From a virus (lineage: Duplodnaviria; Caudoviricetes), in IMG/VR virus record IMGVR_UViG_3300037518_000150, positions 1-24,432 of that record: 24,432 nucleotides of DNA; one strand, written 5' to 3'. Position 1 is the first letter of the stretch. The number at the start of each line of letters is the position of its first letter. A program made the position numbers and the translations under genes. Positions 1 through 24,432 of the stretch are shown one piece after another. The notes under the pieces were generated by a model. That model did not search any database and was not told where the DNA came from. It worked only from the letters and a program-made list of their open reading frames with translations.

Positions 1-857
1 CCGGATTCAGCGACCCAGTTAGTTCCGTTTCCTACAATGATATTCCCATCTGTTACGGCCAAACCTGCAACGTCTGTTAATCCTGCATCGAGAGGCTGTG
101 CATTCCCACCCGCAGCATAATAAACACCTTTCTTGAAATTACCTGAATCATTTGGGTCTAAATATAAAACCGTATCGCCGTCCGCAAGCTCGGCATGAGT
201 CAAAAGATTTGTCGCAATTTCAGCAGACAAAGAACCGTTTGGAGATTTTGTAATATACGTCGCGTCAGTAGGCGCACCGCTCAAACCGGAAATGTCAGAA
301 ACCAACCCCTTTTTTACTTCACCATCGGTAACATCAACCAAAAACAAAGTATCACCTGAAGCAATTGTAACCAAATCAAGATTTGCTGTTGTCAAGGCAA
401 GTGTCACAGAATCAGTTCCAACCGTTTTTGTAATTCCTTTGCTGGTAAACAAAGTATCGTCATTACCCTGAATCGGAGAATCATCAATATAAGCGAATCC
501 GGCCTGGTCTTGATTTGACCCGCTCCATGCCTGAAGGCTCATCAGGTCAATTGAGTCTGAGCTTGCAATTGTATAAAAAGTTTGCCCGGTAAAGTTAAAA
601 ACGTTAGCAACGATTTTTATTAACGCACCCTGCGGAACATAAAGGTAATGATAGCCGGAGTTTGTATAAATGAAGTTTTTTCCGGTGTACTGAGGGATTG
701 CAACATTGTTTAGCTTAGCCTCGGTTACGGTTATCGTTGTACGTTTTCCAACTGCCGGGTTGGTTCCGAAGTCGTAATGCCAAACATAGATTTTACACAT
801 ATCCGGCTGCGCAAATAGATTGCCAGCCAAAAGAAGGAGTAATATTAGCTTTTTCAT
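1..857 (-). CDS. Tail fibre-like protein with N-terminal signal peptide (3' end outside window)
   Basis: Not in the ORF track; hand-translated, open from ATG 857 to the edge. Starts MKKLILLLLLAGNLFA|QPDMC. Contains GAPTDATYIT..NGSLSAE and AQPLDAGLTDVAGLAVTDGNIIVGNGTNWVAESG, resembling phage fibre motifs. ATGA overlap with the upstream gene's stop. Confidence 0.8.
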   Translation of the reverse strand, partial: MKKLILLLLLAGNLFAQPDMCKIYVWHYDFGTNPAVGKRTTITVTEAKLNNVAIPQYTGKNFIYTNSGYHYLYVPQGALIKIVANVFNFTGQTFYTIASSDSIDLMSLQAWSGSNQDQAGFAYIDDSPIQGNDDTLFTSKGITKTVGTDSVTLALTTANLDLVTIASGDTLFLVDVTDGEVKKGLVSDISGLSGAPTDATYITKSPNGSLSAEIATNLLTHAELADGDTVLYLDPNDSGNFKKGVYYAAGGNAQPLDAGLTDVAGLAVTDGNIIVGNGTNWVAES

Positions 858-1108
858 TTCTTATTAATCCGGTTAATTTCTTGCGCAATAATCTTGCTGG
901 CTGTTGAATCTCGCCGCGCGGTATTCCCTAAAACTTGCTGAAGTTGAACGTTTTGGGTTGAAAGAGCTTGAACGGAACCTTTTAGCTCTGATATTGTTCG
1001 GGAATCCGACCGCCGTAAACCCTGATTTTGTCCTAAAAATAAGCCGGTAAAAAAGGCCAGAATAGAAATTATTCCGACGATAATATAATTTTTAATTTCT
1101 TCTTTCAA
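854..1108 (-). CDS. Small membrane protein (one N-terminal TM helix + coiled coil)
   Basis: Hydrophobic YIIVGIISILAFFTGLFLG followed by a heptad-like ISELKGSVQALSTQNVQLQQVL. Overlaps both neighbours by 4 nt. Confidence 0.7.
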   Translation of the reverse strand: MKEEIKNYIIVGIISILAFFTGLFLGQNQGLRRSDSRTISELKGSVQALSTQNVQLQQVLGNTARRDSTASKIIAQEINRINKK

Positions 1109-3342
1109 TTTATATGCTCCTTAAAAAATAATGCTCTCAATTCTTCGAGTTGTTTATTCAACTCAATTATTTGCAGCTTTTGATTTTGCATTTCAGAAAT
1201 CATATAGGCCATGACCACCCGGTTGTCGTAATTTTTGACATTTTTATTTTCATCGTATTGAGCCGCTTCCGGCAGTAACTTTGCCACATCTTCGGCAATA
1301 AGTCCATATCCTTTTTGTCCGTTATTCGCTGATTTCTTATTCCACTTAAATGAAACCGGCCTGAAATTTAAAATATCTGTTTGCGGATTCCAGTTTTTTA
1401 CGTTTGACTTGAAACGCTTTGAGCTGGTTTCTTCAACAATTTGGTCTGTATTGGCTACGCGGGAAAGCTGTGTTCCTGTGCCACTGCCGAGGCCTTCCAT
1501 GTAAATATTGCCATTTGCGCCGTTTATCGTAAAAGCTGAATCAACGCCTGCTGATTCAAAGCGAATATCTACATCCTGCCCATCTTCATTAAATATTAGT
1601 AACCCCTCATTTACCGAACCATTGTATCCAGATGCCTTTATAAAATTTCTTTGCTGAGCATCCATCGAAACGTCAAACCTAATCTCACCAGCCCAATCAT
1701 TTAAAGTCACATCCACAGCGTAAGCCTCTATCCATCCAAAACCCCTAATCAAATCCCCAGAATCGTACCCAGACCAATTCAATGAACCTAAAATATCACC
1801 ATCCGCCGGAGATTCTGAGTCGAGTATAAATCTAAACCATGCACCCTCATTTCCGTCTTGGTCGCTTTCAAGAACAATCTTTGGACTCGCCGTTCCAGAT
1901 GTGCTATAAATATGCAATTCTCCCTCTGGCGAAGAAATTCCGCCAATTCCGACACCAGTTCCACTTTGAGTTAAAATTAAATTACCGCTATCATCAACTG
2001 TTATGCTTGCCGAATCGTCTTGTGCTGTGTCCATAATATGTATCGAATTATCTCCAGCATCGGATGGCTTTAAAAAACTCCCCGCGTCCGTCCATTGTCC
2101 GCCACCTGCATTAGCTAACGTAAATGTTGAATTTGCTCCCATGCCGGTTGTGTCAAAATAAACACTTTTATAGGTTAAGTCAGCATTAATATATAGAGAA
2201 TCTTCGGCGGCATCCAAGACTAAAGCGGTTGCAAGATTATCACTTTCAACAACTAAATCCCAATCATGGGAATCCTGGTTAAAGGTTACCCGGCCTTCTC
2301 CAACTGCGCCAAAGTGCCCGTCTATTTCAAAGACAGTCGAGCTTGTTTGATTAATATCAACATCTATATCTAATTGACCAGATTCATCATCAACGGTAGG
2401 GTGAGAATTTTTTGCAATAATCTCAACGAAGTCGTTTTTACCAGCGCCAGAATTATTAGTTGCAAAACTGATTCTTGCAATTTCGTCCGACGCAGCCGGT
2501 GAGCTTGTGTTTAAGTAGAACTCAAGACTGGGGCCTACAGTGCCGGTATTCTCACTTTCTATCAGAAAATCAGGGCTACCGGAAATATTGTCGTAAAAAT
2601 GCAAATCTTCTGTCGGCGAGGCCGTGCCAATTCCTACATTTATATCTGCGTTTGTAGGATTTAGATTGATATAACCGGAACCCACAACGCCCGTATATCC
2701 ATCCAAAGCCATAAACTCGGTTGTCGTATTATCCAGCAAGTTGTAAAACCTTGTAGAACCTGCCGCATCAGCTGCCGTAGCGTCCTCAGACAAAAAAGTA
2801 ATCGTTGAATAATTTGTAAGAAGATTGGTCGAGCCTCTGCCCTGCCCTATAATTGAGCCAAGTAAATCATTGTCAGCCGGCGATGAAGAATCAAGCAAAA
2901 GAACAATTCCACCGCCTTGCGTTCCGCCCTGCTCACTTTCAACTGTCACAAATGGCGTACCGCTTGAGGCATCATAAACATGCAAAGGTGATGATGGAGT
3001 CGTTAACCCCATCCCTACATCCCCTGCATTTGAAATATAGATTGGCACTATTGACTTATCGCCAAGATAAAGATTACCGCTTGCATCTACCCGGATGATT
3101 GTATCCGTTGCGGCGACAACTCTGATACCGGCCTGATTGAAAACAAGTTCTCGGGCAAGCTCAAGCTTGAAATTATCCCACTCAAACCGGCGGGTTGCGT
3201 AATTCCCTGAACCGGATGTATCTACCGAAACCAGAAATATAGAATCATCTTCAAAGTCTGTGGCCTCGGTTAACTGGCTTAATTTAACTTGGCCAAATGC
3301 CATCGATGAAAACAATAGTAACAATAGTAATATCTTTTTCAT
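1105..3342 (-). CDS. Tail fibre/spike with C-terminal intramolecular chaperone (Peptidase_S74-like) and N-terminal signal peptide
   Basis: C-terminal SSKRFKSNVK...RPVSFKW...YGLIAEDV..LLPE plus coiled coil. Three internal repeats (VG[MI]G..P...LH.Y...ESE..G...L[DN][ST].SPA). N-terminus MKKILLLLLLFSSMAFG|Q. Confidence 0.85.
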   Translation of the reverse strand: MKKILLLLLLFSSMAFGQVKLSQLTEATDFEDDSIFLVSVDTSGSGNYATRRFEWDNFKLELARELVFNQAGIRVVAATDTIIRVDASGNLYLGDKSIVPIYISNAGDVGMGLTTPSSPLHVYDASSGTPFVTVESEQGGTQGGGIVLLLDSSSPADNDLLGSIIGQGRGSTNLLTNYSTITFLSEDATAADAAGSTRFYNLLDNTTTEFMALDGYTGVVGSGYINLNPTNADINVGIGTASPTEDLHFYDNISGSPDFLIESENTGTVGPSLEFYLNTSSPAASDEIARISFATNNSGAGKNDFVEIIAKNSHPTVDDESGQLDIDVDINQTSSTVFEIDGHFGAVGEGRVTFNQDSHDWDLVVESDNLATALVLDAAEDSLYINADLTYKSVYFDTTGMGANSTFTLANAGGGQWTDAGSFLKPSDAGDNSIHIMDTAQDDSASITVDDSGNLILTQSGTGVGIGGISSPEGELHIYSTSGTASPKIVLESDQDGNEGAWFRFILDSESPADGDILGSLNWSGYDSGDLIRGFGWIEAYAVDVTLNDWAGEIRFDVSMDAQQRNFIKASGYNGSVNEGLLIFNEDGQDVDIRFESAGVDSAFTINGANGNIYMEGLGSGTGTQLSRVANTDQIVEETSSKRFKSNVKNWNPQTDILNFRPVSFKWNKKSANNGQKGYGLIAEDVAKLLPEAAQYDENKNVKNYDNRVVMAYMISEMQNQKLQIIELNKQLEELRALFFKEHIN

Positions 3343-3344
3343 GT

Positions 3345-3881
3345 TTACTCCGTTATGATTTCAAGGCCGCCTGTTTCAGTGATTATCGTATCTTCGGTAA
3401 CTTCGGTAATAATCCCGCCGCTCACAATAGGCGGTGCGGCTGACTGTTGTAATCTTAAATTTTTAGTTGAAATAAATTTCAGTATTAAAGCATCTCCCGG
3501 CTCATTTAATCCGTTCGGTATCGAATTAATATAAAACGGCTCAATCTCAGAAAACAGAAAAGGAACTTCGTTTCCAAGACTGTCTTTAATCGGCTCATTG
3601 TCTCTATGCCGGTAAAGAGTTACCAGGTCATAAAGATTATCGTTTAAAGTATTATATTTAGCCAGCCTTGCAGCTTCGTTGCCATATTTGAAAAGATGAA
3701 CAATAACCTCATATTCCCATCCATATTCACGATTAAAAAATGTTCTTGAGCCGTCTATTTCCGATACCTGCGCTAAATTATCAAAGACAGGATTATCCAA
3801 TTCCACCTTTGCGTGGTCAATGTTTATATCCACCCCGGAGCTATTTTTAATTTTTGGGCTTTGTGTGCCGAATATGCTCAT
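3345..3881 (-). CDS. Putative distal tail/baseplate protein, paralogue of 4023..4454
   Basis: Position after tape measure/hub. Shares MSIFGTQSP/MGIWGTSSP and W.[YF]EV..HL[FY][KR].G.E. C-terminal IITE repeats. Confidence 0.55.
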   Translation of the reverse strand: MSIFGTQSPKIKNSSGVDINIDHAKVELDNPVFDNLAQVSEIDGSRTFFNREYGWEYEVIVHLFKYGNEAARLAKYNTLNDNLYDLVTLYRHRDNEPIKDSLGNEVPFLFSEIEPFYINSIPNGLNEPGDALILKFISTKNLRLQQSAAPPIVSGGIITEVTEDTIITETGGLEIITE

Positions 3882-4026
3882 AAGCCTGCTCTACTATTTC
3901 TCTTTTGTCAAGTGAGTTGTGGATAACAATCATTTCATCGTTTTCAATTTCAACCCGCGGATTACACCAACAGTGTGTTGCCTCAACATGTTCTTTTAAA
4001 TCATTTACCGGCAATACATTTATCAT
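3847..4026 (-). CDS. Small His/Cys protein (59 aa)
   Basis: Hand-translated MINVLPVNDLKEHVEATHCWCNPRVEIENDEMIVIHNSLDKRE...; ATGA overlap with the upstream gene; fills the gap in the operon; H/CWC/H putative metal ligands. Confidence 0.7.
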   Translation of the reverse strand: MINVLPVNDLKEHVEATHCWCNPRVEIENDEMIVIHNSLDKREIVEQAYEHIRHTKPKN

Positions 4027-4454
4027 GCCGCCGCGCTCAAACTTATATCTACATAATCCTTACTTTCAAACCTGCAAAATAATCCGGTCTCGTAGTTTAC
4101 CGTAGTTAGCTCAACCGGCCTGAGCGAAGCAAAGTAGAACTCAACATCTCCTGAGGCATTCTGTAAAAAGTCATGGTCTGAGTAAGGCTTAATATAAACA
4201 TCCGTATGTAACAATTCTGCAAGCTCGATGTATTTGTTGTAAGTTTCCGCGCCGTGCCTATACAAGTGAGTCAAAACTTCAAATATCCACCAGTAGCCTT
4301 TCGTGATAAATTGCTTATTTGAAGAAATCGGATTTTTTTGTTCGAGCCGGTCAAAAGAAGCCTTGTTTGCCTGTATAACAGAATAACTCAAAGCAATTTC
4401 AACAGAGCTTGAAACTACTTTTATCAAAGGTGAACTCGTACCCCATATTCCCAT
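4023..4454 (-). CDS. Putative distal tail protein, paralogue of 3345..3881
   Basis: Synteny and visible similarity to 3345..3881. Confidence 0.55.
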   Translation of the reverse strand: MGIWGTSSPLIKVVSSSVEIALSYSVIQANKASFDRLEQKNPISSNKQFITKGYWWIFEVLTHLYRHGAETYNKYIELAELLHTDVYIKPYSDHDFLQNASGDVEFYFASLRPVELTTVNYETGLFCRFESKDYVDISLSAAA

Positions 4455-6028
4455 TATTCCGGCTCCCCTCCACCAGATGCAACGCCTAAATAAATTGCAT
4501 CTATTATTGTCTCATTTTTTTCAAAATCTTTTTCAATTCCTATTATCTGGTATAAACCGTTAGCATAAACAGTACCCTTTAGGAAATCATAATTTACGCC
4601 CCGGCAAATCATTCTGTCAACACGGCAATTTTCTATATTGCTTCTGAAGTGATACCAAAATTCCGCAATCAGTTTTCCGTTATCATAAGTCGATGGAAAA
4701 TCTTCTAATGACGGGTCATTACCTGCGAGTATGCTATTATTCCCGGTTGTGCTAAATACATTCGTCCCATTCCCCCCAAAAGCTGTATACCAAAACGGGA
4801 TAACTTCTTCGATAATTAATCGCCTGTTTTCGTCTGCGGTATATACTCCGGCGTCATAATGAACAACGTCTGATGAAATTGTCTTAACAAGCACATACTC
4901 CAGCAATCCAAATCGATAGGATTTTTCATGTTTTAAAACCTGTGTCAATGTTTGCGTATCACCAGAATTGTAATAAAACAATTTATGAAAAAACGCCTTC
5001 CCTTCGTGTATCATTCCGGTAAAAGCACAAAAATGTAAAGCAAGTAATTTCAAAAAATCCTTCACACTGCTCAGTCCGGATGGTGGGGATTGCGTTAAAG
5101 TATTGCCGGCAACGTAACTCGTTGTCAACATTGATACCTCGTCAAAAGTATAATCCGGGGCGCCGCCAAGTTCAGAAAAAACCCAGTTATGGACAACACT
5201 CAAATCATCCGGGTAAACTATTCCACCACCAACTTTATTATAAGCATCAGTTAAAATAAAAACAAGCTGGCGCGTCAATGCTCCGGCAAAATCATAAACA
5301 ATTCCAATTATCGTTGCGCTTGGAAAATATCCTGATTGAGTAGTTGCTACATCGATATAAAAACTCGTTGAATTAATCCTGGTAACATATTTCCATCCGG
5401 CAGCATCAGACGGAGCCGAGCCGTGTGTTACAACTATCTTTACCAAATCCCCGGTTTGAAAATCATTATTCGGAGTTGGGATTGTTCCGTAGGTAACTTT
5501 TAATCTACCGTTTGTCGAATCTTGTTCAATCCCATAAATCGGGTCTTGTGCGCCGGTATTTAAATAATTAAAATTATCAGTTGGCTCCCCATTTTCATTA
5601 AACACAGCCTCGTTGAGCAAAACAGTATTCGGTGTTGCTGTAAACGACACCTCAAATAATCCGGTATCAGACTTTATACTTCGCTCATCTACAGTACCAA
5701 CAAATTCAGTCGCACCGTTCAAAAGCAATGTAACTTTAAATTGTTTAACAGTTGCAGCCTGTTCCGCCGAACTGCCATACAAAAGGCCGTCCAGATAACC
5801 TGCTTTGTCTCCAATCGTGAACTCCATTTCGGAAGGAACTAGCAATGGGTCGTCAAGTTCATATTGAAGTTTTAATGTTCCATACTTCATAACCTCAATG
5901 TTCTTTTCGCTCGCCTGATAGGATTGATTTCCGGCTGTTAAATCAACTGTAAACTGCAATTGTAGCTCAACATAATCAGAATCATTAACATAAGCCGCCG
6001 GAAAGTCGATTGTAATAGTATAACTCAT
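4454..6028 (-). CDS. Putative baseplate hub/tail tip protein
   Basis: Directly after tape measure (4-nt overlap); beta-rich; ends YQIIGIEKDFEKNETIIDA, like hub C-termini. Confidence 0.55.
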   Translation of the reverse strand: MSYTITIDFPAAYVNDSDYVELQLQFTVDLTAGNQSYQASEKNIEVMKYGTLKLQYELDDPLLVPSEMEFTIGDKAGYLDGLLYGSSAEQAATVKQFKVTLLLNGATEFVGTVDERSIKSDTGLFEVSFTATPNTVLLNEAVFNENGEPTDNFNYLNTGAQDPIYGIEQDSTNGRLKVTYGTIPTPNNDFQTGDLVKIVVTHGSAPSDAAGWKYVTRINSTSFYIDVATTQSGYFPSATIIGIVYDFAGALTRQLVFILTDAYNKVGGGIVYPDDLSVVHNWVFSELGGAPDYTFDEVSMLTTSYVAGNTLTQSPPSGLSSVKDFLKLLALHFCAFTGMIHEGKAFFHKLFYYNSGDTQTLTQVLKHEKSYRFGLLEYVLVKTISSDVVHYDAGVYTADENRRLIIEEVIPFWYTAFGGNGTNVFSTTGNNSILAGNDPSLEDFPSTYDNGKLIAEFWYHFRSNIENCRVDRMICRGVNYDFLKGTVYANGLYQIIGIEKDFEKNETIIDAIYLGVASGGGEPE

Positions 6029-7899
6029 CTATATGAATTTTCTTTTCTTTGTTCCTGTTTGTTAAGTAAGTGCAACCCTCTTGAATCAACGTTCAATTCG
6101 TTCTCAATTGCAATCTGACGCATACCAAGCCTGGCAATATTCACATTCATTGCGCCTAACTTGCCGTCAATTTTGCTTAACAATCTTGTTTCGTTATCAG
6201 CTCCGCCTGGAGGAGTTACTTTAAACCTTTCACCGGATGTCAATCCAATTCCAAATGAATCATTAGGGAATCCGCCCGGTACAGTCTGATAACCATTTGT
6301 CCCTTTTGCAAATCCCAATATCGGCTTTGATACAGCAGTTGGTACCCCGAATAATTCAAAAGCTTTTAAAATAAGCATCTTCGCGATAACTCTCTCTAAC
6401 TCGGCGACCACCTGACTTGCAAACATTTTAAAAGCGTTCCCTAAATTCAAAGTGAAGTTATTCGCGTCAATCAGGCCATCAACAAACGCATCCATTGCTC
6501 TTGCTCCAGCCTGAATATTTTCTACGTTTAATACTTCTTCTTCCGGCTCAATTTCCCCTTTCAGTTCGCGTCTTTTTTTACGCATTTTCTTTTCGAAGTC
6601 CCGTTCAATTTCTTTTTCGAGGTCTCCTTCAAAGTCTTTTGTGAAAAAATCGCTTTCGAGTTCTTTATAGGCCGCCTTTGCTTCCTCTATCTTTTTCTTG
6701 AGCTTGTCAAAATCATCCGTTTTATCAACTAAAGTGCCGCCATCGCTGCCGGTTTGTCCGGTACTTCCACCGCCAGCCGCAGGTAATTGCGGGCCTTCCG
6801 GTGTAACCTCGCCTTTTAAAACAGCTAATTCATGCCGAAGTTGTCGTATCTTTCTTTCATACTTTTCAATTCTATCTTGACTATTTTGACCGAACAAGCG
6901 ATTAAGTGGAGAATTTAAGTTATCTATATTCCCTTGAAGCATGCCAATTTCATGGTTTATCTCAGCAATTCGCTCTTTTTTTGAAGTAGTGAAAAAGCCC
7001 GACAACTTTCCCATTGCACTAACAGCAAGATTAATACCTTTAGCCAAATTTTTACCCAAACTTTCTGCTTTACCGGAATCAACAAAAGAGCCTATCTTTG
7101 TAATAACCGTATTCAAGGTGGTCAGAAGCTCGGTTTTCATTACATCGCCAACTTTTTTAAAGGCAAGATTGACATTATCTTTGAAAGTTGACCATCTGCC
7201 CTCAAGCGTATTAGCGAGCTTCACTGTACCACCTGAAATCTTTCCATCAGGGTCGGTGAAGGTTTTTTCCATTGCTTTTCTAAATTCTGGAAGTGTCAGT
7301 TTTGTTAAATCATCAATACCGCTTTCCATTTTAATTAAATTCAGAACACCTCTTTCCCTGAAAATATCAGCCGCGCCCGCCCCTCCGGCAAAAGCACGAC
7401 CATAGGCTGCGGCGGCCTCCGGTAAACTAACACCCATGAACACGGCCAAATCGCCCATTGCCTTTATTGATTCTTTGTTTGTGTCGCCGAACGATTTGAG
7501 AGTAGCTTCAGCCTCTACGATTTCATTTAGTTCGAACGGCGTATTGGCTGCAAATTTTACAAGTTCCTCAAAGCGTTTTTTCCCAGCCTCAGCGCTACCA
7601 GATAATTGCTCAAGTCTTAATTGAAGTGTCTCAAAATTTGCCGATGTGCGAACCGATTTAACAATTGCGGCAGCCATAGCACCGAGAGCGGCAACAATAC
7701 CATATTTTATTGTCCGCTTGGCAAAACGACCGAGCCTGCTAAACGCCGCTGAACCGGTGCGTTCAACATTTTTAAAGCTGCCTGACATCTTATCGGTCTG
7801 ATTGTCAACTGATTGTCTTAATTGCTGAAGTTCCCGTATCATTTTATCATTTTGAACATGAGCCTCTGCAATCAAATCAGCTATTTTTATGTTAGGCAT
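6025..7899 (-). CDS. Tape measure protein
   Basis: Helical, Ala/Gly rich; AANTPFELNEI, ANTLEGRWSTFKDN, C-terminal GFAKG..VPGG..NDS..IGLTSGERF.V; typical position. Confidence 0.9.
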   Translation of the reverse strand: MPNIKIADLIAEAHVQNDKMIRELQQLRQSVDNQTDKMSGSFKNVERTGSAAFSRLGRFAKRTIKYGIVAALGAMAAAIVKSVRTSANFETLQLRLEQLSGSAEAGKKRFEELVKFAANTPFELNEIVEAEATLKSFGDTNKESIKAMGDLAVFMGVSLPEAAAAYGRAFAGGAGAADIFRERGVLNLIKMESGIDDLTKLTLPEFRKAMEKTFTDPDGKISGGTVKLANTLEGRWSTFKDNVNLAFKKVGDVMKTELLTTLNTVITKIGSFVDSGKAESLGKNLAKGINLAVSAMGKLSGFFTTSKKERIAEINHEIGMLQGNIDNLNSPLNRLFGQNSQDRIEKYERKIRQLRHELAVLKGEVTPEGPQLPAAGGGSTGQTGSDGGTLVDKTDDFDKLKKKIEEAKAAYKELESDFFTKDFEGDLEKEIERDFEKKMRKKRRELKGEIEPEEEVLNVENIQAGARAMDAFVDGLIDANNFTLNLGNAFKMFASQVVAELERVIAKMLILKAFELFGVPTAVSKPILGFAKGTNGYQTVPGGFPNDSFGIGLTSGERFKVTPPGGADNETRLLSKIDGKLGAMNVNIARLGMRQIAIENELNVDSRGLHLLNKQEQRKENSYR

Positions 7900-8542
7900 T
7901 TGCTATCTTCCCCAACTTGCCATCTGCTTTCAGCTTGTGATACATCGCAAAATGGTAAGCCATCTCATGTTCTTTTGTCAGATTGATTTTACCACCTTCC
8001 ACTTGAACTTTCAGCATTTCACCGGCAAATTTGATAGAATCAAAAAAATCTATCAAATACATATCGTCGATTTTATCGTAAGGATGCCCGGTATGTTTAT
8101 GAACAAAAGCCTTGACACGTAATGGATCAAGCGGAATATAATCAGCGGGAATATCCTTGTCGTTATCGTCAACTTCATTACCTTCAAGAATGCCTATTTC
8201 ACGTGAAAGGTCTTTTAGTTGCTGCACGGGTATATTATTTTTGATATAGGATTGTCCGAACTTTCGATATAAGTTCCAGTTCCAGAATTTTAGCCAGTTT
8301 CTACTAACTTTAAGAGAATCGGAGACAAGAATAATCTGATAGAAAAGACTCTTTATTTCATATTCTCTTATAAGCTCAAGAGTCCTTTCATTATCTTTAT
8401 TTTCCTTTAAAGCACCTGCGAGCAATATCAATTCACGATAAAGCTCCTGACCGGAAAGAAAAGATTTTGCTTTTCGGCATGACAATAAGACTTTGCGGCC
8501 AAATAAATTAATTTTTTTTGAGTAAATTTCTTTTGAGTACAC
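7892..8542 (-). CDS. Putative tail assembly chaperone
   Basis: Lies between tail tube genes and tape measure; synteny only. Confidence 0.5.
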   Translation of the reverse strand: MYSKEIYSKKINLFGRKVLLSCRKAKSFLSGQELYRELILLAGALKENKDNERTLELIREYEIKSLFYQIILVSDSLKVSRNWLKFWNWNLYRKFGQSYIKNNIPVQQLKDLSREIGILEGNEVDDNDKDIPADYIPLDPLRVKAFVHKHTGHPYDKIDDMYLIDFFDSIKFAGEMLKVQVEGGKINLTKEHEMAYHFAMYHKLKADGKLGKIANA

Positions 8543-8557
8543 ATGCTCACCAATTGA

Positions 8558-8947
8558 TTAAGTAAACTGTGCCGCAGTTGTAGCGCCGTCTAATTGAAAT
8601 GTATAAGTCGCAAATGCCGGGTCACTGCCTGCGGGATTTATAGTTATCCCCTTATTAACAATTGTACCGTTTGTCCAAGACCAGGATTTATCGGTTGTCC
8701 CATCTTTTGCGTTTAAAACAAACGTTCCGGTGTCACCTTCAACCGGCTCGGCTGTAGCGTCGTCGAGGAATAGTTTACAAGTAAGGCTTCTCGCTACTCT
8801 TCCGGCTAAAAACTCCCTGCCATCACCCCCAGTGTTACCGTCAGTAGCATCACCCTGTTCAACGTCAAATGTTGCATTAATATCGATTGCATAAAAGGTT
8901 GTACCATCAAACACAATCTTCCCGGCTGTTGGGATAAACTTTGCCAT
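8558..8947 (-). CDS. Tail tube protein, copy 2
   Basis: Size, position and D.TD...G.GREFLAG motif typical of siphovirus tube proteins; about 83% identical (hand count) to 8970..9362. Confidence 0.75.
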   Translation of the reverse strand: MAKFIPTAGKIVFDGTTFYAIDINATFDVEQGDATDGNTGGDGREFLAGRVARSLTCKLFLDDATAEPVEGDTGTFVLNAKDGTTDKSWSWTNGTIVNKGITINPAGSDPAFATYTFQLDGATTAAQFT

Positions 8948-8969
8948 ATTGCTATCCTTATGTTAAAAC

Positions 8970-9362
8970 CTATGTTAATTGTACCGCAGTAGTCGCACCA
9001 TCAAGCTGGAAAGTATAAGTCGCAAATGCAGGGTCGCTACCGGCCGGGTTAATTGTTATCCCCTTGTTTACGATAGTCCCGTTTGTCCAAGCCCACGACT
9101 TGTTTGTTGATGCACCAACTTTCGCAGTCAACAAAAACGCACCGGTTGCGCCTTCAACTGGCTCGGCCGTACCGTCCTGTAAAAACAGTTTGCACGTGAT
9201 ACTTCTCGCTACTCTACCAGCCAGAAACTCTCTTCCGTCACCGCCGGTATTCCCATCCGTAACGTCTCCCTGTTCGACGTCAAATGTTGCGTTAATATCA
9301 ATTGCGTAATATACAACCGTTGCAAAAGTTATAAATCCGGCTGTTGGGATAAACTTTGCCAT
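8970..9362 (-). CDS. Tail tube protein, copy 1
   Basis: Same motifs as 8558..8947; SD AAGGA upstream. Confidence 0.75.
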   Translation of the reverse strand: MAKFIPTAGFITFATVVYYAIDINATFDVEQGDVTDGNTGGDGREFLAGRVARSITCKLFLQDGTAEPVEGATGAFLLTAKVGASTNKSWAWTNGTIVNKGITINPAGSDPAFATYTFQLDGATTAVQLT

Positions 9363-9399
9363 TTTTCTTGTCCTTTATTAAAAATAAGTTCTTTGCAAT

Positions 9400-9600
9400 T
9401 TAAGAGCCTGTAACAATTTTCTTGGACTCGCTTTTTTTGAACTCGCCATCGTGTTCATCGAAAACACGAACACCCTTTACACTGGTTTTGCTGACAAGTC
9501 CACAATTGCCGCATTCCTCGTATTCGGTTGTCTGACTTGGTTGTCCATAAACAGAGCCGGTTTTCTTTTTTGTGCTACCGCCACATTTTAAACATTTCAT
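9400..9600 (-). CDS. Small Zn-ribbon protein
   Basis: CLKC...CGNC. Confidence 0.7.
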   Translation of the reverse strand: MKCLKCGGSTKKKTGSVYGQPSQTTEYEECGNCGLVSKTSVKGVRVFDEHDGEFKKSESKKIVTGS

Positions 9601-9602
9601 TT

Positions 9603-9995
9603 TTATTTGCCTTTCAAAATTTTTATGTTGAAGTCTAACGTGTTTTGATAAATATCCCCGAATTCCTGCAAAACTCCGCCAAACTGATTCTGAATATTAA
9701 GCACACTCCAACCGGAAACACTCAACCCCGACGTGTTATCCTGAAATTGGTCTAAATAGTCTTTCATTATATCACCAAGCTCGTCCTCATTGTCGGTACG
9801 GAAGGTAATTTGAATATTGGTCTCATGTTGCCATGTTCCGCCGTCAAAAGTTGTTCGCCCCTGCCCAATTTCAAACCATGCAGCATAAGGATAGGTCGTA
9901 TTGTCAGCAAGTTTCCGGTAATAGAATTTACTTCCAACTTTCGCATTAACATTTTTTCCAAAATCAGTTATTCCGGTTTCAAGTTCTGGTAACAT
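9603..9995 (-). CDS. Tail terminator/completion protein (DUF3168/SPP1 gp17-like)
   Basis: 130 aa, acidic, TTYPYA and IQITF motifs, upstream of the tube genes. Confidence 0.7.
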   Translation of the reverse strand: MLPELETGITDFGKNVNAKVGSKFYYRKLADNTTYPYAAWFEIGQGRTTFDGGTWQHETNIQITFRTDNEDELGDIMKDYLDQFQDNTSGLSVSGWSVLNIQNQFGGVLQEFGDIYQNTLDFNIKILKGK

Positions 9996-10384
9996 CAGAA
10001 TCTTAGTTCCTGTACTCTGAATACTGCCCGTGAAATGCCGCGACGCATAAATGGATTTGGTGAAGTACCAGGATGATTAACATGTTTAGTAAAAACTTCA
10101 GTACCATCTTTTGCAATAAAATGTAACACCTGAGCAGTAACGGGCGTTATTTCGTGTGGCGCTGTGCCGTACTCAACCCAAAATGGCACAAGATTGTTTT
10201 CCGGATGAGTGGCCGCAACTGTCACTTGTTGCCTGATGCGATTAACGCGCTTTACAACTTTTATCCGTCCCGGTGCGCCTTCCTGACATTCTTCCTGAAG
10301 AATATCGCCGAATTTATCCAGTTTTTTAACTGAAATATCTTTCAGGAGGTCTGTTGTCTCGCGTAAGTACCATTTATTTGCCAT
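9995..10384 (-). CDS. HK97 gp10-like neck/tail completion protein
   Basis: WVEYGTAPHEI.P....L.F......F.K.VNHPGT.PNPFMRR motif. Confidence 0.8.
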   Translation of the reverse strand: MANKWYLRETTDLLKDISVKKLDKFGDILQEECQEGAPGRIKVVKRVNRIRQQVTVAATHPENNLVPFWVEYGTAPHEITPVTAQVLHFIAKDGTEVFTKHVNHPGTSPNPFMRRGISRAVFRVQELRF

Positions 10385-10694
10385 TATCGTATTCCATTGT
10401 GACTAATGCCTGATGAAGCAAACCGGAAAACACATCAACAAACTTTTCATTGCCTCTTAGTTCTGATTCACCCATTGCATTTAAAATGAAATGAGTCAGC
10501 TCATGTAAGAAAGTATGCTCCTGCATTTCCGTTGGTCTTGTTATGCCACCGTTATTCTTCTGAATTTCAATAACATTTTTACGATACACCGCCCTGCCAT
10601 CAGCGTCGTTTTCATCGTTCAGGCTATCAACGTATTTAACCAGTATTGTTTGCCCTAATAACTTTAAACGACTTGGTATCTTTATGTTAGCCAC
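10374..10694 (-). CDS. Small HExxH metallopeptidase-like protein
   Basis: HTFLHELTHFIL...NEKFVD. Confidence 0.7.
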   Translation of the reverse strand: MANIKIPSRLKLLGQTILVKYVDSLNDENDADGRAVYRKNVIEIQKNNGGITRPTEMQEHTFLHELTHFILNAMGESELRGNEKFVDVFSGLLHQALVTMEYDNGK

Positions 10695-11016
10695 GCTTCA
10701 ACCCTTCCTGAGTTATCCGGCTTCGTGCTTTGCGAATAGCTTCATTGTGCGCTCCCGCCGGAGTCTGTGGTGAGCTTCCATCCAGAAAAACCCGTCTGGA
10801 GTAGGGCTTACTATTTACAACTCTCATATCACCGTTGGAAAGCTCATTGACGCTCCAATCAGAAATCAAATCCCCGGTATCTACCGCGGTAACAGCTTGA
10901 AGTTCTTGCCTTAATATCGCGGCTGCAGCCTCCTTTGATACATTTCGAGGAATGGCAATCGCTTGGCCATGCAAGCTATTACGAAGCTTTACTCTAAGTT
11001 GTCTACGCCTTGACAT
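10687..11016 (-). CDS. Second HK97 gp10-like protein
   Basis: TAVDTGDLISDW...PYSRRV, basic. Start moved to MSRRRQL (11016) because a separate ORF occupies 11003..11137. Confidence 0.6.
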   Translation of the reverse strand: MSRRRQLRVKLRNSLHGQAIAIPRNVSKEAAAAILRQELQAVTAVDTGDLISDWSVNELSNGDMRVVNSKPYSRRVFLDGSSPQTPAGAHNEAIRKARSRITQEGLKRG

Positions 11017-11137
11017 ATTTCGCGCTGTACTCGTCAGCTTCTTTGTGTGTAACCTGTTTTTCAGGATGCCTTTCACCATCCACGATTTCTGTAATCAAAG
11101 CAACATCGTTCGGTAAATAACGGATTTCGTATTTCAT
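11003..11137 (-). CDS. Small hypothetical protein (44 aa)
   Basis: Strong SD AAGGAG before ATG 11137; MKYEIRYLPNDVALITEIVDGERHPEKQVTHKEADEYSAKYVKA. Confidence 0.65.
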   Translation of the reverse strand: MKYEIRYLPNDVALITEIVDGERHPEKQVTHKEADEYSAKYVKA

Positions 11138-11154
11138 TTTTTACTCCTTATTTT

Positions 11155-11712
11155 TTATACCCAATTCAATCTTGGTTTAGGAAAAGCGTCAAGTATCCGC
11201 TTTGGATACTTTCTTTCCTTGTCAGAATCAAACGGATTTTGGCGTGCAGGAGCTTCATTAACAGACCTGCTTTTGCCAAGCTCAAACTCAATAGCCTTAG
11301 CAACCGCCCAGTCAATTCCGCGCGGCCACTTTATCCGGGTAATAGTCACAGCCGCCCCGGATGTTTCATCTTCAAGCTCATAACTCACATCGTCAAGCGT
11401 CAAGGTTCCGGACGCAGCCGTATTAACCCAATAAAATCCGTCGTTCCATTTTGAATACTGCACATGAATATCAATTCCGTTTGCAAACTCAACATCTAAA
11501 TCAAGAAACTGTGCATTTGCATCGACTATTGTTTTTGCTTCTTTGTTAAATGTAAAATCATCATCAGAAAGCCAATAACCTGTATGAAAATTGTCGTTCA
11601 TGTACCAGACAAACCATTCCTGAAATCCCGGCAACAATACTTGTATTGCCGGGATTTTCTCAAGATAGCTTGTGCCTAAAATGGCAACGATTTTATCGGG
11701 ATGTACTATCAC
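11155..11712 (-). CDS. Head-tail connector/adaptor protein
   Basis: Position after capsid cluster; helical N-terminus, beta insertion, WPRGIDWAVAKAIEF, C-terminal YPKRIL..F. Confidence 0.65.
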   Translation of the reverse strand: MIVHPDKIVAILGTSYLEKIPAIQVLLPGFQEWFVWYMNDNFHTGYWLSDDDFTFNKEAKTIVDANAQFLDLDVEFANGIDIHVQYSKWNDGFYWVNTAASGTLTLDDVSYELEDETSGAAVTITRIKWPRGIDWAVAKAIEFELGKSRSVNEAPARQNPFDSDKERKYPKRILDAFPKPRLNWV

Positions 11713-11993
11713 CCAACAGCGACCTCTGAGAGTCTCTGTTCAAGCTCGGCCTTACTGCCTTTCGTATCCAGCCCCAAGGCTTCGCATTCGGCAACAAGCT
11801 CGGCTTTGGTTTTTGCTTTATCGGCCTGAATCATGCCGTTGTTTTTCATCCAATGAATCACCTGTTCATCGTCTGATTCAAACAAACCGTCATCGTCACA
11901 CTGCCCAAGCATCTTGTGAGTCACAAGGCATTCAACAAACTGATTGGGCATGCCTTTGGCCTTTACCGTTTTGCCATTATAGGTTATTTCCAT
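11709..11993 (-). CDS. SAP/HeH-domain protein
   Basis: C-terminal TKAELVAECEALGLDTKGSKAELEQRL matches the SAP pattern. Confidence 0.75.
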   Translation of the reverse strand: MEITYNGKTVKAKGMPNQFVECLVTHKMLGQCDDDGLFESDDEQVIHWMKNNGMIQADKAKTKAELVAECEALGLDTKGSKAELEQRLSEVAVG

Positions 11994-11995
11994 TT

Positions 11996-12460
11996 TTATT
12001 TCTCCTTGAACTGTTTCGAGTAAACACCAATCAGATAAGTCGAAAACGATACAGAATCCGTATTAGCTGCGTTAGCAATCTCTTTGACCGAATAGGAGAA
12101 TTTTGTCATTGCGTCACCAACCGTGGATGGAGTCCACAGCCTGCGGGCTCCGTTGGAACCTGCCGCAGTCGTGGAAAGGGTATCGAGCGCCGGAGTTGCG
12201 TAAATACTTCCGGTCTGCTCCCTGGCCGTTATCGTCAATCCTTCACCGTTGGCAATACTGGTACACCCAACATGAAGGTACAAATAATCCGGCATCCTAC
12301 CGTCACGGAGCAATGAAATATTTTGATAGAGAACACTGTCACCTGCAACGCCGGTTAGTGTGTCAATAGCTACGTGATGCAGAATCACCATTTCCTTTTC
12401 TTGTGCAAACGAGGAAAAGGCAAGCGTTAAAACGAATGTGAATATGATTAACTTTTTCAT
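11996..12460 (-). CDS. Signal-peptide protein, possible capsid decoration; paralogue of 14365..14832
   Basis: MKKLIIFTFVLTLAFSSFA|Q. Shares DTLTGV..DSV and YS.K...AANTDSVS..T...G.Y with the paralogue. Immediately downstream of the capsid gene; SD AGGAG. Confidence 0.7.
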   Translation of the reverse strand: MKKLIIFTFVLTLAFSSFAQEKEMVILHHVAIDTLTGVAGDSVLYQNISLLRDGRMPDYLYLHVGCTSIANGEGLTITAREQTGSIYATPALDTLSTTAAGSNGARRLWTPSTVGDAMTKFSYSVKEIANAANTDSVSFSTYLIGVYSKQFKEK

Positions 12461-12475
12461 TGTTTTAGCTCTCCT

Positions 12476-13534
12476 TTAGCCATTTGTCACAAGTCTGGTG
12501 ATGCGAATATTTTTCGTAAGCCATGCTTGCGTCCAGTTGTCAGCCTCAAGCTGAGCATCGGTCGGGCCGCTATTGCCGCTCGTTAAAGTACCAGCCCATT
12601 TTATCCCACGAGGATGAATCAGCATATACCGGCGGGTAATAACCTGGGACGTACCACCGCCGTTAGCCAAATCAGGTCTGCGGTAAAGCTCGATTGCAGG
12701 CGTTCCGGCATCAAGCGGGACGTTTTCAAAAGCGACTGCACCGGTTCCAAAGATATAGGTATGATATTTAAAGCCGGATGTACTACCGGCAACAACCGTT
12801 GCACCATCATCAACAAAAATTCGCTTGCCCATATACATGGGAACAACGTTTGTCATCCCTGGCACAGCTCCGAGCGGGTTTTGCTCAGAAGTCGGAACGA
12901 AATCAATCAAATCAAGCCGGCGCAATCTTTGAAACGGCACAGAGTGCATAAAAATACCGGTCAACATTCCAAATTGGTCGCCTAATTTGAAAATCGTATT
13001 CTCGATTTCGTTAAACCCGATTTTATTTTCATCAGCCGCGGCCACACCATCTTCAATTGCAATGTCATTCTCAAGCGCTGCAGCTACAGTAGCGTCGCTG
13101 AAAGCGCCTGAAAGAATCTTCAAAAGCAATCTTTGCGTTTCTCGTACCCACCAGTTTATATAGCGGTCGATAACAACTTCGAGCGGGTCACTTCCGGCAA
13201 CATACCGGATTATGTGAGGCACTCGCCAGGCTTTCGCACGGAACAATTTCACAGCTTTATCCTGGTCGGTAGTCATTCCAGTCGGAGTTATTGCGGTATC
13301 GGTATCGGTCACAACGCTGGAGCGGGTGGTTGCTGCGGTATCATGCGGTAAATCATCCCAGAATGGCATATCAACCGTGCGCCCGCCCTGAGCCGCGGCC
13401 TCGCGGGTTTCCGGCGTACTTGCCATAATTCCAGCCTGCACGAGAGCGTTTTTTGCGACGTTGTTTTCTACAAAGTACTGGCTCGCAAGGGTCGGCTCAT
13501 AAATCGCGCTAAATGTTATTTCTAAATCAGCCAT
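12476..13534 (-). CDS. Major capsid protein
   Basis: GG.TVDMPFWDDL, MHS..F.RL, YMGKRIFVDD, RRYMLIHPRGIKW, terminal TNG; follows scaffold. Confidence 0.9.
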   Translation of the reverse strand: MADLEITFSAIYEPTLASQYFVENNVAKNALVQAGIMASTPETREAAAQGGRTVDMPFWDDLPHDTAATTRSSVVTDTDTAITPTGMTTDQDKAVKLFRAKAWRVPHIIRYVAGSDPLEVVIDRYINWWVRETQRLLLKILSGAFSDATVAAALENDIAIEDGVAAADENKIGFNEIENTIFKLGDQFGMLTGIFMHSVPFQRLRRLDLIDFVPTSEQNPLGAVPGMTNVVPMYMGKRIFVDDGATVVAGSTSGFKYHTYIFGTGAVAFENVPLDAGTPAIELYRRPDLANGGGTSQVITRRYMLIHPRGIKWAGTLTSGNSGPTDAQLEADNWTQAWLTKNIRITRLVTNG

Positions 13535-13555
13535 TTTCTAATTCCTTTTAAATTA

Positions 13556-14230
13556 TTATGAAAACATTTTTTCAAAGAGTTCAGGCTTGTCTTTTTTAAG
13601 CATAACTTTTTCAGTCAGGCCAAGCTCAGATGCTTTCTTGCCATTATAAAGCATATCACCGCCGTTTGCCTCACCTGGAGGCTTACCGCTCGGAGTATAG
13701 GCGTTAAACAATCCCTTGTAATCATCATGCTCTTTCAGCCTTTTTACAACATCGTCAAGACCGCTAAACTTGCCTTCTTCAATTTCAACAAACTTGTCGG
13801 CGTGTTTCATAACTTCAGGCAGTAACAAATGAACATAGCCAGGTTTCGCAGGAGCGGCAGACAAAAGGGCAAACTCAGCGGCAGACCTTATCTTAATCTG
13901 CTTGATGTTTTTTTCGTAATCGCCCTTTTCTTTTTCCCGGCTCTGCTTTATTTCCTCAAGCGTCTGAGTAACATTTTCACCAGCCTTGACTTTTTCCTGT
14001 AGGCCGGTCATATCTTTATCTCTTTGCTCGATTTGCGCTTTAAGAGCTTTTATTTCTTCAAGTTTTTCGCTGAATTTACCGTAAGGAACCCATTTAGTTG
14101 GGTCTTTTTCCCCGGTATCTTCAATAAGTTTCTTTGAGGATAAAGCATCAAGCACACCCTGAGTCAAACCATGTTCGTCAAGCTTCCCAAGTATCCCATC
14201 GCCTAAAATCTGTTTAAAGTCTAAACTCAT
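13556..14230 (-). CDS. Capsid scaffolding protein (GP20-like)
   Basis: WVPYGKFSEK followed by coiled coil, GLDD....LKE...LF, Pro/Gly tail; precedes capsid. Confidence 0.85.
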   Translation of the reverse strand: MSLDFKQILGDGILGKLDEHGLTQGVLDALSSKKLIEDTGEKDPTKWVPYGKFSEKLEEIKALKAQIEQRDKDMTGLQEKVKAGENVTQTLEEIKQSREKEKGDYEKNIKQIKIRSAAEFALLSAAPAKPGYVHLLLPEVMKHADKFVEIEEGKFSGLDDVVKRLKEHDDYKGLFNAYTPSGKPPGEANGGDMLYNGKKASELGLTEKVMLKKDKPELFEKMFS

Positions 14231-14262
14231 TTTATTTAATCCTTTCTGATTGAAGTTTTTTA

Positions 14263-14358
14263 GCAGGTCTTTCCTGCAAAATTCAGTCTTTCATCTTTCA
14301 GCCCTTGAAATACCAAAGAAGGGCAAAATAGCATTTTTAGGCAGGTGCTATCTCCTGC
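14263..14358 (-). promoter_or_regulatory. Three small hairpins in the scaffold leader
   Basis: Plus strand GCAGG-5nt-CCTGC (14263-14277), GCCCTT-12nt-AAGGGC (14301-14324), GCAGG-8nt-CCTGC (14341-14358). On the mRNA each is followed by an A-rich tract. Confidence 0.55.
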
Positions 14359-14364
14359 ACTTTC

Positions 14365-14832
14365 TTAATAAATTCCAAAAATCCTTGTTCTAACAGAAAC
14401 GGAGTCGGTATTAGCGGCAGAATCATAAGCCTTTCGTGAATACTTATAATGACTTGCCGGATTGCTCAAAATGTTTATCGTTTCCCAAACATCCGCACCC
14501 GCCGGAGCAGTGAATAAAGTATCCTTTGTTGAAAAACCGTTAACTCCAAAATCAATTCCGCTTATACCAACTGCGTCACGGTTAGTTACGCCTTCACCGC
14601 TTGAAATTTCGGTTATTTCGGTAACTACCCTTATCGCTTGCGGAACTCTATACGAATCACCAAGACCCAGGAAACGCGAACCGGTTTTTTTCATGTCAAT
14701 CGTTCTTACTACGCTATCAGTGACAACGCCGGTAAGCGTATCAAGCCCGGAATTATGAATTTCAACCCATTCCTGATTCTGCCCAAAGCATAAAACCGGC
14801 ATTAGTAATAAAACAAAAATCTTATTTTTCAT
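14365..14832 (-). CDS. Signal-peptide protein, possible capsid decoration; paralogue of 11996..12460
   Basis: Start re-called at 14832 (SD GGAG; MKNKIFVLLLMPVLCFG|Q); shared motifs with 11996..12460. Confidence 0.7.
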   Translation of the reverse strand: MKNKIFVLLLMPVLCFGQNQEWVEIHNSGLDTLTGVVTDSVVRTIDMKKTGSRFLGLGDSYRVPQAIRVVTEITEISSGEGVTNRDAVGISGIDFGVNGFSTKDTLFTAPAGADVWETINILSNPASHYKYSRKAYDSAANTDSVSVRTRIFGIY

Positions 14833-16447
14833 TTGTTGCTCCATTTTTTGATATTTTAGATAGCAGACTGTCAATCGTTGTTGCTATTTTAGTGGCTTCA
14901 TCAATATTGCCGGTATCAATAGCCCTCTGTTTCGCAAGAGCAAGTTGCTGAATAGCAAGAGGAATCTTCCCAATGTCTTCGCCCCCCACATCATCCTTTT
15001 CAATTTCCTTAATTTCTTCCTCCGGATTGTCCACCCACGGATGATGTTTTAACTTTGTTTTTCTTGAAATGCTCTTGGATTTTTCAACATCATCTATTTG
15101 CTTAGACTCATTCGCAATCATAAACTTGTTAAGCTCTATCTCTATTTCATCGGCATTAAACCCATCATCGCCATTTATCACCATCGCCTTTGAAACAAGC
15201 TCAAAAAATTTTCTGATTGCATTATCAATTCGGCGCTCAAGTAATCCTGCTTTTAAGTCGAGAGGAACATACATCCACCTTAAGGCAACTCCAGATGGAT
15301 CGTTGCCAAGCTTATCTGATTTCGGATTTATGCCCATACCATTAGCGAATATGTTTTCCTCAAGGTTTTTTAATTGCTCCATCCGGCCTTGATGTGGGAT
15401 TTCTACAGAAAAAAACTGAATTTTTGCCTCGGCATCGCCTGACGTTCCGGCCTTGTGTTTTCTTAGGTTGTGTCTCAATTCAGCACCACTGTCGGTCATA
15501 CCTGAACCAAATACAAAAACCTCCTGCAAGTCCTCAAAGTTATTCGACAGCACAGACGCAGACCTGTCGTAATCGTCAATGAGAGATTTTATAAATCTCA
15601 AATCAGACCAGCATTGAACATTGTTTTTAAGTTCTATGAACGGAACTTCTCCCCAACTGCCCGGCAAATTATCGCCCTGGCTTCCTTCAAGTGAAAAATG
15701 CGGCTCACTTGAAACCATGTTAAATTCACCGGCCTCGCCCTCTTCCCATTTCTCTACTCTGTCAGGATGCCACCATTCGGCGTAATACCTGACATCTTCT
15801 TTTATTTTCTTAACCGGCTCACGATGTTTATAAACCTGGCCGCCAGTTACAAGGACTTCGCTTTGGCCTGTCTTTACTCTTACAGGATAATATCTGATAA
15901 GCTGAACAAGTTTTTTTTGTCTGGATGTTTCATAAACCGGGATTATCTCCTGAGCATCCATAACCATGTAATCGAAAACAGCGCCGTCCCAAAACACGTG
16001 AAGCCATTCACGCCCCTTGTTTGAAGCATTCTCCGCCCACGTTATCAGGGTTTCGTGAAAATCCTTACCAACAAAATCCATTATTCTCTGAATAAGCGCT
16101 TTGTCTGTATGCGAAAATGTCGGCATTTCTTTGAGCAGGTATGATACTTTCTCCAAAACCAGCCGCCTGTGGAATCCATGCGCAAGGCGATTATTGGCCT
16201 TGTTTTTGTCGGTGTACTCTTCTTCGTATTCGTTAAGTGAATCGGGAGATTTTTTTGTAGTTGTGTATTTTCGAAAGTCCTGCTTTAGAATGTCATTCTT
16301 AACGCCAAAATAATGGGCGCCGTCAGCCATCTCCCGCTTTTCTTCGGAAATGCGGTCATCTTTAATCAGGTCTTTGAGGATTTCACCATCAGAAAGCCGA
16401 CCGTTGGCTGCGATTTTGTAATTTACTAAATCTGTAAGCTTAAGCAA
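14822..16447 (-). CDS. Portal protein (SPP1 gp6-like)
   Basis: KANNRLAH.F.R.LV.EKVSYL, WGEVPFIELKNN, SDL..IKSLIDDYD, GNDPSGVALRWMY..LDLK, HPWV.NPEEE; TTG start. Confidence 0.93.
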   Translation of the reverse strand: MLKLTDLVNYKIAANGRLSDGEILKDLIKDDRISEEKREMADGAHYFGVKNDILKQDFRKYTTTKKSPDSLNEYEEEYTDKNKANNRLAHGFHRRLVLEKVSYLLKEMPTFSHTDKALIQRIMDFVGKDFHETLITWAENASNKGREWLHVFWDGAVFDYMVMDAQEIIPVYETSRQKKLVQLIRYYPVRVKTGQSEVLVTGGQVYKHREPVKKIKEDVRYYAEWWHPDRVEKWEEGEAGEFNMVSSEPHFSLEGSQGDNLPGSWGEVPFIELKNNVQCWSDLRFIKSLIDDYDRSASVLSNNFEDLQEVFVFGSGMTDSGAELRHNLRKHKAGTSGDAEAKIQFFSVEIPHQGRMEQLKNLEENIFANGMGINPKSDKLGNDPSGVALRWMYVPLDLKAGLLERRIDNAIRKFFELVSKAMVINGDDGFNADEIEIELNKFMIANESKQIDDVEKSKSISRKTKLKHHPWVDNPEEEIKEIEKDDVGGEDIGKIPLAIQQLALAKQRAIDTGNIDEATKIATTIDSLLSKISKNGATNEK

Positions 16448-16492
16448 AGTTGAACCCGATTTTTTATTAGCTCCGACCTCAAGGGTTCAACT
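16448..16492 (-). promoter_or_regulatory. Perfect 10-bp hairpin abutting the portal start codon
   Basis: AGTTGAACCC (16448-16457) / GGGTTCAACT (16483-16492), 25-nt loop containing GAGG/GGAG on the mRNA. Confidence 0.6.
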
Positions 16493-16525
16493 AAGAGATT
16501 TTTTTCTTAGGGATAAATTTTTTTG

Positions 16526-16554
16526 AATCTAATTAGCCAAAATTTCAAATGCAA
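16526..16554 (-). promoter_or_regulatory. Sigma70-like promoter upstream of portal
   Basis: TTGCAT-17 bp-TAGATT in an AT-rich intergenic gap. Confidence 0.5.
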
Positions 16555-16562
16555 GGAATTTC

Positions 16563-16799
16563 TTAGTCCAAGTTTCTAAATAAACTCCAATTTTCAATAT
16601 ATCCATCCGAGGAAACCCATCCCTCTTTAAGCGAGTAAACTCCTACAAAGCCACATTTACAGGTAGCCTGCCCCCAATCCGGGAAACGCCACCCGAATCG
16701 CTCGCCAAGTTTATTCCCCTTTTTAAATTCAATTGTCTGGCTATCGGCTTCTGCGCCAAGAGTACGATTACAATTAGGACACCTAATGAAATCACCCAT
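16563..16799 (-). CDS. Mu Com-like Zn-finger protein
   Basis: IRCPNCNRTLGAEADSQTIEF...CKCG resembles the Mu Com N-terminus (IRC.NCN.LL..ADS...IE). Confidence 0.55.
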   Translation of the reverse strand: MGDFIRCPNCNRTLGAEADSQTIEFKKGNKLGERFGWRFPDWGQATCKCGFVGVYSLKEGWVSSDGYIENWSLFRNLD

Positions 16800-16857
16800 C
16801 GATAAGCACCAAAAGCAAAGATAAGATTACGAATATACAATAAGCTGCTATCATAAT

Positions 16858-18294
16858 TTAACCCCAACTTGTTTTAATTGACATTCTTTCTTTTACACCA
16901 GTAAGCGCATCAGGCGCATCATCAGCCTGGCCTTTCATTTTCATATTAAAAGACAGCACGTCTCTTGCAAAATCCGGCCATCTGTGTATCCAGTTCTCAG
17001 GCATTCTTACAACTTCGAGCACGTTGTTGGATTGAGACCGAATACGCGATTCTTTGTTCTTTTTTTGATGAAATGCCATAACCGATATATGATGTCCAAT
17101 GGCGGCGCATTCTTTTTTCACGTTTCTTGAGTACGCCCGCCCGCCTGCGTTTGATTCAAAGTCACCGTCTTTAATGTCATTTTCTTTTAGCTTTGATGCA
17201 AGCTCCGGCTCTGTCGTTGGTGCGTCCGCTTGAGAATAGTAAACATCAACAACATAGGCTATATCCATATAAACGATATACATTATCGCGCAAACCCAAT
17301 CGCTACCCTCATCGGCAGAATCAACATAAGCTTTGCGGGCTTCGCATGTTGCCGGAAGTTCGTCGTAAGTCCTTATACCTGTATACAAACACCCTTCAAT
17401 TGCAACGATCCTTTGCAGGTAATTTGCTGAATGTATCGCCCGGCTTACCGGGTTACTGTTGCGCTCCGCTAAAACCTTGATTCTTTCGTACGCTTCACGT
17501 GACAACATTTCCTCACAAAGCATATCTCCATTTTCATCAATAACTGGCTTTGAAAGCACAAACCACTCCCCGGGCTCATCTTTGACCACCCGGCCAATCG
17601 GGTCATTCTCAGACCACCGCGTAGCACATATCACCTCAATCGGGATACCGCCGTCACTGCCCTCGGTTCTCGACGCATAGGTTGATACATACCAGGTATA
17701 AAGTTTGTCCAGGTGGTTTTCGTTCATGGCTTCTTCGTTATTCTTGACTAAATCGTCAAGTATTTTGATATTGCCGCCCTTACCTGTAAGGCTGCCACCG
17801 GGAGATGTTGCCAAAAAACTAAAGTGTTTCCCCTCAAGCGCCCATTTATTGCGGGAGCGGTCGTTTTGCTTTAAAAGAACATCAGGAAATATATCGCTAA
17901 AAATTATATCATCCGGAGAGTTCTTCTCTTCCTCGATTTCGGTTCTTACGTACTTTCCGTAATCACCTGATTCGATTTCGTTATAACTCCCGGCAATAAT
18001 CTTGTTGTTGTTATCTTTACCTAAACACCATGAGACAAAATGAACCAGGGTGCGGGTTTTCCAATGGCGCGGCGGGTAAGATAACGCAATCCGGCGGTAT
18101 ATCTTTCCGCTGCTATCTATCGGTAGTCCATAATAAACATTATTCAGAACGGTACAAAGCTCCTGTAGATGCGGAACCTGATACTTCTCAGAATCTAAAT
18201 ACTGGCAATAGTGCCAAAAAGACCGGCGCGCCAGTTCAATTTGGGTTTTTCTTAACAGGCTTTTTCTTGCCTGTGTCGATAAGGCTACTTGCAA
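16858..18294 (-). CDS. terL: Terminase large subunit
   Basis: ELARRSFW, Walker A-like PPRHWKT, GGSLTGKGG, Walker B ILDD, TRW...DP.G, nuclease YVDSA..GSD, FESN.GG, DDAPDALTG. Exact start uncertain (TTG overlapping terS). Confidence 0.93.
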   Translation of the reverse strand: MQVALSTQARKSLLRKTQIELARRSFWHYCQYLDSEKYQVPHLQELCTVLNNVYYGLPIDSSGKIYRRIALSYPPRHWKTRTLVHFVSWCLGKDNNNKIIAGSYNEIESGDYGKYVRTEIEEEKNSPDDIIFSDIFPDVLLKQNDRSRNKWALEGKHFSFLATSPGGSLTGKGGNIKILDDLVKNNEEAMNENHLDKLYTWYVSTYASRTEGSDGGIPIEVICATRWSENDPIGRVVKDEPGEWFVLSKPVIDENGDMLCEEMLSREAYERIKVLAERNSNPVSRAIHSANYLQRIVAIEGCLYTGIRTYDELPATCEARKAYVDSADEGSDWVCAIMYIVYMDIAYVVDVYYSQADAPTTEPELASKLKENDIKDGDFESNAGGRAYSRNVKKECAAIGHHISVMAFHQKKNKESRIRSQSNNVLEVVRMPENWIHRWPDFARDVLSFNMKMKGQADDAPDALTGVKERMSIKTSWG

Positions 18295-18670
18295 GGTTAA
18301 TTAAATCCTTTGTGTCAAGTTTCTCAAGTTCTTTTTGAATAGGTTCTTCTTTATAAGTTATAGTACCAGAATGCTCTATATCTTGCCTATCTCGCCATTC
18401 CGCAGAACGTCGATTTTTCAACCAGTATATTTGAGCGGTTACGTTCCCCTGCGTTGCCTGCTCATACAGACTGGATATAACTTTTGAATCTGCTTTTAGT
18501 TTACCCATTTTTATGGTGTGTAGAAATCTTTCATTCTCTTTTTTCATTGTGTGTAAAGTTTTTCTGCACACTCCGATAAAATCAGCAATCTCTTCGTCGG
18601 TGAGCCCCAGCGCAGCAAGCTTTTCAAGCTGCTCGTAATCTATATTTATTTTGGTTTTATGTCTCGCCAA
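18236..18670 (-). CDS. terS: Terminase small subunit
   Basis: HTH GLTDEEIADFIGVCRKTL, GNVTAQIYWLKNRR..WRD; SD GGAGAGGAG before TTG. Confidence 0.85.
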   Translation of the reverse strand: MARHKTKINIDYEQLEKLAALGLTDEEIADFIGVCRKTLHTMKKENERFLHTIKMGKLKADSKVISSLYEQATQGNVTAQIYWLKNRRSAEWRDRQDIEHSGTITYKEEPIQKELEKLDTKDLINLASSLIDTGKKKPVKKNPN

Positions 18671-18672
18671 GA

Positions 18673-18874
18673 TTAATTCTCCTCTCCAAACAAGTCATAC
18701 TTGCCTTTAGCTAAGTCATATAAAAACGTATACTTAAGATACTTTTCATGTTGAGGCTTATTGATTCTCTGCATGAAGTCGTGCTTGTCTTTATTGTTAT
18801 TAAATACGAATGTAACCATATAATTTACGCGGATTATAAAAGGCAAAGTTTATTTGTTCTCTTAAAATCTTCAT
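18673..18874 (-). pseudogene. Possible internally deleted ParB-like gene remnant
   Basis: MKILREQINFAFYNPRKL (ParB-N-like YNPRK) stops after 24 aa. A second frame, 18673..18819, gives MVTFVFNNNKDKHDFMQRI...EKYLK. ParB-like genes commonly precede terS. Confidence 0.4.
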
Positions 18875-18879
18875 TCATT

Positions 18880-19011
18880 TTAGATATTCCACAACCAAGT
18901 AACCGCCCAGCACACAAAAACGATGACGGCAATAATAAAAACCAATCCAATTGCACTGTCAAATGCTGTATATTCTTCTTGGCTGTGCATGTCAAGCTGT
19001 TTTTTCTTCAT
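18880..19011 (-). CDS. Small membrane protein (43 aa)
   Basis: SD AAGGTGAG; MKKKQLDMHSQEEYTAFDSAIGLVFIIAVIVFVCWAVTWLWNI. Confidence 0.65.
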   Translation of the reverse strand: MKKKQLDMHSQEEYTAFDSAIGLVFIIAVIVFVCWAVTWLWNI

Positions 19012-19106
19012 AATCTCACCTTATTTCGCAATCCCCTGTATCCCTGAGCTTCCCTGTATTCAAGAACTGCTATTCTTTCAGCCAACTTAGAATTGGTACT
19101 ATCTTA

Positions 19107-19135
19107 AATTTAACCTATTTCTTTATATTTTGCAA
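19107..19135 (-). promoter_or_regulatory. Sigma70-like promoter upstream of packaging genes
   Basis: TTGCAA-17 bp-TAAATT; shares TTCCTTGCA with the promoter at 16526-16554. Confidence 0.5.
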
Positions 19136-19244
19136 GGAAATTTTGAGCACATCGAGCGTCCCTTGTTAAATATTTCCATTTAATTAAAAGTTAAAACTCT
19201 TTTCCGTTTTCGGCTTTATGCAAAACCCAGTTAGGTTGCTTAGT

Positions 19245-19351
19245 GGATGACGCCACGGATTCCTGATAGCGCCGAGTCGCCGAATCGAACAGCAACTCAA
19301 CCTCAGCCAGAGAACGCCTCGTGCTCAGTTGCACAAACCGTAGCGCCATCC
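19245..19351 (-). ncRNA. Candidate structured RNA with T-loop-capped 12-bp helix
   Basis: 14-bp closing stem GGAUGGCGCUACGG/CCGUGGCGUCAUCC; hairpin UUUGUGC-AACUGA-GCACGAG; GUUGAGUUGCUG-UUCGAUU-CGGCGACUCGGC. Non-Watson-Crick positions in these stems are G.U only on the minus strand. Confidence 0.6.
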
Positions 19352-19363
19352 TTTAAACAACCC

Positions 19364-19504
19364 TCATGGTTTATCGCCGTGCTTCGCGCGCCTGAAAATT
19401 GCGTTAGTACTGCGCACTTTGATTCCAAAACAATATTGCCAATTCTTCTTATTTTCGCCGGTTTTTTTATTTAAGTAGGCCTTTTCTTTTTCGTGTGAAA
19501 ACAT
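19364..19504 (-). CDS. Short ORF (46 aa) starting inside the repeated attC arm
   Basis: MFSHEKEKAYLNKKTG..., same SD and N-terminus as 21045..21275; may be a remnant. Confidence 0.3.
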   Translation of the reverse strand: MFSHEKEKAYLNKKTGENKKNWQYCFGIKVRSTNAIFRRAKHGDKP

Positions 19505-19545
19505 TTTAATTTTTCCTTTCGCGCCGGTTATGCCTGGCGTTATGC
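19456..19545 (+). repeat. Partial attC (loop + right arm), direct repeat of 21227..21313
   Basis: 19456-19532 vs 21227-21301 differ by 2 substitutions and a 2-nt indel. L' GGTTATG, R' GTTATGC (19539-19545). Left arm not found. Confidence 0.75.
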
Positions 19546-20181
19546 TGACCTAAAATCTTTATGTTTAATTTTCGTAATCAAGCGTGACCCGTTTCGGCAT
19601 AGTAATTCTGTTTTGGGACGGGCGACTATTCCCTCAGCAAGGAAATTGCCCCAGATACTATTGAACCCTTTTCGTGTTTGCTCAACCATTTCTGTTAAAG
19701 TTCCTTCGCCAATTATCGGCACAACATCTAACCCAAAAAATTTGGCTATATCTTCAACGTCCTCTCTCTGTAACCACCATTCACCAATTTTAACATCGAA
19801 CAAAACAAAGTCTTGGTCTTGTCTATAATTCCCACCACCTTTTTGTATTTTAGCTCCGTAACCTTCCCCATATAAACAAACGCCTGTTGTTTCCACGCCA
19901 AATTTTTCAACGAACTGTTGTGCCTGTGGTAAAAATCTATCTTGTAATTTCTTAACTAAAAAAGCTGGTATTTGTGCGTTGTCCGTTTTACCACCGAAGG
20001 CAATATCCTTGCCGTCCCACATTACCCTTATGTTTGTTCCGTCAACTTTTTCTGTGAATACCCAAGTATTATTTTTTATGTAATCAAATTCTGGAAGGGA
20101 ATAGTCGCCCTCTAATAATGTTTTGTGATTGGTCAACGGGTCACGCTTGAAGATGGTTTGTATTTTTATGTATTCTTTCAT
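19540..20181 (-). CDS. RNA ligase (Rnl2-like nucleotidyltransferase domain)
   Basis: Motifs I TEKVDGTN, III LYGEGYG, IIIa FVLFDV, IV EGIV, V KIK. Start re-called at MKEYIK with SD GGAG. Stop TAA lies inside the R' box. Confidence 0.85.
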   Translation of the reverse strand: MKEYIKIQTIFKRDPLTNHKTLLEGDYSLPEFDYIKNNTWVFTEKVDGTNIRVMWDGKDIAFGGKTDNAQIPAFLVKKLQDRFLPQAQQFVEKFGVETTGVCLYGEGYGAKIQKGGGNYRQDQDFVLFDVKIGEWWLQREDVEDIAKFFGLDVVPIIGEGTLTEMVEQTRKGFNSIWGNFLAEGIVARPKTELLCRNGSRLITKIKHKDFRSA

Positions 20182-20199
20182 CCTTACTCCTAAACGGCA

Positions 20200-20331
20200 G
20201 CCTAACAAGCAAATCAAGCCGAATTACTTGCTCGGTGCGGTTATTTTAATTAGTTAATATGTTTTGTTTAGTTATCAATTTTAGTTTCTTACCTTTAAGC
20301 CGTAATCGGCTTATTTGCAACATCGTTAGAG
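20200..20331 (+). mobile_element. attC: attC site (132 bp)
   Basis: R'' GCCTAAC, L'' AAT[C]AAGC, CG[A]ATTAC...GTAATCG, L' GCTTATT, R' GTTAGAG; AT-rich loop; right spacer slightly long (9 nt). Confidence 0.85.
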
Positions 20332-20335
20332 TTGC

Positions 20336-20764
20336 TTAAAACTCATATGTAGCTCCACTCCACCCGTGAAACATGTCTGGCCTTCCTGTCCATCTTAAAA
20401 CAGGGCGATGATTTTCAAAGTCCCATCTTGTTCTCACTTGATAGCTTTCCCAGGTATCAATCCAGGCCGTACATCCTTCTGGATAATACTCTGAGTAACA
20501 ACTTGCCTCGGTTGCCCTTACGGCAACCTTTTCGTTTAACTCCAATTCTTTTATTTTATGAATCACAAGTTGCACATCGCGTACAACTTGATTGTCATCT
20601 TCATTTTTTATAGCTTTTTCAAGCTTCTCAATAAGTATTTTCCCGTTTTCAAATACCTTTTCTTCTTGATGTGCACGGGAAAACACTTCTTTCAGACAAC
20701 TTTTTAGTCCAAAAATTTGGACTGTCATTTCTTTTTGACGCCCTTCTTTTAAATATCCTATCAT
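20336..20764 (-). CDS. Hypothetical cassette protein (142 aa)
   Basis: Start re-called at MIGYLK (SD GGAG, ATGA overlap with upstream stop); Trp-rich C-terminus. Confidence 0.65.
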   Translation of the reverse strand: MIGYLKEGRQKEMTVQIFGLKSCLKEVFSRAHQEEKVFENGKILIEKLEKAIKNEDDNQVVRDVQLVIHKIKELELNEKVAVRATEASCYSEYYPEGCTAWIDTWESYQVRTRWDFENHRPVLRWTGRPDMFHGWSGATYEF

Positions 20765-20958
20765 TTTTCTCTCCTGCGGCATAACCGCGTTTTAACATAA
20801 CACATTTTATTAAAATCCCACCAAAACCTTAACCCACAATTGCAAACATAACCGCAAGACGAATTGCCTCTAATTGTCAATCCACAATCACATTGCTGCA
20901 ATTCAAAATATTTTGATTCATGCAAAGAATCCAAAAATTGCCTTTTTTCTGTTTTCAT
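20761..20958 (-). CDS. Small Cys-rich protein (65 aa)
   Basis: CDCG...CNCG; SD AAGGA. Confidence 0.6.
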   Translation of the reverse strand: MKTEKRQFLDSLHESKYFELQQCDCGLTIRGNSSCGYVCNCGLRFWWDFNKMCYVKTRLCRRREK

Positions 20959-20995
20959 GGTTTTTTTAAATCCTTTTAGTTTTATTAACGTTTCT

Positions 20996-21050
20996 TTCTA
21001 ACCCGTAAATCCAGCCGACCAAAAAGCGGCGGCTGATTAGGGCGTTAGTG
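20996..21050 (+). mobile_element. attC: attC site (55 bp)
   Basis: TTCTAAC-CCGTA-AAT[C]CAGC-CG[A]CC...GGCG-GCTGATT-AGGGC-GTTAGTG. Confidence 0.88.
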
Positions 21051-21275
21051 ACCAAATTGCTTTAAATATTCCGCTATATGAATAAAATTTTCTTTAACAA
21101 CAGCCCGATAATTTAAATCAAATCTATCTTCCCCTGGATAATATTCGCGAGCATATTGCTCCGCTAATTTATCAAGTTTTTTATCTGTTAGTTTACTAAC
21201 ACTAACATCAACCGGACGATTATTCGCGCCGGTTTTTTTATTTAAGTAGGTCTTTTCTTTTTCGTGTGAAAACAT
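21045..21275 (-). CDS. Hypothetical cassette protein (76 aa) whose N-terminus is encoded within attC
   Basis: SD AAGGA and ATG lie in the attC loop; stop TAA lies in the R' box at 21044-21050. Confidence 0.65.
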   Translation of the reverse strand: MFSHEKEKTYLNKKTGANNRPVDVSVSKLTDKKLDKLAEQYAREYYPGEDRFDLNYRAVVKENFIHIAEYLKQFGH

Positions 21276-21313
21276 TTTAATTTCCTTTCGCGCCAGTTAT
21301 GTTTTTGTTAGGC
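21194..21313 (+). mobile_element. attC: attC site (120 bp)
   Basis: TACTAAC-ACTAA-CAT[C]AACC-GG[A]CG...CGCC-AGTTATG-TTTTT-GTTAGGC. Confidence 0.82.
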
Positions 21314-21559
21314 CTTTTTAATCCGTTTAATTATTTCAACTAACTGCCTGCGTTCTACCTCAATAGCACCGTGCTGAATCGCAAGAGCACGCTTTTGTTG
21401 ACAAATATCATAATGAGGCACATTCTTGTTTTGAAACCATTTCCGACGAACTCCTATCTTGTCAGCCATCGCGTGCAATTCAGAATTACTATCTGCAAGC
21501 ATATGACACATCTTCATTCTACCGTAATGATTTTGTGCTTTATCAACGTATACTGGCAT
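21308..21559 (-). CDS. DUF4031-like protein
   Basis: MPVYVD...CHMLADS..ELH.MA.KIG..RKWFQ....HYD.......A...GA pattern. Start codon in R'', stop codon in R'. Confidence 0.8.
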   Translation of the reverse strand: MPVYVDKAQNHYGRMKMCHMLADSNSELHAMADKIGVRRKWFQNKNVPHYDICQQKRALAIQHGAIEVERRQLVEIIKRIKKA

Positions 21560-21612
21560 AACTTTTCACTCAAGCGGACGCAAAAAACGCGCCGCTTAGT
21601 TCCGCGTTAGGT
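21556..21612 (+). mobile_element. attC: attC site (57 bp, classic 59-base-element type)
   Basis: GCATAAC-TTTTC-ACT[C]AAGC-GG[A]CGC...GCGCC-GCTTAGT-TCCGC-GTTAGGT. Confidence 0.92.
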
Positions 21613-21673
21613 TAACACTCTAATAAAATCCTCAAGATAAATCTTACACTTGAACTCGTCTTTATCCCAGGTC

Positions 21674-22084
21674 TCACGCGCCATACCACCCATGAAACAA
21701 TTTTTCAAAATCCTCGAAATGCTCAACGCGGTACACGTTAAGATTGTTAGCCCACTTGCGTTGATTCTGCCGAAGTTCCCGACCTTTTACTTTCAACTCG
21801 ACGGCAAGGCATGAATTGTAATCCCCGGATTTTCTTATCAATATCAAATCCGGTATCCCGCCGAAAGCCTTACCCGTAATACTTTGCAGAAAAGAATTTC
21901 CAAGACCATAGATTATTTTCCAGAAAACATCAGGAACTCGAATCGAACGAACATCGGGATAATACTGAAGAAAGTCCTCGCACTGGCTTTGCAATGTTTC
22001 CTCTGTTTCTTTCATATTGCGGAACTCGCTCGCAGAGATAACATTTCGACCGGTCTGAGCTTCTTTTGAAAATTTAAGTTTCAT
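21674..22084 (-). CDS. VRR-NUC-like PD-(D/E)xK nuclease (possible resolvase)
   Basis: E..LQ, GIPDLIL, VELKVKG, Q..W motifs. Confidence 0.8.
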   Translation of the reverse strand: MKLKFSKEAQTGRNVISASEFRNMKETEETLQSQCEDFLQYYPDVRSIRVPDVFWKIIYGLGNSFLQSITGKAFGGIPDLILIRKSGDYNSCLAVELKVKGRELRQNQRKWANNLNVYRVEHFEDFEKLFHGWYGA

Positions 22085-22155
22085 TTTTTACCGCATTTGC
22101 ATGTTTTCAATGTTCGCTGTTTTTTCATTTTTAATCAATCCCTACCATTCTGATA

Positions 22156-22184
22156 AATATAACACTATTTAAGTTAAATGTCAA
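22156..22184 (-). promoter_or_regulatory. Near-consensus sigma70 promoter
   Basis: TTGACA-17 bp-TATATT with AT-rich upstream tract; points into the nuclease gene and cassette array. Confidence 0.7.
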
Positions 22185-22201
22185 GTTATTTATTAATAAA
22201 T

Positions 22202-24432
22202 CTAACCGCTTTTCTTTGATTTAATCCATTTGATTCTTTGATACTTTAGCCAATTCAAGACTGCTTCGTTTGCCGGTTCAGCCTTGACTCCTTCCATGTT
22301 ACGCGGCCACACGTCAAATTTGCTTTTGTACTGAGCGAGTAACCAGCTATTTGATTTCCCAAGCCGTTTCTGTTCTGATAGGAACATTGCATACCATTTG
22401 CGCTTATCTTCGGTTGTGTATTTCTTTTCTTTTTTATCTTCTTTTCCGTTTCGTGACACTTCAACCATAGCGCCCCGAATAATCTTTACATGGCTTTTTC
22501 TTAAGTCACCTTCTCGCTCATAACCACAGGATGGGCATTTTTTCCCTCTGAATAACGTCCGGCATTTCGGGCATGGCTTCGGAGGTCTGGCCTTGACGAT
22601 TTTCTTTTTAACCTTTCCGTCATCTAATTCATCTGGGAGTGGATCATCCGGAAAACAATCAAGACGTTCTATGTTTCCTGCATGGTCTAAAATGAGGCAA
22701 TGGCCTTTTCCTTCGTGCGCTCTCAGTCCCCGGCCTAACGCCTGAATGTGCCAAATGAGCGAACAAGTCGGACGGGCGATAGAAAGACATTCAACATCAG
22801 TTACGTCAAATCCCTTAACTACCATATCGACGCTAACTAATACCTTGAACTCGTTTTCCTTAAATTCCCGAATAACCCGTTGCGGAGATTCTCCGTTGCG
22901 CTCCATGTAGCAGTCAACTTTTTTAGCTGTTACACCCGCCGCAATGAATTTTTCGGTTATCTCTTTCGCGTGAGCCACGTTGGTTGCAAAAACCATCGTC
23001 TTTCGATTATCAGCAAGCTCTAGCCAGGTCTCAACAATATCCTCAATCAGCACTTTTTTATCCATGCGCTCACCGGCTGTTTTCATGTTGAAGTCCCCGG
23101 CCTGTTTTTTAACGCCTTCCATGTCAGGCATAACCTTACCCAAAATCGCCCGGTAATTCGACAAGTATCCTTCACGCATAAGCTGACCCATGCTCGGCCC
23201 CGTCACGAGAGTCTGCCAGTGCAGACCAAGCCCCTTAGTCCACGGCGTTGCGCTCAGCCCAACCCAATACGAAGAATCCCATTTTTGCATTAACTCGAAC
23301 TGATGTTTGTACGCTGTATGAAATTCATCAACAATACAAAAATCGGCCGGTAATACAGCCCTGTTTTTTAAAGTCTGAATCGAGCATATCTGCAAATTTT
23401 CACTTGGCCTGTTCATGGAATTATTGCCCTGAAGTATGCCAAAAGAAAATCCATCGTCGTAAAATCTTTTGGCTGTTTGGTCAATCAGGCTTAACCGGTC
23501 ACAAATAAAATAAACCCGCTTTCCTGAGCGAACAGCCGGGTCAATCATCATTTGCCCGATTCTCGTGTTATGCGTTACAGTAAAATCACCCAATAGAAAA
23601 CGACCATCTCCGTCTAATTCAAAACCAAACCAATTTCCATATCCAGCATCCTCAATCTTTATACCATGAACTAAATGACGTTTCTTTTGTAGTCTTTTTT
23701 CTGCTTTTTTATCTTTACATGGTATCCTCTCGCAATCACCACTAACTGAGCATCGATAATAGGTACCCTCAAAATTCAATGACTTTATTCTCTTTTTGCA
23801 CTTTTTCACATAGGCAGAAAGTCCAACAGACCGGCATAAAAACGCAAAATCATCGGACAACTTCTTTTCTTTTGTAATCCAGTCATAACCACCATTTGAA
23901 TAATGTCCATCGGAATCAAGTAATCCTGCAAGCAATTCAAGCCTTTGATTAATGCTTCCAGTTAAATAATTTTGCGGAATAAACTTCCTGGTTTCAATAC
24001 ATTCTTTTCTTAAAATATTTAAAACTGGATTAGTTTTGCCTCTTTTTGTAACAAGAGACCAACTATCACAACGTGTTCCATTTGCATTGTTTATTCTTAA
24101 ATGACAGCCAAGACTTTCTCCCCATTTTACCCATTCTTTTGTCAAATTACATTTTGGTTTTGTTATGCTTGGCATCCTTGAAGTACCGTCTCCCAAATAT
24201 ACCCCAACTATATATGGCGGAATTTTTAAGACTTGCTCATTTTTACTAAACTCTATTGCTTCAGACCTCCATCCTTTCAGTAAATGCTTTGCCGAACTGC
24301 TACTGTTCATAAAAACTTCAACATTGACATCGACTATACTTTCTTCGTTTTCTATTATTTTTCCGTTAAACAAAGCAATCCGATCGGTTGTATTTGTTTT
24401 TTTTAAACAAAGTATATGTTCTTTATTGCAAA
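22202..24432 (-). CDS. SF2 helicase (YejH/RadD-like) interrupted by an intein; 5' end outside window
   Basis: DEFH, GLSATP, GFD, QALGRGLR, LDHAGN, CPKC..CPSC. Frame is open to the window edge. Confidence 0.9.
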   Translation of the reverse strand, partial: CNKEHILCLKKTNTTDRIALFNGKIIENEESIVDVNVEVFMNSSSSAKHLLKGWRSEAIEFSKNEQVLKIPPYIVGVYLGDGTSRMPSITKPKCNLTKEWVKWGESLGCHLRINNANGTRCDSWSLVTKRGKTNPVLNILRKECIETRKFIPQNYLTGSINQRLELLAGLLDSDGHYSNGGYDWITKEKKLSDDFAFLCRSVGLSAYVKKCKKRIKSLNFEGTYYRCSVSGDCERIPCKDKKAEKRLQKKRHLVHGIKIEDAGYGNWFGFELDGDGRFLLGDFTVTHNTRIGQMMIDPAVRSGKRVYFICDRLSLIDQTAKRFYDDGFSFGILQGNNSMNRPSENLQICSIQTLKNRAVLPADFCIVDEFHTAYKHQFELMQKWDSSYWVGLSATPWTKGLGLHWQTLVTGPSMGQLMREGYLSNYRAILGKVMPDMEGVKKQAGDFNMKTAGERMDKKVLIEDIVETWLELADNRKTMVFATNVAHAKEITEKFIAAGVTAKKVDCYMERNGESPQRVIREFKENEFKVLVSVDMVVKGFDVTDVECLSIARPTCSLIWHIQALGRGLRAHEGKGHCLILDHAGNIERLDCFPDDPLPDELDDGKVKKKIVKARPPKPCPKCRTLFRGKKCPSCGYEREGDLRKSHVKIIRGAMVEVSRNGKEDKKEKKYTTEDKRKWYAMFLSEQKRLGKSNSWLLAQYKSKFDVWPRNMEGVKAEPANEAVLNWLKYQRIKWIKSKKSG
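23567..24432 (-). mobile_element. Intein with LAGLIDADG homing endonuclease (N-terminus outside window)
   Basis: Block B CNKEHILCL, block C PYIVGVYLGDG, block E LLAGLLDSDG, block G FLLGDFTVTHN followed by +1 Thr. Confidence 0.92.

What the first reader, a model, noticed from the sequence alone, without database searches (positions are those of the whole stretch)
19230..21612. Integron-like attC cassette array inside a phage genome with all cargo ORFs inverted
Seen: four complete attC sites (20200, 20996, 21194, 21556), each with R''/L''/L'/R' boxes and both canonical extrahelical bases, all with the top strand on +, plus partial sites at 19539 and 19230. They delimit units of 786, 719, 263 and 299 bp. 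Each R'' matches the R' at the START of its own unit at 6/7 but the R' now paired with it at only 5/7, which is what excised circles that later inserted would leave behind. Established: cassette ORFs normally lie on the attC top strand. Here every ORF is on the bottom strand, co-directional with the phage genes, and no IntI is in the window. Inference: a phage-adapted cassette system that uses a host or distant phage integron integrase to exchange accessory genes.
Basis: partly seen in the sequence, partly recalled or inferred. Interest (0 to 1): 0.92.

Follow-up and report, generated by a model that had tools for sequence, protein, structure and literature searches.

The report
Backwards integron cassettes swapped between phages
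This phage carries four small gene units separated by integron-type recombination hairpins, with the genes facing the opposite way to those in bacterial integrons, and one unit also sits, cut at the same two points, in an unrelated phage, so phages likely trade such genes with an integron enzyme probably borrowed from the host.

Summary
Confirmed. Four attC-type sites (20200, 20996, 21194, 21556; top strand +) lie between a VRR-NUC gene and terS of a tailed-phage fragment. A covariance model built from bacterial sites alone scores them 26-52 bits, next best 10. All cargo ORFs are on the bottom strand; 3 of 4 units end with their stop codon in R'. The RNA-ligase unit (19539-20328) recurs at 97% identity in an unrelated phage, homology ending at both G|TT cores. 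This shows mobility and fixes the crossover at the canonical R', so the inversion is real. In a survey, cargo was bottom:top 68:27 in viral contigs and 3:29 in bacteria (many calls ambiguous). No IntI in the window (35% complete); four near-complete phages with inverted sites encode no tyrosine recombinase, one encodes IntI. Best reading: a mirror-polarity CALIN worked by host IntI in trans (inferred, untested). Phage CALINs are published (PMC9892861); the polarity was not found in 7 literature searches, though two of that paper's phages show it. This scan has noted the same layout on other DNA many times (113 notes). No excision junction or variant of this phage was found.

The parts
20200..20331 (+). 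attC site A (132 nt; R'' 20200-20206, unpaired C 20215 and A 20222, R' 20325-20331; long 12-nt L'-GTT stretch)
   Evidence: 52.4 bits; same site at 97% in L002
20996..21050 (+). attC site B (55 nt; R' 21044-21050)
   Evidence: 33.5 bits; z -2.5
21194..21313 (+). attC site C (120 nt; R' 21307-21313); the 76-aa ORF starts inside it
   Evidence: 26.5 bits
21556..21612 (+). attC site D (57 nt; R' 21606-21612); DUF4031 start codon lies in its R''
   Evidence: 43.5 bits; weak blastn match (E 0.2) to the attC after lnu(F) in a class 1 integron
19449..19545 (+). decayed attC: right two-thirds of a copy of site C, R''/L'' lost; supplies the G|TT (19539) that opens unit 1
   Evidence: not hit by CM
   Evidence: sequence; no CM hit
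19211..19236 (+). L'-R' half-site of the long-spacer type, G|TT at 19230 (weak)
   Evidence: sequence; no CM hit
19540..20325 (+). cassette unit 1 (786 bp), shown mobile
   Evidence: 97.2% over 790 nt in L002/L003 with both ends at G|TTA; loose ends at 19539 and 20328 in run X22
19540..20181 (-). RNA ligase (PF09414; 213 aa from ATG 20181, 225 aa from TTG 20217); stop codon is the TTA of R' at 19540-19542
   Evidence: 11 synonymous vs 6 non-synonymous codon differences to L002, 12 of 17 changes at third positions
20326..21044 (+). cassette unit 2 (719 bp) with two orphan ORFs
20336..20782 (-). 148-aa ORF, no homologue found; stop 11 nt from R'
20761..20958 (-). 65-aa Cys-rich ORF, no family
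21045..21307 (+). cassette unit 3 (263 bp)
21045..21275 (-). 76-aa orphan ORF; starts within site C, stop codon in R' at 21045-21047
21308..21606 (+). cassette unit 4 (299 bp)
21308..21559 (-). DUF4031 protein (83 aa); start in R'' of site D, stop in R' at 21308-21310
22156..22184 (-). sigma-70-like promoter consensus (11 of 12, extended -10) upstream of VRR-NUC; candidate driver of the cassette genes
   Evidence: best of 12 matches; total count not above shuffles, so consensus only
21674..22084 (-). VRR-NUC nuclease, right flank
18236..18670 (-). terminase small subunit, left flank
   Evidence: phrog_309

Best explanation
The region is an array of four integron-type gene cassettes in a tailed phage whose genes lie on the attC bottom strand, in line with the phage's own genes, and the cassettes are likely moved in and out by an integron integrase (IntI) supplied in trans, most probably by the host. 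Shown: four attC sites with canonical extrahelical bases; cargo on the bottom strand; one unit shared with an unrelated phage and cut at the canonical R' G|TT at both ends. Inferred from established integron biochemistry: the bottom strand folds into a hairpin, IntI cuts at G|TT, units leave by attC x attC and enter by attC x attC or attC x attG (a bare GTT, as at the non-attC left end in L002). Inferred: there is no attI/Pc. The genes would be read from a phage promoter at the far end of the array (22184), so each cassette has its hairpin in front of the gene and its stop codon at the crossover. The likely role is exchange of small accessory genes (RNA repair, unknowns) among phages that share IntI-bearing hosts.
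For: Sites. Polarity calibration: the same scanner puts aadA2 and lnu(F) of a class 1 integron on the top strand, and 18 of 20 sites in 3 chromosomal IntI arrays have top-strand cargo (1 bottom, 1 none; 16 IntI regions fetched, 13 without detected sites). Mobility: 19539-20328 is 97% identical in L002/L003, a phage with different terminase and portal proteins and no other blastn match to the window; homology stops at both GTTA. The unit includes site A and excludes the 19449-19538 site, so the crossover is at R' on +. Other inverted arrays also break at GTTA (L332/L262, L320/L143). Class: viral sites 68 bottom, 27 top, 62 ambiguous, 6 too short of 163; bacterial 3 bottom, 29 top, 14 ambiguous, 3 short of 49. 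IntI link: a 100%-complete phage has IntI (461.8 bits) beside two sites with a bottom-strand ORF between them (L363); a Bacteroidota-titled contig has IntI (441.6 bits) followed by two top-strand and then two bottom-strand cassettes with long-spacer sites (L301). In trans: 4 of 5 near-complete phage records with inverted sites have no PF00589 hit; the complete L002 phage has only a non-IntI integrase. IntI over cut-off in 29 of 151 genomes of the class of G006. Published: 5 of 6 phage attC sites recombined with attI1 by IntI1 (PMC9892861, section 3.4).
Against: No recombination was tested. No joint in the contigs of 8 runs, and no relative of this phage with different content: TerL searches found only identical copies. 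Only 1 of 4 units was seen elsewhere, and in one other phage (L002, L003, L200/201 and runs X21/X22 look like the same phage). The window is 35% complete; about 14 kb of a 42-kb contig could not be read and might encode a recombinase. The left end is decayed, which fits a relic. The host is unknown. In the survey 62 of 163 viral sites were ambiguous and 27 were top; ORF calling was by length only; loci are not independent. I removed 5 phage-like contigs from the bacterial set after seeing them; with them the bacterial count is 29 top to 10 bottom.
Confidence: 0.62

Rival explanations
1. Same cassettes and chemistry, but this phage encodes its own IntI in the part of the genome that is not in the window.
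For: Window 35% complete; 2 of 30 viral records searched hold an IntI over cut-off (both were included because an IntI-like ORF had already been seen).
Against: No recombinase next to the array, nor in the extra 3.9 kb to its right. 0 of the other 28 records had IntI; 4 of 5 near-complete ones have no tyrosine recombinase at all.
Confidence: 0.13
2. The array is a relic: cassettes were placed by IntI long ago and are now fixed phage genes, with the sites decaying or serving as homology for ordinary phage recombination.
For: Decayed copy at 19449-19545 and two half-sites; no variant in 8 runs; site C has two non-standard pairs.
Against: Unit 1 is 97% identical, site included, in an unrelated phage, so it moved recently. 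Its left end in L002 shares only GTTA with the window, too little for homologous exchange. Three sites are near-perfect.
Confidence: 0.15
3. A different enzyme, a short Xer-like tyrosine recombinase of phages or hosts, works these hairpins rather than IntI.
For: A complete phage with long-spacer inverted sites (G010) encodes a 213-aa tyrosine recombinase that is not IntI, about 33 kb from the array. An earlier scan note proposes this for Bacteroidota phages (unchecked).
Against: Sites follow IntI-type attC grammar and score on a model of IntI-associated sites. Long-spacer sites sit beside true IntI in L301 and. Four near-complete phages lack any such gene.
Confidence: 0.07
4. The polarity is mis-assigned: the enzyme uses the other strand, so the genes are canonical relative to the real crossover.
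For: attC sites are quasi-palindromic; both strands read R''...R'.
Against: The shared unit contains site A to its R' on + and lacks the site at 19449-19538; use of the other strand predicts the opposite boundaries. CM score for site D is 43.5 on + and 8.9 on -.
Confidence: 0.02
5. Chance hairpins or terminators between phage genes.
For: Folding z-scores are modest; no Rfam family.
Against: 0 comparable sites in 60 controls; four CM hits clustered in 1.4 kb on one strand; exact breakpoints.
Confidence: 0.01

Closest known systems
CALINs in bacteriophage genomes (Qi et al. 2023, PMC9892861: TJE1, PH101, P12002L, MW202573)
   Same: Clusters of attC sites without IntI inside phage genomes; small accessory genes; sites recombined by IntI1 in 5 of 6 cases tested there.
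   Different: The paper does not describe cargo on the bottom strand ('antisense' 0, 'opposite' 0 occurrences) and shows no cassette shared between phages. Re-scored here: TJE1 is canonical (3 sites +, ORFs +), MW202573 has 4 sites top=- among + ORFs, and P12002L attC1 is top=+ among - ORFs. So the inversion is in their data set but unremarked in the text. PH101 and the 13 other phages were not checked.
Sedentary chromosomal and class 1 integrons (IntI, attI, Pc, attC cassettes)
   Same: attC anatomy, two extrahelical bases, G|TT crossover at R', head-to-tail array, R'' matching the unit's own starting R'.
   Different: No intI, attI or Pc seen; genes on the bottom strand with the hairpin 5' of the gene and the stop codon in R'; heterogeneous sites (55-132 nt, two spacer classes); cargo are ordinary phage gene families; expression would come from the far end.
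attG insertion / SALINs (bioRxiv 10.1101/2022.09.11.507474)
   Same: Cassette insertion at a bare GWT site outside an integron matches the non-attC left end of the ligase cassette in L002.
   Different: Shown for bacterial chromosomes with canonical cassettes; the passages read do not deal with phage arrays or inverted cargo.

Membership tests
attC site | R'' (RYYYAAC) and R' (GTTRRRY) boxes with conserved AAC/GTT | tested here: met
   all four sites, with 1-2 degenerate outer bases
attC site | L''/L' pairing with extrahelical bases that mark the recombinogenic strand | tested here: met
   unpaired C and A on + (G and T on -) in 4 of 4; same pattern as class 1 sites and the aadA7 oligo in PMC9892861 Table S3
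attC site | hit by an attC covariance model | tested here: met
   own model of 46 bacterial/plasmid sites: 26.5-52.4 bits; the IntegronFinder and HattCI models themselves were not available
attC site | recombined by IntI, bottom strand preferred | not testable with these tools
   needs an assay; breakpoints in L002 fit it
integron gene cassette | unit from G|TT to G|TT found in another context | tested here: met
   unit 1 only; units 2-4 not found elsewhere
integron gene cassette (canonical) | ORF on the attC top strand, ending at R'' | tested here: not met
   cargo on bottom strand in 4 of 4 units, 2 verified by protein family
CALIN | two or more clustered attC sites | tested here: met
   four within 1.4 kb
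CALIN | no integron integrase nearby | tested here: met
   none in the window or in the overlapping 12.7-kb record; rest of the genome unread
complete integron | intI gene adjacent to the array | tested here: not met
complete integron | attI site and Pc promoter at the top-strand 5' end | tested here: inconclusive
   only decayed attC halves at 19230-19545; no strong + promoter there; no general attI model exists to test with

The most novel reading that the evidence does not exclude
Phages keep their own mirror-image cassette pool, made from ordinary phage genes when IntI recombines an antisense attC with the gene's own stop codon (TAA-C read as G|TTA) as an attG site. The mirror polarity insulates the two pools: promoterless host cassettes, many of them anti-phage, land antisense and silent in phage arrays, while phage cassettes sit silent in host integrons as a reservoir.
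Probability: 0.25. Interest if true: 0.9.

Novelty: new variant of a known kind. Interest (0 to 1): 0.66.

Why it matters
Integron cassettes are held to be built so that the gene faces the Pc promoter, and phage attC clusters have been read as stray pieces of bacterial integrons. Here the cargo is phage-type, faces the phage's own transcript, and one cassette has demonstrably moved between two unrelated phages at the exact crossover points. If IntI does this, integrons are a site-specific route to phage mosaicism that needs no homology. The stop-codon-at-crossover anatomy (3 of 4 units here, 15 of 32 flanked inverted cassettes in the survey, against 4 of 41 and 3 of 61 in non-cassette homologues) gives a concrete handle on the open question of how cassettes arise. 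This window is one more example of a layout that the scan has flagged on many other phages; its own contribution is the clean cross-phage transfer.

Tried and rejected
Rfam scan of the window: 0 matches at E<=1. TerL searches in viral and metagenome contigs gave only identical copies (2 and 1 loci), so content could not be compared between close relatives. Reads: 24 runs listed, no RNA holder listed; 8 laid, all as assembled contigs, no joints; contigs drop rare variants, so this says little. Depth in X1 was 108/96/90 across left flank, array and right flank; not interpreted. blastn of the array against 50,697 phage records: only coding matches to RNA ligase and DUF4031; site A alone gave chance hits. 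A half-site pattern scan was mostly chance: 7 of 123 loci (5 contigs) held a full site. CM over 44 RNA-ligase and 79 DUF4031 homologue loci: 0 hits, so these families are not usually cassette-borne. No empty-site relative of the L002 insertion point (2 hits, same phage). PADLOC: 0 of 5 cargo proteins. ESM Atlas: nothing usable for the 65-aa ORF or the L301 ORF. Capsid homologues (99 hits, best non-self 59%) gave no host. Host: TerL matches in 14 of 301 genomes of the phylum of G006, best 41%, with four more window proteins at 22-48% nearby; only that phylum was searched, so it is a weak hint. The R''/R' scar as evidence within the window: 12 of 120 permutations, rejected as significant (one search had an off-by-one start and was redone). 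My scanner missed the published P12002L and MW202573 sites; the CM found them weakly (21-23 bits). No look-alike of this stretch among earlier scan notes.
Full report
Setting. The window is the whole held record, a linear virus fragment estimated 35% complete. All recognisable genes run on the minus strand: helicase with an inserted homing-endonuclease domain, VRR-NUC, the array, terS, terL, SPP1-type portal, scaffold, capsid, neck and tail genes, tape measure, tail fibre. The same phage occurs at 100% identity in three other records, one a 42-kb metagenome contig of which only 14.6 kb could be read. Holders are sediment and soil metagenomes.

The sites. Four sites at 20200-20331, 20996-21050, 21194-21313 and 21556-21612 read, on +, R'' + 8 nt + unpaired C + six paired bases + unpaired A, then the variable part, the L' arm and GTT. 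A scanner for this grammar scores them 15.4-18.0; 60 Markov controls gave none at 14 or more. On a class 1 integron the scanner calls the strand bearing aadA2 and lnu(F) 'top', and the aadA7 oligos in the supplement of PMC9892861 show the same pattern, so polarity is calibrated. A covariance model from 46 bacterial and plasmid sites, none from the window, finds exactly these four on + (52.4, 33.5, 26.5, 43.5 bits; next 10.1). Caveat: training loci were fetched with a pattern from site A and picked by my scanner, so site A's score is favoured; IntegronFinder's own model was not available. Site A has a 12-nt stretch between the L' core and GTT. This long-spacer type recurs in loci titled Balneolaceae, Saprospirales, Bacteroidales and Bacteroidota, and an 11-nt type lies beside true IntI genes in the class of G006 (class name Ignavibacteria recalled from the record title 'Melioribacter'). 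Left of the array lie a decayed 93% copy of site C (19449-19545) and half-sites at 19403 and 19230; none scores on the model.

The cargo. Units of 786, 719, 263 and 299 bp carry an RNA ligase, two orphan ORFs, a 76-aa orphan and a DUF4031 protein, all on the bottom strand. The ligase frame is under purifying selection against its L002 copy (11 synonymous, 6 non-synonymous codons). Units 2 and 3 rest on ORF length alone. In units 1, 3 and 4 the stop codon is the TTA of G|TTA, so the gene ends at the crossover; DUF4031 starts in R'' and the 76-aa ORF inside site C. A strong promoter consensus on - at 22184-22156 precedes VRR-NUC and is the natural candidate to drive the array; this is a consensus match only.

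Mobility. Window 19539-20328 is 97.2% identical over 790 nt to L002 (and L003), and nothing else in the window matches those loci. L002 has a different large terminase and portal; its record is 37.5 kb, 100% complete, with one tyrosine recombinase that is not IntI (49.8 bits against a cut-off of 265). Homology starts and stops at GTTA; left of it L002 has no attC, right of it another cassette with a second long-spacer site. Run X22 shows the same two loose ends; these records look like one phage, so this is one independent context. The shared unit includes site A and excludes the site at 19449-19538. That fixes the crossover at R' on +, as in canonical integrons, and rules out a strand mix-up. 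Breaks at GTTA were also seen between L332 and L262 (one end) and L320 and L143 (both ends). Against ongoing activity: no joints in 8 of 24 listed runs, all contigs, and no variant of this phage.

Is the inversion a phage trait? Using loci from pattern scans (the last returned 130 of about 240 stretches, 80 with full flanks) and a length-based ORF rule: viral 68 bottom, 27 top, 62 ambiguous, 6 short of 163 sites; bacterial 3 bottom, 29 top, 14 ambiguous, 3 short of 49. By locus, 37:15 with 8 ties against 2:21 (Fisher p 5e-7, relatedness not corrected). Five contigs from bacterial MAGs were set apart after inspection because their genes looked phage-like (my reading); they gave 7 bottom, 0 top, and with them the bacterial count is 10:29. 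In 15 of 32 inverted cassettes flanked by two sites the stop codon lies at +1 of R'. In non-cassette homologues a stop reading TAA-C occurs in 4 of 41 ligases and 3 of 61 DUF4031 genes, and in 2 of 28 other window genes; the ligase ends at its family's usual length, DUF4031 at the short end. None of 44 ligase and 79 DUF4031 homologue loci has an attC hit, so ordinary phage genes have become cassettes. The trait is not exclusive: TJE1 is canonical, L002's second cassette has top-strand ORFs, and a bacterial IntI array holds two inverted cassettes after two canonical ones (L301). Their phage origin is not shown (one weak PHROG hit).

The enzyme. None in the window or its 12.7-kb twin record. IntI over cut-off in 2 of 30 viral records, both chosen for it; in one, a complete phage, the ORF between two sites is on the bottom strand (no family hit). 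Of 5 other near-complete records with inverted sites, 4 have no tyrosine recombinase and one a 213-aa non-IntI enzyme far from the array. So such arrays persist without a cis recombinase, and IntI is common in plausible hosts (29 of 151). Host assignment stays weak.

Mechanism. Established (PMC8946536, passages; 10.1101/2022.09.11.507474, passages): IntI recombines the folded bottom strand, about 1000-fold over the top; this fixes cassette orientation; insertion also occurs at bare GWT (attG) sites. Applied here (inference): units leave by attC x attC and enter at another attC or a bare GTT; since recombination keeps top-strand polarity, every unit enters facing the phage transcript. Two consequences are predicted, not shown. 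Canonical promoterless host cassettes, many of which are anti-phage (10.1101/2024.07.02.601686, passages; 10.1101/2024.07.02.601719, search listing only), would enter such an array antisense and silent. And an antisense attC upstream of a gene ending in TAA-C could capture that gene in one attC x attG excision, which would explain the stop-at-R' anatomy; selection for compactness explains it as well. Whether the bottom strand lies on the lagging-strand template, which raises excision (PMC5371416, passages), cannot be told without the phage's replication mode.

What is known. PMC9892861 (read: parts 1-4 of 7 of the text, abstract to conclusion; supplement part 1 of 2; figures and the Dryad annotation file not seen, and they may show orientation) reports 17 phage CALINs and IntI1 recombination of 5 of 6 phage sites. 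It calls TJE1 and PH101 typical and notes divergent sites in P12002L, but not bottom-strand cargo. Re-scoring shows MW202573 with 4 of 4 sites inverted and P12002L attC1 inverted. Seven searches of the paper library found no description of inverted cassettes in phages; subscription journals are largely missing from that library. PMC8876359 (passages) mentions antisense promoters in ORF-less cassettes only. The scan's own notes hold 113 findings with these words, 8 shown, describing the same layout in other phages; they are unchecked and are not counted as support.

Verdict. A real CALIN of genuine attC-type sites, not a complete integron and not canonical in cassette polarity: a new variant of a known kind. 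Interest 0.66: surprising to integron specialists and directly testable, but phage CALINs are published, the enzyme and activity are inferred, and only one of four units was caught elsewhere.

Noticed in passing
L301:2666-6343: Complete bacterial integron (record titled Bacteroidota; IntI 441.6 bits) whose third and fourth cassettes have bottom-strand ORFs, the third with its stop codon in R'; long-spacer sites like site A. Suggests host and inverted pools mix.
   Followed up: partly
L197 (G002), L396 (G013), L397 (G012): Viral contigs with 6-10 inverted attC sites in a row (methyltransferases, ligase-like and small ORFs); L197 holds two near-copies of one 125-aa ORF.
   Followed up: partly
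L330 (MW202573) 2069-3738; L329 (P12002L) 30005-30059: Published phage CALINs whose sites are inverted relative to the surrounding ORFs, not remarked in the paper's text.
   Followed up: yes
L363 (G014) 3640-5792: Complete phage with its own IntI next to a second tyrosine recombinase and two attC sites with phage-direction ORFs.
   Followed up: partly
L002:3052-3779: Top-strand, probably self-promoted two-ORF cassette in the second phage, next to the inverted ligase cassette; array sits between terL and portal.
   Followed up: partly
window 20778-20784: An R''-like box holds the first ATG of the 148-aa ORF, as for DUF4031; possibly the remnant of a lost attC inside unit 2.
   Followed up: no
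window 19449-19532 and 21220-21301: 84-nt 93% direct repeat; recombination between the copies would drop 1771 bp (units 1-3). Assemblies break here in runs X1, X4, X5.
   Followed up: partly
window 22202-24373 (extends beyond the window; 838 aa in L322): Helicase interrupted by a homing-endonuclease/LAGLIDADG domain, with intein-like ends (intein reading is recalled, not tested).
   Followed up: no
window 8558-8947 and 8970-9362: Two tandem paralogous 129/130-aa ORFs at the tail-tube position.
   Followed up: no
L262, L272, L279, L320, L302: Contigs binned in bacterial MAGs (Paceibacterota, Babeliales, Melioribacter, Methylococcales titles) that carry inverted attC arrays among phage-like genes; L262/L279 are near-identical to viral contig L332.
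   Followed up: partly
L470:1393-2034 (G010): 213-aa catalytic-domain-only tyrosine recombinase beside a terS-like gene in a complete phage with inverted long-spacer sites.
   Followed up: partly
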